In this document: positions 1 to 64,000 of the stretch, in pieces
How positions within the stretch are numbered: position 1 is the first letter of the stretch
Layout: every line of letters starts with the position of its first letter
Sequence record: OR437326.1
Strand: one strand, 5' to 3'
Length of the DNA stretch: 64,000 nt
From: Escherichia phage iGC_PHA_EC001
Program-made: the position numbers and the translations under genes
Notes under the pieces: model-generated
The model's database searches: none
Seen by the model: the letters and a program-made list of their open reading frames with translations, nothing else
Told to the model about the DNA's origin: nothing

Positions 1-6684: not shown

Positions 6685-7077
6685 ATGAATCTAAAGACTA
6701 AAACTGTATTGAGTTTTGTTTTAATTGTTGTTCTTATTCTTGCCGGAATGTTTGCTTATAACAAGATACGTGAGTCTGGCTACAAAGATGGTGTTGCCTA
6801 TCAAACGCAAGTATATCAAACAGCCCAAGCAAAAGCAAAACAAGATTTTGATGTTCTTCAAAAAAGAGCAGATGAAGAAAGAGCATTATTAAATACTCAA
6901 ATAAACAACTTGTCTAAAAACAATGCACAATTAAAAGCAGATTTAGAGAAGAAGAAACAAACGATCAATGAGGATACAACGAATTATGCAAAAACTAATT
7001 CTGGCAGTATGTCTTGCTTTGCCCCTAATGATGACGGGTTGTTCATCATCAACAAAAGTTTCCCCAGTTCTTATTGA
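6685..7077 (+). CDS. i-spanin (Rz-like inner-membrane spanin subunit)
   Basis: N-terminal transmembrane helix (VLSFVLIVVLILAGMFAY) then long coiled-coil periplasmic domain; o-spanin gene overlaps its 3' end in another frame. Confidence 0.6.
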   Translation: MNLKTKTVLSFVLIVVLILAGMFAYNKIRESGYKDGVAYQTQVYQTAQAKAKQDFDVLQKRADEERALLNTQINNLSKNNAQLKADLEKKKQTINEDTTNYAKTNSGSMSCFAPNDDGLFIINKSFPSSY

Positions 7078-7312
7078 TGAGTGTAAGGCTGTAGCCATAG
7101 AAAAGGTTAAAGGTCCAGATTCGGACTTGATGGATAAAGTATCGACACCTGTGCCATACACTAAAAATCAAATTGCAAAAGGGGTTAGTAGATCTGAAGT
7201 TGTTAACAACCAAACTCAAAACAATGCTCTTTGGGAGCAAGATAGACGAAAGGTTCTAGGTTTACAAACATATATTAAAACACTGCAAGAAAAAGGTATT
7301 ATTGCTGAATAA
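6968..7312 (+). CDS. o-spanin (Rz1-like outer-membrane lipoprotein); start may be ATG at 6986
   Basis: Signal peptide plus lipobox (LALPLMMTG|C), Pro-containing mature part with a second Cys; begins inside i-spanin gene in a different frame. Confidence 0.55.
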   Translation: MRIQRIMQKLILAVCLALPLMMTGCSSSTKVSPVLIDECKAVAIEKVKGPDSDLMDKVSTPVPYTKNQIAKGVSRSEVVNNQTQNNALWEQDRRKVLGLQTYIKTLQEKGIIAE

Positions 7313-7321
7313 GGAGGGAAT

Positions 7322-9397
7322 GTGGCAAAGAAAAAGGCAGCAGGTAGTTTAGCTGGAGTAGATATTGAAGTAAAGGCTCAACCAGGTAAACAGACTCTTG
7401 CAATGGATTTAATGCCAGAAGTTATGATTTATGGTGGTGCCGCTGGATGTGTTTCTGCTGAAACGGAATATCTTACAAAAGATGGTTGGAGGCAGATTAG
7501 TGAATATTCGGGAGAGGATATTTACCAATACAATCCTAAGAATAAGCGTTTAGAATTGGTAACACCTTATTTTGTAGAATACGATTTAAATGGAGATAAC
7601 CTATACAGAATAACAAATGGTGTAGGATTATTCCAAGAACTTAGTATGGAACACCGTTTTGTATTCTATAAGAAAAAGAAATCAAAGAAACATTTCGAGA
7701 TTCTTGTAGGAGATCTTATTGCATTACAGCAAATAGGAAAACCCCTGCAAGGTTATGTAGAAAATCCATTCGGTAAACGTGTTCCTTTTAACATACCTGG
7801 TAAAAAGAGCACTTACTTAAAAATACACGAGGTTATTTCAACAGATGATAAGAAATATTGTTTTGAGACTCCAAGCAGCTATATTGTCTTTAGACGTGGC
7901 GATCACTGCTTCGTTACTGGGAATAGCGGCAAGTCTCGTCTGCTATTGCTGAAAGCTTTAAAATACGCCTACAAAGACCCTTTGTTTGGTGGAATACTTT
8001 TCCGTAAGAACACCACTGCTCACCGTAAACCAGGTGGTCTGTTTACAGAAGCAAAACGTTTGTATCTTCCTTTACAACCACACGTAAAAGAAAGTACAAT
8101 GGATATCATTTTTGAAGCCACTGGTGGTGGAACCCTCAAATTTGACCATTTGGAAAATGATAACGTAACAGCAGAAACAAACCATCAGGGTACACAGTAT
8201 TCAATGGTAGGTTTTGACGAGTTAACCCACTTCACACAATATGAAATGCTCTATCTTCTGGGACGTATGCGTTCAGAGTCAGAAACAAGTTTCATGTTGT
8301 GCACATGTAACCCTGACGCAGATAGTTGGGTTTTGAATTGGGTGTTACCTTATCTTGATGAGGGTGGTTATCCTAGAGAAGATATGTGTGGTAAACAAAA
8401 ATATTTCATCATTGTTAACGATGAACCTGTTTTTGCTGACACACCTGAAGAACTGAAAGAAAAATATCCAGAAAACTGTTTCATGGAAAACCCTAATACA
8501 GGGGAGACAGTTGTTATTGAACCACAAACTTTCGTATTTATTGGTGGGACAATATTTGATAACCCAGAACTCATTAGGCTTAACCCTAATTACTTAGCAC
8601 AGCTTAAATCACAAACAGCTATCAAAAGAGCACAGCTTCTGGACGGTTGTTGGTTTGCACGTATCCAGAAAGAATCTTTCTTTCAACGTGAATGGTTACA
8701 TAAAATATCTTATAAAGATGTTCCTAACAATCTTAAACTAATGCGAGCATGGGATAAAGCTGTTTCAGTTCCTACAGAAACTTACCGTTATCCAGACTAT
8801 ACAACATCTGTCAAAATGGGTAAAGATCAAGATGGTAATATCTACATCTTTGGCGACTATGATTATGATGCTGTGGATGAGAAAAGTAAAATTTTCGGAA
8901 GGTTTCGAAGACTACCTGGGGAAAGGGATAACCTGATTCTAAATCAATGTAAGATTGATGGACCAGAAGTTACAGTAGTGCTTCCTAAAGACCCATCTGG
9001 TGCTGGGACAATAGAATACACAGAGTCTGCAAAGAAACTTATTCTAGAAGGTTTTGTTGTTAAACCAGATGCTATGCCAGGTAACAAGAAAAAGCTTCAG
9101 CGTTTTATGCCTTTTAGTAGTGCGTGTCAAAACGGTTTTGTTTATATTGTTGAAGATTCTTTCCCTAATGTGGAAACTTTAACCCACTTTTATAAAGAAT
9201 TGGAATCTTTCAATGGTGAAAGATCTACAGCCACTATTAAAGATGACATTCCCGATGCTGCTGCCTCTTGTTTTAATACTCTGTCAAAAGAGAATACTTT
9301 CAAAGCAGTAGCTATCCCTACAACAACAAATGCTCCTACAGGATACAGTAGAATGAACAGCGGATTTCACCAACCGTATAGTGTCCGTAAAAGATAA
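7322..9397 (+). CDS. terminase large subunit, precursor containing an intein
   Basis: After removing residues 43-201 the junction reads GGAAG|SGKS, a Walker A P-loop; ATPase/nuclease-sized protein directly upstream of portal. Confidence 0.8.
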   Translation: MAKKKAAGSLAGVDIEVKAQPGKQTLAMDLMPEVMIYGGAAGCVSAETEYLTKDGWRQISEYSGEDIYQYNPKNKRLELVTPYFVEYDLNGDNLYRITNGVGLFQELSMEHRFVFYKKKKSKKHFEILVGDLIALQQIGKPLQGYVENPFGKRVPFNIPGKKSTYLKIHEVISTDDKKYCFETPSSYIVFRRGDHCFVTGNSGKSRLLLLKALKYAYKDPLFGGILFRKNTTAHRKPGGLFTEAKRLYLPLQPHVKESTMDIIFEATGGGTLKFDHLENDNVTAETNHQGTQYSMVGFDELTHFTQYEMLYLLGRMRSESETSFMLCTCNPDADSWVLNWVLPYLDEGGYPREDMCGKQKYFIIVNDEPVFADTPEELKEKYPENCFMENPNTGETVVIEPQTFVFIGGTIFDNPELIRLNPNYLAQLKSQTAIKRAQLLDGCWFARIQKESFFQREWLHKISYKDVPNNLKLMRAWDKAVSVPTETYRYPDYTTSVKMGKDQDGNIYIFGDYDYDAVDEKSKIFGRFRRLPGERDNLILNQCKIDGPEVTVVLPKDPSGAGTIEYTESAKKLILEGFVVKPDAMPGNKKKLQRFMPFSSACQNGFVYIVEDSFPNVETLTHFYKELESFNGERSTATIKDDIPDAAASCFNTLSKENTFKAVAIPTTTNAPTGYSRMNSGFHQPYSVRKR
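7448..7924 (+). mobile_element. mini-intein (159 aa) inserted in the terminase Walker A motif
   Basis: Starts Cys (CVSAETEYLTKDGW, Hint block A-like), ends ...HCFVTGN followed by Ser +1; splicing restores GGAAGSGKS; too short for an endonuclease domain. Confidence 0.7.
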
Positions 9398-9400
9398 TTG

Positions 9401-9429
9401 TTGACAAAAGTCACTTTAAAGTGTATTAT
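9401..9429 (+). promoter_or_regulatory. near-consensus sigma70 promoter (TTGACA-N17-TATTAT) with 12-bp palindrome in spacer
   Basis: TTGACA 9401-9406, TATTAT 9424-9429; palindrome CACTTTAAAGTG at 9412-9423. Confidence 0.55.
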
Positions 9430-9498
9430 AACTAGATAGGTGAGGTTGTATATAATACAGCCTTGCCTTAACGATTTTATACCTGACTGGAGGAACAA

Positions 9499-11064
9499 GT
9501 GTCAACAGGAAAAAGAACGTACACTAAAAAGTCAGAATACTGGGACAAAGGTGCTGCAAATAAAGCTGCTCTCTCTCCAACAAAAGAGGCAGAGAAAGAG
9601 AAAACGTTACTCCTGTCACCTGAAATAGGAACGATCGGATTAAACTCAATCAAAGCATTTACGAATTTCATGCAACCTTATGAGACTCGTTTCCCAGAAT
9701 GTATTCGCACTTTTAAAGAGATGGGTGAAGACCCTGATGTAGCTACTGCTCTTGACGCTACATATATCTTTGTAGATAGAGCATTCTTTGATTTCAAGAT
9801 AAAATACAATGTAAACTCGGCAAAGTCAAGAAAAGCTGCTAAGTTTATTGATTACATGTTACGCAATATGCAAGCCCCTCTACGTCAATATGTTAGATCA
9901 CTTTTGACATATAAGCAATATGGTTTTGCATTTGCAGAGAAAGTTTATGAGTTGGATGAAGATCCTAAAAGTCCTTACTTTGGGTATTGGCGATTAACCA
10001 AACTGGCTTTTAGACCACAAGACACTCTTCACATGGCTCAACCTTTTACATATTCGGCAGACGGACGTTCTATTCTATCTGTTAACCAGAATATCACCAA
10101 TACGATGTTAGCTCCAGGCAATACAACTTTAGAAACTGGTATTAAAGAAATTCCTTTCAGTAAAGTTTTATTTGTTGGTAGCAACATTACAGAGAATAAC
10201 CCACTAGGAGTTAGTCCGCTTTTAGCTGTATATCGTAGCTGGCGTGAAAAATCTCTTATTCAGGAATTTGAGGTTATTGGGGTATCTAAAGATTTAGGTG
10301 GTATGCCAGTTCTTAAGGTTCCAAGTGACATTCTAAACAGGGCATCTTTAGATCCTGCTGGGGATGAAGCACAATCTCTTCGAGTTCTCCAAGCCAACAT
10401 CGCTAACCTGCACTCTGGTGAGCAAGCCTACATGGTATTGCCTTCAGACGTTTATGAAGGCACAGTGATGCGTCAATACGATCTTGTATTCCAAGGTGTT
10501 GATGGCACGGGTAAACAGTTTGACACTCAAGCACTAATCAAACAACGCAAGCTAGATATTTATAACCGCTTTGGTGCGGGTGTGTTGATTATGGGTGATG
10601 GTGATGCAGGAAGTTTTGCGCTTTCTGACAACAAACAAACACTATTGTCTCATTTTATTGAGCGAGATGTAGATATTGTTGTAGAAGCTATAAACTCTCA
10701 ACTGATCCCTCAAACACTACGACTAAACAATATCTTCCTTTCTGATGAAGATATGCCTAAGTTTGTCAGTGGTGAAATGGGTGATCCTGATATTGAAGTA
10801 AATGCTAAAGCTATTCAGCAGTTGGTAGCCTCTGGTGCAATACCTTTAACCCCAGAAGTTATTAACGAGTTCCTTGAAAAAATTGGTTTTGAATATCGCA
10901 TCCCTGACGATATTGTTGCCAATAAAGAGAAATTCTTTGAATTCATGGATAACTATATGCCTGACAAAACTTCACGATCAGGAGATGGTTTAGCTACAGC
11001 GGGAACTGGAACATCTGATACTGTTTCTGCTTTAGATCCTTCAGCACAAAACCTGTCGAATTAA
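9499..11064 (+). CDS. portal protein
   Basis: 521 aa immediately downstream of terminase large subunit; GTG start with GGAGGA upstream; size and position typical. Confidence 0.65.
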   Translation: MSTGKRTYTKKSEYWDKGAANKAALSPTKEAEKEKTLLLSPEIGTIGLNSIKAFTNFMQPYETRFPECIRTFKEMGEDPDVATALDATYIFVDRAFFDFKIKYNVNSAKSRKAAKFIDYMLRNMQAPLRQYVRSLLTYKQYGFAFAEKVYELDEDPKSPYFGYWRLTKLAFRPQDTLHMAQPFTYSADGRSILSVNQNITNTMLAPGNTTLETGIKEIPFSKVLFVGSNITENNPLGVSPLLAVYRSWREKSLIQEFEVIGVSKDLGGMPVLKVPSDILNRASLDPAGDEAQSLRVLQANIANLHSGEQAYMVLPSDVYEGTVMRQYDLVFQGVDGTGKQFDTQALIKQRKLDIYNRFGAGVLIMGDGDAGSFALSDNKQTLLSHFIERDVDIVVEAINSQLIPQTLRLNNIFLSDEDMPKFVSGEMGDPDIEVNAKAIQQLVASGAIPLTPEVINEFLEKIGFEYRIPDDIVANKEKFFEFMDNYMPDKTSRSGDGLATAGTGTSDTVSALDPSAQNLSN

Positions 11065-11092
11065 AAATATTTAATATTTTTTAATTTTTCTA

Positions 11093-11121
11093 TTGACAAA
11101 ACAACAAATATCCTGTAGACT
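11093..11121 (+). promoter_or_regulatory. sigma70-like promoter (TTGACA-N17-TAGACT)
   Basis: Shares CTATTGACAA extended -35 with other promoters in window. Confidence 0.45.
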
Positions 11122-11157
11122 AAGATTTATGGGATATCTGTTTTTAAGAGGTTTCAA

Positions 11158-11637
11158 ATGGAACTCAATAAAGATACACTGTGGGAACTCTTCAAAACCT
11201 TCGCTGGTTTTAAAGAGAATTCTGAATCCCAACAAGATTCTATACCATCTCAAAAACCTGAAACTCTAGTCAAACAAAATAAATTTGATGAAGAAAAGAT
11301 GCAGGTTATTGAGGTCTTGTATTGTCCACCTGAAGAAGACGATCTCCACGGAGAGCGCATGTCTGATTTGGAAATCAGGAAGATGGTTGACAACTTCAAT
11401 GAGAATATTACCAACATTAGTGGTAATCTTGGTCACATGAAGAACACCGATAAGTTTTCTCCAATTAAAGCTTGGGTAAATGAAGTCGATTGTTACATTG
11501 GTGACGAACTCGTTGTGGAAGGAACTCCCCTCGTTAAAATCCAATTCAACGACCCTGAATTATATCAAGCTCGTAAAGACGGCGTTCTTAAAGGTTTGAG
11601 TATAGGCGCAATGGGCGTTAAAGTCAAGAAGGACTAA
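11158..11637 (+). CDS. head morphogenesis protein (possible prohead protease or assembly factor)
   Basis: Position between portal and scaffold/capsid; 159 aa; no catalytic motif recognised with certainty. Confidence 0.35.
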   Translation: MELNKDTLWELFKTFAGFKENSESQQDSIPSQKPETLVKQNKFDEEKMQVIEVLYCPPEEDDLHGERMSDLEIRKMVDNFNENITNISGNLGHMKNTDKFSPIKAWVNEVDCYIGDELVVEGTPLVKIQFNDPELYQARKDGVLKGLSIGAMGVKVKKD

Positions 11638-11639
11638 TC

Positions 11640-12755
11640 GTGGCAAATACATATTTAACTAATGTAGACTTTTCTGGAAAAGCTACGGAAGAGTCACTAG
11701 GTGCTCATATTGCTTACACTTTTGATTTTCAAGGTGGAGCGGCATCTGGTTATAATACCCCCCTTTTATTTAAGTCAGACGGATCTCCAGACATAACTTT
11801 TGAAAAGTTAGAAGCTCTCACTAAAATGGGAGAAGATGTTACAGAGTTACGTAAAAGCTATATTCAACAAGTGATGGATCGCATTTCTGAAAAAGTGCGT
11901 GAAAAATTTGAAGCTGGTTGGGATTGGGTTTACGTTATTGATGCTGACTTCGATGCGAACGTTGCAATTTTCTGTTCAGATAACGGTATGTTCTCTGTTG
12001 GCTTTAAAGTTGACGGACTGAATGTTGAAGTTGAAGAGGTTGCTAAACCTGTTGTTCGTGTTACTGATTATCAAGTTGTTGATGGTGATGTAATGATCTC
12101 CATTGATTTCTTTGAGGACGTTTTAGACGATGCTTTGAGTAATCTCGTTAAGAGTTCCTTGAAACAAAGTCAAGTTAAAGATTATTTAGTGAAAGCTCAC
12201 GCTAAAGCTAATACAAACTCTGTGGATGCAGAGGCTAACCCCGCAGGTGATAAATCTGCAAACACAACTGGAATCAATAAAGGAGAAACCCCTTTGGAAA
12301 ATATCAACAAAGAAGAATTCCTGAAATCTGCTGAATTCCAAGAACTGATGAAAGCACAGATCGCTGAAGCTGTAGAAAAAGCAGCCGCAGATGCACGTGC
12401 AGCCGCAGAACTTGAAGCACAGGAAAAAATCGCTAAGGCAGAACAGGAAGCAGAAGAACTTCGTAAAGCTGAACAAGCTCGTATCGAAGAAGAATATACA
12501 ACTGTTGTTAAATCCTATTCTTTCGTAGAAGAAGACAAAGTTGAAGCTCTCGTTAAATATCTGGTAGACAATAAAGATATCGCTGAAACTATCGTCAAAG
12601 CATTCGAAAAAGCACGTGCAGAAGTGGACGCAGTTAAGAAAGAATTTGGAACAGAACGTGGTGTTGACGTGATCAATACTCAACCTGTAGCTAAATCTTC
12701 TTCTGAACTGATTAGTCAGAAAGCTGCTGAACTTAAAAAAGCCCAGAAACAATAA
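11640..12755 (+). CDS. putative scaffolding protein
   Basis: GTG start; C-terminal half is Ala/Glu/Lys-rich coiled coil (AAADARAAAELEAQEKIAKAEQEAEELRKAEQ); located before decoration and capsid genes. Confidence 0.45.
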   Translation: MANTYLTNVDFSGKATEESLGAHIAYTFDFQGGAASGYNTPLLFKSDGSPDITFEKLEALTKMGEDVTELRKSYIQQVMDRISEKVREKFEAGWDWVYVIDADFDANVAIFCSDNGMFSVGFKVDGLNVEVEEVAKPVVRVTDYQVVDGDVMISIDFFEDVLDDALSNLVKSSLKQSQVKDYLVKAHAKANTNSVDAEANPAGDKSANTTGINKGETPLENINKEEFLKSAEFQELMKAQIAEAVEKAAADARAAAELEAQEKIAKAEQEAEELRKAEQARIEEEYTTVVKSYSFVEEDKVEALVKYLVDNKDIAETIVKAFEKARAEVDAVKKEFGTERGVDVINTQPVAKSSSELISQKAAELKKAQKQ

Positions 12756-12774
12756 TCTTAGGAGATTAAATTAA

Positions 12775-13173
12775 ATGGCTAAAGGAATTACTTTATCTAA
12801 CTCTCGCCAGGAATTCGGACACCTGGTTCTGGGTGGAGTGTTTAGCTCTGACCTTGGACACTGTGTACGTGAAGTTAACCTGGTTAAAACAGCAACCATG
12901 AAAATTGGTTCTATCCTGAAAGCTGACAACACTGAAGCTGCTAAAGCTGAAGCTGCCGATGCTGCTAAAGTTCTGATTTGGACTGATGCTCTGTTCGGTA
13001 TTGACGATGTAGCAGTAGGTGATACTTTCACCGCAGTTGTTGGCGTACGTGATCTTACTCTGAACCGCTTTGCAGTATACTACAAAGATGGCTCCCTGGT
13101 AGATGACGCTGGCGTAGCAGCACTGGAAACACATGATCTGAAACTGACCGAAAAAGTCGTTTTCACTTCTTAA
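12775..13173 (+). CDS. putative head decoration protein
   Basis: 132 aa directly upstream of the major capsid gene, as in lambda D-E arrangement; strong RBS. Confidence 0.4.
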   Translation: MAKGITLSNSRQEFGHLVLGGVFSSDLGHCVREVNLVKTATMKIGSILKADNTEAAKAEAADAAKVLIWTDALFGIDDVAVGDTFTAVVGVRDLTLNRFAVYYKDGSLVDDAGVAALETHDLKLTEKVVFTS

Positions 13174-13194
13174 TTTTAATAGGAGATTAATATA

Positions 13195-14196
13195 ATGCCA
13201 GCAGTAATTTTAGATCAGGTTGTAGATTTCAGCCCTATGATCGAACTTCAGGATTCCCCTGATACACTGATTGCCAGCCTGAATCTGTTCAGTGTTGACT
13301 ATCATTCAACTACCGCTATTGAAATCGGTAAAGAAAAAGCTGAAGATGCTCTGATCTCCGCTCGTGAGCGTGGTGGTGAGCGTAACTTCCTGACCATGAA
13401 AAATACAGAACTGAAAGCGTTCCGCATTCCGTTCTTCCCTCTGGATAAAAACATCAAAGCTCAAGATATTCAATCTTTCCGTAGCTTTGCAATGGCAGGA
13501 ATCAATGACTCTCTGCGCACAGACGCTGAAGTTGTTAACCGCTATATGTCCCAGATTCTGCGTGACGTAGCAAAAACCAAAGAGAAAATCTTTGCAGAAG
13601 CAGTTATGGGTCGTGCCTATAACGGCGTAGGTGGTGCAGCTAACTCTGCATACAACTGGTATACCGAATGGGGTGCTACCCAGAAATCTGTTGCTGTAGA
13701 CTTTGCTTCTACCACTGTTTCTCCAGCAGCCACTATCGAACAAGAAGCTCGTGCTTACATCATCGATACTAAACAAGATGGCTCTACCGCTACCCGTATC
13801 GTAGCTCTGTGTTCTCGTGAGTTTTTCGCATCTCTGGTTAACTCTCCATTTGTTCGCCAGGCATATCAGTATTTCCAGGGAACTCCTAACCTTCTGCGTG
13901 ACCGCCTTAGCGGTAACATGGATGTTCAGGTGTTCGAATGGAACGGTGTAACTTACATTGAAGATATCCACGGTAACATCCCTGCTGGTGAAGCATATGT
14001 TCTGCCTATGGGTATCGAAGGTATGTTCCAGGCGCACTACGCTCCTGCGGATACTCCAGAACTGGCTAACACCCAGGCTCGTGAACTGTATACCTTCATG
14101 ATCAGCCAGCACCGCACTATTCAGCTTCAGTCTGAATTCTCGCTGCTCGCAGTTAACACCCGTCCAGAACTGGTAGTTAAACTGACTACGGCTTAA
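13195..14196 (+). CDS. major capsid protein (lambda gpE-like family)
   Basis: 333 aa, size and C-terminal motif pattern (...ANTQARELYTFMI...) reminiscent of lambda E; followed by a strong terminator. Confidence 0.65.
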   Translation: MPAVILDQVVDFSPMIELQDSPDTLIASLNLFSVDYHSTTAIEIGKEKAEDALISARERGGERNFLTMKNTELKAFRIPFFPLDKNIKAQDIQSFRSFAMAGINDSLRTDAEVVNRYMSQILRDVAKTKEKIFAEAVMGRAYNGVGGAANSAYNWYTEWGATQKSVAVDFASTTVSPAATIEQEARAYIIDTKQDGSTATRIVALCSREFFASLVNSPFVRQAYQYFQGTPNLLRDRLSGNMDVQVFEWNGVTYIEDIHGNIPAGEAYVLPMGIEGMFQAHYAPADTPELANTQARELYTFMISQHRTIQLQSEFSLLAVNTRPELVVKLTTA

Positions 14197-14216
14197 TAGA
14201 ACTCTGTTAATATTAG

Positions 14217-14248
14217 AGGCTCGTCCGTGATGGGCGAGCCTTTTCTGT
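14217..14248 (+). terminator. intrinsic terminator after major capsid gene
   Basis: 9-bp GC-rich stem AGGCTCGTCC / GGGCGAGCC with 5-nt loop followed by TTTTCTGTTT. Confidence 0.65.
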
Positions 14249-14280
14249 TTACAATAAGAGTTTACAACGAGGAGATTGAT

Positions 14281-14625
14281 ATGTCAAACCCAGAATTGAA
14301 ACGTTACTTTAGTTATCACGAAATGATTCGTGATTTCGAATCGCTTTCACCACTGATCGATGCTGATAAAACATTAGTATCTGCGCCACCAATGTCTTTC
14401 TATCTGAAAGATGGTCGTATTGCATTAGGTGGAAACTTCATTCACTTCCTCACGCGTTTGAGAGAAGAAACAGGTATTCTTGTGCATCCTTTTGCAAGTG
14501 AAGAACACATGGGTTACTATCTTGTAAGTTACGAAGACTATTCACCTGTAAAAATCAAAGAAGAAGTTTTAAAAGTAGAAGCGGTAGACACTCCAGCTAA
14601 AAAACGTTCCCTTCGTAAAAAATAA
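14281..14625 (+). CDS. hypothetical head-tail joining region protein (114 aa)
   Basis: ATG at 14281 with GAGGAG upstream; track start 14227 lies inside the terminator hairpin. Confidence 0.4.
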   Translation: MSNPELKRYFSYHEMIRDFESLSPLIDADKTLVSAPPMSFYLKDGRIALGGNFIHFLTRLREETGILVHPFASEEHMGYYLVSYEDYSPVKIKEEVLKVEAVDTPAKKRSLRKK

Positions 14626-14634
14626 GGTGGGCTT

Positions 14635-15183
14635 ATGCTGAATGCGGTAGAGTTGGCACCACTGATCCGAATTCTTGTTTATAACCCTTCTCAAGAAGTA
14701 TTGCCAGATGCAATGCTGATTCAGATCATCCAAACTTGGATTGATATTATAGGGAATGAAGATAAGGATAAGTGTGCAGTATTGTGGAACAGCTTGATTT
14801 CTGTTTTAGAGTATCTATGGAACAACGATGTTCTTAACAACAGTACTCAAACAGGAGGAGCTATGTCCCGCAGAGAAAAGATGGGTGAAGTCGAAGTTGA
14901 AGTTAAATTTAACAACGGTCAAGTAACTTATAAGTCTCCGTGGGAAGATATTTATCATAACTATTTAAATGGTCTTATGGTCATTCCTGGGTGCACGGCA
15001 GGACGAGGAGCAACCAGTAAAGTTCTTATTGGCGGTGTGGATGCTCGTGAGATTGATCGAGTAAACAGCGATCCTAACTCTGTGAATGGTCTTGGTAATG
15101 TTGCAAGTGTTGATCGTAATACACGCAACGTTAATTATTTGCGAAATTACGGACCTGTTTCTTTTTATCGTAGGGACAAATAA
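14635..15183 (+). CDS. hypothetical structural protein (182 aa)
   Basis: ORF track; in head-tail connector region. Confidence 0.4.
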   Translation: MLNAVELAPLIRILVYNPSQEVLPDAMLIQIIQTWIDIIGNEDKDKCAVLWNSLISVLEYLWNNDVLNNSTQTGGAMSRREKMGEVEVEVKFNNGQVTYKSPWEDIYHNYLNGLMVIPGCTAGRGATSKVLIGGVDAREIDRVNSDPNSVNGLGNVASVDRNTRNVNYLRNYGPVSFYRRDK

Positions 15184-15671
15184 TGGAAAGTGAGATCTTA
15201 CCAGGTGATGATACAGATTGGGAAACCATTATCAAAAAGATGATGGACCTTGAACAAGTTCAAATCGAAGCTGGTTTTTTAACAAACAAAAGGCATCCTG
15301 AATCAGATCTCACTATTCCTGCAATAGCAGCTATTCAACAATATGGTAATGAAACAAATAACATACCTGCTCGCCCTTTTATAACAGATGGTGCTGTTAT
15401 CTCACAGAACAATATCGCTAAAAAGATGAAGCAGGTGTTTGCAAATTACTTACTGAATAATGTCGGGTTAGCTGTTTTTGAGCCTATAGCGAGAGCCTCT
15501 AGAGAAGGAATAGCTCAAGCGATTGCAATGCAACGTTATCGTCCTTTATCTCCTGTGACAATTAAGATACGACAAGATAAAGGCAACTATTCTAATCATA
15601 TCTTAATAGATACGGCACACATGATAAATGCAATCGAAACAAAAATCACAAAAAGCAAGTCTAAAAAATAA
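15183..15671 (+). CDS. hypothetical structural protein (162 aa)
   Basis: ORF track; ATGA overlap with previous gene. Confidence 0.4.
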   Translation: MESEILPGDDTDWETIIKKMMDLEQVQIEAGFLTNKRHPESDLTIPAIAAIQQYGNETNNIPARPFITDGAVISQNNIAKKMKQVFANYLLNNVGLAVFEPIARASREGIAQAIAMQRYRPLSPVTIKIRQDKGNYSNHILIDTAHMINAIETKITKSKSKK

Positions 15672-15716
15672 CTTGCATAAACTTTGTTTTTGATGTATAC
15701 TAAAAAGGAGATACAA

Positions 15717-16133
15717 GTGTTACTAGATCAATTTACTCTCCTTGATCTAACTGAATACCAAGGTCGTAGACGAGTCTACAAAGAGGCCGTTGGTTCAGTT
15801 ATTGCTAACTTAGAAAGTAGTGTAGAATATGAACCATTTACTATTGAAGCGGCAAGCTTACAACCGATATCTGGTAAAACACTGAATGCACTACCCGAAG
15901 GTTACAGATCTAAGGCTCAATATAGTTTCTGGACTAAAACAGAAATGAAGGGGTTACAACAAGGAACAGAACAGTTATCAGATCAAATATTGATAGATGG
16001 TAAATGGTATTCTGTTTATTCCCTTAAAGATTGGACCAGAACATCTTTCTTAGTCCATCATCACTGTGTTGCAATATTAGACGATCAAAACAACTCCTGG
16101 TCTTATGGAACAGAAGGAGGAAACTTTGGCTAA
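15717..16133 (+). CDS. hypothetical structural protein (GTG start)
   Basis: GTG at 15717 with AAGGAG 6 nt upstream; track start 15684 reads through this RBS. Confidence 0.4.
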   Translation: MLLDQFTLLDLTEYQGRRRVYKEAVGSVIANLESSVEYEPFTIEAASLQPISGKTLNALPEGYRSKAQYSFWTKTEMKGLQQGTEQLSDQILIDGKWYSVYSLKDWTRTSFLVHHHCVAILDDQNNSWSYGTEGGNFG

Positions 16134-16764
16134 TATTTACCAACAAATAGAAGCATACGAAAATGCCATCTACTTAAATATAGGTGGCTTCCTTCAAGAA
16201 TTAGTGGGGTTGCCAGTCTATGTTATGGATAAGCCATTCATTAAACCGGATACTCCTTACCTAGCACTACGTATTATCACTTCCAGCGATTCTGGAGGTT
16301 GGTCTTACCGAAGCTCTATTCAAAATGATATGTATTCCTACGAGATGGATAATACCTACGAGATTGAACTTGTAGCCTATCGTGGAAGACCTACCACTTT
16401 GATGAGCTATGTTCTGGCTGCTCTCCGTGGTGCAGAGGAATTAAAATACAAACATCTCTATTCTAAAGGTCTTGGTTTTTTAGGAGCCTCCAATATAGCT
16501 CAAGCCAATACAATTGTAGACGGAGATAAGACTGAATTAAGAGCGCGTATGGTTATGACGTTCAACACTCGTATGAGTATTGAAGATATTGCTACTACAC
16601 CAATAGAAGCAATCAACATGCACATCCGTTCATTCAGAGATAGTTACAATGATCCTATCCCTTTAGATTTAATTCTAAACAGGGTTTATGCAATTACTTT
16701 GGTTCCAGGCGAATACTCGTCAGTCAATCAAAATGGATCATTATTTAACAACCCTACCGAATAA
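16105..16764 (+). CDS. hypothetical neck / tail-completion-region protein (219 aa)
   Basis: ORF track; precedes sheath gene. Confidence 0.4.
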   Translation: MEQKEETLANIYQQIEAYENAIYLNIGGFLQELVGLPVYVMDKPFIKPDTPYLALRIITSSDSGGWSYRSSIQNDMYSYEMDNTYEIELVAYRGRPTTLMSYVLAALRGAEELKYKHLYSKGLGFLGASNIAQANTIVDGDKTELRARMVMTFNTRMSIEDIATTPIEAINMHIRSFRDSYNDPIPLDLILNRVYAITLVPGEYSSVNQNGSLFNNPTE

Positions 16765-16798
16765 ACTCATTGGAATTAAGTTTCTAACAGGAGCATAA

Positions 16799-18172
16799 AT
16801 GGCAACTTTTCGTGAAAAGGTAGCAACCGTAACTTTACTGTATGGTGCTACATCAATTCGTGAAACCCAGTTCGATATTCCCCTGATCCTTACAGGTCAG
16901 AACGTAACTGGCGAAGCGATTCAATATTACTCTTCTTCCGATGCACTTTTGGAAGCAGGTTATGGATTAAATGATCCAGCGTATATTATGGCAGTCAAAC
17001 TGTTTAACGGTTTGTTCCCACCAGATCAAGTCATGGTTGGTAAGCGTGAAGTTACAAACTTTACTCTAACTCCAATCGTAGAAGATAGTGCAACTTACAC
17101 AATTACCATCAAAAATGGTACCAAGAAAAAAGAATTTAAATTCATTGCTGATGACACTGCAACTGCACAAGAGATTGTAGTTGGTCTGACTGAAATGATC
17201 AATGCAGATCTTGTTTATGGCCCACTGTTTACAGTAGCTAACAACGGCGCTGCAATGACTTTCACTCCAGTAGAAGGTAAGTTTGGTTCTATTGACAGCA
17301 CAGGTTTCACTCAAGAAACTGTCTATGCTAATGCTATTACGGAAGATATCGCTGCTCTGCATGATATTGATAGTAGCTGGTTCTGGACCCTTTCAGATTC
17401 CCATGAAACAGAAGATGTTCTAGCTTTGGCTGCATGGGTAGAAGAGAATGATAAAGTTTACTTCTTCTCTAGCTCTGAACCTGGAATTAAAACGAAAGCA
17501 GAAGATAACGTTCTGGAACGACTGAATGACCTCGGTTATAATAACACTTGCTTTGCTTTGTGGATGACCGATGCAGATTCTGTATTCCCAGAAGCGGCAG
17601 TTGTTGGTGCAATCTGTTCTCGTCAACCTGGTTTAACTACTCTTCACGGTAAAACACTGGTAGGTGTAGAGATCGAGAAACTGGATCAGACTTCGGAAAA
17701 CAATATTGTTCAACAGAACGGTAACATCTATCGTAAAGAGCATGGAACTCTGTTCTATCGTGATGGATTGATGGTTAGCGGTTTCTTTGTTGACTATGTT
17801 GTTCATGCTTTGTGGTTTAAAGCTCGCACAGAAGAATCACTGTTTACACTGTTTAAACAACAGTCTATGCTGGGTGGCGGTGTTCGTGCTACTTCAAACG
17901 GTCTGGCTTTGATTCGACAAGCTGTTCTGGCTAACCCGATCCAAGTAGGTATCCTCAACGGTTCCATCGCTAATGAAGTTGTTACTTCTGAAGAGACTGG
18001 TTTGCGTGTCGATCTGAAACCTATTGTTTATATTCCTTCTCGTGCCGATATGACTGATGCGCAAATCAATGCTCGTCTGGTAGATGGGATGAAGATTGAA
18101 TATGTTTACGCTGGCTTCTTCCATTACGTTAAAGTTCAGGTCAACGTCCTGACTAACCGTACTGCAAACTAA
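16799..18172 (+). CDS. putative tail sheath protein
   Basis: 457 aa followed by a 159-aa tube-like gene, chaperone and tape measure (myovirus order sheath-tube-chaperone-TMP). Confidence 0.45.
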   Translation: MATFREKVATVTLLYGATSIRETQFDIPLILTGQNVTGEAIQYYSSSDALLEAGYGLNDPAYIMAVKLFNGLFPPDQVMVGKREVTNFTLTPIVEDSATYTITIKNGTKKKEFKFIADDTATAQEIVVGLTEMINADLVYGPLFTVANNGAAMTFTPVEGKFGSIDSTGFTQETVYANAITEDIAALHDIDSSWFWTLSDSHETEDVLALAAWVEENDKVYFFSSSEPGIKTKAEDNVLERLNDLGYNNTCFALWMTDADSVFPEAAVVGAICSRQPGLTTLHGKTLVGVEIEKLDQTSENNIVQQNGNIYRKEHGTLFYRDGLMVSGFFVDYVVHALWFKARTEESLFTLFKQQSMLGGGVRATSNGLALIRQAVLANPIQVGILNGSIANEVVTSEETGLRVDLKPIVYIPSRADMTDAQINARLVDGMKIEYVYAGFFHYVKVQVNVLTNRTAN

Positions 18173-18177
18173 TACGG

Positions 18178-18200
18178 CGGGGGTTAAGCCCCCGTTATCA
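18178..18200 (+). terminator. GC hairpin after sheath gene (weak U tract)
   Basis: CGGGGG-TTAAG-CCCCCG followed by TTATCAAAAT. Confidence 0.4.
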
Positions 18201-18218
18201 AAATAAAGAGGATCTATA

Positions 18219-18698
18219 ATGGATAAAATGCTTACTGGCGTAATGGCCTACGACCCATCTCAAGTTATCCTTTCATTAGGTGGTTGGGAACCGTGGGGTT
18301 TTGCGGCTGATACTAAAATCGTTATTGCTAAATCTAACGATATTATCAACCCTTATGCAGGGACTGATGGCGACGTTTCACTAGCTTTGAGTCGTAACCG
18401 TTTGGGAACACTCACAATGTCTTTGCAACGCACATCTCCAGCTAACGAAGTACTTGCAACATATGCACAAACAATGTATTCTACTCGTCAAGTAGCATTC
18501 AGCGTTTACTTGGAAGACCCACGTGGCTATTACATTAGCACGATTGGATGGATTCAAAGTCAGCCTGAAGATACTATTGGCGAAATGATTACAGAGAACC
18601 AATGGGTTATTGGTCTTAAAGATGCAAGCCTTCTGCGTAATGAAGTTGGTGTAGGTTTGAGCACCCTTAACTCAATCTCTGCTCTGACAATTCAATAA
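18219..18698 (+). CDS. putative tail tube protein
   Basis: 159 aa between sheath-like gene and chaperone/TMP. Confidence 0.45.
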   Translation: MDKMLTGVMAYDPSQVILSLGGWEPWGFAADTKIVIAKSNDIINPYAGTDGDVSLALSRNRLGTLTMSLQRTSPANEVLATYAQTMYSTRQVAFSVYLEDPRGYYISTIGWIQSQPEDTIGEMITENQWVIGLKDASLLRNEVGVGLSTLNSISALTIQ

Positions 18699-18703
18699 TA
18701 AAT

Positions 18704-18727
18704 AAAGGGCAGAAATGCCCTTTTTAT
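18704..18727 (+). terminator. intrinsic terminator after tube gene
   Basis: GGGCA-GAAA-TGCCC followed by TTTTT. Confidence 0.6.
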
Positions 18728-18743
18728 CATTAGAGAGGAAAAT

Positions 18744-19226
18744 ATGTCACAAGAACAAGATAACACAATTCAAAAATATGCTCGACCAGAAGAAGTAGTT
18801 GAGATTCCGTTAGATGGAAACAGATCTGTTACTTTCCGTATTATGAAGTGGAGTCCATCTAAAGTGTTTGACAGGATTCCAGAATTAGGTAGTGTTCTGG
18901 TTGTTCCTATGACTATGTATAGCACAGCAACAATGTCCGCAGACGAAGACCTTGAGTCGCGTATTGCTATGGCACTGATCCAACTTTTTGCAGGTTTGGA
19001 AGAAAAGAATTTAACTGTCTTTTTGCGTAAAATTTTAGATGAGGTTTATACTCAAGACGGTTATAACGTTGCAGAAAATTTTGATGAATTATTTATGGCT
19101 CACCCAGAACTAGTGTTAGATCTTACTGCTAAAGTTCTGGAGGTAAACTACGGCCCTTTTTTCAAACGAGGTTTCGGAAAACTGTTCACACAGCTTCAGG
19201 CGATGACGAGTTTAGCAGCAAATTAA
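18744..19226 (+). CDS. tail assembly chaperone (G-like, zero-frame product)
   Basis: 160 aa directly upstream of tape measure; contains slippery heptamer near its 3' end. Confidence 0.5.
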   Translation: MSQEQDNTIQKYARPEEVVEIPLDGNRSVTFRIMKWSPSKVFDRIPELGSVLVVPMTMYSTATMSADEDLESRIAMALIQLFAGLEEKNLTVFLRKILDEVYTQDGYNVAENFDELFMAHPELVLDLTAKVLEVNYGPFFKRGFGKLFTQLQAMTSLAAN

Positions 19227-19492
19227 CACCTGCGATTGAACATGCTATCGACATAGCAACGAAAACCCTTACTTTGAAGTGGTATGAGGTTATTCTTTGC
19301 AAAGTCGTTAAAGATACCTCGGAAACACTGAAAACATTGGATAACTACGGTGTAGATTATCTTTTAAAACTATATGAGTATTTAACATACGAAGAGTATG
19401 TTGAAGCCATGTATGTTAAAGACACTTCAATAAAGAGAAAACATCAAAACCAGACAAATAAAATGTCAGATTTGTTTAAGAAACTTGTTTAA
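18744..19492 (+). CDS. tail assembly chaperone, -1 frameshift fusion product (GT-like)
   Basis: -1 frame is open from 19133 to 19492 and is entered at T_TTT_TTC (19157-19163); downstream track ORF 19274..19492 starts at TTG without its own RBS. Confidence 0.45.
19157..19163 (+). promoter_or_regulatory. programmed -1 ribosomal frameshift slippery heptamer TTTTTTC
   Basis: X_XXY_YYZ in zero frame (CCT TTT TTC); conserved position between chaperone and tape measure. Confidence 0.5.
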
Positions 19493-19512
19493 TCCAACAC
19501 GAGGAACATACT

Positions 19513-21501
19513 TTGTTAGAAATTAACGCCTCCAGAATTAGTAACGTGGTTACGTTTAAGGTGGACAAGAACAGTCTCAAGGAAGCAAAAGATGCCGTGT
19601 TGAGTGTTCAGAAGTTTGCAAATAAAATGCAACCCACTATGAACATGACCAAGTTTAGACAACAAATGAAAGAGATTGAGCGTGAACTTAAGAAAGCTCA
19701 AACTCAAAGTCAAAAACCTATGCGAGCACCTACTCCCGCTGGAGCGGGTGCTCCTGTAGGCGGATCTGGTAGACCTAGAACTCCTAAAACCCCGCAAGGA
19801 AGAGAAGAAGAAAAAGCTCGTAAAGCTGCTGAACGCGAAGCTAAAGCAGCAGCACGTAGGGAAGATTTAGGTAATCTTCGTTTGCAGAACTTTAACTATC
19901 GAGCAAGAGCATTTAGTAAAGCTAGTCCTGGCGCTATGCAAGAAGCTAGAGACGTTATGGGTAAAGCTGTAGAGCAATACAAAAAGGGTGAAATAACTCT
20001 TCAACGTATGAACCAAGCTCTTGCTCACCAGTTGGATGCTTTACGCAGATCTCATCGTGAAAAGAATGCTGAAATAGAAGACGAGGTTCGCGGTCGTCGC
20101 CGTATTCGTAGAGAGCTAGAAGCAGAAGCTAAAATGCGTATACGTATGCGAAATCGTGAACTTAGAGATATAGAACGCAACCGTAAGCGTGAATTAGCTC
20201 AACAAAAACGTGATCGTGATCGTCGATATGGACAATTAAAAGAAGGTGCAGCAGGTCTTAATCCACGCATGATTGCATCCTCTTTGATCGGTGCTGGACT
20301 GTTTGCAGGTGGTTCTGTAGTTGGTAACACTTTGATGAATACTAACGAAAGAATTAAACTTGTAAGCCGTGGCGCTGAAAACGTTCAGACAAACGCCAAC
20401 TCTATTTTAACGATGACAGCTTGGGGTGAACAGAACGGTGTAGACTCTGCAAATATTATTAAGTCAATAGATAATATTAAAGACGTTCGTGAACGTCTTG
20501 GTAATACAGTTTTAGCCTCAAAATGGAATGAGAAAGAAGGGAAGTGGAAAGGCGGTGATAATGGCATAAATGACATTATGAACTTGTTTGGATGGAATCC
20601 AGAACAGCTTAAACCTTTACAGAACGATCCTTTAGCTTTTATTCAGGCTACTGTTAATGAGGGTGAGCGTCGAGGTATGAACTCTGCTCAAATCGGGCGA
20701 CTTCTTGAAAACCTTGGTGACGACCTTATGCACTACCAACGAATGTTTAGTAAAAACGGCGAAGGATACAATGAAACATTGAAAATGCTTCAAAGAACAG
20801 GTGCAACATTAACTCAAGAACAAATAGACGCTTCTAAAGAGTTTACTCGTTTTGCTGCAACAGTTCAACTTGTAGGTCAAGGTATGCAGAACCATTTCTT
20901 AGAAGGTTTTGTAAAAGCTTTACCTAAAGATGATTCTTGGTTGGATAACGTTAAAGTGCTAGATCAGTTTGCCAAAGATTTAGGTGAAGAACTCGGTAAG
21001 ACAACAGTTCAATTAGGAGGTTTTGCTAAAGAATTGGGAGATGGTTTCGGATCTTTTACCAATTGGCTTAAAGAAACATTCCCAGATACATTCGGAGACA
21101 ACACAGATCCTAATAAATCCCTGGCCCAAAAAGCATACGAGGCAACGCAAAGTGGAGACAGCAATCCTGTAGCAGATTGGTTGTACAATTTAACAGGTAT
21201 TGATACACAAGATATTGGTCGTATGTGGAGAGGAGAACAAACAAGGACACGTGCTTTTGGATTTGGTAATCCTCTTGAAGATTTACGTGAATCAGCCTAT
21301 ACACCTAACGTAAGTTTGGCTCGTAATCAACCTGTTGTTGAGAATACGGTAGCAATACCAAGTGATCTTATCAAAGTTACGATCAGCCCTTCTTCAGAGT
21401 TTGGAAATATTCTTGATGCAAGAATTCAAAATAGCGGAAATAGCATTTTCCAACGTTTATCTCTTTCAACTCTAAGTGGACAATCTAACACTGGTGGTTA
21501 A
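19513..21501 (+). CDS. tail tape measure protein
   Basis: 662 aa, highly charged helical N-terminal half, position after chaperone pair; TTG start with GAGGA upstream. Confidence 0.6.
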   Translation: MLEINASRISNVVTFKVDKNSLKEAKDAVLSVQKFANKMQPTMNMTKFRQQMKEIERELKKAQTQSQKPMRAPTPAGAGAPVGGSGRPRTPKTPQGREEEKARKAAEREAKAAARREDLGNLRLQNFNYRARAFSKASPGAMQEARDVMGKAVEQYKKGEITLQRMNQALAHQLDALRRSHREKNAEIEDEVRGRRRIRRELEAEAKMRIRMRNRELRDIERNRKRELAQQKRDRDRRYGQLKEGAAGLNPRMIASSLIGAGLFAGGSVVGNTLMNTNERIKLVSRGAENVQTNANSILTMTAWGEQNGVDSANIIKSIDNIKDVRERLGNTVLASKWNEKEGKWKGGDNGINDIMNLFGWNPEQLKPLQNDPLAFIQATVNEGERRGMNSAQIGRLLENLGDDLMHYQRMFSKNGEGYNETLKMLQRTGATLTQEQIDASKEFTRFAATVQLVGQGMQNHFLEGFVKALPKDDSWLDNVKVLDQFAKDLGEELGKTTVQLGGFAKELGDGFGSFTNWLKETFPDTFGDNTDPNKSLAQKAYEATQSGDSNPVADWLYNLTGIDTQDIGRMWRGEQTRTRAFGFGNPLEDLRESAYTPNVSLARNQPVVENTVAIPSDLIKVTISPSSEFGNILDARIQNSGNSIFQRLSLSTLSGQSNTGG

Positions 21502-21508
21502 TAAAATA

Positions 21509-21530
21509 CCTCGCTTCGGCGGGGTTTTTT
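21509..21530 (+). terminator. intrinsic terminator after tape measure gene (UUCG tetraloop)
   Basis: CCTCGC-TTCG-GCGGGG then TTTTTT. Confidence 0.65.
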
Positions 21531-21538
21531 CGTTTCCC

Positions 21539-21568
21539 TTGACACGAAGTTTCTATATGTGTTACAAT
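21539..21568 (+). promoter_or_regulatory. sigma70-like promoter (TTGACA-N18-TACAAT)
   Basis: Immediately after terminator; precedes baseplate genes. Confidence 0.5.
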
Positions 21569-21627
21569 AATCAATATGGGAAGATCTTGCATCTTCCTTT
21601 TGGCATTATCATTACTACGAGGTTATC

Positions 21628-22329
21628 ATGGCAGCAATGACTCCACAACAGTCGGTGAGAGCCGTCTATAAGGCAGAACAGGAAATCAACTCTACCGAGA
21701 ATAAAAATACCTCGGCATCTACTGTAAAGGGTGATAATGGTTTCTGCATTTTAGCAAGTGTTTATAATAGTTCAAGTGATCAATACATTCAAAACTTTAA
21801 AGCAATTACTTTCGATTCAGTCCCTGAAATAGGTGTAACTCGTGAGGCAGATGTTACAAGTTTTCCAGTAGAATCAGGATCGGATGTAAGTGACCACGTT
21901 CAAATAAAAAACAACAGATTTAAACTTTCAGGTATAATTACCGAAACACCAATTCGGCTTATGCGAGATCAATTATACAGTGCAGGTGTAAATGGTGCAA
22001 GGATTTCTCAAGCAATAGAATATCTAGATCAAATATTTGAGTCAAGACAACCAATAGTTCTTTTGACAGAACACAGAACTTTTGAAAATGTTATCCTCAA
22101 AGGTTATTCGTATGATTATAAATCTGAATTTGCTATGCAATTTGATTTAGAGTTTGAACAAATCCGCCTCGTTTCTAAGGCCACTACTAACGCTATTGCT
22201 GTAAAAACAGCACCAAATAAGTCAACTGGTGGTGATGTGAAAGGTCAAGTTTCTTCGGATGGTCCTAAGTCAGATATTACAGTAAGAACTGGCAAAGCTA
22301 CTAATACCCCAACAAACAACGGAGGTTAA
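21628..22329 (+). CDS. hypothetical baseplate/tail protein (233 aa)
   Basis: ORF track; position after TMP. Confidence 0.4.
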   Translation: MAAMTPQQSVRAVYKAEQEINSTENKNTSASTVKGDNGFCILASVYNSSSDQYIQNFKAITFDSVPEIGVTREADVTSFPVESGSDVSDHVQIKNNRFKLSGIITETPIRLMRDQLYSAGVNGARISQAIEYLDQIFESRQPIVLLTEHRTFENVILKGYSYDYKSEFAMQFDLEFEQIRLVSKATTNAIAVKTAPNKSTGGDVKGQVSSDGPKSDITVRTGKATNTPTNNGG

Positions 22330-22331
22330 TA

Positions 22332-22745
22332 GTGACAACTTATTCTAAAACAACAAGGTCTACAAGTAACACTGGCTACAGTGCAGTTTATCTGGAGGAC
22401 CATTCTACTTATTTTGCATGGTACCTGAAAACTGAAGAGTATCCTGATCAAACATATACAGTTACATTGGATGGAGTTGATTATGACATTCGTTTAAGGT
22501 GGAACACTAGGGACGAGTCTTGGCAATGTCAGATTGGATTATCTGGAGATGATCCAAGTATAAGTTTCAAAGTTACAAATGGTTTAGATCTTCTTAAACC
22601 TTATAAATATCTTGAAAGTGTGCCAGATGGTCAATTGTATATAGTAGATACAGTCAAGATTAATGGTCGTCCTGGGTATACAACTACAGGTCGAGATAAA
22701 CGTTTTGTATTGGTTTATATTGATAACAAACCTAATCAGGCGTAA
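22332..22745 (+). CDS. hypothetical baseplate/tail protein (137 aa)
   Basis: GTG start with GGAGG upstream. Confidence 0.4.
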   Translation: MTTYSKTTRSTSNTGYSAVYLEDHSTYFAWYLKTEEYPDQTYTVTLDGVDYDIRLRWNTRDESWQCQIGLSGDDPSISFKVTNGLDLLKPYKYLESVPDGQLYIVDTVKINGRPGYTTTGRDKRFVLVYIDNKPNQA

Positions 22746-22754
22746 GGAGATAAT

Positions 22755-23765
22755 ATGGCAGAAAGAGAGTATACAAAAGCTCCTGCCCCTAATTTAAACA
22801 GGGCATACAAATTATTAATTGGTTCTGCCACAAACACAATACAGAAGAGAACTAAGAACTCGGCATTTAAATCTACAGTAGATTTGGATACCAAGTTAGG
22901 GACAACAGAAAAATCCTCTTCTAATTTGTATTTGTTGCAAGACCATCAAATAACCTTCAGTATTAAGAAAGATAATAACAAAGATCCTAACCAAGCAGAG
23001 ATTGTAGTTTATAACCTTTCGGATGATACTGTTAACTATATAAACCGTGGTATCCGAAATAACTTGGCTGTTGCTTTAGCGGTAGGATACGAAGGTGAAG
23101 AGTTGGTTATGATCTTCAAAGGAACTATCCAGTGGGTTAGTGATACTTTTGACTCGGTAGACAGGAAAACCACTTTACACTGTTTGGATGGCGGTATTAA
23201 CATTGCAGAAGCAAGAACAAGCCGCAGTTATCCAAAAGGAACTAAAATCAAACGTGTTGTGACAGATTTGGTAAAGGATTTAGGAACTACAGAAGGTAAT
23301 ATACACGTAGATAATGATCAAACCTTATCTTCAGCAACAGCTATGTGTGGAAACACTTCACATTACCTAGAACATATTTGTAAAAGTATTGATCACAATG
23401 TGTCAATACAAGATGGGTCTGTTTATGTCACTCCTCGTTCACAAATGTCTAGTGCACGTAGCGCCTATATTAGCCCTGAAACTGGTCTGATAGGAAGTCC
23501 AGAACCATTCCACAACGATATAAAACCTACTAAAAAAGTTACCAAATCCTCTAAGAAGGCAAAGAAACCTACAGATGGTGTTAAATTCAAATGCCAAATG
23601 AATGGTGCAATATTACCAGAAAAAACAATCTGGTTAAAAAGCCGAGATTATGATGGTCCATTTAAAGTAGTTTCTGTTTCTCACAACGGAGATAAAGAAG
23701 GTAAAGAGTGGGTTACTGAAGTGGAATGTGTATCCGTGTCTGAAATAATGACTAAGGAGAAATAA
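22755..23765 (+). CDS. hypothetical baseplate protein (336 aa, possible hub/gpD-like)
   Basis: Position and size only. Confidence 0.35.
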   Translation: MAEREYTKAPAPNLNRAYKLLIGSATNTIQKRTKNSAFKSTVDLDTKLGTTEKSSSNLYLLQDHQITFSIKKDNNKDPNQAEIVVYNLSDDTVNYINRGIRNNLAVALAVGYEGEELVMIFKGTIQWVSDTFDSVDRKTTLHCLDGGINIAEARTSRSYPKGTKIKRVVTDLVKDLGTTEGNIHVDNDQTLSSATAMCGNTSHYLEHICKSIDHNVSIQDGSVYVTPRSQMSSARSAYISPETGLIGSPEPFHNDIKPTKKVTKSSKKAKKPTDGVKFKCQMNGAILPEKTIWLKSRDYDGPFKVVSVSHNGDKEGKEWVTEVECVSVSEIMTKEK

Positions 23766-24499
23766 TGGATGCATTGAATTTTGTCACAGCAATGCGTGGC
23801 TTAATGACAGAACAATTAGCAGAAGTCCATACAGCCTTGCCAGTCCGTGTGACTGGCGTTAATTATGGTGCTAAAACTGTCACCTTAGAATCTATTGTTA
23901 AAAACACACGATCTAGTGAAGATGAAATAGATTATCCTACTTTTGAAGATGTTCCTTTTATGGTTAATGGTGGTGGGACAGGAAGAATCTCATTCCCTAT
24001 TAAAGCTGGCGATTTAGGAACTGTTATATTTTCTGAAAGAGATCCTTCTAATGCACTGCAAACTAGTGGAGAAACCTCTTCATCATCCACTTTTATGCAG
24101 CCTTGTGGATTATACCCTATTTGTTTTATTCCCAAAATAGCTACAGGAACAGATTCAACAGAAGCTGTAGATTCTGAAAAGGTAGTTATTTCTAATAACA
24201 AAAACACGTACGCTTCTTTCGACCCTACAGGTAATATTTCAATATGGAATAGTCAAGGGATGAAAATAGATATTACTACCTCTGGTATTACTATTACAGA
24301 TGGCACAGGGACTTTGGATCTAAAAGGTGGTAATTTAACTTTCAAAGGCGGCGTGGCAGATATCAATGGTCTTAAAATAGATCAGAACGGTTTGATGACA
24401 GATGGTAATGGCATCGGATTCCATACTCACACGCACACGGTTCGTAACATTCAGAGCGGTAGCTCAAGTGCCGAGTCCTTAAAACCAACAGGAGCCTAA
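23765..24499 (+). CDS. putative baseplate central spike (gpV-like)
   Basis: 244 aa; position before a gp25/W-like gene; Gly/Thr-rich C-terminal region compatible with a spike. Confidence 0.4.
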   Translation: MDALNFVTAMRGLMTEQLAEVHTALPVRVTGVNYGAKTVTLESIVKNTRSSEDEIDYPTFEDVPFMVNGGGTGRISFPIKAGDLGTVIFSERDPSNALQTSGETSSSSTFMQPCGLYPICFIPKIATGTDSTEAVDSEKVVISNNKNTYASFDPTGNISIWNSQGMKIDITTSGITITDGTGTLDLKGGNLTFKGGVADINGLKIDQNGLMTDGNGIGFHTHTHTVRNIQSGSSSAESLKPTGA

Positions 24500-24500
24500 C

Positions 24501-25127
24501 ATGGGAATCCCTTTTGACTTAAAACTTGGACCAAACAACGACCTCATCATGGATGATGGGGATTTGGTCCTCACTACAACCAGAACAGAAATTGCAGCAC
24601 AAACTCTTGGGATAACTCTGAACACGTATCGTGGGGAGTGGTTTTTAAATACTAACTTCGGTGTTCCTTACTTACAAGAGATTATTGGTGTTGCCAGAAA
24701 GAAAGATATTGTAGACAGAATATTTTTAGCAGAGATTGCCAAAAACGTTTACATAGATACAATAAACAGTTATAAATCTGCTTATGACATGGACCAACGT
24801 TATTATTCAATGACAGTTATGGTCACAGTTGGAGCAGATACAGTAACATCTATATTCAATACTCAACCTTCTGAAGAGTTTATTTACCCTGAAGCTGGTG
24901 AAGACAATGCAGCGATCATTTGTGAAGCTTACAGTATTGTTGAGAATTCGAATAGACTTTATCGCTTTATCAACTTTGTTGGTTTGCCACGTGATACCTA
25001 CTCTACTTGGTGGAATGAATGGTCTACAGAGTCAGCAGTGGAAAGAATCATGGTTAACGAAAAAGGTGATGCATTAGCTACAAACAATGACTTCGGTATA
25101 ACAGCTATGACAGGAGTAGAAGAGTAA
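24501..25127 (+). CDS. putative baseplate wedge protein (gp25/W-like)
   Basis: N-terminal pattern ...AAQTLGITLNTYRGEWFLNTNFGVPYLQEI resembles the gp25/GPW signature. Confidence 0.4.
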   Translation: MGIPFDLKLGPNNDLIMDDGDLVLTTTRTEIAAQTLGITLNTYRGEWFLNTNFGVPYLQEIIGVARKKDIVDRIFLAEIAKNVYIDTINSYKSAYDMDQRYYSMTVMVTVGADTVTSIFNTQPSEEFIYPEAGEDNAAIICEAYSIVENSNRLYRFINFVGLPRDTYSTWWNEWSTESAVERIMVNEKGDALATNNDFGITAMTGVEE

Positions 25128-25600
25128 TGGCAGATTTAACTACGATCAAAATTTCTGATCTTACACAAACAACCTCTGTGTCTGATACAGATTTCTTTGT
25201 AACAGATCAGGCTGGAATAACAAAGAAAACTTCTTTGAAAGTGCTGTTGAGTGGTGCAGGGGTAACTAGAAACCGTCTGAATGCACGGGGAACAGTAACT
25301 AGCACCTTGGCATTAGATATTAGTTCAGCAGAATATTTTTCTGCAACTTTATCTTCTGCAACGTGCACAATTAGTTTTACTAATATTCCAGTAGCAACAA
25401 ATGCAGTTTTAAACTTTACTTTAGCTTTGCGTCAAGGAAGTGGTGCAAATAAAGTCGTATGGCCTTCTTCTGTAAAATGGAGTTTTGGTCGTTCCCCAGT
25501 TTTGAGTTATCGTCAAGGTGCAACAGACACTTTTGAGTTTATCAGTTATGATAATGGAGCAACTTGGACAGGTAGCTTAGTTTTAGCAGGAGTTATTTAA
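25127..25600 (+). CDS. hypothetical tail protein (157 aa)
   Basis: ORF track. Confidence 0.4.
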   Translation: MADLTTIKISDLTQTTSVSDTDFFVTDQAGITKKTSLKVLLSGAGVTRNRLNARGTVTSTLALDISSAEYFSATLSSATCTISFTNIPVATNAVLNFTLALRQGSGANKVVWPSSVKWSFGRSPVLSYRQGATDTFEFISYDNGATWTGSLVLAGVI

Positions 25601-28476
25601 TGTCAAGAGTTAAGCACAATATTGACAACACGTTTCAGTTGATTGAAGGGTTGGTTCAGTTTTTGGAAAGAAATACTGGGCTTACCATAGATCCTACGGT
25701 TCAGCATTACATTATCAACCCACAAAACGTATTGGCGAACAACAGACACTTTATTAACTGGACAGCGCAGGAAGGGCAACCAAACGGTGACGCTACTACC
25801 GAAGGTCAATCTGTGCTTATCACTGGTTTTGCTTATGCATATTTGGCTACAGGGGATAAAAAATATCTTGAATCTGCCGAGAAGTATTGGCAAGCCTATA
25901 TAGATCACTTCTTCGGGGGCCAACCTATTCCTGATCCTCCAGCTAAATATCGTCCCAACTGGATCATCAATGGTAAAGAACCACGTTTAGCACATTACCC
26001 TCTCACAGATGATGGGTATCCTACGCACGGCGGGTTCAAAGGTAGCATGATGACTTGGATTAACGGAAGGACTGTTATTCCTAAAGGTGCGCCACATTGG
26101 GGAGAATACTTAGATAAAGCTTGGTTTGCTTTCAATGGTAATCTTGGTTGGAACTCTGTTAACGCAACAGTGTATGCAACTAACCCAGATGGTTCAACCA
26201 ACTGGAAAGAATATGGAGATCAGTGGGACGTTGAATGGATTATAGATCGTCTAGGACGTAAAGTTGATTGGGATGGTAATATTTTATCCACTGGGCATAG
26301 CTTTGCAGAATATGGAACAGTGCAACTTAAAAACGCTTCTGTGAACGGTGACTATAAATTCAACTACGCTACATGCAACCCTGTAGAACACGGTGGATAT
26401 CTGCTTAAGCGTAATGAGATGTGGCATAACCGTCCTGTAAACGTTCCGGTAGAGTTAGGTTATCAAGACAATGCTTCCGATGCTGAAACGTGGTGGTGTG
26501 ATGCAAACTACTTGATGTATCAGATCACAGGAGAGAGAAAATACTGGCTTTGCTGGCAATCTTCTTTATTGTTGTGTCAAGACTACTCAAACATCGATAT
26601 GTTTGATAAATTCTTCCGTAGATCTACGACAGCAATAATTCCTTTTACAGATGGTATCTCGTATGATTACTCATACCCATCTACAGCAATACCTAAATAT
26701 TCTCGTGACGAATTAGGATACACAGTAATTCGCCAAGATGTTTCAGCACAAACAACTCTAGAACAACAGGCAGTTTGGTTCAGAGTAGATCAGAATTCAA
26801 AACTGCGTATTGAGTTTCAAGGTGTAGATGATGCAGGGGAAGGTGTTCTTTTCCGTCCAGAGCTAGAATTAAGCAAAACTAAGAGTGAAACAGACACAGT
26901 GACATATCGTTGTGGCTTACCTCTTGGTGCAGCTAATATGACTAAGATGGATATACCTTTATCTAGTTTTATGCGCACCGAACCTCCTGGAGGTGGTGTA
27001 TATATTATTGCTGAACCCAGAATTATTGTTGACTGGGGAAGCAATACTGTGATACAATATAAATATGCAACTGGTATTGCTGGGACAAATAGTGATCAGA
27101 TAGTTTCTGCTAATATGGATTCAGATGGTGGTTTTACTGTTGGGTTTTGGTTAACACCAACTAAAACAGCCAATTTAAAATCTATTACGTATCGTTCATA
27201 CGCAGATGATTTTAACATCACTATTACGGATTCCGCAGGTTGGAGATGGTGGGCCATGTTAGAAAAAACAAATTCTGCATGGGTTACTAAAGCTTTAAGT
27301 CCTGCCGATTTCAAATTAAGTACTTGGCAACCTAATCACGAAGACACAGAGGCAAAACCTTCGTCAATAAACCTGACTGCTGTTGATCAGATCAATATTG
27401 CATTGGATTCTGAACCTGCAAATGGCTTGACAGGGGCAATCGACTTTTATTGCGTTAACGATATCCCATCTTTGTATTCTTCAGCCGCTGGCGATGATTA
27501 CACAATGTATTTCAGGGTTACAGTTTCATCTGAAAATCCTTATACAGCAAAACTTGGAGATTGTACAATACTGGACTACAAACTTGACAGTTTGAATTAT
27601 ACTCCAGGAATCATTCCATTTTCCAATATTAGTGATCCTAACACAGCATTATATGACGGTTGGCGTGGTATTCCTTACCCAGGTTATCAATACCCATCCT
27701 TATATTGTTTTAAAGGGAGAGATATTGACTGGGTTCGTATGAACAACAGTATAGACTTTTTATATGATTCACAAATGTGGTTTTATAATAAGTTTGCCCC
27801 TGTAATGCCTGGGCCAATGGCACAAGCTTATGTTTGGGATCGTTGGGATGCTCATAAATATGGAAACAAAAATGAGTTCACAATGTATCATTGGAACGAT
27901 AAAGCTTGGGATGGTTATGAAGCACGAGCATTCTTCTGTGCGTGTCATACGGTATACGAACTAAAGCGACGAGGAGCCGAAGTTCCTGAAAAACTTTTAA
28001 CAGTTTGTAAAAACTGGATCAACTACCTGAAGTGGTTCCAAGATAACAACGAAGGAAGAACACCAACAATATTTTATCCCAACGGAGAAGTGGCTGCGCC
28101 TGTAGATGACTTTACAAGTCACATGTCTGCGCTCTTTATGGCGGGATGTGCTATAATGGGGATGGCTGGATATGATTCAGAAATTCCTAACATTAAAATA
28201 GTAGCAGACCGCTGTTTTGAACTTATTCAGGAAAACTATATTGTTCTTGGTCCTAATCACGTTATGAATGGTTGTTGGAGTGCTGCTCCTAGACCAGACA
28301 GTGATAACGGAGTCTTCTTTGGCTTCCACGCTGGAGAGTTGTTACGTGGTTTTGGGTTGTATGCTTTATACAAAAAACTTAATCCCCAAAATGCATTACC
28401 TGTTTTGGATTCGAGCAATATTCCTGCACTTACTGTTTTGACAATGGCAAACATTAGTGTGGACGTTACCGAGTAA
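25600..28476 (+). CDS. large Trp/Tyr-rich tail-associated protein (958 aa), possibly carbohydrate-active
   Basis: Composition and size only; lies between baseplate W-like and J-like genes; no motif assigned. Confidence 0.35.
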   Translation: MSRVKHNIDNTFQLIEGLVQFLERNTGLTIDPTVQHYIINPQNVLANNRHFINWTAQEGQPNGDATTEGQSVLITGFAYAYLATGDKKYLESAEKYWQAYIDHFFGGQPIPDPPAKYRPNWIINGKEPRLAHYPLTDDGYPTHGGFKGSMMTWINGRTVIPKGAPHWGEYLDKAWFAFNGNLGWNSVNATVYATNPDGSTNWKEYGDQWDVEWIIDRLGRKVDWDGNILSTGHSFAEYGTVQLKNASVNGDYKFNYATCNPVEHGGYLLKRNEMWHNRPVNVPVELGYQDNASDAETWWCDANYLMYQITGERKYWLCWQSSLLLCQDYSNIDMFDKFFRRSTTAIIPFTDGISYDYSYPSTAIPKYSRDELGYTVIRQDVSAQTTLEQQAVWFRVDQNSKLRIEFQGVDDAGEGVLFRPELELSKTKSETDTVTYRCGLPLGAANMTKMDIPLSSFMRTEPPGGGVYIIAEPRIIVDWGSNTVIQYKYATGIAGTNSDQIVSANMDSDGGFTVGFWLTPTKTANLKSITYRSYADDFNITITDSAGWRWWAMLEKTNSAWVTKALSPADFKLSTWQPNHEDTEAKPSSINLTAVDQINIALDSEPANGLTGAIDFYCVNDIPSLYSSAAGDDYTMYFRVTVSSENPYTAKLGDCTILDYKLDSLNYTPGIIPFSNISDPNTALYDGWRGIPYPGYQYPSLYCFKGRDIDWVRMNNSIDFLYDSQMWFYNKFAPVMPGPMAQAYVWDRWDAHKYGNKNEFTMYHWNDKAWDGYEARAFFCACHTVYELKRRGAEVPEKLLTVCKNWINYLKWFQDNNEGRTPTIFYPNGEVAAPVDDFTSHMSALFMAGCAIMGMAGYDSEIPNIKIVADRCFELIQENYIVLGPNHVMNGCWSAAPRPDSDNGVFFGFHAGELLRGFGLYALYKKLNPQNALPVLDSSNIPALTVLTMANISVDVTE

Positions 28477-28484
28477 GGGGTAAA

Positions 28485-30638
28485 ATGAAACAAGCTATAT
28501 TTACTGTCACGCGAGACAAGAGAGTAAATGCGAGTTCATTTAACTACACGACTGTTGACGGAACAGCAGTCGCTGGTAGAGATTATATTGCAAAATCGGG
28601 AACACTTGTGTTCCCTGATGATGCTGATTCTGCTACTATTGTGGTTGAAGTATTTGAACGACCAAAGAACTCAATAGATCTTAACTTCTCCCTCCAAGTT
28701 TCAGGGATTAGTCAAAATAACATGATGGTTGAAACAACCATCAATTGTATTATAACTACTATCCAAGAAAATACTACTCCAATAACTTGGACTACAAAAG
28801 ACGTTAAAATGTTCTCTCCTATGTATTGGACAATAGATTCTCAAGCAACGGAAAGTTGTTCTATTGTATCTCATGGAGGCTCTTTTACTGCAAGATTTGT
28901 AAACAGAACAACAGCAGGTTTGGCAGGGGTTATCTGGAGCACAGTTGACAAATATGACCATAAAGGTGTTGGGTATTTACCCCACACAGATTTAAGTTCA
29001 GAGAAACTTTGGTTTAAAATGGAAATTAGTCAAAACATGCCAGGTTTTAAAGAAGAACCTTTGGTGCCGACTTTGACTGTAACTCTCCTGGATAAAAGTG
29101 TTCATTATGTCAGTTTAGGATTCTATGCTTCAGATATTTCAGAAGATGGTAAAACAGCCACAATCAAGCTAGATTTTGGTAATATCTTTTCTGGCCCTAA
29201 TAATGATATTCCTTTGGATATGAGTGCCGTAGACAATATTTTCTTCTCTTTGATTACAGCAAGGTATGAAGAAATAGAGGAGATTGTACCTATTGATAGT
29301 CAAGAGGCTTGGTTTACTTTCACTCTTCTTGAACCTACTTCTGGTTACAGTATGATGAAAGTCAGCAACCTTGTCCAGCCTGAACATGATATTCGCATGT
29401 GCACATCTTATGATGATATGTATAACCTGACTCCAGAGAGAGTTATTTATAATACATATGCACTAGGTTATCGTGGGATGATTAACCATTATAACGGAAT
29501 GTCTCACTATTATGAGTTCTCATGGAATGGAACATCTTGGGCTTTAAATAAATCTGTTTTCCTGAATCCGGCTACAGAAGCTTGGCTTAACAGCTTCCAT
29601 TCTATAGCAAACGAGAAGGGCTACACAATAATGAACTCTTTAAGTTTTGAATTGATGAGCACAGTTTGTCCTGTAGAATGGGTCCAGCATGATTGGAACG
29701 ATGCTCTTGCAGCAACAGGGTATAAACCTCCTAGTTATGTGTTGTCTCCAACTATTGACGAAGGTATGGAATATTTGCAAAATGTTATTAATAAAATAGC
29801 ATCTATTTCGCAAGCTAATAATATTCCAGTTGTCATTCAAATTGGTGAGCCTTGGTGGTGGTATAATACAGCAAGTAAAATGCCTTGCATATATGATTAC
29901 ACTACCAAACTGGCATTCAACACAGAAACAGGTTTATTTGCACAAGATGCAGGAACAATAGATAATTATAAAACAGGAACGCCGTTTGACGAATACTATG
30001 CATTTTTGTCTCGTAAACTAGGATTAAGAGTTACAAAGTTTGCAACAGACACTAGAGCAACCTATCCAGGAGCTAAAGTAACATTGCTTCCGTTCTTACC
30101 GTCAATTATTGGCAACGGTTTGATGGAGAAAGTTAACTTTCCGTCTGATTACTACATTCCTGAAACTTTTGATTTTTACTGTTCAGAGTGTTACGACTGG
30201 CTTCTGGAAGGTAAAATGATGAAAGCATTCGATGCAATTACCATACCACATGAAAAATTAGGTTTTGAATATTCTGATATTCACTATCTTTCGGGTTTTG
30301 TTCCAGATGCTACTCTTGCACCTTTGTATGGCTTCGATCCTGAATCAAACTACCGCACGTATCTTTGGAAAATGATTATAGGTAATATAGTGTTGAACGC
30401 CAATAAGTTCAATGGGCTTACACAATATATATGGGCCTATCCTCAAATAATGCATGATTCCATCACGGTAGTTAATTCTCAATCCCAAGTTTTCTATATG
30501 GGTAATGTGCCTTTGAATTGTTATTTGCAAGATATCACTCTTAAACAAGCAAATGTTGAGATTGCTACCATAAGTGGAATTACATTAGCTACTAAATCTG
30601 GAGAAGATTTAGTAACAACACAAAAATTTTATATATAG
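28485..30638 (+). CDS. large tail-associated protein (717 aa), function unknown
   Basis: ORF track; strong RBS; same inserted block. Confidence 0.35.
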   Translation: MKQAIFTVTRDKRVNASSFNYTTVDGTAVAGRDYIAKSGTLVFPDDADSATIVVEVFERPKNSIDLNFSLQVSGISQNNMMVETTINCIITTIQENTTPITWTTKDVKMFSPMYWTIDSQATESCSIVSHGGSFTARFVNRTTAGLAGVIWSTVDKYDHKGVGYLPHTDLSSEKLWFKMEISQNMPGFKEEPLVPTLTVTLLDKSVHYVSLGFYASDISEDGKTATIKLDFGNIFSGPNNDIPLDMSAVDNIFFSLITARYEEIEEIVPIDSQEAWFTFTLLEPTSGYSMMKVSNLVQPEHDIRMCTSYDDMYNLTPERVIYNTYALGYRGMINHYNGMSHYYEFSWNGTSWALNKSVFLNPATEAWLNSFHSIANEKGYTIMNSLSFELMSTVCPVEWVQHDWNDALAATGYKPPSYVLSPTIDEGMEYLQNVINKIASISQANNIPVVIQIGEPWWWYNTASKMPCIYDYTTKLAFNTETGLFAQDAGTIDNYKTGTPFDEYYAFLSRKLGLRVTKFATDTRATYPGAKVTLLPFLPSIIGNGLMEKVNFPSDYYIPETFDFYCSECYDWLLEGKMMKAFDAITIPHEKLGFEYSDIHYLSGFVPDATLAPLYGFDPESNYRTYLWKMIIGNIVLNANKFNGLTQYIWAYPQIMHDSITVVNSQSQVFYMGNVPLNCYLQDITLKQANVEIATISGITLATKSGEDLVTTQKFYI

Positions 30639-30646
30639 GAGTAAAA

Positions 30647-32878
30647 ATGTCAACTACAATTACTAATTTACCCGAAACATCAAAAGTTAATGATTCTGAT
30701 TACCTGGTTTTAGACCAACCTGATAAGACTGTTAAAAGCACAGTTTCCAACTTTCTTACTGACACTGGGGTGGTTTTAGCCACCCAGTTGAAAGATACAG
30801 ATGGAGCAGATTTAATACAATCCTCAAATGGTAATACTGTTCAGGAAGAGTTGAATAACAATCTTCTTAATGATCGTGAACAGTGGCGTCGTAGTCTTGC
30901 CGAGGCTGGGTTAACTCTTGTTGATGGTAGTTTTGAAGAAGGGGCTACAGTGGGCAGTGTAACTGATGCTGTCTGGTACATAGCGGGTGCTCAGTGCTAC
31001 ACATGGGGGTCTGGTTTCCCTAAAGATGTACCACCTAAATCAACCCCGACATCAACCGGTGGAGTAGGTGTAGGGGCGTGGATATCAGTTGGGGATGCAT
31101 CGCTGCGCAGCCAGCTACACAGCCCATCGCTACCAGGAACATCGCTAATCAAACACTCTGACGGCAAGACTGTTCAGCAGGAACTCAACAGCATTCTTTC
31201 CGTCCATTCGCGCGTTTTCAGCGTTGATGACCCGCAGTTTGCTGGCGGTGCAAAAGGTGACAGCAACGGCACGGCAGGTAATGGTACAGACGATACGGCA
31301 GCTATTTATGCTTGCTTCCAGGCTGCAATTGCTGCTGGTGGTGGGAAGATTGTCTTCTCCCCTGGTAAGATATATCGGACGACATACACCGTCTTATACG
31401 GCAGCAACATGGTTATCGATATGCAGGGAGCGTCAATTTTCTTTGATGTCAAGCCGAATGACGGCTCTGTGTTCATGCCAGACTCCTTCCAGTCTTACAC
31501 CAAATTCACGACCGATGTGATTTTTATGAACGGCCAGATTAACGGCAGAACCGGTGCCGGTAACGGTATCGGTGCTAACCGTGCTCGCCGCCTCACATTG
31601 TTTAACATTGGTAGTAAATATCTACATTGGCACCTGTTTGACGGTGCTGGCGCACAGCAGGTTAAAATCATTAATTGCTGGTGTGAGGGGACTAACTCTA
31701 CTCCTTTCCAGGTTGATAACGCCACTTATGATAAGGCATCGTGGGGTATAGACGCATCGGGAAATGTACTTCCCATATCATTCGACGCAACAGGGGTCGG
31801 AGGATGGTCTAACTGTCGTGACGTGCTGATTATGGGATGCACTGTAAGGAATGCCCTTTATTCATGTGTGCATATTCATAATACCAATAACCAAAATATT
31901 CAGGTTATTAACTGTCATTTTGAAAATTCTAAGGCAGGTGTCTTTGCAGATAACAACGCAACATTTATAACCACTAATACATTAATTCAGGGGTGTACCT
32001 TCATAAGATGTACTAATCCTATCAGTTGGAGTGGTGGTTTTAATGTACTGCGTATTCTGGATAACAACTTCTACGGGGAAAACAATACTACCTGGTATTA
32101 CGGTATTCGCATCCTCTTAGCTGCTGCCGGTACTTTGAAAACACTAGCAATTAAAGGTAATACCTTCACTGGATTGTACCGACCTATCATCGTTAATGGT
32201 GTACTTGGGTTTGCGGTTGACGATAACGTATTTCAAACATGTGGCGGGACAACACCACCTTCGTCAGGCGGTGTCATTACCGCTGAAAACCCGTTGTCCA
32301 TAGTTCGTCTGTCCGGGTGCAAAAGTGGCACAGCAGCAAATAACGTGTTCCAGGATTGCAATGACCCAGTATGTATATCTGTGGCAAGGGACCAAGTAGA
32401 TTCGTCATACTCTTCGTCTGTAGAAGTTAATGGGAACATCTCCCGTGCTTCTGGATGCTTGTTGTCGCTACACTATGCGGACCGTTGCACGGCAAGAGAC
32501 AACAAATACATTGGCTTGGCAACAGACTTCTACGGCATCTACGTTGGTGAGACATCCTTAGCTTGTGTTATTGATGGGTTCTATTGCTCGCAGGGTAGCG
32601 GTCAGGCTGTGCATGTCAATGGTGGCCCCCGTCACGTAGTCCGAGATGTTGTGGCTTTCGGGACTGACACCACAAAGGCAGCAATTGTCTTCCACAACAC
32701 CAACACTGCAAGGTCTATGGACAATGTGGTAATGGGGGGTTACTTGTCTTCTGGATACATCTTGTTATCCGGTACTACCGTGAACTACGTTGGTGATGAA
32801 CCAAACATGACTATTGCCAAGCAAGATACGGCAACAGGCGTGAAGGTTGTCTACACGAAAGCGGCAGTGCAAAACTAA
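30647..32878 (+). CDS. tailspike / depolymerase with pectate-lyase-like beta-helix
   Basis: Motif GDSNGTAGNGTDDTAAIYACFQAAIAAGGGKIVFSPGKIY matches the pectate-lyase-3-type start of a right-handed beta-helix; N-terminal region shares a motif with fibre gene 40732. Confidence 0.55.
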   Translation: MSTTITNLPETSKVNDSDYLVLDQPDKTVKSTVSNFLTDTGVVLATQLKDTDGADLIQSSNGNTVQEELNNNLLNDREQWRRSLAEAGLTLVDGSFEEGATVGSVTDAVWYIAGAQCYTWGSGFPKDVPPKSTPTSTGGVGVGAWISVGDASLRSQLHSPSLPGTSLIKHSDGKTVQQELNSILSVHSRVFSVDDPQFAGGAKGDSNGTAGNGTDDTAAIYACFQAAIAAGGGKIVFSPGKIYRTTYTVLYGSNMVIDMQGASIFFDVKPNDGSVFMPDSFQSYTKFTTDVIFMNGQINGRTGAGNGIGANRARRLTLFNIGSKYLHWHLFDGAGAQQVKIINCWCEGTNSTPFQVDNATYDKASWGIDASGNVLPISFDATGVGGWSNCRDVLIMGCTVRNALYSCVHIHNTNNQNIQVINCHFENSKAGVFADNNATFITTNTLIQGCTFIRCTNPISWSGGFNVLRILDNNFYGENNTTWYYGIRILLAAAGTLKTLAIKGNTFTGLYRPIIVNGVLGFAVDDNVFQTCGGTTPPSSGGVITAENPLSIVRLSGCKSGTAANNVFQDCNDPVCISVARDQVDSSYSSSVEVNGNISRASGCLLSLHYADRCTARDNKYIGLATDFYGIYVGETSLACVIDGFYCSQGSGQAVHVNGGPRHVVRDVVAFGTDTTKAAIVFHNTNTARSMDNVVMGGYLSSGYILLSGTTVNYVGDEPNMTIAKQDTATGVKVVYTKAAVQN

Positions 32879-32938
32879 GGAGCACCCAGCCATTTACATT
32901 GATTGATGAAAGCGCCAACTGCTGTCACTATTGATAAG

Positions 32939-32963
32939 CACCCCGCTCCGGCGGGGTGTTTTA
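32939..32963 (+). terminator. intrinsic terminator after tailspike gene
   Basis: CACCCCGC-TCCG-GCGGGGTG followed by TTTTAAAA. Confidence 0.6.
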
Positions 32964-32987
32964 AAACTACAACATGAGGACTAACCC

Positions 32988-33293
32988 ATGAATAAGATGT
33001 TCACACAGCCCACTGGCCCAGTGGCTAAACAGGTTAATAAACAAGCCATTGCCCGTAAGTTTGGTGTTAAGCAGAATGAAGTAGTCTACTTTGCTGTAGG
33101 TGCTGTACTAAGTGGATATAAGATTATCTATGATAAGGAGACGCAAAGGGCGTATTCCCTACCTGCTGATATTGCCCCAGGTACTACTGCCATTAGTCTT
33201 AGTGCTACTGTACTTGTGCATTCAGCGGGTTCTGTAGACCTTGGGGAATTAGCTGTATATCGTGATTTAAAAAGTAATGAGAACGCACTATGA
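32988..33293 (+). CDS. small protein paralogous to an internal module of tailspike 37617..40670
   Basis: About 70 residues align with residues ~228-300 of the 1017-aa protein (IARKFG...SVDLGELAV vs IARKYG...SVDLSALAV). Confidence 0.45.
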   Translation: MNKMFTQPTGPVAKQVNKQAIARKFGVKQNEVVYFAVGAVLSGYKIIYDKETQRAYSLPADIAPGTTAISLSATVLVHSAGSVDLGELAVYRDLKSNENAL

Positions 33294-33532
33294 GAAAATT
33301 TTTAATAGGTATGTTCTGTACATATCCTGATAATAAAGTCAGTTCTACGAAAGTCTGGAACGCTGTAGGCATGTCGGTTATGACAGGCATGTTTATCTTT
33401 TTAGGAATAGAAAAAGAAATTCCTGAATGGATGGGTTGGGCTTTTGTTTTCATGATAACTCCTTCTCGCCTCATGAAAAATCTTATTGATTTACGCTGGG
33501 GCAGATCACAATCTACCAAAGAGGATGACTAA
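33290..33532 (+). CDS. putative holin (class II-like, two transmembrane segments)
   Basis: 80 aa with two hydrophobic stretches and a charged C-terminal tail (KNLIDLRWGRSQSTKEDD). Confidence 0.35.
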   Translation: MRKFLIGMFCTYPDNKVSSTKVWNAVGMSVMTGMFIFLGIEKEIPEWMGWAFVFMITPSRLMKNLIDLRWGRSQSTKEDD

Positions 33533-35019
33533 TGGACGAATATGGTTTGACAGATGCGGGATTTGTAATCCCGACTTTTGACGATGTTTTAAACAACTAC
33601 ATGACAGCAGTAAAAAACACATTTGGTGCAGATGCAGCCACTTCGGAAGATACTGTAATCGGACAACTGTTTAGAATAATTGCATACACAGATTACACAT
33701 TGTGGGAAGGTATGCAAGGTGTTTATAATACTCAAACACTAGATGGTGCAGAAGGTATTTATCTTGACGAAATCTTTTCTAAACGCGGTTTCTATCGAGC
33801 AGGGGCAGCAGCAAGTACAGGTTATGCCTATGTTAAGAGTAATAACAAAGCAGCTTGGACTTATGAGCTAGGCACGGATATTTACTTCAACTCTGATAGT
33901 GATATGAACTACTATGTTAGCACACCGACTATGTTGAATGCTAAGATTGCAGCTTATCAAATCTCTCGTGCTAATGCAACTGCTACAGGTGTTCCAAATA
34001 TTACTTTTTATGCACAAAGTGCGGTAGATGGAGGACTAAACAGTAAAACACTTGCACCTGGTTCTTCTACATTTATAACCGATCTTGAAACTTTTATCAA
34101 GGCAAATTTAACAGAAGCTGATCGTAGTCTTGTATTTTCTGATTCAGGTAACTTATCAATTGGTTTTACTTCTTTAACTAGTGATACTCCAGTGGGACTG
34201 GTAACTCCTATTAAATTTTATGCTAGTGTTCCGGTTGGAACCAAGTGGAGTGAGATTCCGGTAGTTGCAGCAGAGAAAGGATACAACCCTGTTGGCGTGG
34301 AGTCTATTACAGGGATATCTTCTACCTTTACAGGTTATCTTGACAGTGGTAACTTTTATTCATTTTCTCCTGGTCGGGATGTTGAGACAGACGCAGAATT
34401 CCGCTCTCGTTTCAATGACAACGTTGATGAAGCTAACGCAGGGACACGAGCAGCTATTGTGAAAGCTCTGCTACTTACAGATGGTGTTACTAAGGTGAAG
34501 ATTTATGATAACCCTACATTACATGATCAAGAACATGCTCCAGCTATGACTTTCCAGACTATAGTTTATGGTGGCAGTGCAGAAGAAATTGCAAATGTTA
34601 TCTATAAAACCAAACCAATCAACACTTTGACACATGGAACAACCAACATAACTGTTACAACAGAAGACGGAGGACAAGAAATTATTCGCTTCTCCCCTGG
34701 TGCTTCTGCTATGTATTCTGTAAAACTTGTTTATCAAACTGTCAACGGAACAACTTTAAGTGGAACAGAAAAACAAAACATCGTAGAAGCTTTACAAAAC
34801 CTGCAAGCTTACTTTGAATTAGGTTCTTCAGTAACGAACGATCAAATCAAAGGTGTTATTTATGCAGCACTTGCTTTTGGACGCTTGACTTCTCTTCGTG
34901 TTTATGTTAAACTTAATACTGAGGATGACAGTAAATATACAGAGAATAATATAGTTCCTGCTTATAATGTTGTCCCTTCTTTTGACCTTGATAACATTTC
35001 TTACGAGTATGGAGTGTAA
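33532..35019 (+). CDS. putative baseplate J-like protein
   Basis: 495 aa followed by a gpI-sized gene and tail fibre genes (P2-like J-I-H-G order). Confidence 0.4.
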   Translation: MDEYGLTDAGFVIPTFDDVLNNYMTAVKNTFGADAATSEDTVIGQLFRIIAYTDYTLWEGMQGVYNTQTLDGAEGIYLDEIFSKRGFYRAGAAASTGYAYVKSNNKAAWTYELGTDIYFNSDSDMNYYVSTPTMLNAKIAAYQISRANATATGVPNITFYAQSAVDGGLNSKTLAPGSSTFITDLETFIKANLTEADRSLVFSDSGNLSIGFTSLTSDTPVGLVTPIKFYASVPVGTKWSEIPVVAAEKGYNPVGVESITGISSTFTGYLDSGNFYSFSPGRDVETDAEFRSRFNDNVDEANAGTRAAIVKALLLTDGVTKVKIYDNPTLHDQEHAPAMTFQTIVYGGSAEEIANVIYKTKPINTLTHGTTNITVTTEDGGQEIIRFSPGASAMYSVKLVYQTVNGTTLSGTEKQNIVEALQNLQAYFELGSSVTNDQIKGVIYAALAFGRLTSLRVYVKLNTEDDSKYTENNIVPAYNVVPSFDLDNISYEYGV

Positions 35020-35021
35020 AA

Positions 35022-35651
35022 ATGGCAGTGAGTGTTGACCATGTAACAACTTGGGCCAGTATCAATGAAGACGTTAAAAACCTTCTGATTGAAGATTTTA
35101 AATCTTCTCCTAACATTGTCAAGCTCCTCTACATCGTATCCAGTGAAAAGCAAAAGATAGATCAGGCAATGATCTATCTTGCTAAACACCGCTTGATCTC
35201 TACAGCTACAGGCAAATACCTAGATATTCTAGGGGAAGAAATGGGGATCGAACGTAATGGCTCTGATGATGAAGAGTATAGAACAATATTAAAAATCAGG
35301 GCTTACCGCGTAGCCTCATCGGGGACTCGTGGTGACATAATTGATATCTTCGCCCGTTTCACAGGAACAGAACGTGAAACGCTTAATACTTACGTAGGTT
35401 TGAATAAAACCTTTGATGTGTTTTTCTACAACCTGTGTCTTCAATCTGATCAAGCTTTAGAGCAGTTGCTAAGTGTTTTCCCTATTATTAGTAGCTACCG
35501 TCTTGGAGCAAAAGCAGGATCAGCTTTTGGTTTTAGTTCTTATTATGCTACCAAACCGCCTCATGGTATTGGTGGTTTAGGTTCCCTGTACATGGAATCT
35601 ACTGGGGATGAAACAGGACGCATGTGTACGCTTCTCAAGCAAATAGATTAA
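35022..35651 (+). CDS. putative baseplate protein (gpI-like)
   Basis: 209 aa directly after J-like gene. Confidence 0.4.
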   Translation: MAVSVDHVTTWASINEDVKNLLIEDFKSSPNIVKLLYIVSSEKQKIDQAMIYLAKHRLISTATGKYLDILGEEMGIERNGSDDEEYRTILKIRAYRVASSGTRGDIIDIFARFTGTERETLNTYVGLNKTFDVFFYNLCLQSDQALEQLLSVFPIISSYRLGAKAGSAFGFSSYYATKPPHGIGGLGSLYMESTGDETGRMCTLLKQID

Positions 35652-35660
35652 GGAGTTTAA

Positions 35661-36722
35661 ATGGCGAAGCCAATATATTATCCTGACTGGGCTACACAAA
35701 CTGTAACGCTCCCAGGAACTTTAAACACAAACAAAATTAGACCTAAAGAAACCATCCGCACAATTGGTATGGATTATGGTCAAATCATGACTTGCGAAGA
35801 GATGAACTGGATTCTTAATAATATCGGTTTATGGATTCGCTATTTGGTGGATGATTTTCTTCCAACTTTACCTAATACCTACTTGCCTTTAGTGGGAACT
35901 AAGATTACAATGGCAGGTGATGCTACTGGTGAGGCCACTTGGAACGGTAACAAAGAAGTTACTTTATCTATCCAAGTTCAAGATAACAGTCATAATCACT
36001 TGTCAGCAAACATTACAGATGCTACTAGTTCAACAGTAACACCAAACGTGTTGGTAAAACGTGATGCGGGTGGTGCTATTTATGGTGGTGATGTTTATGT
36101 TAACGGTACTTCCACAACAGATCCTGCAACACTGTTCTTCAAAAACTTTGCAGGACAAACAAATGGTGAGATTTCTGCCGAATACCAAAGTGGAGGTCAG
36201 CTTTATATTTATCGTAGAAATCCTAGCACAGGTAGTGTATCAGCAGGTGTTCGTTTATATGATGCAGGTTATGTTCTAATAGACAGTCCAAGATCAAACA
36301 GTGGACAAGATACTTCTAACGGAAATGCTTTAGTTCGCTTAGATTATCTGAATTCTCGTTTGACTTCTCTTCAGAACACATTGCAGACGAATATTAACAC
36401 TGTTCAAAACAACCTGAATAGTGTTAACAGCAACCTCTCTTCCCGTATAAACAATGTAGAAAGTAATCATCAAAATCAGATTACAAATAACTACAATTAT
36501 GCTAACGGAACATTTGTAAGAGATATTCGTTATACTAGCCAAGGTGTGTATTATCCACCAGGGAACGAGGTTTCTTGGACTTATATCTGTTCTTCTGGTT
36601 ATGTTCTTTCTGGTATTATTGTACAGGAAACAGGACGTAGCTCTGCGGATAACATCGGTGGGGTTTACTTCAAACGCCTCCAGCGCAACGTTAACGGAAA
36701 CTGGTACGATATTGGAGGCTAA
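35661..36722 (+). CDS. putative tail fibre protein
   Basis: 353 aa with Asn/Ser/Thr-rich heptad-like segment (NSRLTSLQNTLQTNINTVQNNLNSVNSNLSSRINNVESN). Confidence 0.45.
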   Translation: MAKPIYYPDWATQTVTLPGTLNTNKIRPKETIRTIGMDYGQIMTCEEMNWILNNIGLWIRYLVDDFLPTLPNTYLPLVGTKITMAGDATGEATWNGNKEVTLSIQVQDNSHNHLSANITDATSSTVTPNVLVKRDAGGAIYGGDVYVNGTSTTDPATLFFKNFAGQTNGEISAEYQSGGQLYIYRRNPSTGSVSAGVRLYDAGYVLIDSPRSNSGQDTSNGNALVRLDYLNSRLTSLQNTLQTNINTVQNNLNSVNSNLSSRINNVESNHQNQITNNYNYANGTFVRDIRYTSQGVYYPPGNEVSWTYICSSGYVLSGIIVQETGRSSADNIGGVYFKRLQRNVNGNWYDIGG

Positions 36723-37268
36723 ATGATATTTACAAACTTTAAAAAATATATTCCTGAAGATCCTGAACTAAAAGAATTGGTAGAAGCAAAGAACATTCTT
36801 TTTCTTCGTTGCGATCAAGGTTACGATTGGTATGATTTACGTAGCACAGAATTCAATAACGATAAAATGAAAGTCGTTTTTGATGATCAAAATCGTATTG
36901 TGTTTTGGAATACTGATCCTACACTACTTTGCCCTGAAGATCTTTCTATAGCACAAGTAGACTTTAATATAGATACTTTTGAGGATATTAGGAATAAGGT
37001 TCTGGATTTAGAAACCTTAACTCTTAAGGATAAAGAGTATTCCCGTGAAGAGTTGATGACACAAGCTAGTGCAAAAATTCGCTCTTTACAAGAAACAGCG
37101 GTAGCACTTATAACACCTTTACAGTATGCTAAAGATTTAGAAATGGCTACTGAAGACGAATTAGCTTATCTTAAAAATCTTCAAGTTTATGTGGTTAAAC
37201 TAAATCGTGTTCCGCTTCAAAAAGATTATCCTTACACTATAGATTGGCCTACATTACCGACGGAATAA
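36723..37268 (+). CDS. putative tail fibre assembly protein
   Basis: 181 aa directly downstream of fibre gene (ATGA overlap). Confidence 0.35.
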   Translation: MIFTNFKKYIPEDPELKELVEAKNILFLRCDQGYDWYDLRSTEFNNDKMKVVFDDQNRIVFWNTDPTLLCPEDLSIAQVDFNIDTFEDIRNKVLDLETLTLKDKEYSREELMTQASAKIRSLQETAVALITPLQYAKDLEMATEDELAYLKNLQVYVVKLNRVPLQKDYPYTIDWPTLPTE

Positions 37269-37277
37269 GGGATCACT

Positions 37278-37613
37278 ATGGAATTTCAAGAAGCATGGGG
37301 ACTTGCAAAGGATGCAATAATCCCTTTAATCGGAGTCATCTGGTTCTTTTTCAAACAAAAAATGGATAAATTCGGCTCTGATCTTGAGGAAATGGAGGAG
37401 AAAAGTCGAGAGCTAGAGAAGAAGTTGGTCTTTGTTGAATCAACTTATGCAACTAAAGCCGAACTTACCCAGATGCTAAATCAAATTAACTCTACATTAA
37501 TGGCAAATAATAACACCCTTGAGCAAAAAATTGAAAAGATTATGGACCTCAAGAATGCGACTATCCAAATGATGCTAGATGACATAGTTAAACGTACACA
37601 GAATAAGGGGTAA
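37278..37613 (+). CDS. small membrane-anchored coiled-coil protein (111 aa)
   Basis: N-terminal hydrophobic helix AIIPLIGVIWFFF followed by charged helical region. Confidence 0.4.
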   Translation: MEFQEAWGLAKDAIIPLIGVIWFFFKQKMDKFGSDLEEMEEKSRELEKKLVFVESTYATKAELTQMLNQINSTLMANNNTLEQKIEKIMDLKNATIQMMLDDIVKRTQNKG

Positions 37614-37616
37614 TTA

Positions 37617-40600
37617 ATGGCAACATTCCCAACATATCCAGCAACGTCTCTCGAACAGGGCGTAGATCTGGTTATTTTCTCATCTAACCAACTCCATGAT
37701 GTTATTAATGGAAGTGCTACAGAGAGTATTGAAACAGAATCAGGGTTGATACCAACCCTGAGAAAAGCCCTTGTTGACAACTTTTTCTTTAAAAGCCCAT
37801 TAGATTGGGCGCAAGGCACAAACGAAACAGTTTTTAACCAACTTCGTTATTTCCAGAATGGAGTATTGAGCGGTTATTACTATGCTCCTAACGCTACATT
37901 GGTTAACCCAATCCCTATGCAAGGGACTCCAGTAGGAGATAACAACTGGGTATTGTGGGGACTGAAAACAGAACAATTAGCAACAGAAGTCACCCCGTGG
38001 GTATACTCTGGTGCAACTGGTTATGAAACAGTAATTAGTCCTCCTTACATCTTTGATAGTGCTATTGTTACGATCAATGGTGTTATTCAGGTTCTGGGGG
38101 AAGCTTTCCGTATAGAAGACAGTAAGATCATCTTATCTGAACCTTTGGGACACGATCCTGCAACAGGACTGCCAAACAAGCTTTTTGCTTATATTGGTAA
38201 AATCGTAGCTTCAGCAGATACAGATCCTAATCTAGAGAACCGTCTTGTTAGTTTAGAAACAAAAACGGAAGAACTAACAGAAAGCATGGATAAAGTCCCT
38301 CTGCAAACTATTGCTCGTAAGTATGGTTTGTTAGATGATGAGGTGGCTTACGCAACAGCAGGTCAATCGTTAACAGGGATTAAAGCTCTGTATGATCCGG
38401 TAGCACAGTCTTCCTACACATTACCTCCTAACATCACAGGAACTTTAACATCCTTATCTGTTTCTGGAGTAATGACTTATTCTGGAGGATCTGTAGACCT
38501 TTCTGCACTGGCTGTTGAGCGTGGACAGTTTGTTCATTTGCCTACAAGCTTTGGTAATAACGTAACTCTGACAGCTAAAAATCAGACGATTGGACGTGGT
38601 GCTGGTCGTTATCGTTGGGCTGGAAGTTTACCAAAAAGTATTTTGGCCTCTGATACATTGGAGACAAGCGGAGGATTAGGTCCAAATGCATGGGTTCTGA
38701 CTAATACAGAAGGACTGTTAACCCCTCGTGGTGGAACATACAACGATCTATTCGATGTTGTCTACTTGTCAGAATTTGCTAACAATACAACTACCTATAC
38801 CACACCAGAAGCAGCTTTCCAGGCGGCACTGTTAGCAGCAAAAGCTTCGAAAAGCAAGATTCTCGATGCTTACGGTTGCGACATGACTTTCACGACAAGC
38901 TCTTTTGATATTCAAGATATCACTTTGCGTGGTGGTGTGTTCCGTGGTCAACGCGATTATCGTGTGCAGAATGCTACAATAGAAGGCACAACTTTCCGTA
39001 ACTCTCGTGTTATGTATTGGGGTGGTGCTGTGCGCATGTTCGATTGTTTGTGGGACGGTGCTCCTCGCGCAGGTCAAGTTGGTAGCTTGGTATTCCAAGG
39101 CAACCCAATATCAGGTACTTTTGAAATTGATAACTGTACTTTTAAAAACGGGTTGTATGGCATCCTTCAACAAGGAACAGGGGAACCAGTAACACGTGGT
39201 GTCTTCCGTAACCTTACCTTCATGGACATGCAAGGTGATGCAATAGAACTGAACGTCATCAATAAACATTATGACGATGGTTGTGTGATTGAGAATATTT
39301 ACCTGTCTAATATCGATGGGACTAACGCTCCTATTCCTCTGTCCAACTGGGGTATCGGTATCGGTATAGCTGGTAAAGGACCATATGGTTACGGAATCCC
39401 TGATGATCAATATTGCAAGAATATTACAATTCGTAACGTTTTTGCAAAACGTTGTCGTCAGATTGTCCACGTAGAAGTTGGTCGTAATATCTCTATCGAA
39501 AACATTCATGGCGATCCAGACCAGACCGTATCTGTTGGGACAGGTTTGGCAACTGGCGCAGTTGTAATGTATGGAAGTAAAGATTTTACGATTGACGGTG
39601 TTTACGGAGAGCCTAAAACAGACGGTAGCACACTTGCAAGTAATATCCGTATGATTTATTTGGAGTGGGGAACTAACGCAGTTCTGGACGAAGAGGGTAA
39701 TCCGGTAGTTCCGGCACAGGGTAGACCTTCAAACCCATGCTTTAACTATTCTGTTCGTAACATTCACACCAAAACTGGGCGTGTTTTTGCGGGAGTTTCC
39801 GCTGGGCCAGGTTATGAAAACAGAGTTAGCTTTGAAAATATTCGTTGCGCTGCATTGCAGTTGTTCGGTATAGCTTCTTGGCTTTCAATGTCTAACATCA
39901 CCTGTAATATCTTCGACTGTGTTGGTCAACCTGAATCTGGTCCAGGGACATTTTATGATGGATTCTTCCGTAGAGAAAAATCTGTTCTTGAAATGGTTAA
40001 CGTAAACTGTTACCCAGATGGCAAGACGATGGTTACTGGTCGTCCACAGTGGAGCCGTTGCCGTTACTCGGATATTCATCGTGTCAACTGTAATGTTGAA
40101 GCTAATATGTATACCAATATCGCAGGTGGTATTGGAGCTATTGTAGGGACAACGGGCAAAGTTTATTACTTAGAGCCTAATCCTAGTCGAAACATTGATG
40201 GAATGCATTTCCCAACAGGGAAAGAGTTTGACAAAGGTGATATGATAGTCAAGGCGGATAATACGTTCTTCCTTGTAACAACAAGTGGGGCATATATTCC
40301 AGATATCCCAGCTTTCGGTATTCGAGCTACACAGGCAGGAGATACCTTCCTGACACAGAACTTGACTCCTAACGGGACAGCAACAAATGCTTCTTGGTTG
40401 TATCATTACCCTCTGTCAGCAGGGACACGTATCCGTATTCCTGGTGCTGGCGTAGGTGGAGCAGATTTGGACACAGTTATTACTCGTGCACCTTATCAAG
40501 ATAATGATACGTGGACTAACCCAGTTAAAATAGACATTGCAGATCCAATTGTAACGCCTACAAGTGCTGGAGTTAGAATTAAAACCATACCTAATGATTC

Positions 40601-40670
40601 CAGTAATGTTTCTGTAGGTAATACTGCGGTTATTCGCCCAACGCCAGTAGTAGATGTGCCAACAACCTAA
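37617..40670 (+). CDS. large tailspike / receptor-binding protein with probable beta-helix (1017 aa)
   Basis: Repetitive beta-strand-rich central region (N/G/T/V-rich); contains the module shared with ORF 32988; terminator follows. Confidence 0.5.
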   Translation: MATFPTYPATSLEQGVDLVIFSSNQLHDVINGSATESIETESGLIPTLRKALVDNFFFKSPLDWAQGTNETVFNQLRYFQNGVLSGYYYAPNATLVNPIPMQGTPVGDNNWVLWGLKTEQLATEVTPWVYSGATGYETVISPPYIFDSAIVTINGVIQVLGEAFRIEDSKIILSEPLGHDPATGLPNKLFAYIGKIVASADTDPNLENRLVSLETKTEELTESMDKVPLQTIARKYGLLDDEVAYATAGQSLTGIKALYDPVAQSSYTLPPNITGTLTSLSVSGVMTYSGGSVDLSALAVERGQFVHLPTSFGNNVTLTAKNQTIGRGAGRYRWAGSLPKSILASDTLETSGGLGPNAWVLTNTEGLLTPRGGTYNDLFDVVYLSEFANNTTTYTTPEAAFQAALLAAKASKSKILDAYGCDMTFTTSSFDIQDITLRGGVFRGQRDYRVQNATIEGTTFRNSRVMYWGGAVRMFDCLWDGAPRAGQVGSLVFQGNPISGTFEIDNCTFKNGLYGILQQGTGEPVTRGVFRNLTFMDMQGDAIELNVINKHYDDGCVIENIYLSNIDGTNAPIPLSNWGIGIGIAGKGPYGYGIPDDQYCKNITIRNVFAKRCRQIVHVEVGRNISIENIHGDPDQTVSVGTGLATGAVVMYGSKDFTIDGVYGEPKTDGSTLASNIRMIYLEWGTNAVLDEEGNPVVPAQGRPSNPCFNYSVRNIHTKTGRVFAGVSAGPGYENRVSFENIRCAALQLFGIASWLSMSNITCNIFDCVGQPESGPGTFYDGFFRREKSVLEMVNVNCYPDGKTMVTGRPQWSRCRYSDIHRVNCNVEANMYTNIAGGIGAIVGTTGKVYYLEPNPSRNIDGMHFPTGKEFDKGDMIVKADNTFFLVTTSGAYIPDIPAFGIRATQAGDTFLTQNLTPNGTATNASWLYHYPLSAGTRIRIPGAGVGGADLDTVITRAPYQDNDTWTNPVKIDIADPIVTPTSAGVRIKTIPNDSSNVSVGNTAVIRPTPVVDVPTT

Positions 40671-40677
40671 TGGAATA

Positions 40678-40700
40678 GAGGGGGAATCCCCCTCTTCTTC
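40678..40700 (+). terminator. hairpin terminator after tailspike gene
   Basis: GAGGGGG-AAT-CCCCCTC followed by TTCTTCC. Confidence 0.5.
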
Positions 40701-40731
40701 CAATAGAATGGTCTAACGATAGGAGAGATAA

Positions 40732-42738
40732 ATGAATTTAACAAGACCTAATAGTGCGATAGCCGATCTGGTAGAAGCTACTTATCGAAAACGTCGCAGC
40801 TTTGAGGCAGGTTTTACATTACGTAATTCCCGTGAAGTGTTGCTGTTAGCAGCAGAAGGGAATTATTACCAATGGAAAGGAACTTTTCCTAAAGTAGTTC
40901 CAGCAAACTCTACGCCAGCCGCCACAGGTGGTATTTCTTCCCTTGCATGGCAAAGTGTTGGGACCGCTGATGATATAGCAATTATCAATGCCAAGTTTAC
41001 GGCAATGCAGCAACAAATTGATGATCTGTCGGAAACAATACCTGAAGCTGGTAAATCGGCTTATCAGATCGCACTTGATAATGGTTTTGTTGGAACAGAA
41101 GCACAATGGCTTGCCTCTTTGAAAGGGGATACTGGTGCTCAACTTAATATTAAAGGATCATTAGCAAGCACTAGTGAACTACCATCCACAGGTAACGTTG
41201 CAGGGGACGGTTATATCGTAGGCGATGTAATCTACGCTTGGGATGGTTCTGTTTGGAAACTTATTTCTTCTCTTGGGCCAGAAGGTAAATCAGCTTACGA
41301 GGTATGGTTGGCAGATGGTAATACAGGATCTGTTTATGATTTTCTTACCTCTATAAAAGGTGATAAAGGTGATGTTGGTCCTACAGGGCCACAGGGAGCA
41401 CCTGGTGTTAACGCCAACGGTTTTGATTATCGTGGGGATTTGCCTTCTACAAGTAACTTACCACAACCTAACTCGGAAAACGTAAGCCAAGCTTATTCTA
41501 TCAATGGTAATCTTTATGTCTCTAACGGGACAGCTTGGGTCAACATGGGTAATATTGTTGGTCCTCAAGGTCCACAAGGTGAGGCAGGTAAAGACGGTCT
41601 TGATGGAACAGATGGAGATGAAGGGAAATCTGCATATCAAAGTTGGCTGGATGCTGGTAATGAAGGGACAGAAGTAGATTTTATTGCCTCACTTAAAGGT
41701 CCAAAAGGAGACAAGGGTGATCAAGGAGAGCGAGGTCCACAAGGTGAACTAGGTCCACAAGGACCAGTGGGTGCAACAGGATCAGGCTTAGAGATTATCG
41801 GGGTTCTGAACAGTGAAGCTGAACTTCCTCCTACTGGAGAAGTAGGCGATGCATATAAAATTAATAATGATTTGTATGTTTGGGTTCAAGATGCTACGGA
41901 ATGGATGAATGTTGGCAGTCTTGGAGGAATATCAATTACAGCTAAAGGTCATGTTCCGAACAGTGAAGCTCTCCCTGTTTACAATAACTATGGTGATGCT
42001 TACTTAACTGAAGACACTAGTAATCTTTACATCTATACTTACGATCAAGACACCAATTCCGCATCTTTTGTTGACATGGGAAGTATTAAAGGTGACAAAG
42101 GTGAGAAGGGTGATCCTGGAACAAACGGAACCAACGGTACTGATGGGACCAACGGTAAGGACGGCGCACAGTGGTTTGTAGCAACAACTAATCCAGTCGC
42201 AGGAGACGGTGTTATCAATGATTACGCCTTCAATACTAACACTGGAGCAGTGTTTAAGAAAACAGATTCTTCTACGTGGACACTTATAGGAACTCTTCCT
42301 AGTATACCAGAAGCCCCTCAAGATGGCTTGACGTATGGTCGTTCTGATGGAAACTGGATCGAAATATCAGGATCAGACCCTACAGAAGCTATAACACCGA
42401 CTAGAGTTACAGCAGGTTTCATGGAACTTGAAACAACTACTGCCAACTCTGGAGCATCTTGGACTCCTTCTGGAACTTCCAATATGTATGTTGTTACAGT
42501 AACTGACGCTCTGACAGTTGGAGCATGGCCTGGTGTCACTGGCTCTACAAAACCTAAAGCGTTTTCAGCAATGATTTATTTGATTCAAGATACAACGGGA
42601 CACACGGTTACACTAGATGCGTCTTATGGAGCACTAAATGATACAGAAATAGCAACTACTGCTAACGCAGTAACAATTTTGCAATTAACGTATCCTGGTG
42701 TGGGTGATATCGTGGACATGGTTGTTGTAACACGATAG
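40732..42738 (+). CDS. tail fibre protein with phage-fibre repeats and collagen-like Gly-X-Y tracts
   Basis: Three copies of GKSAY..L..G..G....F..S.KG repeat, each followed by Gly-X-Y runs (KGDKGDVGPTGPQGAPG; GPQGPQGEAGKDG; KGPKGDKGDQGERGPQGELGPQGPVG; KGDKGEKGDPGTNGTNGTDGTNGKDG). Confidence 0.6.
   Translation: MNLTRPNSAIADLVEATYRKRRSFEAGFTLRNSREVLLLAAEGNYYQWKGTFPKVVPANSTPAATGGISSLAWQSVGTADDIAIINAKFTAMQQQIDDLSETIPEAGKSAYQIALDNGFVGTEAQWLASLKGDTGAQLNIKGSLASTSELPSTGNVAGDGYIVGDVIYAWDGSVWKLISSLGPEGKSAYEVWLADGNTGSVYDFLTSIKGDKGDVGPTGPQGAPGVNANGFDYRGDLPSTSNLPQPNSENVSQAYSINGNLYVSNGTAWVNMGNIVGPQGPQGEAGKDGLDGTDGDEGKSAYQSWLDAGNEGTEVDFIASLKGPKGDKGDQGERGPQGELGPQGPVGATGSGLEIIGVLNSEAELPPTGEVGDAYKINNDLYVWVQDATEWMNVGSLGGISITAKGHVPNSEALPVYNNYGDAYLTEDTSNLYIYTYDQDTNSASFVDMGSIKGDKGEKGDPGTNGTNGTDGTNGKDGAQWFVATTNPVAGDGVINDYAFNTNTGAVFKKTDSSTWTLIGTLPSIPEAPQDGLTYGRSDGNWIEISGSDPTEAITPTRVTAGFMELETTTANSGASWTPSGTSNMYVVTVTDALTVGAWPGVTGSTKPKAFSAMIYLIQDTTGHTVTLDASYGALNDTEIATTANAVTILQLTYPGVGDIVDMVVVTR
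41355..42165 (+). repeat. collagen-like Gly-X-Y coding repeats within fibre gene
   Basis: Four separate Gly-X-Y tracts seen directly in translation. Confidence 0.6.
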
Positions 42739-42741
42739 CAG

Positions 42742-42766
42742 AAGCCCCGAAAGGGGCTTTCTTTTT
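42742..42766 (+). terminator. intrinsic terminator after fibre gene
   Basis: AAGCCCC-GAAA-GGGGCTT followed by TCTTTTTAT. Confidence 0.65.
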
Positions 42767-42779
42767 ATGGAGGGTTTAA

Positions 42780-43814
42780 ATGTTTCCAATTCCAATATTT
42801 ACTATTATGACCAGCACTGGTGTCGTTCCTCTGCCAGCAGGTATTGTTAAAAAAGTAATCACTTTAGATTACCCAGATAATGCTGGTAATTCTAACAGCA
42901 GTTTAGCAATTTTGCTTAATGATGGTAGATTGTTCACTCAAGGCGCAAACCTTTTTGGTGAGATTGCAGATGGAACTCGTAGTGCACGATTCAATAATTT
43001 CCACTTGGCTTCTACTGTAGCAGCGGATGTGTTTACCGCAGATCGTTGTTTTGTTATTAAAACTAACAGTGGGGGATGGCAATATTCAGGATTGACAGCA
43101 GGGTTGGTAGGATCTATAGCAGCAGGTGGTACGGACGCATGTGTAACTACTTGGACCAGCTTTCCATCTGTAATAACAGGGACTATCTCTTTAGCCAATC
43201 TTAAAGAGGTTAAGGGAGGATATAACAACACTCTCTGGTTAATGAATAGTGGTGTTCTTTACGGATCTGGTCAAAACACAGTAGGCAGTTTAGGTGCAAG
43301 TAATACTAACGAAGTTTCTACTCCTCGTCAGATAACAAGTGCAGCAGTTGCTTTTGATGCAGGTTACAACCAATGCTCTTATGTCAACAATGTGGGAACC
43401 TTGCGTGTTTGTGGAGCTAGTAAAGGCTTAGCAGGTAATAATAACACAACAACAGCTTTTGTCAATGCCAAGATATCCGCTACTGAAACAGTGTATGTCA
43501 AAGATTACATCAATACGGTTTCCCAGACAATAGTTGTAGGAGATACCTCCGGTGGCACGGGTACAGTAAACTACTTATATGTTAGATCTAATACAGAAAC
43601 AACCTACACTAAACTGGATACCTTTGCAGCAGGTTTCTCAACATGGAAGTTTCCACCAAGCCGCCACTCTTTTTTCGTTGGGATCAATAATTCCTTGTGG
43701 GCTATTGGTAAGAACTACACTGCAAACTTAGGTTTGGGGTATGATTCTGCGAGCGGAGATCCACTCCAAGTGGAAAACCAGTTAAACCTGAAGGAGTGGG
43801 TTCCTGGGATATAA
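42780..43814 (+). CDS. RCC1-repeat-like beta-propeller protein (putative receptor-binding protein)
   Basis: Several repeats resembling RCC1 blades (LLNDGRLFTQGANLFGEIADGT; LWLMNSGVLYGSGQNTVGSLGASNT; NNVGTLRVCGASKGLAGNNNTT). Confidence 0.4.
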   Translation: MFPIPIFTIMTSTGVVPLPAGIVKKVITLDYPDNAGNSNSSLAILLNDGRLFTQGANLFGEIADGTRSARFNNFHLASTVAADVFTADRCFVIKTNSGGWQYSGLTAGLVGSIAAGGTDACVTTWTSFPSVITGTISLANLKEVKGGYNNTLWLMNSGVLYGSGQNTVGSLGASNTNEVSTPRQITSAAVAFDAGYNQCSYVNNVGTLRVCGASKGLAGNNNTTTAFVNAKISATETVYVKDYINTVSQTIVVGDTSGGTGTVNYLYVRSNTETTYTKLDTFAAGFSTWKFPPSRHSFFVGINNSLWAIGKNYTANLGLGYDSASGDPLQVENQLNLKEWVPGI

Positions 43815-45451
43815 ACAAGCTCACAAGCGTTCATACGCTGAATATGGATGTTACTAACCAATTAGGTTATCAAGGAACCTTTTTCGTTTATAATGGAGAT
43901 ATGTATTATTCCGGTATTTGGAAAGATGGGAAAGCCTCGTATCTGTTCAATAGTGGTCTAAACTATAATAAATTCACACCAATAGCAAGCTCCGTGATTA
44001 CGGGTGATATTCTGGCAACTGGTTTAACTACAGATTCTTTAGGAATTTGTATTGTAGGTGGAACTAAACAGTTGACACATTCTGTTAGCCCAGAAGGAGG
44101 TAAACTTTTCAATATTAAATACACTTCTTCTGCCCCTGCAAACATGACAATATCATCTACTGGTTTAATGACTTTCCATGCAGAAGGTGGTTTTGATGCA
44201 GGTATGACAGCCTTAAACGCTGAAGGAACAACTTTATCAGATACCTCTGGAGGATATGCTTCAACATTGAGTGTTTACACCCCTAGCTTATCTGCGATGG
44301 ATGTAGGAACAACACAAACAATGGTAGCAGAAATAACGCCAACAGGAGCAGCAAGCTTACCTGGTATGGTTGTTGAGTATACAACTACAGATCCTAATGT
44401 TGCTACAGTAGATCCTACAACTGGTGTAATAACTGGTGTTGGTGATGGTGGTTGTAGAATTGGTTGCACAGCTACGTATCAAGGTGTTGTTACCGCTTCT
44501 GATAGTTCTTATTTAACGGTGAACGCTGTTGCGGGAAAGGAGTTAGCTCCATCTCCGAGTAGTAGTTTAACGGTTCTAAACGGATATTTCAACCACTCGG
44601 CAGATGGGGCAATCACGTTCCCAATTTTATCGGGTACTGTCACACCAGCTAACTTTGTAGTTAAGGTGGATGACGTTGTAATACCTTCAAATAAAGTAAT
44701 ATTTAGAAATAAAGCTTTCTCTACAGTGGATAGTTATCCAGCAGGAGAATATAGACTGGCTATTGAATTTGCAAGTGCTTCGGTAGTGAATAGTGTTGAT
44801 GTGTCTATGGAAGCAAATCCAGATCTTTTAGAATTATGGGGCGGCAACAGAATTGGTTATTCTACAAGCCCAGCCTCACAATTCTTAAAAGGTTGTGCTA
44901 ACTTAAGACGAATAACTTCTGATTGTTTTAGTAACACATCTTACACCGGAACATCTATAAGTGGTATCTTCTCTGGCTGTACAAGTTTGACAGCTATCCC
45001 TGAAGGATTATTCAGTGATGCTTTATTTCCTTCAATGACAACAATGTCAAGCACGTTTGAAGGTTGTACATCTTTAACATCTATTCCTTCAGATTTATTT
45101 AAGAATCTATCAAAAGTTACAAGATATTCTTACACCTTTAAAGATTGCACCTCTCTTGCAGAAGTTCCAGCAGGAATGTTTGATAATATTCCAACGAAAG
45201 TGACCTCCTTAACAGCTACATTCCAAGGTTGTTTAGCACTTACAGATTTTAATAAAATCTTTAATGACAATCCAGGGTTAACTGTTTGTGGTAAACGTGG
45301 AGCATTATCTTCTTTCTTTAGTGGATGCACAAATCTTACAGGAACAGGAACAACATTAACAAATACATTAGGCGGAGTAGCTAATAGTTACCTATTCAGG
45401 TATTGCACAAAACTTTCTGATTATAATAATATTCCTTCGGGTTATAAATAA
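43796..45451 (+). CDS. Ig-like (Big_2-type) plus BspA-type leucine-rich-repeat protein; start uncertain
   Basis: Segment TTDPNVATVDPTTGVITGVGDGG is Big_2-like; C-terminal repeats of F.GCTSLT.IP..LF type; track start is a GTG embedded in AAGGAG, so the true start may be downstream or the gene may be frameshift-coupled to 42780. Confidence 0.4.
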   Translation: MGSWDINKLTSVHTLNMDVTNQLGYQGTFFVYNGDMYYSGIWKDGKASYLFNSGLNYNKFTPIASSVITGDILATGLTTDSLGICIVGGTKQLTHSVSPEGGKLFNIKYTSSAPANMTISSTGLMTFHAEGGFDAGMTALNAEGTTLSDTSGGYASTLSVYTPSLSAMDVGTTQTMVAEITPTGAASLPGMVVEYTTTDPNVATVDPTTGVITGVGDGGCRIGCTATYQGVVTASDSSYLTVNAVAGKELAPSPSSSLTVLNGYFNHSADGAITFPILSGTVTPANFVVKVDDVVIPSNKVIFRNKAFSTVDSYPAGEYRLAIEFASASVVNSVDVSMEANPDLLELWGGNRIGYSTSPASQFLKGCANLRRITSDCFSNTSYTGTSISGIFSGCTSLTAIPEGLFSDALFPSMTTMSSTFEGCTSLTSIPSDLFKNLSKVTRYSYTFKDCTSLAEVPAGMFDNIPTKVTSLTATFQGCLALTDFNKIFNDNPGLTVCGKRGALSSFFSGCTNLTGTGTTLTNTLGGVANSYLFRYCTKLSDYNNIPSGYK

Positions 45452-45485
45452 GAAAAGGAGCCATTTGGCTCCTTTCTTTTATAAA
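45451..45485. terminator. bidirectional intrinsic terminator between convergent modules
   Basis: AAAGGAGCC-ATTT-GGCTCCTTT flanked by A-run upstream and T-run downstream. Confidence 0.7.
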
Positions 45486-45507
45486 AACTCTTTATAAATC
45501 AATAAGA

Positions 45508-46395
45508 TCAGAACGGAATATCATCGTCGAAGTCCATTGGAGGTTCTTCTTGATTACTTGGAGTTGGTTCTGGTTGTGGTTCAGGCTTCTTAACTTCTTT
45601 CTTCTCTTCTTTCTTAGGTTGTTCTACGGAACCACGAATGGCAGCAGCAACTTTATCAGACAGAGCCAGAACTTTACGAGCAGAGTCAATCAGATCTTCT
45701 ACAGATACAGTTTTAATGGTATGGTCTTTACAAGCATTGAGAATAGCGTGACCAACAGATGCCCCAAGATCATAATCATTAATATCAACGCCACGAGATT
45801 CAGCAATTTCAGATTTCAGCGTGACAGTTGCAGATTGAACAACCCCAGCGATATCGAAAGCATCGCCTTTAACACCATTACGAATCAGTTCCAGTGCACC
45901 ATTTACTGCGTGACCAGTTTCCAGACCTACAGTATCACGTTTTTTATAGGACTGCTTAGGAGCAGCATCGTTGGAACCTTTATTGCCAGAAGATTTGTTA
46001 GACTTCTGAACACCATCGGTAGACAATACTGTAATACGAGATTTTTTAGTATTGTAGTAAGTCTTACCGCCTTTATTATCAACGCGATCAATATCAATAC
46101 TTACTTCTACACCTTTTTCAATAGTGATCCAATTATCACCTTCTTTGACTTGCAGGTTTTCATAACCTTCTTTCAGTTCAATGTCACCAAGAGAAATCCA
46201 AACACCTTTCTCATCTGGTTTAGCACCTTTCTCTTTCAGAACAAGAGAAGCTCGGTGAGTTGAAACAATCGTTTTTCCTTCCCAATGAAAAGTTTTAGGT
46301 TCAGCGAATTTATCCAGTTTAACGTAGTCTACGATACCAGTTGCATAAGTTACGGTTTTGCCTTTACGATCAGTTTCAGTATTAATTACGGACAT
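45508..46395 (-). CDS. single-stranded DNA-binding protein with E. coli SSB-type C-terminal tip
   Basis: C-terminus ...PSNQEEPPMDFDDDIPF is almost identical to the E. coli SSB tail; N-terminal beta-rich region consistent with an OB fold. Confidence 0.6.
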   Translation of the reverse strand: MSVINTETDRKGKTVTYATGIVDYVKLDKFAEPKTFHWEGKTIVSTHRASLVLKEKGAKPDEKGVWISLGDIELKEGYENLQVKEGDNWITIEKGVEVSIDIDRVDNKGGKTYYNTKKSRITVLSTDGVQKSNKSSGNKGSNDAAPKQSYKKRDTVGLETGHAVNGALELIRNGVKGDAFDIAGVVQSATVTLKSEIAESRGVDINDYDLGASVGHAILNACKDHTIKTVSVEDLIDSARKVLALSDKVAAAIRGSVEQPKKEEKKEVKKPEPQPEPTPSNQEEPPMDFDDDIPF

Positions 46396-46411
46396 TATTA
46401 TCTCCTCTATA

Positions 46412-46804
46412 TTACATTAATTTTGCACAGAAAGAGCGGAGTCTTTCCATATCATCTTGCTCTAACAGGTATTTACCTTTACCTATTCCAACTCCAATTT
46501 CACCATTAGGAAAATGAACTATTTGCACTGGGAAACCTCCGAGTTTAATTGTGGCAGCTTTGCCTTCTTCGTCTATAACGTTTCGGATTGTATCTTGCAG
46601 TGAAATGAATTCTTTGTTTGTAACAGTGGTTTCAATTATTTCAGATGTTCCAACACGAGCGGTTAGCTTCTTGTCGCCACCTTGAATAACCAAAATTTGA
46701 AAATAAAAAGAGTTGTCAAGACCTACAACATTTTTCTCAACTAGTGTCAAACTGGTGTAGTTTCCATAAACAGTTTCAACAGCTATCTTAGAACGTTCAG
46801 TCAT
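46412..46804 (-). CDS. hypothetical protein (130 aa)
   Basis: ORF track; TTGACA-like -35 upstream on minus strand. Confidence 0.4.
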   Translation of the reverse strand: MTERSKIAVETVYGNYTSLTLVEKNVVGLDNSFYFQILVIQGGDKKLTARVGTSEIIETTVTNKEFISLQDTIRNVIDEEGKAATIKLGGFPVQIVHFPNGEIGVGIGKGKYLLEQDDMERLRSFCAKLM

Positions 46805-46849
46805 TGAATGCTATCCTATCATAAAATGTTTAATATTGTCAAGCTTTAA

Positions 46850-47443
46850 TTACCAAGGAATATCATCTTCTTCCAATCGGGTATCTACTTGAGGTGGACG
46901 TGGAACCTTAACCTCTTTCACAAAACGAAGATACGGGAAACGTGTAGCAATTTTAATAACGTGTTTGGCATCTTCTCTAACATCTTTGTGCAAGAAGCAG
47001 ATCCCTGTTTCCAAAGTTGTTTCAAAATCTTTAGAGTAATAACAATCCTTTCCATCAAATGCAGCCTGGCAGATGGACAGATCAAACTCATTTAGAAAGG
47101 TTGTCATTACGCTTGGTTCCATAATCATAAGGTTGCAAAGCTGACCATCACGTTCAAACTCAAAAACGTGTTTAAGACCAGTAACACCTTCATAATTGTC
47201 AGAAGCCTCTTTGTTTCCTAGTTTACGAATATTGGTTCCCATTAAAGCAGATGCAATTAATCCTTGTATTTGTTCTTCAGTCCGATGTGCAGGAAGGGAC
47301 GTATAGAAATCCAGATCACGTCCAGCAATATCAAGAATACGCCAATCACGAACAGCACCGCCAGCCAAGACAGAATTAGGATCAGCGATCTTTAATACGG
47401 TAAGAATTTCTTTGGCAATATTGATTTGTTTTGATTTAGTCAT
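46850..47443 (-). CDS. Pol-beta-superfamily nucleotidyltransferase (CCA-adding-enzyme head-domain-like) with acidic ...EEDDIPW tip
   Basis: Motif VLAGGAVRDWRILDIAGRDLDFYT matches GGxVRD...DxD of tRNA nucleotidyltransferase/poly(A) polymerase heads; only 197 aa. Confidence 0.45.
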   Translation of the reverse strand: MTKSKQINIAKEILTVLKIADPNSVLAGGAVRDWRILDIAGRDLDFYTSLPAHRTEEQIQGLIASALMGTNIRKLGNKEASDNYEGVTGLKHVFEFERDGQLCNLMIMEPSVMTTFLNEFDLSICQAAFDGKDCYYSKDFETTLETGICFLHKDVREDAKHVIKIATRFPYLRFVKEVKVPRPPQVDTRLEEDDIPW

Positions 47444-47654
47444 TGATACGCTCCACAGTTACTTTTACAACATCGTCCATATTAATCTCATCCCCCAAGA
47501 CCTCAATAACACCTTCCTCATAAAGTCGAGCACATTCTTCCCACACTTCAGCTTCCGTCATTCCACCTGCAATCTTATTTGCAAGACCTTTAATAACATC
47601 TTCATTTTGTTCATCAACAAGAATTGAAACATTAAAGCTCACTAATTTACGCAT
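47436..47654 (-). CDS. hypothetical acidic protein (72 aa)
   Basis: ORF track; AAGGAG upstream. Confidence 0.35.
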   Translation of the reverse strand: MRKLVSFNVSILVDEQNEDVIKGLANKIAGGMTEAEVWEECARLYEEGVIEVLGDEINMDDVVKVTVERIND

Positions 47655-47661
47655 TGTTTTC

Positions 47662-47832
47662 TCCTTATACTTCTAAACGGAAAGTTTCTTTAGATACAAA
47701 ATCGTATCCACCTTTTTCAAGCCAGTCATTGTAAACCTCATCGGCTTGAGACTCTATCATAAAATACCGAGTGGTAACTTCGTCTCCGACAATACGCACA
47801 ATTTTATAGCAAATCATGATACCATTTCCCAT
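47662..47832 (-). CDS. small hypothetical protein (56 aa), not in ORF track
   Basis: ATG overlaps stop of upstream gene (TAATG); fills an otherwise empty 170-nt gap; stop is followed by RBS of next gene. Confidence 0.3.
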
Positions 47833-48044
47833 TAATCTTCCTCCAGATCAATTTCATTATAACAATGTATACAGAAACCATCATTGTGCATATGTTGTTC
47901 ATAAGACATATCTTTACCACAAGACCAACAACGGATATCCCCATCGTCCCATTCACGTTCTTCTTCGCCTTCAAATTCATCTGGTAGGTAAGGCATACCA
48001 AAATAATCTAAATCGTAACTCATATCTTCTCCTACCGAGTCCAC
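47832..48044 (-). CDS. small zinc-ribbon protein (70 aa)
   Basis: CWSC ... CIHC Cys4 pattern; acidic. Confidence 0.35.
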   Translation of the reverse strand: MDSVGEDMSYDLDYFGMPYLPDEFEGEEEREWDDGDIRCWSCGKDMSYEQHMHNDGFCIHCYNEIDLEED

Positions 48045-48622
48045 TCCTTACGTTGTTCAATATGTTCAAGCATATCGTTATACAATGTTTTAAGATGTGG
48101 AACAACTCTTTGATCTTCTGTTTCAAAAAACTTTGTAAGCTGTTCTGCTTTAGCTTTCAACCAACAAAGATGTGCCTCAAGTTCAGTATCAAAACGTCCG
48201 AGCGTTATAATACGACCATCTACTTTTATATGGGCTTTATATTTCTTACGATCTTTTTCGTAATAGAAGCCTACCATAGTGCCATGAGATCTTTTACTTA
48301 CCCTGTAAGCTAAAAACTTGTTAAGATCCCCTGTTACTAAAAGGCAGGTGGCGGGAGAGTAAACTCTCCCTCCTATGATATCTTTATCGAGTTCTAAGTT
48401 TTCCCAGTTATCCCAAGTTTTCAACCAAGTATAGAAGTTGGAAAACAGTTTCCATTCTTCACAGACCGTCACTCCATGATAACAAGGATCACGTTCTTGT
48501 TGGCAAGGGGAGTAACATCTCCCCAACATAGCCATCCATTTCATATAAGCAGGATGAGTTCCATGTTTATCCTTCACCACAATATGTCCATCGAAAACAC
48601 CAACACCATATACTGTTCGCAT
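48032..48622 (-). CDS. AP2-domain DNA-binding protein, homing-endonuclease-like
   Basis: C-terminal segment GFYYEKDRKKYKAHIKVDGRIITLGRFDTELEAHLCW fits the AP2 fold signature; N-terminal W..M..RC...Y.GV.VC..W motif common in phage HNH/AP2 proteins; lies next to the intein-containing polymerase. Confidence 0.45.
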   Translation of the reverse strand: MRTVYGVGVFDGHIVVKDKHGTHPAYMKWMAMLGRCYSPCQQERDPCYHGVTVCEEWKLFSNFYTWLKTWDNWENLELDKDIIGGRVYSPATCLLVTGDLNKFLAYRVSKRSHGTMVGFYYEKDRKKYKAHIKVDGRIITLGRFDTELEAHLCWLKAKAEQLTKFFETEDQRVVPHLKTLYNDMLEHIEQRKEWTR

Positions 48623-48648
48623 AAAACTCCTTTAAAATCAAGTAGATA

Positions 48649-51600
48649 TCAATGACATGTGGCCCAAGAGTTACCCACATCATATCCGGCAGTAAGCTGA
48701 ACGTTAAGATTGTAAAATTCTCCAGCCTTAGTAACAGCTAAAGCAGCAAGTTCTCCTGCCCGACTATAAGCTGTAAACCATCCACCTTTGGGAGATTCAT
48801 GAATGTTAGCCCAAATTTGTCCCGTTTCTTTTTCCTTATTATGCTTCCATTCTTCAACTTTAGCAAGGCATTCTTTATCAATTTTCTTTTGTTCTTCGGG
48901 ATCGTCTACTTTCTTCCAACCTAATGATTCAGGTGAAAACCATTTAAATTCTACAAGGTTACGAGAAACTTCAAGCTGGGCTTCATCGTGATATGCAATC
49001 ATTTGTTGCACGAAATCTTTATTCTTCCAGTCATCTTTAAAGAAGTCAACACTTAGTCCTTCTTCTTCGATCATGTCGTCATAAATAACCATTGCACGTT
49101 TAGCACAGATAACCCCACCACTTTGGAACAGAGAGTTAAGAATCGCGTGAGCAGAACGAGTAGGAACCTTACGACCGTCAATACCCAAAACATATTGTTT
49201 ACCAGTCTTAACCCAAAAATCGTTTAAACGTTCTTTAAGACGCGCCAATGGGAATGCAGCTTCCCAGAAAGCATCAAACACCAATTGACCTGTAAACTTA
49301 TCGCTACCAATTGTTTTAGCAACCTTGTCGGCTTGTGCACCATAGGTAATACCATACTTAACAGATTTAGCAGGACTACGTTCAAATTTACGTCCAATAG
49401 TTTCAGTAATACGTTTTGCCATCATTGTGTGAACATCATTAGGTTTCTCTAACAACAGAGCGTTACAATACTCGTGTGGCTCCGGCTCGTACCGCCAACA
49501 GTTTCCTGTGATGGTAATGCAGTCTTTCTGACGCATGACCCACGTACCAAGTTCTGTTTGTGGACACCAAACATCCTCTACACCCCACTCTTCAATAGTC
49601 AAACTTTGAACAGGAATGTGAGAGCGGTTAGTCAATGTTGCCACTTTTACTTTCTGCTCTTTTGTATTGAAAGCTACAGAGATATTGCCTCCATGCACCA
49701 GGTACGAGGCAGTTAAAGCTGCTTCAAAAAGTTCACCTGGGTTCTGCGCCCAACGCCAAACAGGTTTTTGTTTATGTTCGTGCCAGTAACCATCTGCAAT
49801 CAAGAAACCTTCCAAGAAAGCTACACGCTCGGCATGAGACATATTAACTACACGTTCTACCCACGGAACATCCCATTTACCTTGTTGAACAGAAGTTAAA
49901 CTATTTACCTGATCTTGTTCCATGTTAAATGGAGCATTACAAATAATGTTATCTCCTGTGCAAAGCTCGGCAGTTGTTCTGACTTTAGGCACATAAGTAT
50001 TCCCTTTACTACGGGTATTAACATACCAACGGTGATCTGCTGTTGCACGGTAAGTGTGTGATTTCCCTTTAATCTCAAACGTCTTACTATTTTTATAGAA
50101 GACCTTACCTTTTACTTTAGTCCATTCTTTCAGACCTGTTTCAGCATTGTACCCTAAAATCTCATCCCCTTCCTTCAGGTCGTGATATCCTACCCAACCT
50201 TTACGAGTCAAAGCTTGAGCATCCATCGGCACACAGTAGTGTGATTCAATTTTTGCTTCCAAAGAGTCGAAGTCGTAGCCGATCTGGAAGTATTTAGGAA
50301 CCTCTACACCAAACAAGTTACGCATCTCCCACCCAAACAAAGATGTGACACGAGGAATATTAGCTACAGATCTATGCTTCATACGAGAGGTTGCAGCATC
50401 ACATGTAGCGGCTGGGGTAGGAATACGCCCATCCGCCCTTACTGCGGCTAAGAAACCTTTATCGTATTCTTGATCTTCTTCATCTTCTTCCCAATCAGCA
50501 CCGCCACCTAAAATAGAGTTCCTACGATGCTTATACGTTAAGTATTCTACAATCTGTGTAGCATAAGGAAACTTCTCACTCAAAGCTTGCAGGTTAGGAC
50601 AAATTTCTTTTTCCTGACCTTTGGTAAAACACGGGTTAGTCAATACTTTAAGACCGCGACCTTTACCTTTTGCTATACGCTCTTGAATCTTCCTTTCCAG
50701 GGTTTCCGGTGTGCACTCCAGATGATCACAACGATCCTGACAAAAATTAGAAGATAGAGTTTGCTCAACGTAAGCTCGGATACCTTTCTGAAGTTCTTCC
50801 TCGCTCTTTTTAATCTTGGTGCCAGATTTAAGAGTCAAGTCTTTATCTTTATATTCAGACGGTACCCAACCTAATCCTACAAGCCAGTTTTTAATATGGG
50901 TTGTATCGTTTAATGTTGCAGGAATGTTAGGATCACATAGAGGTTCATCTGCTGCAACTGGCAGTTTCCACTCTTTCCCCAACATAACTAACCACCAATC
51001 GCCATCCCTCTCTTCCAAATGACCATCATGTTTCTTAGCAAAATTGATCATATGGTTAGTTGGCTCTAAGTTCTTTTTAATTTGCAACTTAGGTGGAATA
51101 AAAGCCTTAAGATAACCTTTTGTTGCTGGTTTAGGTGGCAAAATAGGCTCAACGAGTAAACGAAGACGCTCCATTTCTGCATCCAAAAAAGCAAGGTTCT
51201 CTTCTGCTTGTTTCATGTTAAAAGCAAACCCACGGTGTTCCTGGCGTGTAATAATGTCTGCTACACGTTGTTCAAGTTCAAATGGACCTTCCCATTTATC
51301 ATAATCACCCCATTCTTCCATAAGGTAATTATATACACTTGTATTGGCTTTGTTGTCATAGATACAGTAATAAAGCATATCCGCAGCAAAAGTCTTAAAT
51401 CGATCTTCTTCTGGAATCTCTTTACGGAAATCTATTTTTACATCACCACCTGCTTTTCGAGAAAGTGCTGCCAAACTATGTCCTGATTTGCCCTCAATCT
51501 TTCGATCTGGGTTTAACACTTTACTCAAAATCAAGGAGTCAATAAGTTTTACCTTATTTTTGCCCCACGTATTATATTTAACACTGTAATCTAATCCATA

Positions 51601-51981
51601 AAACAGTTTTGTAGCCAACCAGTCGTAGTTGATACCGTTGTGAGCCACAGCCATTTCAACCAGATATTCAGGCTTGTCTTTAAAATAACCTTCATGATTA
51701 ATAAAATCTGGGAAATCTTTTAGTTGAAAATGTGTGTAATCTTGCGCCACATACTCTTTAAGAACATATGTGTATTTACCATCTGACTCTTCATAAGGAC
51801 GCCCATCAAAGATGTATTTAGGGCCATCGTGGAAAGCTACTATTTCTCCTGTTTCATGGTTCTCTAAGACAATACAGTGCATTTGAAATGTGTCTTTGAG
51901 ACGATAAGGACTAGCTAAATAATCAATAGTGTCATTATTCAACAATCCGTTTGCTTCAATATCCCATGTAAACTTACTCAC
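48649..51981 (-). CDS. family A (T7-like) DNA polymerase with 3'-5' exonuclease domain, precursor containing an intein
   Basis: N-terminal DIEANGL (Exo I); motif A DFDSLEAKI; after the insert KSVKYGITYGAQADKVAKTIG (motif B region); C-terminal GIDGRKVPTRSAHAILNSLFQSGG and ...GNSWATCH match T7 gene 5 polymerase pattern; GTG start. Confidence 0.85.
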   Translation of the reverse strand: MSKFTWDIEANGLLNNDTIDYLASPYRLKDTFQMHCIVLENHETGEIVAFHDGPKYIFDGRPYEESDGKYTYVLKEYVAQDYTHFQLKDFPDFINHEGYFKDKPEYLVEMAVAHNGINYDWLATKLFYGLDYSVKYNTWGKNKVKLIDSLILSKVLNPDRKIEGKSGHSLAALSRKAGGDVKIDFRKEIPEEDRFKTFAADMLYYCIYDNKANTSVYNYLMEEWGDYDKWEGPFELEQRVADIITRQEHRGFAFNMKQAEENLAFLDAEMERLRLLVEPILPPKPATKGYLKAFIPPKLQIKKNLEPTNHMINFAKKHDGHLEERDGDWWLVMLGKEWKLPVAADEPLCDPNIPATLNDTTHIKNWLVGLGWVPSEYKDKDLTLKSGTKIKKSEEELQKGIRAYVEQTLSSNFCQDRCDHLECTPETLERKIQERIAKGKGRGLKVLTNPCFTKGQEKEICPNLQALSEKFPYATQIVEYLTYKHRRNSILGGGADWEEDEEDQEYDKGFLAAVRADGRIPTPAATCDAATSRMKHRSVANIPRVTSLFGWEMRNLFGVEVPKYFQIGYDFDSLEAKIESHYCVPMDAQALTRKGWVGYHDLKEGDEILGYNAETGLKEWTKVKGKVFYKNSKTFEIKGKSHTYRATADHRWYVNTRSKGNTYVPKVRTTAELCTGDNIICNAPFNMEQDQVNSLTSVQQGKWDVPWVERVVNMSHAERVAFLEGFLIADGYWHEHKQKPVWRWAQNPGELFEAALTASYLVHGGNISVAFNTKEQKVKVATLTNRSHIPVQSLTIEEWGVEDVWCPQTELGTWVMRQKDCITITGNCWRYEPEPHEYCNALLLEKPNDVHTMMAKRITETIGRKFERSPAKSVKYGITYGAQADKVAKTIGSDKFTGQLVFDAFWEAAFPLARLKERLNDFWVKTGKQYVLGIDGRKVPTRSAHAILNSLFQSGGVICAKRAMVIYDDMIEEEGLSVDFFKDDWKNKDFVQQMIAYHDEAQLEVSRNLVEFKWFSPESLGWKKVDDPEEQKKIDKECLAKVEEWKHNKEKETGQIWANIHESPKGGWFTAYSRAGELAALAVTKAGEFYNLNVQLTAGYDVGNSWATCH
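49501..50235 (-). mobile_element. intein (245 aa) after polymerase motif A, with LAGLIDADG-like motif
   Basis: Begins Cys (CVPMDAQALT), block-B-like TADH, LAGLIDADG-like LEGFLIADGY, ends ...ITITGN followed by Cys +1; excision brings motif A next to the conserved downstream palm sequence. Confidence 0.65.
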
Positions 51982-52775
51982 TATTCCTCCTTTCTAATGT
52001 TCTCCAGAACCCACTGAAGTTCTTTTAAACTTAAACTTCTTACTCCCGCAGTTTTACTAGCTTCAGCTTTAAGTAACGGGTAAGCCTCAATGATACGCGT
52101 TTTAAGATCAGAAGTCAAGGCTTTTAAAAAGTAGGTAGATGCTTCAGATAAAGAATCTTCTTCTGATAACACTTTACCTGCACTTGCTCCCGCTCTCCTA
52201 ACGGCTATATCGTAGTCTTTACTGTTACCTAATACGAACAGTTGATTCTCTCCTAAAACAACGGGAGAACGCTTCTCGTTGCGTTTAATCCATATCTGGA
52301 ATACACAAGGAACATCCCAAGGTTCTCCATGAAGAATAAAAGATCCTTTTGGACATTCTTCTTCGTAAAGAAGATGCATGTGGGGATTTAGTTTGTGTGC
52401 AAAAAAGATTTTTTGAAATGTGCGAGGCAAGATAAAACAAATACCACCTTCGTTATCCAACATTTCAGCACAATGGTTAAAGAACTTAATGGCAAGACTA
52501 GCATTTTTTCCAAACGGAGGATTACCGACAAAAGCAGTTACACTACCAACAGACTCAACAGATTGAGCTAAAAAATCTGCCTCAATACAATCTTCAAACT
52601 TAGGGTCAATATCAAAAGAAGTTATGTTTTTAAAACAAGAAGAGAAAGCCCCTTCTCCCGCAGATGGTTCTACGTAGTTAGCTTCCTCTCCAAAAATTTC
52701 TTTGATCTTATCACATAAGAACCCCGCATAAGCGGGGTTAGTGTAATATTGATCAAGTGTGTTCAACTTGCTCAA
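51981..52775 (-). CDS. N6-adenine DNA methyltransferase (gamma-class-like)
   Basis: SAM-binding EPSAGEGAF followed by catalytic GNPPFG (NPPF); stop overlaps polymerase start codon. Confidence 0.6.
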   Translation of the reverse strand: MSKLNTLDQYYTNPAYAGFLCDKIKEIFGEEANYVEPSAGEGAFSSCFKNITSFDIDPKFEDCIEADFLAQSVESVGSVTAFVGNPPFGKNASLAIKFFNHCAEMLDNEGGICFILPRTFQKIFFAHKLNPHMHLLYEEECPKGSFILHGEPWDVPCVFQIWIKRNEKRSPVVLGENQLFVLGNSKDYDIAVRRAGASAGKVLSEEDSLSEASTYFLKALTSDLKTRIIEAYPLLKAEASKTAGVRSLSLKELQWVLENIRKEE

Positions 52776-52784
52776 TAGTCCTCC

Positions 52785-53216
52785 TTAGTTGTTAGCGAAC
52801 TCAATAGTGAGGTCAACTTTACCATCGTCAGAAATAACCATGTTTTTGGTATTTTTAAAGATGATATCTACTTTACCTTCACTTACACGACAGAATGCAA
52901 CACCATCTGCAACTTTATCGATATAATATTTGTAAGAAAGAATACCCACTTTACTACGACCAGCACCTTTTGTGAAAGAAGGGTTTACATCGAAACGGAA
53001 ACCTTTAGAAGAAACAACACGGTAAGAACGTCCAGTTGGAAGATGTTCAATAACAGAGACATTATTCTCAACAACTTTTACAGCAAACTCTTCAGGATGA
53101 TCCTCAACAATCACATGTGGGATGGCAAATGCCAACGCTTGTTTGTGTTTAATAACACCAGCACCCAGAGCACCAGCAGCTTTAACTTTTGCATTCAGAT
53201 CGATTGTCATACGCAT
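52785..53216 (-). CDS. hypothetical protein (143 aa)
   Basis: ORF track; own promoter and RBS upstream. Confidence 0.4.
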   Translation of the reverse strand: MRMTIDLNAKVKAAGALGAGVIKHKQALAFAIPHVIVEDHPEEFAVKVVENNVSVIEHLPTGRSYRVVSSKGFRFDVNPSFTKGAGRSKVGILSYKYYIDKVADGVAFCRVSEGKVDIIFKNTKNMVISDDGKVDLTIEFANN

Positions 53217-53249
53217 TTTTACTTCTCCTCTTGTTTGGTTGATGAGACA

Positions 53250-53278
53250 AGTATAAGTCCCTTCCGTAAAGTTGTCAA
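53250..53278 (-). promoter_or_regulatory. near-consensus sigma70 promoter on minus strand (TTGACA-N17-TATACT)
   Basis: Reverse complement of 53273-53278 is TTGACA, of 53250-53255 is TATACT; followed by AGGAG and ATG of gene 52785..53216. Confidence 0.5.
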
Positions 53279-53308
53279 CAGGTATTTTTAATAAAAGGGC
53301 CGAAGCCC

Positions 53309-55087
53309 TTAATAGTTGCTATCCGTAGGCAAATTAGCAGGATTGTTGAAATACTGCTCTTTGTCATGCAGAGTTGCAGTTCTAATGTCATAGTAAAACT
53401 GCCCTGCCGGACCAGTTTCCGAGAACTCACGGTTTTTTAGGATAAAGCAATGAGTCGTATTGCGTTCTACAGGGTCTTCAGCGGCTTTATCTCGTTCCAA
53501 AGCTAAGGTAATACCAGCACCTTTAGCCAAGAAACTACTACCCATTGCATCGTCCTCTGTTAAGTGTTCATTGCCACCATTAGCCGATTTCTTAACGTGC
53601 GAGATGACGATAATAGTTATAGCATACTCTTTCATGATGCGCTTCAACCATGTTGCTAACTCTTCCTGGGCTTGAACATCCATACCAGAAAGCAAATCAG
53701 AATAAGGGTCGATAACAAGAATTGTTACTCCAAAATAGATGATCATCTCCAAAACTTTTTCTTTGATAGACTCCACATCTGCTCCACGATCATCACACAC
53801 ATAAAAACGTGGTGATCCATCTTCTCTTTCGTAAAAATCTAGGATTTTTTCTTTATTCTCTTCCAAGATTTGAAATTTCTCTTCCGGTGTTTTCCTGTGT
53901 AGAGGAATATGCAGGAACGAGGACAACAGGTTACGAGAATATTTCTTATAAGTTGCTTCCAAGGACAGAATACCTAGGGTATGTTCTGGGTGCGCAACAA
54001 TAATATGTTTGGTGATCTCGTTCACCATCAAAGTTTTACCGATACTGGTCTTTGCCAGGATGACTGTAATCTCTTCCTCTACTAAACCACCACCCAGCAT
54101 ATTTGCAGCAACACGCATAAAAGGAGGCAAGGTAATCATCTTGGATTCCAAGCATTCTAATGCAGCTTCATACAAGACATTAGAAGCATAAACACCTGCT
54201 GGGGTGTATAGACGAGCACTCCAAAAAGCTTTTACGAAATCTTTTGCACGACCTTCTTCCAGATACTGATTGGCATCCTTAAGATCCATCTGCATACGGT
54301 AGACTTTGTTACGAGGTAGCACCTTAACAATATTTTCAAATGCCTCATTACCTGCTTTGTCATTATCCATGCAAACAATAATCTTCTTAAATTTTTCAAA
54401 GAAAGGATATTGTGCCTGAACTTGTTTATACATACTGGTTTCACCAGTTGTGCCACTAACTACTGCTGGAAGTTCATATTTGTTGTCCAAGTTTTCAGAC
54501 AGCATTTGATAAGCTGCCAGAGCATCGTGTTCACCACCTGTAATTACCACAGTATGAGAACGGTCTGCAAAACGAATTTGTCCAAAAAGATCTACATCTT
54601 TACCTACTTGACCAATAGGTTTACTGAAATCTTTAGGATGAATACGACGCTTAAAACCAACCAATTCTTTACCGATGGTAGTTGGATATAAACAACTTTC
54701 TACTACCATCTGATCCCCTTCCTGACGGTATTCATAACGCACACCATAGAAAGATGAAACTTTTTCTTTAATGCCTCGATAACCACGTGGGTTGGTTGAT
54801 GTTTCTTGAACAATTTTACGATGAATCTGTTTATTAAATTCCGAACCCACAATCTCCTCCTCTTCTTCTAAAACTTCACCATTTTCTCGTAACCATTCTA
54901 CGCTAGGAATAGTGTATTCACACGCAAAGCACTTAGCACCTTTATGCTCTCCATTAGAATCTAATCCATAAACCATCAGGTTATTACGAGAGCGATCCTT
55001 GCCATTTTTCATGCAGCGCGGACAACCTGTATGCCCTTCCTTGCTAAGATCAACATCAAATCCATATTTAGTTATAATGTGCGACAC
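53309..55087 (-). CDS. primase-helicase (T7 gp4-like: zinc-binding domain, TOPRIM primase, DnaB-family helicase)
   Basis: N-terminal CPRC...CFAC zinc motif; TOPRIM acidic motifs (VVITGGEHDA; CMDNDKAGNEA); Walker A AKTSIGKT and Walker B VLVIDPYSD; GTG start with AGGAGA upstream. Confidence 0.8.
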   Translation of the reverse strand: MSHIITKYGFDVDLSKEGHTGCPRCMKNGKDRSRNNLMVYGLDSNGEHKGAKCFACEYTIPSVEWLRENGEVLEEEEEIVGSEFNKQIHRKIVQETSTNPRGYRGIKEKVSSFYGVRYEYRQEGDQMVVESCLYPTTIGKELVGFKRRIHPKDFSKPIGQVGKDVDLFGQIRFADRSHTVVITGGEHDALAAYQMLSENLDNKYELPAVVSGTTGETSMYKQVQAQYPFFEKFKKIIVCMDNDKAGNEAFENIVKVLPRNKVYRMQMDLKDANQYLEEGRAKDFVKAFWSARLYTPAGVYASNVLYEAALECLESKMITLPPFMRVAANMLGGGLVEEEITVILAKTSIGKTLMVNEITKHIIVAHPEHTLGILSLEATYKKYSRNLLSSFLHIPLHRKTPEEKFQILEENKEKILDFYEREDGSPRFYVCDDRGADVESIKEKVLEMIIYFGVTILVIDPYSDLLSGMDVQAQEELATWLKRIMKEYAITIIVISHVKKSANGGNEHLTEDDAMGSSFLAKGAGITLALERDKAAEDPVERNTTHCFILKNREFSETGPAGQFYYDIRTATLHDKEQYFNNPANLPTDSNY

Positions 55088-55099
55088 TTTGTTCTCCTG

Positions 55100-55378
55100 T
55101 TAAAATGGTTCGTTAGTCTCCATCATATATTCTGCTTCTAGTTCTTCCATATGCTTTCTAAATTGGAAAGCAATTTCTGCTACAGTTACATTTAAATCTT
55201 TTTCAAAAACTTCTGTAGAGCCTTCATAAAAACGAATACCGTCAATTAAAAGCCCTCCGTGGTAATCCCAATCACTTTCACGAGAAAGCGGGTTAGGCTC
55301 TTCATAATAGTAATCCACCTCCACAACTAAGGCTTTCCCGTTACGAGTGGTGTATTCAAAATCAAAAGTGTTAATCAT
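55100..55378 (-). CDS. hypothetical acidic protein (92 aa)
   Basis: ORF track; ATGA-type overlap with upstream gene. Confidence 0.4.
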   Translation of the reverse strand: MINTFDFEYTTRNGKALVVEVDYYYEEPNPLSRESDWDYHGGLLIDGIRFYEGSTEVFEKDLNVTVAEIAFQFRKHMEELEAEYMMETNEPF

Positions 55379-56322
55379 TATAGCTCCTCAAATAAAAGTC
55401 TACGACGCTCATTCAACACATCAATGTGATAATGAGTCCTGACATACTTAGCTAATGCTAATCCTTTCTCCATGCAAACATCGGGAGCACTTAATAAGTA
55501 TTCCGTAATATCTTTCCACTCGGAAGGTGTTTCAGCAAAGAATAACAAATCTTTAAACTCTTGTGGATGATAATTCTCACGAGGAGAACAGATCAAAGGT
55601 AAACCCTTAGCACCTGCCTCAAGAATTTTAAGATTGCTTTTTGCATTATTAAACACGTTATCAATCAATGGCGCAAGACTGATTTGATGACCATCGTAAG
55701 ATTCCATGTAGTTGGCATATGGTCTTACACCTTCATAAACACAAGTTGGTGCTACATTTTCTCTGATCACAGACCATTCACGACTACTTAAAACTTCAGA
55801 ATCCCTACGAAAACCACATATTGTAAGATCTTTACCAAAATCGGGCAAGATAGCCAAATCTTGTTTATGTGTTTCACTTCCAGCCCAGACTAATGGAGTT
55901 TTGGAGTAGCGATCACGGGTCAACACAAATTGACCTTCATCGTAAGGAAGTCCATTAGGGATTATGTGCACATTATCATTGTATTGTGAAAGTTCAACTT
56001 GCAAAGCAGGTGTCGTAGTTGTAACAAGATCGCTGTGCTCTAAAAACCATTTTAAATGTTCACGAATACCTGATTCAAAAATACCTTCTAGCATGTGTCC
56101 TTTTGGAATAACTAAAGAGTCATCCAAATCCATAACCATTTTAAAACCTAGGTTTTTAAGGGCTAAAAAGCCCTCTTTACCTTTTGTTGGCACCCCGTTA
56201 AAAACGAAAACGTTGTGTTTAGGTTGTGAAGAGAACTGCCTTGAGTAAGGCAGCACTACCCTATGGAAATCGCAGACACTATAATTGATTCCGTTACGAT
56301 TGTCAAGAATTATTTGTCCCAT
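55378..56322 (-). CDS. glycosyltransferase-like protein (GT-B-like), paralogue of 56330..57277
   Basis: C-terminal NAKSNLKILEAGAKGLPLICS resembles the GT-B nucleotide-sugar-binding motif; clear paralogy with the next gene. Confidence 0.45.
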   Translation of the reverse strand: MGQIILDNRNGINYSVCDFHRVVLPYSRQFSSQPKHNVFVFNGVPTKGKEGFLALKNLGFKMVMDLDDSLVIPKGHMLEGIFESGIREHLKWFLEHSDLVTTTTPALQVELSQYNDNVHIIPNGLPYDEGQFVLTRDRYSKTPLVWAGSETHKQDLAILPDFGKDLTICGFRRDSEVLSSREWSVIRENVAPTCVYEGVRPYANYMESYDGHQISLAPLIDNVFNNAKSNLKILEAGAKGLPLICSPRENYHPQEFKDLLFFAETPSEWKDITEYLLSAPDVCMEKGLALAKYVRTHYHIDVLNERRRLLFEEL

Positions 56323-56329
56323 ACTTCAC

Positions 56330-57277
56330 CTACAAACTTTCAATAACCTGGCGTCGCAACTCGTTTGCATCTGCCAGATTATAATGTGTTCGAACATGTT
56401 CAGCCAAGAACAAGCCACGATCTTCCCGATAGTTTGGATTGCGAAGAAGCTTAACAATTTCGTAATGCCATTCTGCTTTATTCTCTGCGTAAGCAACAGC
56501 GCGAGCATCTACAGGGTTAAAATAAGGTAATACCTTAGAACAAACAATTGGAATACCTTTTGCTCCAGCTTCCAGGATTTTGAGATTACTTTTACAATTA
56601 TTAAAATCGTTATCTACCAAAGGAGCTATAGCAATAGCATGACTTTCGTAAACACTCATGTAATTATCTAAATCTTTTACAGCGGCTTTATATTTGGCAT
56701 TTGGTAAATTTCTGCGAATCTTAATCCACTCTTGTCCCGTGATGCTTTGTGATGCTTCATATCCCGCAATAGTAAGAAGTTCATCATCGAAAGTATTAGA
56801 GACTAATCGTAAATCTGGTTCGTGACTAGCACCGCCAGCCCATACAACAGGGGTACCGGATGAACGATCATTTGACAAAGTGAATTGTCCGCTATCAAAA
56901 GGAAGTGCATTTCGGATCACAACGACATTTCTATTTAAGTGACGGATCTTATATGCCAAATATTCTGTAGTCACAATAACCACATCAGCAAGCTTAACCA
57001 TAGCTACAATAGCATGAGTGTTTGACTCGTATAGACTTGCTAAATAATGCTCTGGATTAAGTTGGTAAAAATCATCTAAATCTACAACAACCTTAACACC
57101 TTGACGTTTCAAAGATAAAACGTATTCTGCACCTTTAGAGTGGATACGGTTAAACACAACAATATCTTTCTTAGGTTGAAAATTATTGTTGTTAAATGGC
57201 ATAACAATACGATGATAGTCACAACCGCTATGAGGTTTTGCATCAATTTTTAGTTTAGACCATTTTTTATTTGACAT
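56330..57277 (-). CDS. glycosyltransferase-like protein (GT-B-like), paralogue of 55378..56322
   Basis: Shares blocks VWAGG..H..DL, NCKSNLKILEAGAKGIPIVCS, HVRTHYN with the neighbour; start trimmed to ATG 57277 which has AGGAGG 9 nt upstream. Confidence 0.45.
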   Translation of the reverse strand: MSNKKWSKLKIDAKPHSGCDYHRIVMPFNNNNFQPKKDIVVFNRIHSKGAEYVLSLKRQGVKVVVDLDDFYQLNPEHYLASLYESNTHAIVAMVKLADVVIVTTEYLAYKIRHLNRNVVVIRNALPFDSGQFTLSNDRSSGTPVVWAGGASHEPDLRLVSNTFDDELLTIAGYEASQSITGQEWIKIRRNLPNAKYKAAVKDLDNYMSVYESHAIAIAPLVDNDFNNCKSNLKILEAGAKGIPIVCSKVLPYFNPVDARAVAYAENKAEWHYEIVKLLRNPNYREDRGLFLAEHVRTHYNLADANELRRQVIESL

Positions 57278-57950
57278 GTGCCAGTGCCTCCTCATAGGAA
57301 ATTCGGATTTTCCCATTTTTAATATCCTCTAAAGATGCTTTATATTCTTCCCAGTTAATCCCGATAGCAGCTTCTTTCTCTTCTTTTGTCAGATTAGCAA
57401 AAGGCATAGGGTTGTTTCCAAAAACATCGTCTGGGTGGATATAAGCCATGATACGAAGTGGACAAGGTGTTGCCTGAATACCATGATTCAAACCAGCAGC
57501 TTGCAAACGGTGTCCCCATTCAGCATCTTCAAAACCATAGCCGTGAGTGTAAGGACGGAAATAACCCATCTTCTCAACAACGGCACGAGAATACATTGCA
57601 AATTGACACATTGCAAGTTCCCAGAGAATAACTTCTCCTTTGCTTCCAACAACTTTATCTTTGAAATACTCCGGCATACCAAAGAAATCCCATCCTCCAG
57701 AGACAGCTTGATCTACAAAGTATGTTTCCCATCCCTCCATGACTGGGTAGCAATCGTCGTCAAAAATAAACCAATAATCATAACCTTCTTCATAAAACTG
57801 GTGCATAAGTTCATTCCTGGCATAAGCTACACCTTTACGATCTGGATCGTTGAATACTCGAAAATCTGCACGTGGATCTGTTACAAGGTAGTCTTTAAGT
57901 GGACGGACACCTACAGTGATAACACCCACTCCAATTTTAATATTTTCCAT
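57267..57950 (-). CDS. glycosyltransferase-like protein (GT-A fold, DxD type)
   Basis: DxD-type motif in YDYWFIFDDDCYP and downstream YGFEDAEWGHRL typical of GT-A enzymes. Confidence 0.45.
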   Translation of the reverse strand: MENIKIGVGVITVGVRPLKDYLVTDPRADFRVFNDPDRKGVAYARNELMHQFYEEGYDYWFIFDDDCYPVMEGWETYFVDQAVSGGWDFFGMPEYFKDKVVGSKGEVILWELAMCQFAMYSRAVVEKMGYFRPYTHGYGFEDAEWGHRLQAAGLNHGIQATPCPLRIMAYIHPDDVFGNNPMPFANLTKEEKEAAIGINWEEYKASLEDIKNGKIRISYEEALAHVK

Positions 57951-57958
57951 TTTCTCTC

Positions 57959-58522
57959 CTAAATAGTTTTACTGTGATCATGACAGTGTAATAAATGATG
58001 TATAGACCGTTGAGGATTTGTTTGACCTAATCTGTAAATGTGAAACAGATACATTCCCCGCATCAATCCTAACCTCTTTCCTTTTTCATGTAAAGTGCGA
58101 GAGAAAATTAAGTCGAATTGGATAGATTTTTCTTCGAAAGGAATTTCATTCCACAATGATTTTCTAAAAAGCAAGAAGAAACCTGCCAGAGGTGTTCCGA
58201 AAGGAACTTCTTCAACACTCACTTTATGATATTCTCTTGCAATCTTAGCATATTCTATATGGTTTAGAATATCTGGATCATCATTAATTTGGTTAGAGAA
58301 AAGCTGATAACCACTGCCTAACCTGTTACAAGTTGCACCTATTACATCAAAAGGCGGGTTTGACATAACAAGCTCTTCAAGCATAGATGGTTGATCAGGT
58401 AGGAGGAACATTGTATCGGTATCTCTTAAACACACCCAACTATCATCTGGAAGAACGGCAATGGCTTCATTGATAGCCTTGCCGATATTTCCTGTCAGAT
58501 AGGGAGTAATATAATAAATCAT
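57959..58522 (-). CDS. possible glycosyltransferase-like protein (187 aa)
   Basis: DxD-like CLRDTDTMF; weaker than neighbours. Confidence 0.3.
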   Translation of the reverse strand: MIYYITPYLTGNIGKAINEAIAVLPDDSWVCLRDTDTMFLLPDQPSMLEELVMSNPPFDVIGATCNRLGSGYQLFSNQINDDPDILNHIEYAKIAREYHKVSVEEVPFGTPLAGFFLLFRKSLWNEIPFEEKSIQFDLIFSRTLHEKGKRLGLMRGMYLFHIYRLGQTNPQRSIHHLLHCHDHSKTI

Positions 58523-58539
58523 TCTCCCCCTCCGTTATA

Positions 58540-58731
58540 TTAACTGTCAGCTACAATCCCACGTTTAATCATTTCTTGTTGAATCTGGATCACACGATCT
58601 CGTGCTTCCATATATTCTTTAAAAGATTCTTGGAGATGGTCACGGGCTACGTCCCGTAGTTTAATCAGTTTGTCGTTTGTCACTTCTTGAAGAGAGATCT
58701 CGCCAGTTTCATTGGTCCCAAGCGTTTTCAT
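58540..58731 (-). CDS. hypothetical protein (63 aa)
   Basis: ORF track. Confidence 0.35.
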   Translation of the reverse strand: MKTLGTNETGEISLQEVTNDKLIKLRDVARDHLQESFKEYMEARDRVIQIQQEMIKRGIVADS

Positions 58732-58987
58732 TTACAACCTCCTTAATAGCTACTGCACAGTTCTTACAAATACATTGACCTTTGTTCTTAGAAATTTCAA
58801 TGTAAGGTTCATTTTCGTTTTCTCCGCGTCGTGAGTCGTATATTACTGTATTGAAGCAGACAACGCAAATGTTTTTAATAACGACATATTTTTGCACTTT
58901 CTGTTTAGTGCGAAAATTGACTTCAATGACTTCTCCCATCAATGAATCTCCCCTAAAATGTTGTTTTGAGACATTACTGCGGAGCAT
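58709..58987 (-). CDS. small Cys-rich zinc-ribbon protein (92 aa)
   Basis: CVVC ... CICKNC pattern. Confidence 0.35.
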   Translation of the reverse strand: MLRSNVSKQHFRGDSLMGEVIEVNFRTKQKVQKYVVIKNICVVCFNTVIYDSRRGENENEPYIEISKNKGQCICKNCAVAIKEVVNENAWDQ

Positions 58988-59223
58988 TCTACAGCATCAT
59001 GAGTCCTTGCAAAACGCTCCCACAACACAGCATCTACTTTAAGAACCATACAAGGATAAATACTGTCGTTGATCATATCAATGCTATATTTATCTACATC
59101 CTTTTCATCTTCCATAAACAAAGTAGCGTATGCTTCTAAATGCTTACGGGTGTAGTATACATCCTCTTCAGTAAGACCGACAACCAGGTAACTTGCTACA
59201 ACAACAGTATTATCTTCTTGCAT
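58939..59223 (-). CDS. hypothetical protein (94 aa, start trimmed)
   Basis: ATG at 59223 with GGAG upstream, immediately after stop of upstream gene; track start 59286 lies inside that gene. Confidence 0.35.
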   Translation of the reverse strand: MQEDNTVVVASYLVVGLTEEDVYYTRKHLEAYATLFMEDEKDVDKYSIDMINDSIYPCMVLKVDAVLWERFARTHDAVECSAVMSQNNILGEIH

Positions 59224-59224
59224 T

Positions 59225-59746
59225 TTAACTCCCCTTTGGTAGATAGAAACCATGCACTTTATCTCGATAAACAAGACGCATATCACGTTCCCAGTGTGTC
59301 CTTATATTCCGTTTCTTGAAGTATAGAGCACCTTTAGTAACATCTAAAACAGACCGCAATTCAGGAAAATGTTTCTCTAAATAAAGTAAACGCTCCGCTA
59401 TTGCTTTTGCTTCCTGCCACTTATCTTTCTCTGTTACGTTAAAAGTTTTCGCATATGAGAATTGTCCTTTCTGGAACAAGACTCCTCTGACTGTGTTAGG
59501 GAAGTAGGTATCATTTCTTCTGTTGATTACCACATTCCCAACGGCATTCATTCCTTTTTTACCCAGACCGCGACCTTCTGCGTAAATTGCACAAGCTAAT
59601 AGAATTTTATCATTATATTGCTTTGTACATTTGTGAACTACTTTAGCGGTTTTTACGTTTGCAGCTTCGGCTTTCGCCACAACAGGTGTAAATGTAAAAG
59701 CAGTTAAGGATAGTAACGCAACTGTTACAAAGTTTTTTATCAGCAA
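59225..59746 (-). CDS. secreted cell-wall hydrolase (SleB / Hydrolase_2-like), candidate signal-peptide endolysin
   Basis: N-terminal signal peptide ending AKAEA; core ILLACAIYAEGRG...GMNAVGNVVINRRND..FPNTVRGVLFQKGQFS matches the SleB-type hydrolase signature. Confidence 0.55.
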   Translation of the reverse strand: MLIKNFVTVALLSLTAFTFTPVVAKAEAANVKTAKVVHKCTKQYNDKILLACAIYAEGRGLGKKGMNAVGNVVINRRNDTYFPNTVRGVLFQKGQFSYAKTFNVTEKDKWQEAKAIAERLLYLEKHFPELRSVLDVTKGALYFKKRNIRTHWERDMRLVYRDKVHGFYLPKGS

Positions 59747-59807
59747 ATTTTGCCTCCTTTTTAAGTTAACGAATTTCTAGTATAACACGATAGAGGCTTT
59801 ATTGCAA

Positions 59808-59827
59808 GAGGGGGATTTCTCCCCCTC
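59808..59827 (-). terminator. 8-bp GC-rich hairpin between TerD-like and hydrolase genes (weak U tract)
   Basis: GAGGGGGA-TTTC-TCCCCCTC; flanks not strongly U-rich on the transcribed strand. Confidence 0.35.
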
Positions 59828-59845
59828 AAAATCATTTGTTAATTA

Positions 59846-60448
59846 TTATGGACATTCATACCATTCTTTTTTACCACCGAAGGCCATCACCACATCACAA
59901 ATATCCAGACCAGCTTTACCTACACCATATGCTTTCAGCTTCCATTCCCCATCTTCACGAACCAAGGAAGCCACGTGGCAGATTGTGTTGCCAGCTACTT
60001 CAGGAGCCAGGAAGTCAAAATCCAGAATTTCCACATTGCGCTCGGAGTCGAAGATTTTAAGCATACCTTCAGAAGCATGACCAAAACGTTTCAGACCTGT
60101 ATCATCATCAATGGTCAGAACAAAGGCAATCTCTTGTGCATCAGGAGAGATTTTAGCCAGAGTAATATCAATCTGCTCCATGCTGCCAGTTCCATCACGA
60201 ACATCGTCACCAGCGAAGGTAGAACGTTCAGGATCAAACTTGTTAGCATAGCAAACCAGATGACGTGCAGACAGCATTTCAGGATTACCAGCGGCATTGT
60301 GACGACAAACCAGTGCACTTACATCCAGATCCAGTTTAGAATCAGATTTCCAAGAGAATTCCAGGCGCAGTTCTTTCAGAGCCGGAGCAACTTTCTTCAG
60401 GGAAATTTTTTCGCTAGAGCCTTTTTTCAGGGAAATTTTATCAGTCAT
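59846..60448 (-). CDS. TerD-family protein
   Basis: Tandem ISLKKG...ISLKK N-terminal repeats, DLDVSALV, GDDVRDGTG acidic metal-binding-like loop, IAFVLTI, EDGEWKLKAYGVG all parallel E. coli TerD. Confidence 0.7.
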   Translation of the reverse strand: MTDKISLKKGSSEKISLKKVAPALKELRLEFSWKSDSKLDLDVSALVCRHNAAGNPEMLSARHLVCYANKFDPERSTFAGDDVRDGTGSMEQIDITLAKISPDAQEIAFVLTIDDDTGLKRFGHASEGMLKIFDSERNVEILDFDFLAPEVAGNTICHVASLVREDGEWKLKAYGVGKAGLDICDVVMAFGGKKEWYECP

Positions 60449-60463
60449 CTTTTGTCTCCTCTA

Positions 60464-60733
60464 TTATTTAAGTGTAATACCAGTTACAGTCAATTCTACT
60501 TCCAAAAGCTTAGATGTGTTTTGGATTGATACTAATTGTGCATGATGGTTTAGTTCTACAGCAGAATAATCATTTTCCCCATCATCTACTTTTAAATAAA
60601 CAATGATTTCACTAAGGTCTAAACCATTTTCGTCAAATGCATTTTCATAGACGAAAGTATCTCCTACATCCAAATCTTTAATGGTAAGGCATCGTTTATT
60701 TACTTTTTGCTCATCAATTTCGAAGTTTAACAC
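60464..60733 (-). CDS. hypothetical small protein, paralogue of 61755..62033
   Basis: Shares DLDVGDTFVYENAFDENGLD ... EVELTVTGITLK blocks with the other copy. Confidence 0.4.
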   Translation of the reverse strand: MLNFEIDEQKVNKRCLTIKDLDVGDTFVYENAFDENGLDLSEIIVYLKVDDGENDYSAVELNHHAQLVSIQNTSKLLEVELTVTGITLK

Positions 60734-60962
60734 TTCTTCCTCCTAATGTTATCTCCGGTTTGTATATACGAAGAATTATAGCATTTTCATTTTCTTTGTC
60801 AACCCATTCTTCATAATCGGGCCATACATGAATCTCTACTCTACTTACAATATCTTCCATTCGCACAGTCCCAATGAAATACTCTTTGAGACTGCGCATA
60901 ATGAAAGCTTCTCTCTCGCGCCAATAATTTTCTATGACTTGAGAGGCAAGCTCGTCGATCAT
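60714..60962 (-). CDS. hypothetical protein (82 aa)
   Basis: ORF track. Confidence 0.35.
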   Translation of the reverse strand: MIDELASQVIENYWREREAFIMRSLKEYFIGTVRMEDIVSRVEIHVWPDYEEWVDKENENAIILRIYKPEITLGGRSVKLRN

Positions 60963-61753
60963 TTTTTAGCACCCACTTTAACAACCCACTCTCCGAACTC
61001 TTCAGATAAGAGTTTGTCATAAAGCTCTGAATCTGTCAAGTCTAAATCTTTAATGCCAATAAAACCAACATTATCATAAGCATTTGCCAGTTCTTTCAGG
61101 AAGCCAAACTTCTCATTACCAACGCCAACCATGAACCAATAAATAGGTTTATTCTTATTCTCTTCGATAAGACGACGAACAGCACTAGGATCACCATTCT
61201 CACCATCCGTCTGGAAGAATACAACACTAGGGGTAACGTCAGCACCTGGTTCAGATACAGCTACAACTTTTTCACGCTCTACAGACACTGTTTCAGTTTT
61301 ACCAAGCAGACGATTAAAGAAGCCTTTCTTTGGAGCCTCCTCTTGTACCACTTGTTTAGTGGTAATATATTTAGTAACAGTGCCAAAATACTCATCGTAG
61401 ATATCCGCCATTACAGGGGCGTAATTTGTTCCACCTCCGATACGAACATTACGCATACATTTACCAACATAGTCATCGTAAACATCTGCTGTTGCTGGAG
61501 TAAGCTCTTGGGAACTCGTATTGAAGGCCCACATATCAATTTGTTGATTATCGTCGAACAGCATACCAAAAGGAAGCAGTTTACCTACAAAATCACTCAC
61601 TACCCCACTAGAATATAGACCATGCATACTACCAGAAATATCTAGAGCACATGCTACACGAAGAACAATCTTACCTTCATTCAGGTTCTTATTCTTTTTC
61701 AGAGAGAAAGCAAGGTTTTCTTGACGTTTTTTCAGGCTGATTTTCTCGGACAT
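60959..61753 (-). CDS. von Willebrand factor A domain protein (TerY-like) with TerD-type N-terminal repeat
   Basis: MIDAS motif in ACALDISGSMHG (DxSxS); N-terminus MSEKISLKK echoes the TerD N-terminus. Confidence 0.55.
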   Translation of the reverse strand: MSEKISLKKRQENLAFSLKKNKNLNEGKIVLRVACALDISGSMHGLYSSGVVSDFVGKLLPFGMLFDDNQQIDMWAFNTSSQELTPATADVYDDYVGKCMRNVRIGGGTNYAPVMADIYDEYFGTVTKYITTKQVVQEEAPKKGFFNRLLGKTETVSVEREKVVAVSEPGADVTPSVVFFQTDGENGDPSAVRRLIEENKNKPIYWFMVGVGNEKFGFLKELANAYDNVGFIGIKDLDLTDSELYDKLLSEEFGEWVVKVGAKK

Positions 61754-61754
61754 A

Positions 61755-62033
61755 TTATTTCTCCTTTTTAAGTGTAATATTGGTAACTTCTAAATCTACT
61801 TCCACCATATTTGTATCTGGTGGGATGCAATGAGTATAGCCTCGTTGTGCTAGTGATCCATTAATACAAATCGCACTGTTTGTGGAATTTTTAATGAACA
61901 CCAAGTTACGGTAGGTATCCAACCCTGCGTCTTCATAGGCATCATAATACATGAATGTTGCCCCTACGTCAAGATCTTCGAAAGCAATAGGTAAATCTTG
62001 ACTTTTTTCTTCTTGAATATTGAATCTAAACAC
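61755..62033 (-). CDS. hypothetical small protein, paralogue of 60464..60733 (GTG start)
   Basis: GTG at 62033 with GAGGAGG 5 nt upstream aligns with the start of the paralogue; track start 62099 overlaps upstream gene by 74 nt. Confidence 0.4.
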   Translation of the reverse strand: MFRFNIQEEKSQDLPIAFEDLDVGATFMYYDAYEDAGLDTYRNLVFIKNSTNSAICINGSLAQRGYTHCIPPDTNMVEVDLEVTNITLKKEK

Positions 62034-62589
62034 GCATACCTCCTCTACCAATTTTGAAGCCCAAATCGTAAGCTTCCTTAGTGATCTTTTGTAACTCACT
62101 TATAGGAAGTGTTACAAGAGGATCATCTTCTTCAATTTCCATCTTGTCATCTTCTGTTTCAATGAGAGTATTATGCACTTTGTGATAAGGGTTGTCAACA
62201 CGTTTAAACTTATTCTTTTCTGTGCTGAAAAAACAATCTGGATCTTCTTCACCATCACCCCAACCTTGGTTAGGATCTCCGTCAGATTGTTCTGTAGGGA
62301 TTTCACCTGTAAAGTACTCTTCCAGCACCATAGCGATACCGTCCCTTGGATTTGAGGAATGCATCAAATCACAAACCTTACTCCAATCCATAGCCCATTC
62401 AAATCGTTCACGAACGCCGTTTTCATCCTCCTTTCCAGAGAAAACACAACCATAACTATCATAGTTGCCATACATCTCTTCAATAACAACACCGTCCTTC
62501 AAAAGAAAAAGATAACAAGGTGATCCGTCGAAAGAAGTAGAAAGGGCAGCTTTGCCCGATTCTTTGCACAAAAAGCTAAAACAACCCAT
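62026..62589 (-). CDS. hypothetical acidic protein (187 aa)
   Basis: ORF track. Confidence 0.4.
   Translation of the reverse strand: MGCFSFLCKESGKAALSTSFDGSPCYLFLLKDGVVIEEMYGNYDSYGCVFSGKEDENGVRERFEWAMDWSKVCDLMHSSNPRDGIAMVLEEYFTGEIPTEQSDGDPNQGWGDGEEDPDCFFSTEKNKFKRVDNPYHKVHNTLIETEDDKMEIEEDDPLVTLPISELQKITKEAYDLGFKIGRGGMRV

Positions 62590-64000: not shown

Follow-up and report, generated by a model that had tools for sequence, protein, structure and literature searches.

A SleB-like gene in the replication module of a Phapecoctavirus may encode a Sec-exported accessory murein hydrolase

Phage endolysins in which a muralytic domain stands behind a Sec export signal include Lys44 of phage fOg44, which has a cleavable signal peptide, and the SAR endolysins of P1 and phage 21. 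These enzymes belong to lysozyme families, are encoded beside a holin or pinholin, and are the only endolysin of their phage. The SleB protein of Bacillus is a germination-specific lytic transglycosylase. In spore cortex lysis, true SleB needs muramic δ-lactam, which E. coli murein does not contain. The type VI secretion (T6SS) effector T6EC3 has a C-terminal domain with the SleB fold, not detectable by sequence, and is active on E. coli from the periplasm; toxicity was lost when the Glu corresponding to the catalytic one of SleB was changed to Gln (PMC11148199). Since T6EC3 is toxic in the periplasm and the mutant is not, the SleB fold is able to act on ordinary Gram-negative murein.

Our literature search for phage Hydrolase_2 proteins returned no biochemical or genetic study, only annotations and one toxicity remark given as "data not shown". 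For the Certrevirus protein CB7_83, a signal peptide and toxicity upon expression in E. coli have been reported (PMC7344957). The SleB-domain protein of the jumbo phage PA5oct was proposed as an endolysin, being absent from virions. The SKA64 paper treated the SleB-like protein as the endolysin of the phage, and a genome announcement listed a SleB-like protein and a T4-type lysozyme as "two lytic proteins" (PMC10793346).

The window (the whole stretch of DNA analyzed, 64,000 nucleotides) comes from a Phapecoctavirus, a phAPEC8-like E. coli phage, and is 99% identical to published phages. The features of the SleB-like gene are listed in Table 1; its strand had been absent from the earlier note. 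No in-frame Met follows before residue 66, which falls inside the Hydrolase_2 domain, and TTG is thus the one plausible start codon. A tblastn search found homologues in 1093 phage records, which makes a chance ORF far from plausible, and the ORF is confirmed as a genuine phage gene. It is not new, because published records already name it as a cell wall hydrolase, SleB, or endolysin. Orthologues such as EF1-1 gp196, SKA64 ORF224, and those of ESCO37, Mt1B1_P17, and iGC_PHA_EC001 are labeled putative cell wall hydrolase, spore cortex-lytic enzyme, or endolysin, the last in several GenBank records. Orthologues are 98-99% identical within Phapecoctavirus and about 75% identical in Justusliebigvirus; they share the length, signal peptide, TerD-upstream synteny, promoter, and TTG start, and nothing substantive differs from the gene studied here. 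The predicted mature protein has 147 aa, a mass of 17.0 kDa, and a pI of about 9.9.

Table 1. Positions of the SleB-like gene, its predicted signals, and selected codons in the window
Feature	Position	Strand	Description
GC-rich hairpin GAGGGGGA-GAAA-TCCCCCTC	59808..59827	-	Between the terD stop and the promoter
Predicted sigma-70-type promoter	59779..59807	-	-35 TTGCAA (59807-59802), 17-nt spacer, extended -10 TGtTATACT (59787-59779)
Shine-Dalgarno AGGAGG	59753..59758	-	6 nt upstream of TTG; also conserved in Justusliebigvirus ESCO32
Start codon TTG	59746-59744	-	Kept in Justusliebigvirus ESCO32
CDS of the 173-aa pre-protein	59225..59746	-	Stop codon 59225-59227; single Hydrolase_2 (SleB/CwlJ superfamily) domain behind a predicted signal peptide
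Predicted Sec signal peptide MLIKNFVTVALLSLTAFTFTPVVAKA	59669..59746	-	Codons 1-26; predicted signal peptidase I cleavage AKA↓EA
Cys40 codon (59627-59629) and Cys52 codon (59591-59593)	59591..59629	-	Putative periplasmic disulfide beside the catalytic helix
Glu57 codon GAA	59576..59578	-	Aligns with the catalytic Glu of SleB, motif Y-x-E-x-R-G

The search against Pfam matched Hydrolase_2 (PF07486) over residues 62-168 and profile positions 3-100 of 100, with 64.1 bits (cutoff 27) and an E value of 1.9e-17, and PHROG 938, labeled "endolysin", was matched with an E value of 1.2e-18. The AlphaFold2 model of the 173-aa protein had a mean pLDDT of 92.8 with a 94-sequence alignment, which was used in place of a shallow clade alignment of 14 sequences whose model was unusable (pLDDT 48). 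Foldseek against the PDB retrieved the SleB catalytic domains 4F55 and 4FET (E values of 2e-5 to 4e-5, probability 1.00, target-normalized TM 0.69-0.77) and no other fold below E = 1. The Pfam match, the confidence of the model, and these SleB-only structural matches bear out the SleB/Hydrolase_2 core proposed in the earlier note, and the domain and fold indicate that a muralytic catalytic domain is present.

The term "SleB-type", also used there, stands at the superfamily level and fails at the equivalog level, where the NCBIfam model TIGR02869 gave 51.7 bits against a cutoff of 236.5. Bacillus SleB shares the fold and the Y-x-E-x-R-G (with its Glu), N-R, and Q-F motifs at an identity of about 25%, but the phage protein is without the PG_binding_1 domain, YpeB partner, and spore context of SleB. 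The Pfam search found Hydrolase_2 only, with no N-terminal PG_binding_1; residues 27-45 are a short linker ahead of the catalytic domain, and no YpeB-like neighbor was found around the gene by ORF, Pfam, or PHROG annotation. The protein is a member of the Hydrolase_2 superfamily and not a true spore SleB, from which its substrate specificity must differ because the host lacks muramic δ-lactam. T6EC3, with the same fold, is a non-phage toxin that differs in being delivered by the T6SS, in having a cognate immunity protein, and in lacking a signal peptide of its own. The region of Glu57 aligned to "vYgEsRG" of 4F55 and 4FET. In 94 diverse family members, two columns only were invariant (E57 and R76), and Y55, R59, N75, Q95, F96, G139, W152, H165, and F167 were near-invariant. 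The assignment of the catalytic Glu rests on this alignment and on SleB structure work as cited in PMC11148199.

The N-terminus is tripartite, with an n-region MLIK (+1), a 14-aa hydrophobic core, and a c-region P-VVAKA↓EA, and the predicted cut lies after residue 26. The signal peptide was judged by heuristic feature analysis with controls; the values were like those of the OmpA and PhoA controls and unlike those of T4 E and of the phage's own T4-like lysozyme. Small residues at -3 and -1 are kept in homologues with a diverged c-region (AQA↓E, GIA↓E, VHA↓E, ALA↓A, SEA↓K, VDA↓K, INA↓E, VVA↓A in an rV5-like phage, and SHA↓T in a T5-like phage). A hydrophobic segment lies at the N-terminus in 129 of the 149 nearest cluster representatives. 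In the AlphaFold2 model, residues 3-17 form a separate helix tied to the globular domain by a stretch of lower confidence (mean pLDDT 67 over residues 21-30), with no secondary structure between residues 18 and 37. A lipoprotein was rejected, as the N-terminus has no lipobox Cys. The tripartite layout and the conserved -3/-1 pattern found by feature analysis back the earlier claim of a Sec-type signal peptide, and the protein is probably exported via Sec and cleaved.

Other authors reported no signal peptides in these phage proteins (PMC10698182), in a paper that has further evident mistakes, and the supplement of PMC8223927 has no signal-peptide call for a Phapecoctavirus entry. The first of these reports favors a reading in which the N-terminus does not function in export and the protein is a cytoplasmic or inner-membrane second lysin that depends on a holin, or else is inactive on E. 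coli murein. The inactive variant draws on the muramic δ-lactam that true SleB needs and that this murein lacks. Both variants appear very improbable to us: signal-peptide features are conserved across lineages, a signal peptide is predicted for the Certrevirus homologue, helix 3-17 is separate from the globular domain in the model, the cysteine covariation described below is typical of oxidizing compartments, and an effector with the SleB fold shows toxicity in the periplasm of E. coli.

Cys40 and Cys52 are both invariant in the clade. Among the 94 family members, 30 have only C40 and C52, 49 have only C49 and C87, and unpaired cysteines are rare; the two pairs are mutually exclusive and co-vary across the family. 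Such covariation fits an oxidizing compartment, and a disulfide between Cys40 and Cys52 may form there. The cysteines and the N-terminus bear on a further reading, in which the protein acts as a true endolysin, whether the principal or a redundant one. It would be exported in advance and stay inactive or tethered to the membrane until the action of a holin or pinholin dissipated the proton-motive force. An N-terminal export signal with a muralytic domain is the layout of Lys44 and the SAR endolysins, whose export is holin-independent, as is predicted for the SleB-like protein. The 20-residue uncharged stretch, with 40% Gly/Ala/Ser/Thr (P1 Lyz, the control, has 50%), could cross the membrane as a SAR domain does, and Cys52, five residues from the catalytic Glu, is reminiscent of the disulfide-regulated SAR lysozymes. 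After this stretch, however, come a conserved Pro at -6, an A-x-A site, and a linker of 20 aa, and the helix-breaking Pro and the A-x-A favor cleavage over a releasable anchor.

Upstream of the gene, the hairpin has a predicted RNA fold of -17.2 kcal/mol (z = -3.4) with a weak T-run; the terminator scan did not flag it, and equivalent hairpins are present in ESCO32 and L009. It likely forms the 3' end of the upstream unit or serves as its terminator. The promoter matches 9 of 12 positions plus the TG, and its layout is kept in ESCO32 (TTGCAA-17-TGtTACAAT) and in a 140-kb metagenomic relative with a 45%-identical hydrolase (TTGCAT-17-TGcTATAAT); the architecture of hairpin and promoter is thus conserved as far as 45% protein identity. 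This DNA is AT-rich, and sigma-70-like matches occur often in it (42 observed vs. 27 expected). The candidate promoter would be functional judging from its sequence, and a promoter of the sigma-70 type does not prove early timing. The weak TTG start suggests a low dosage of the protein, and the combination of promoter, Shine-Dalgarno, and TTG points to modest expression driven by the host RNA polymerase.

The same-strand neighbors are TerD, vWA-TerF, TelA, four glycosyltransferases, a primase/helicase, and a DNA polymerase, which bear out the earlier placement of the gene in an early/replication module. The synteny with the Ter genes and glycosyltransferases is kept within the subfamily, down to 45% identity. 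A functional link to the Ter cluster (TerD, vWA-TerF, and TelA) was considered and not adopted, the synteny being absent in rV5-, T5-, and Pakpuna-like phages. The hairpin and promoter also interrupt the adjacency, which therefore does not suggest an operon link to the Ter or glycosyltransferase genes. Three small downstream ORFs (58540..59217) have no Pfam match, TM segment, or signal peptide. No membrane-protein or holin-like gene flanks the SleB-like gene, and no holin, antiholin, or immunity partner was found beside it. An exported murein hydrolase that is active before lysis needs restraint, and none was identified.

This neighborhood is also the ground for a role in the periplasm apart from lysis, such as superinfection exclusion, recycling of anhydromuropeptides, or local wall remodeling for cell enlargement; in the recycling variant, anhydromuropeptides would feed the nucleotide-sugar pools of the neighboring glycosyltransferases. 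The four glycosyltransferases and the Ter-type stress genes are adjacent with conserved synteny, genes of this kind lie among replication or nucleotide-metabolism genes in five phage lineages, and the weak start codon agrees with a low dosage. Exported Hydrolase_2 proteins of a single domain are numerous, with 16,922 cluster representatives at E<=1e-3, the nearest of which mostly have the hydrophobic segment counted above, and if many of the representatives are cellular, the fold is not intrinsically lethal in the periplasm. Nevertheless, the adjacency is lineage-specific and interrupted by the hairpin and promoter, no specific clue to a partner, inhibitor, or substrate was found, and the idea is purely speculative; we regard a role of this kind as improbable.

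The spanins are at 6685..7312, about 52 kb from the SleB-like gene, which is indeed remote from them, as had been stated. This distance is uninformative because the T4-like lysozyme also lies outside a cassette. That lysozyme, a T4 E-type enzyme of the genus encoded outside the window (EF1-1 gp90; Pfam Phage_lysozyme, with the E/D/T catalytic triad context), has no signal peptide and is cytoplasmic. It is found at >=95% identity in 64 records, as is the SleB-like gene at >=95%, and in all 64 close relatives the two genes occur together. In EF1-1, the small gene upstream of the lysozyme is hydrophilic and not a holin.

The earlier proposal of an endolysin exported by its signal peptide is weakened by this second, cytoplasmic enzyme. 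In its favor are the "endolysin" label of PHROG and of many records, with which the SKA64 paper agrees, and the Certrevirus homologue, which is toxic and is followed by an overlapping gene for a two-TM holin-like protein that is absent in the phage studied here. Against it are the conservation of the soluble T4 E-type lysozyme across the genus, the lack of an adjoining holin-like gene, the sigma-70 promoter inside the replication module, and the canonical endolysin or second peptidoglycan hydrolase that other lineages encode elsewhere in their genomes. Compared with Lys44 and the SAR endolysins, the SleB-like protein is a Hydrolase_2, has no adjacent holin, and occurs alongside a cytoplasmic T4-type lysozyme; a cleavable signal peptide on a muralytic enzyme is predicted as in the Lys44 type, but the protein would not be a holin-linked sole endolysin. 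It shares a muralytic domain with the canonical holin-dependent endolysins, but by the heuristic signal-peptide prediction it would not accumulate in the cytoplasm, it is not linked to a holin or spanins, and it has its own predicted sigma-70 promoter within the replication module. A pre-exported endolysin is in our opinion unlikely, though less so than a role apart from lysis, and the second proposal of the earlier note, a virion-independent enzyme that would remodel peptidoglycan during infection, fits the evidence better.

Comparison with other lineages covered Vequintavirinae (CB7_83, CR3_087, and JES2013 Ec2_002), T5-like phages (AKFV33 ORF81 and TrudiGerster bas27_0077), Pakpunavirus MAG1 gp156, and the T4-like DLP6. 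These relatives have a single Hydrolase_2 domain, 150-190 aa, 31-38% identity, and a signal peptide or TM segment at the N-terminus; their genes lie among early or replication genes, and most of the lineages have a different peptidoglycan hydrolase or canonical endolysin (by example, one is recorded separately in four of the five). Sequence features predict a signal peptide for the rV5-like and T5-like homologues too. The neighbors differ from those found here: rIIA and MoxR in rV5-like phages, a recombination exonuclease in T5-like phages (whose protein has the alternative C49/C87 pair), and a ligase and a phosphohydrolase in Pakpunavirus; in DLP6, the gene accompanies RNase H, an exonuclease, and dCMP deaminase. 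The T5-like phages have an M15 endolysin next to a holin, with the SleB-domain gene distant; Pakpunavirus MAG1 has an endolysin-holin-spanin cassette and a separate sleB gene, and Vequintavirinae have a second peptidoglycan hydrolase as well. The Pakpunavirus protein has a TM segment that appears uncleaved and a reversed charge bias. A virion-associated lysin is unlikely: virions are assembled in the cytoplasm, which is incompatible with a signal peptide, and those of PA5oct lack the homologue.

We consider a Sec-exported accessory murein-cleaving enzyme, distinct from the principal endolysin, to be the best explanation as a whole, and somewhat probable. The gene would form a transcription unit by itself, marked by the hairpin, by the sigma-70 promoter and its extended -10, and by a weak TTG behind a strong Shine-Dalgarno, and would be expressed from the replication-module side of the genome instead of a late lysis cassette. 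The host Sec system would export the pre-protein, signal peptidase I would cleave it after Ala26, and a basic 17-kDa single-domain SleB/Hydrolase_2 enzyme would fold in the periplasm, stapled by the C40-C52 disulfide. With Glu57 as its single catalytic acid, it would cleave peptidoglycan in the MurNAc-GlcNAc backbone of the glycan, and its homology with SleB makes a lytic transglycosylase the likeliest type of activity. This accessory, holin-independent enzyme would loosen or remodel the sacculus in the latent period, and lysis itself would be carried out by the cytoplasmic T4 E-type lysozyme, holin, and spanins. We infer its bond specificity, timing, and physiological role.

For the window itself the consequences are small, because the gene is core and already annotated in a well-sampled genus. 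The correction is that the SleB-like protein should not be taken for the endolysin by default, since the genome encodes a T4-type lysozyme at another place; more than 1000 phage genes of this type are automatically labeled "endolysin", and the comparisons point to a second, exported enzyme. Genes of this type occur in five unrelated lineages of large virulent phages of Gram-negative hosts (Stephanstirmvirinae, Vequintavirinae, T5-like Demerecviridae, Pakpunavirus, and some T4-like phages), in more than 1000 genomes. It is possible, and we propose it only tentatively, that Sec-exported single-domain Hydrolase_2 proteins are a distinct, overlooked class of phage enzymes, "pre-lysis murein remodelers", kept besides the canonical endolysin. 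If so, host-type promoters in the replication module would drive their expression, and their role would be, for example, sacculus priming, superinfection exclusion, or muropeptide salvage instead of lysis itself. The basic 17-kDa mature domain is a candidate enzybiotic for phage-lysin mining, and the finding bears on why large virulent phages retain a periplasmic murein-cleaving enzyme beside their lysis system.

The earlier note had claimed a SleB/Hydrolase_2 gene at 59225-59746; the gene is real and lies exactly there, as the ORF, Pfam, and PHROGs results agree. Its start codon is TTG (59746-59744), preceded 6 nt upstream by an AGGAGG Shine-Dalgarno sequence, and this is the only plausible start because no in-frame Met follows until residue 66, within the domain. 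Hydrolase_2 (PF07486) covers residues 62-168 (64.1 bits against a cutoff of 27; E = 1.9e-17; Pfam), and the protein falls in phrog_938, "endolysin". The 6 kb around the gene was 98-99.4% identical to many published genomes of Phapecoctavirus (phAPEC8-like E. coli myophages of roughly 150 kb, subfamily Stephanstirmvirinae); with the sister genus Justusliebigvirus, identity was 60-80%. Homologues of the protein were present in 1093 phage records (tblastn): 64 at ≥95% identity, 67 at 60-80%, and the remainder, which included Vequintavirinae (rV5-like), T5-like Demerecviridae, Pseudomonas Pakpunavirus, and others, below 60%. The gene belongs to the known and annotated core genes of Phapecoctavirus, a well-sampled genus, and records of the two genera call it "putative cell wall hydrolase," "spore cortex-lytic enzyme," or "endolysin." The literature searched yielded no experiments on any phage member of the Hydrolase_2 family.

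Table. Positions of the SleB-like gene and of other features in the window
Feature	Position	Strand	Remarks
10 tRNA genes	3902..5819	plus	Met, Arg, Ser, Asn, Thr, Gly, Gln, Pro, Ile, Met
Overlapping spanin pair	6685..7077 and 6968..7312	plus	directly upstream of terminase gene, outside lysis cassette
Large terminase ORF	7322..9397	plus	691 aa; candidate mini-intein insertion
Four consecutive glycosyltransferase genes	55378..58522	minus	
Near-consensus sigma-70 site	56278..56306	minus	11/12 matches
SleB-like CDS	59225..59746	minus	173 codons; ORF, Pfam, PHROGs
Hairpin GAGGGGGA-GAAA-TCCCCCTC	59827-59808	minus	-17.2 kcal/mol, z = -3.4
TerD	59846..60448	minus	tellurite-resistance-type set; just upstream of SleB-like gene
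Near-consensus sigma-70 site	60775..60802	minus	12/12 matches
vWA-TerF-like	60959..61753	minus	tellurite-resistance-type set
Near-consensus sigma-70 site	62170..62198	minus	11/12 matches
TelA	63155..63994	minus	tellurite-resistance-type set; runs off window

The family comprised 16,922 members among 1.84 billion cluster representatives searched. An AlphaFold model built from a 94-sequence alignment of such representatives reached a pLDDT of 92.8, compared with 48 for an earlier input of 14 close homologues. Its sole PDB matches were the SleB catalytic domains 4F55 and 4FET (Foldseek probability 1.00, TMt 0.69-0.77), with no other fold below E = 1, and dozens of phage "cell wall hydrolase SleB" proteins were matched among viral models. 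Only E57 and R76 were invariant across the 94 sequences, and in the sequence alignment to 4F55/4FET Glu57 falls on the glutamate of the SleB Y-x-E-x-R-G motif, which has been cited as catalytic (PMC11148199). In the E. coli periplasm, a type VI secretion effector with the SleB fold proved toxic, whereas its Glu-to-Gln mutant did not (PMC11148199), so the fold can act on ordinary Gram-negative murein. The window protein differs from SleB itself in lacking a PG_binding_1 domain (Pfam) and in scoring 51.7 bits against the NCBIfam SleB equivalog, under the cutoff of 236.5; by these comparisons, it is not SleB proper.

The signal peptide was judged from sequence features, with positive and negative control proteins. 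An n-region, MLIK (charge +1), is followed by the hydrophobic core FVTVALLSLTAFTF within a 20-residue uncharged stretch, a helix-breaking Pro at -6, and a predicted cleavage site AKA/EA at 26/27; these values resemble those of OmpA and PhoA and differ from those of T4 E and the phage's own T4-like lysozyme. The c-regions of homologues drift (AQA/E, GIA/E, VHA/E, ALA/A, SEA/K, VDA/K, INA/E), yet every one retains small residues at -3 and -1. Signal peptides also occur in rV5-like (PVVA/AP) and T5-like (NSHA/TH) homologues, and 129 of the 149 nearest cluster representatives have an N-terminal hydrophobic segment. A signal peptide and toxicity in E. coli have been reported, as data not shown, for the Certrevirus homologue CB7_83 (PMC7344957). 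The predicted mature protein has 147 aa, 17.0 kDa, and a pI of 9.9.

Cysteines give independent support for export. Cys40 and Cys52 are invariant within the clade; in the 94-sequence alignment, 30 sequences (the window clade and the rV5-likes) had only this pair and 49, T5-like phages included, only C49 and C87. The two pairs are mutually exclusive and single-Cys sequences are rare, a covariation expected of disulfides made in an oxidizing compartment. The pattern suggests that a disulfide staple moved position during the evolution of Hydrolase_2 relatives. A SleB-like protein without any export would agree with the contrary report that these phage proteins lack signal peptides (PMC10698182), but other statements of that source on them are plainly wrong, such as that they share ≥99% identity with PDB entries of lambda and T4, and we consider this reading very improbable. 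The signal peptide proposed earlier stands as a prediction.

The Pakpunavirus homologue has instead a transmembrane segment of uncleaved appearance. This protein, gp156 of Pseudomonas phage MAG1 (L006:3824-4384), lacks a cleavable signal peptide and begins with an acidic METLE, a 15-residue hydrophobic segment, and then basic residues; the charge bias would predict a cytoplasmic catalytic domain, unless the segment is SAR-like or a reverse anchor.

The 99 nt between terD and the SleB-like gene are the only sizeable intergenic gap nearby. Directly after the stable hairpin in it lies TTGCAA-17 nt-TGtTATACT, a predicted promoter of sigma-70 type that has an extended -10. Matching 9/12 hexamer positions is not by itself significant in DNA where 42 such sites occur against 27 ± 5.5 expected. 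The arrangement is retained in Justusliebigvirus ESCO32 (TTGCAA-17-TGtTACAAT) and in L009, a 140-kb metagenomic relative whose hydrolase is 45% identical (hairpin, then TTGCAT-17-TGcTATAAT), although the spacer sequences diverged. ESCO32 keeps the TTG start, L009 offers GGAGG-N6-TTG, and the rV5-like gene starts with GTG. From this we infer an independent transcription unit, probably read by host RNA polymerase and modestly translated; the enrichment of promoter-like sites is consistent with host-polymerase-driven transcription of the region. In the rV5-like Escherichia phage JES2013 (L004:3995-6474), the gene follows a MoxR ATPase gene, has a terminator-like hairpin (CCCCGC-ttcg-GCGGGG plus a T-run) just upstream of its start codon, and overlaps the rIIA start by 4 nt.

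The tellurite-resistance-type set spans 59846..64000 (minus), and the order TelA...vWA-TerF-TerD-Hydrolase_2...glycosyltransferases-primase is shared with L009. For the glycosyltransferase at 57267..57950, matches to a T4 beta-glucosyl-HMC-alpha-glucosyltransferase PHROG and to TAGT (TET-associated glycosyltransferase; E = 1e-3) were weak and below cutoff; they are suggestive of DNA glycosylation or surface sugar modification. The terminase reads ...YGGAAG/CVSAETEYLTKDGW...RGDHCFVTGN/SGKS..., and the insert of ~160 aa looks like a mini-intein within the Walker A P-loop (GAAG-SGKS). Terminase_6N (Pfam) aligns from residue 202 onward only, consistent with an insertion; no Hint or intein family was found in this ORF at E ≤ 0.01.

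The earlier note read the exported Hydrolase_2 protein as an endolysin or as a virion-independent remodeler of peptidoglycan. Export signal and core held up, and the endolysin reading is weakened by a coexisting cytoplasmic lysozyme of T4 type. Some 22 kb ahead of the window start, the complete genome of EF1-1, a close Phapecoctavirus relative, encodes a 166-aa protein with a Phage_lysozyme domain (E = 5e-11; Pfam). This protein has the N-terminus of T4 lysozyme and lacks an export signal. Its gene is present in 64 phage records with ≥95% identity, among them the closest relatives of the window (TSP7_1, ESCO37, and Mt1B1_P17), and in 68 more with 60-90%, counts that match those of the SleB-like gene (64 and 67). 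A genome announcement named both enzymes as "two lytic proteins" (PMC10793346). Elsewhere the Hydrolase_2 protein was called the only endolysin of a Phapecoctavirus (PMC10282059), which conflicts with the T4-type lysozyme gene in 64 genus records. A true endolysin, exported beforehand or SAR-like, is unlikely, though it keeps an appreciable share of our confidence.

A similar pairing is seen in other phages. Pakpunavirus MAG1 has an endolysin-holin-spanin cassette (gp096-094) and a separate sleB between DNA ligase and phosphohydrolase genes; in T5-like phages an M15 endolysin adjoins the holin and the SleB-domain gene is distant, in the early region; Vequintavirinae have an M15 or lysozyme-like enzyme besides the SleB-like gene; and in T4-like DLP6 the latter lies among RNase H, exonuclease, and dCMP deaminase genes. 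In JES2013 it is directly upstream of rIIA, whose membrane-associated product acts in lysis inhibition and exclusion. A periplasmic role outside lysis, such as superinfection exclusion or muropeptide salvage, appears to us rather improbable.

No membrane-protein ORF neighbors the SleB-like gene in the window. The gene is indeed remote from the spanins, as had been noted: the pair (an i-spanin with an N-terminal TM segment and an o-spanin with lipobox LMMTGC) is ~52 kb off, beside the terminase gene. The T4-like lysozyme also lies outside a cassette, so lysis genes are dispersed and this distance is uninformative either way.

We propose that the pre-protein would be exported by Sec and cleaved after Ala26, that Cys40 and Cys52 would form a disulfide, and that Glu57, as single acid, would cleave glycan strands by lytic transglycosylase chemistry as in SleB. 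The protein is most likely an accessory murein-cleaving enzyme that works independently of a holin, either earlier than the T4-type lysozyme, holin, and spanins or together with them. Many unrelated large virulent phages retain, next to their endolysin, an exported enzyme of SleB fold; why they do so is a genuine question, but one generic to the Hydrolase_2 family rather than specific to this window.

Follow-up and report, generated by a model that had tools for sequence, protein, structure and literature searches.

Results

Gene content of the locus

The window analysed here is a stretch of 64 kb, of which the segment at 59.7-64.0 kb is 98-99% identical to many Phapecoctavirus genomes (phAPEC8, ESCO13, ZCKP1 and TSP7_1 among them). 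The window belongs to a Phapecoctavirus, a phAPEC8-like coliphage; phages of this genus are E. coli myophages with genomes of ~150 kb and are placed in the Stephanstirmvirinae. Every gene treated here is encoded on the minus strand, and the features of the locus are collected in Table 1 in the order of transcription. The TelA-like gene, which also matches phrog_5890 'tellurite resistance' (3e-109, profile positions 90-372 of 374), is cut by the end of the window and thereby loses its N-terminal ~90 codons; the full gene in Shigella phage SF1-1 is 1113 nt long. In SF1-1 and in contig L011 the cluster extends further upstream, with genes for a SprT-like protein, a TerC-type membrane protein, a phosphatase, a PRTase and hydrolases. 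With TelA, vWA and TerD present here and these additional genes upstream in the relatives, the genes of the window therefore represent a phage-borne Ter system that is already in the literature (PMC7824862; PMC8386662).

Table 1. Features of the Ter locus, with positions numbered from the first letter of the window.
Feature	Position	Strand	Match or remark
TelA-like gene	63155..63994	-	PF05816, 2e-28; 99.9 bits (gathering score 30)
Three tiny ORFs	between the TelA-like gene and the 187-aa gene	-	
Very acidic protein, 187 aa	62026..62589	-	phrog_14928, 2e-125; pI 4.39
Small copy B (pre-vWA), 92 aa	61755..62033	-	phrog_11278; GTG start
vWA-TerF-like protein, 264 aa	60959..61753	-	PF10138, 7.8e-38; 131.1 bits (gathering score 29.4)
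82-aa ORF	60714..60962	-	phrog_22387, 8e-58
Putative sigma-70 consensus promoter	60775..60802	-	TTGACA-16-TATAAT with TG (extended -10); 12/12 match
Small copy A (pre-TerD), 89 aa	60464..60733	-	phrog_11278; GTG start
TerD-domain protein, 200 aa	59846..60448	-	PF02342, 3.2e-28; 98.9 bits (gathering score 25.3); residues 5-179
GC-rich hairpin, GAGGGGGA-GAAA-TCCCCCTC	59808..59827	-	just past TerD; seen directly in the sequence
SleB-type cell-wall hydrolase gene	after TerD in transcription order		

The 187-aa protein has no match in Pfam but is conserved as gp175 of phage phi92, and the stop of its gene overlaps the start of small copy B. The hairpin just past TerD may be where the transcription unit ends; it has no T-run, so the terminator scan made no call there. 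None of the small proteins, the 82-aa, 187-aa, vWA, TerD or TelA proteins matched a defence profile in PADLOC-DB.

Two small paralogous genes

The two small ORFs had previously been described as paralogues, and this was borne out by pairwise BLASTP, which gave 32/93 identities (34%) at E=2e-14 over a full-length alignment. Furthermore, both are full-length members of PHROG 11278, a catalogued family of unknown function and without context annotation (copy A, 7e-45, profile positions 1-89 of 92; copy B, 4.2e-51, positions 1-92 of 92). When the family HMM was run on the 64-kb window it found these two copies and no other. Both GTG starts lie 5 nt from a GGAGG-type ribosome binding site (RBS), which reads AGGAGG in copy A and GAGGAGG in copy B. 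Although the mechanical ORF of copy B reaches 62099, the annotated start in relatives is at 62033, and the coordinates first given for the two small ORFs are those of the annotated CDSs in related records. The dN/dS ratios of the small genes (0.22-0.38, vs 0.06-0.16 for vWA and TerD, at a dS near saturation) indicate that they are under purifying selection, relaxed relative to that on vWA and TerD. Both small ORFs are thus real genes, and they are anciently diverged paralogues of a family of ~90-aa, acidic, single-domain proteins.

The small genes are tightly packed against the genes that follow them. The stop of copy A is 15 nt from the TerD start and the stop of copy B is 1 nt from the vWA start, and in each case the RBS of the next gene sits in or just past the last codons of the small gene; in copy B the last codons, AAG GAG AAA, are themselves the RBS of vWA. 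A spacing of 1-15 nt to the next start would permit translational coupling. The preliminary description had placed a TerD-repeat protein with a KISLKK-type start after each small ORF. A protein with such a start does follow each of them, and the first is indeed TerD, but the second, encoded at 60959-61753, is vWA-TerF-like and not TerD. Similarly, the proposal of duplicated two-gene units is correct as far as there are two small copies, each ahead of TerD or vWA; however, these 'units' do not represent a simple tandem duplication because the 82-aa ORF separates vWA from copy A.

Size and distribution of the family

A six-sequence profile, searched by word index against 5.8 billion clustered proteins, returned 22 matches; a 21-sequence profile, run exhaustively with HMMER on 1.84 billion representatives, returned 20, of which 19 are real. 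The remaining one, P0034, a 1191-aa FN3-repeat protein, was rejected as a false match whose score is inflated by its repeats. The real members have lengths of 54-93 aa (mostly 87-93) and consist of a single domain, with no fusions to other domains among them, and match strength to the profile reaches 1e-31 in distant contigs. In GenBank, 126 phage records contain the family, at two places each in Phapecoctavirus and at one in Justusliebigvirus and others, and the small genes are annotated as CDSs in more than 100 phage records. Searching with the family alignment for related loci produced three IMG/VR loci.

We also approached the distribution from the vWA protein. Scanning 185,579 species genomes for vWA yielded 69 loci, only one of which (L017) has a member of the small family, and L017 is a phage contig that had been assigned to a bacterial MAG; no bacterial vWA locus in this set, TelA-vWA-TerC-TerD operons included, has one. 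vWA-TerF-like genes occur in 211 phage records, and only the ~130 of Stephanstirmvirinae type overlap with the small family. In no genome did the searches of 5.8 and 1.84 billion proteins find a family member away from a Ter cluster. The family occurs only in the Stephanstirmvirinae (phages like phAPEC8 and phi92) and in a small number of metagenomic relatives.

Gene order and history

We rebuilt the local gene order in 17 phage loci with a family member, and a small copy adjoins vWA and/or TerD in all of them, through four gene orders. The first order is small>vWA>TerD (phi92, 05F01, L014 and L015); the second, small>vWA>82aa>small>TerD, is that of the window, phiWec179, L011, L016 and L017; the third is vWA>small>TerD (L005, L006, L007 and L013); and the fourth is vWA>small>small>TerD (L008-L010). 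Two loci are visible only in part: the contig of L004 begins at the small gene, so that small>TerD alone is seen, and L012 (vWA>82aa>small>TerD), which is cut just upstream of vWA, is probably of the second type. Thus, the side of vWA that is taken by a small gene varies between loci, and the downstream neighbour of a small gene, where it is on the contig, is always vWA, TerD or another small copy. The expectation that the gene pair would be associated in related genomes is therefore confirmed, in 17/17 phage loci belonging to one broad phage lineage. As all loci come from that one lineage, the adjacency is partly inherited synteny and not independent evidence.

In a neighbour-joining tree, which is weakly resolved at 87 columns, the pre-TerD copies of the second gene order form one clade, in which copy A clusters with the pre-TerD copies of L003, L011 and L016; the pre-vWA copies of the first and second orders form the sister clade, and the copies in mid-position fall outside both. 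In the simplest history, the ancestral small gene would have stood between vWA and TerD. Near the root of the Stephanstirmvirinae it would then have duplicated, giving one copy ahead of each of vWA and TerD, and the pre-TerD copy, together with the 82-aa gene, would have been lost later in Justusliebigvirus and 05F01.

Relatives and Ter systems without the small gene

Most relatives carry one small copy only. Justusliebigvirus (phi92), Klebsiella phage 05F01 and several metagenomic relatives have both vWA and TerD and a single small gene, a finding that contradicts the suggestion of a dedicated partner for each KISLKK-type protein; the 1:1 pairing of small genes with vWA and TerD is specific to Phapecoctavirus. 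Moreover, four loci found via the vWA protein (L089-L092) are syntenic (TelA...vWA>TerD>hydrolase) and have no member of the small family. Two of these loci, L089 and L090, encode another acidic protein, of ~110 aa and without similarity to the small-family HMM, ahead of vWA or between vWA and TerD. Because this protein fills the same slots, the position near vWA and TerD could be a hot spot for unrelated small genes. None of the vWA-adjacent ORFs of 87, 110, 116, 129 and 228 aa in L089, L090 and L091 belongs to the family, and neither does any small ORF near vWA in phage CcrColossus. A 57-aa ORF of Acinetobacter phage 313, hydrophobic and by eye membrane-like, was likewise rejected.

Gene order differs in these more distant systems. 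In CcrColossus and Burkholderia it is TelA>vWA>TerC>TerD, and in Acinetobacter phage 313 it is TerD, the 57-aa hydrophobic peptide, vWA and TerC; CcrColossus and phage 313 carry Ter genes without a member of the small family. Thus, in the bacterial and Caulobacter-phage Ter clusters examined TerC stands between vWA and TerD, whereas in the phages described here one or more small genes stand there. The idea of co-occurrence in other genomes consequently holds in one direction only: a small gene adjoins vWA and/or TerD in all 17 loci rebuilt, but vWA and TerD occur without it in L089-L092, CcrColossus, phage 313 and the bacterial operons scanned. Because these clusters do without it, the small gene is dispensable, and its product is a lineage-specific add-on and not a core Ter component.

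Predicted fold and chemistry of the small proteins

AlphaFold2 modelled the small protein (the copy B entry, with a 21-sequence alignment) at pLDDT 83 and pTM 0.72, with strands at residues 26-29, 46-50, 53-56, 67-69 and 75-79 and a helix at 30-36. The model suggests a small five-strand beta-barrel that may weakly resemble SH3-like folds. Foldseek found nothing significant for it in the PDB and, in BFVD, essentially the family itself alone (E<1e-4). Sequence searches agreed with the earlier statement that the small proteins have no recognizable function, since PHROG 11278 is of unknown function and searches of Pfam, NCBIfam and the PDB were empty. For 23 members, Pfam gave nothing meaningful, including from SH3-like families (FeoA, KOW), the best match being 0.032 to unrelated families; NCBIfam had no match, and the PDB had none below E=0.2. 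The TerD model PF02342 did not match the small proteins even at E 0.1 to 1, and a match to DUF5006 (E=0.046, 13 bits against a cut-off of 34) was rejected as noise.

The conserved positions of the family are mostly hydrophobic, together with a G-L-D turn and one Asn, and nothing among them suggests catalysis. Acidity is shared by all 23 members, whose pI is 4.3-5.3 (4.26 in copy A and 4.43 in copy B) and whose net charge is -2 to -11. The first 25 residues of TerD and of the vWA protein each carry a charge of +4.5, and the acidity of the small proteins would suit the binding of basic surfaces such as these.

The vWA protein and the KISLKK N-terminus

TerF is a TerD domain fused to a vWA domain. 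The vWA protein of the window resembles TerF in matching the Pfam model of the TerF C-terminus and in keeping a TerD-like N-terminus of ~20 residues; however, it has no TerD domain, and the TerD-like part is confined to those first ~20 residues. It contains a MIDAS-type DxSxS motif (D38-I-S40-G-S42) plus a downstream Asp (D183), and among 44 homologues D38, S42 and D183 are invariant and S40 nearly so. Its AlphaFold2 model (pLDDT 90.8) includes a long beta-arm at residues 125-169 and forms a helix at residues 7-20 (pLDDT about 80-90), not a TerD-like hairpin.

TerD begins with MTDKISLKKGSSEKISLKK and the vWA protein with MSEKISLKKRQENLAFSLKK, the latter containing a KISLKK...SLKK segment. In a six-frame translation of the whole window, ISLKK occurs in three places only, all within these two starts. 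All loci keep the KISLKK N-terminus of vWA, wherever the small gene is placed. Furthermore, in three systems without a small gene the vWA N-terminus also mirrors that of its own TerD: MITLEKR.../MINLSKG... in Burkholderia L019, LLQFDLVK.../MLQFDLCK... in Acinetobacter phage 313 and ...INLAK.../...INLTK... in CcrColossus. As vWA mimics the TerD N-terminus where there is no small gene, the motif belongs to the vWA/TerD pair and not to the small protein; it is perhaps a vestige of the TerD+vWA fusion seen in TerF. In TerD, the KISLKK segment is part of the Pfam domain (match from residue 5), and the helix modelled for the vWA segment would probably not offer a free docking peptide. These data weaken the idea that the small protein recognizes the KISLKK segment.

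Expression signals

The putative sigma-70 promoter lies within the 82-aa ORF, about 40 nt upstream of copy A. An identical 12/12 site is found at the same distance in the diverged two-copy loci L003, L011 and L016, that is, in 4/4 two-copy loci tested. Sites of 11/12 (L010) and 10/12 (L013) lie upstream of small(-small)-TerD, and in phi92, which has no copy A, a 10/12 site immediately precedes TerD. From these consensus matches, copy A and TerD look like one promoter-driven transcription unit. The codons of TerD are E. coli-optimal (CTG for 17/19 Leu, CGT/CGC for 8/8 Arg), whereas copy A uses CTG for 0/12 Leu, which suggests that TerD is made in much larger amounts than the product of copy A from the same putative transcript. 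Such an excess of TerD would make the small protein a sub-stoichiometric factor and not a 1:1 structural partner.

Discussion

Ter clusters are found widely among bacteria, plasmids and large phages, and their mechanism is obscure; Anantharaman et al., writing in 2012, are said to deal with Ter modules. FeoA and the C-terminal domains of DtxR are examples of small SH3-like partners that are encoded beside the protein on which they act. Phage Ter modules with TelA, TerF-type vWA, TerD, TerC and PRTase/HAD genes are described by Iyer et al. (2021; PMC7824862) and in the report on phiKp34 (PMC8386662), whose passages on TerD, TelA or vWA mention no small beta-barrel accessory. The layout of the phage module is PRTase/HAD ... 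TerC ... TelA - vWA(TerF-like) - TerD, and TelA, vWA-TerF-like and TerD genes stand in the same canonical order in the window. The phage Ter module is thus already known, and the small protein is an accessory inside a known system; the link of the small family to vWA and TerD, its duplication history and its predicted fold appear to be undescribed in the literature searched.

The best-supported reading, to which we assign a probability of about 0.5, is that the small family is a lineage-restricted, dispensable accessory or modulator of phage TerD and vWA. The small protein would be encoded so as to be co-expressed with TerD and vWA, would be made in lower amounts than TerD, and would bind or modulate TerD and/or vWA as an adaptor, assembly factor or inhibitor.

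The main rival, which we regard as rather unlikely, is that the small protein acts in host takeover or anti-defence on a host target, has no role in the Ter system and merely occupies a variable slot for small early genes. Many phage inhibitors are small and acidic, as is this protein, and its genes evolve several-fold faster than vWA and TerD. Syntenic relatives and all scanned bacterial Ter operons lack the small gene, its slots in L089 and L090 hold an unrelated acidic protein of ~110 aa, and a strong host-type consensus promoter lies directly upstream of copy A, all of which fits this alternative. However, the adjacency to vWA or TerD has outlasted at least three rearrangements and two duplications, the family is found nowhere else in any genome, and the small genes lie 1-15 nt from the next start, with the next RBS in or just past their last codons. 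An unrelated passenger gene would thus account for fast evolution, dispensability and replacement, but not for the constant linkage to vWA and TerD or for the occurrence of the family nowhere else.

At the other extreme, the acidic barrel could be a true subunit of the phage Ter system that docks onto the Lys-rich N-termini of TerD and vWA and controls the assembly of TerD, with one copy for each client. Docking would then proceed through a charge-complementary beta-strand or through capture of a helix, the small protein would set the time and place at which TerD, the abundant component, comes together with vWA and TelA at the membrane, and the duplication in Phapecoctavirus would have given each client its own specialized copy. 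We consider this extension doubtful.

Equally improbable is the strict form of the original proposal, in which each small protein is the dedicated partner of the protein encoded downstream and recognizes it through the N-terminal M..KISLKK; the acidic C-terminal strand EVDLEVTNITLK might, for example, pair with the basic KISLKK strand. It draws on the identity of the downstream gene, which where present on the contig is vWA, TerD or another small copy, on the complementary charges (-2 to -11 in the small proteins, +4.5 in each N-terminal 25-mer) and on the alternating EVDLEV and KISLKK patterns, which could pair as beta-strands. However, genomes with both KISLKK proteins may have a single small copy; L019, CcrColossus and phage 313 keep the N-terminal likeness of vWA and TerD without any small protein; and the segment concerned lies inside the Pfam domain in TerD and is a confidently modelled helix in vWA. 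One partner per KISLKK protein is therefore the version of the partner idea with the weakest support.

That the small protein is an SH3-like, KOW-like or Tudor-like nucleic-acid-binding regulator of TerD and vWA expression seems to us very improbable, since the acidity of all members (pI 4.3-5.3) argues against nucleic-acid binding and no family in Pfam, NCBIfam or the PDB was matched by sequence. Finally, chance similarity or non-coding ORFs, which short length alone might suggest, are already refuted by the E value of 2e-14 between the copies and profile matches to 1e-31 in distant contigs, by dN/dS below 0.4, by the confident AlphaFold model and by CDS annotation in more than 100 phage records.

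If the small protein, as a modulator of TerD and vWA, does bind either of them, it could serve as bait to isolate the phage Ter complex and take it apart in a coliphage that is easy to work with, and it would show how one lineage has added a regulator of its own to a conserved stress module. Should it bind neither, it would be another small phage gene that evolves fast. In both cases the reach is limited to a single phage subfamily plus a few relatives from metagenomes, and the finding is mainly for those who work on Ter systems or on phAPEC8-like phages.

The 82-aa ORF between vWA and copy A deserves separate mention. It had been considered as a fragment of the 187-aa gene, which would have implied a larger duplicated unit, but was rejected as such for want of similarity (E=0.057). 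It is confined to the two-copy, Phapecoctavirus-type order, being present in L003, L011 and L012 and not in phi92 or 05F01, and its dN/dS is 0.22 (against L011).

Expression of the Ter genes

The codon usage of TerD is of the optimised E. coli type, with CTG serving for 17 of its 19 leucines and CGT or CGC for all eight arginines (8/8), and is unlike that of every neighbouring gene (the small gene upstream of TerD, copy A, has CTG at 0 of 12). This codon usage suggests that the output of TerD during infection is very high. A sigma-70 promoter is predicted within the 82-aa ORF that lies between the vWA gene and small copy A, about 40 nt 5' of the latter, and its position is kept in three diverged two-copy relatives (L003, L011 and L016).

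Features of the Ter region (coordinates in the window unless a locus is named; L019, Burkholderia; L089 and L090, syntenic relatives without the small family)
Feature	Position	Strand	Remark
TerD gene	59846-60448	-	E. coli-type codons
Small-gene 3' ends compared	60467-60503; 61758-61794	-	
Predicted sigma-70 promoter	60775-60802	-	12/12 consensus match, extended -10 TG
vWA insertion, residues 125-169	61247-61381	-	AlphaFold model
TerD-like vWA N-terminus	61694-61753	-	
TerD-like vWA N-terminus	L019 2998-3060; L087 3501-3570; L088 3495-3560		
187-aa protein	62026-62589	-	phrog_14928
TelA-like ORF	63155-63994	-	Truncated by window end
~110-116-aa acidic protein	L089 3153-3485; L090 4244-4594		

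Local similarity within the array

At their 3' ends, small copies A and B (the latter upstream of vWA) are identical at 28 of 37 nt, with exact shared runs TGGAAGTAGA and TATTACACTTAA, which is more than their 34% protein identity would lead one to expect. This likeness extends across the ribosome-binding site and into the opening codons of the gene that follows each copy (ATG.C.GA.AAAAT...CCTGAAAAAA). It may stem from gene conversion acting locally or from a common translational-coupling context.

In standalone vWA-TerF-like proteins, the first ~20 residues resemble the N-terminus of TerD from the same genome, as seen in Stephanstirmvirinae, Burkholderia, CcrColossus and Acinetobacter phage 313. 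This could reflect co-variation, gene conversion or a vestige of the TerF fusion of a TerD domain with vWA. In the vWA protein of the window, AlphaFold models the TerD-like segment as a helix, and the insertion as a long two-stranded beta-arm tipped by a short helix on which K143, G144, F145, L149 and G151 (KGFxxxLxG) are invariant; the tip could contact a membrane or a partner.

Other genes in the Ter slots

An acidic protein (MK.LIIYENVPETT...VVTGFIY), different from the small family, fills that family's variable slots in L089 (5' of vWA) and L090 (the vWA-TerD gap), and may be an analogous replacement. In both Phapecoctavirus and phi92, the gene for the 187-aa protein (pI 4.4, net charge -20, with a Cys-rich N-terminus, MGCFSFLCKESG) invariably lies 5' of the small copy that precedes vWA, and its stop overlaps the GTG start of that copy. 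The ATG listed for the TelA-like ORF, at 63994, is internal, the true gene being ~1113 nt in identical phages.

Record labels

The two-copy arrangement is also found on L017 (JAEZZU010000159.1), labelled 'MAG: Proteobacteria bacterium', whose vWA protein is 100% identical to that of the window; this record is a Phapecoctavirus contig that was placed in a bacterial MAG during binning. Three phage records, Campylobacter phage B15 (MG065650), Acinetobacter phage ABPW7 (OP562383) and Klebsiella phage ZCKP1 (MH252123), share ~99% identity with E. coli Phapecoctavirus across the 4.3-kb Ter region of the window. Contamination, or a host range that is unusually wide, may explain their host labels.
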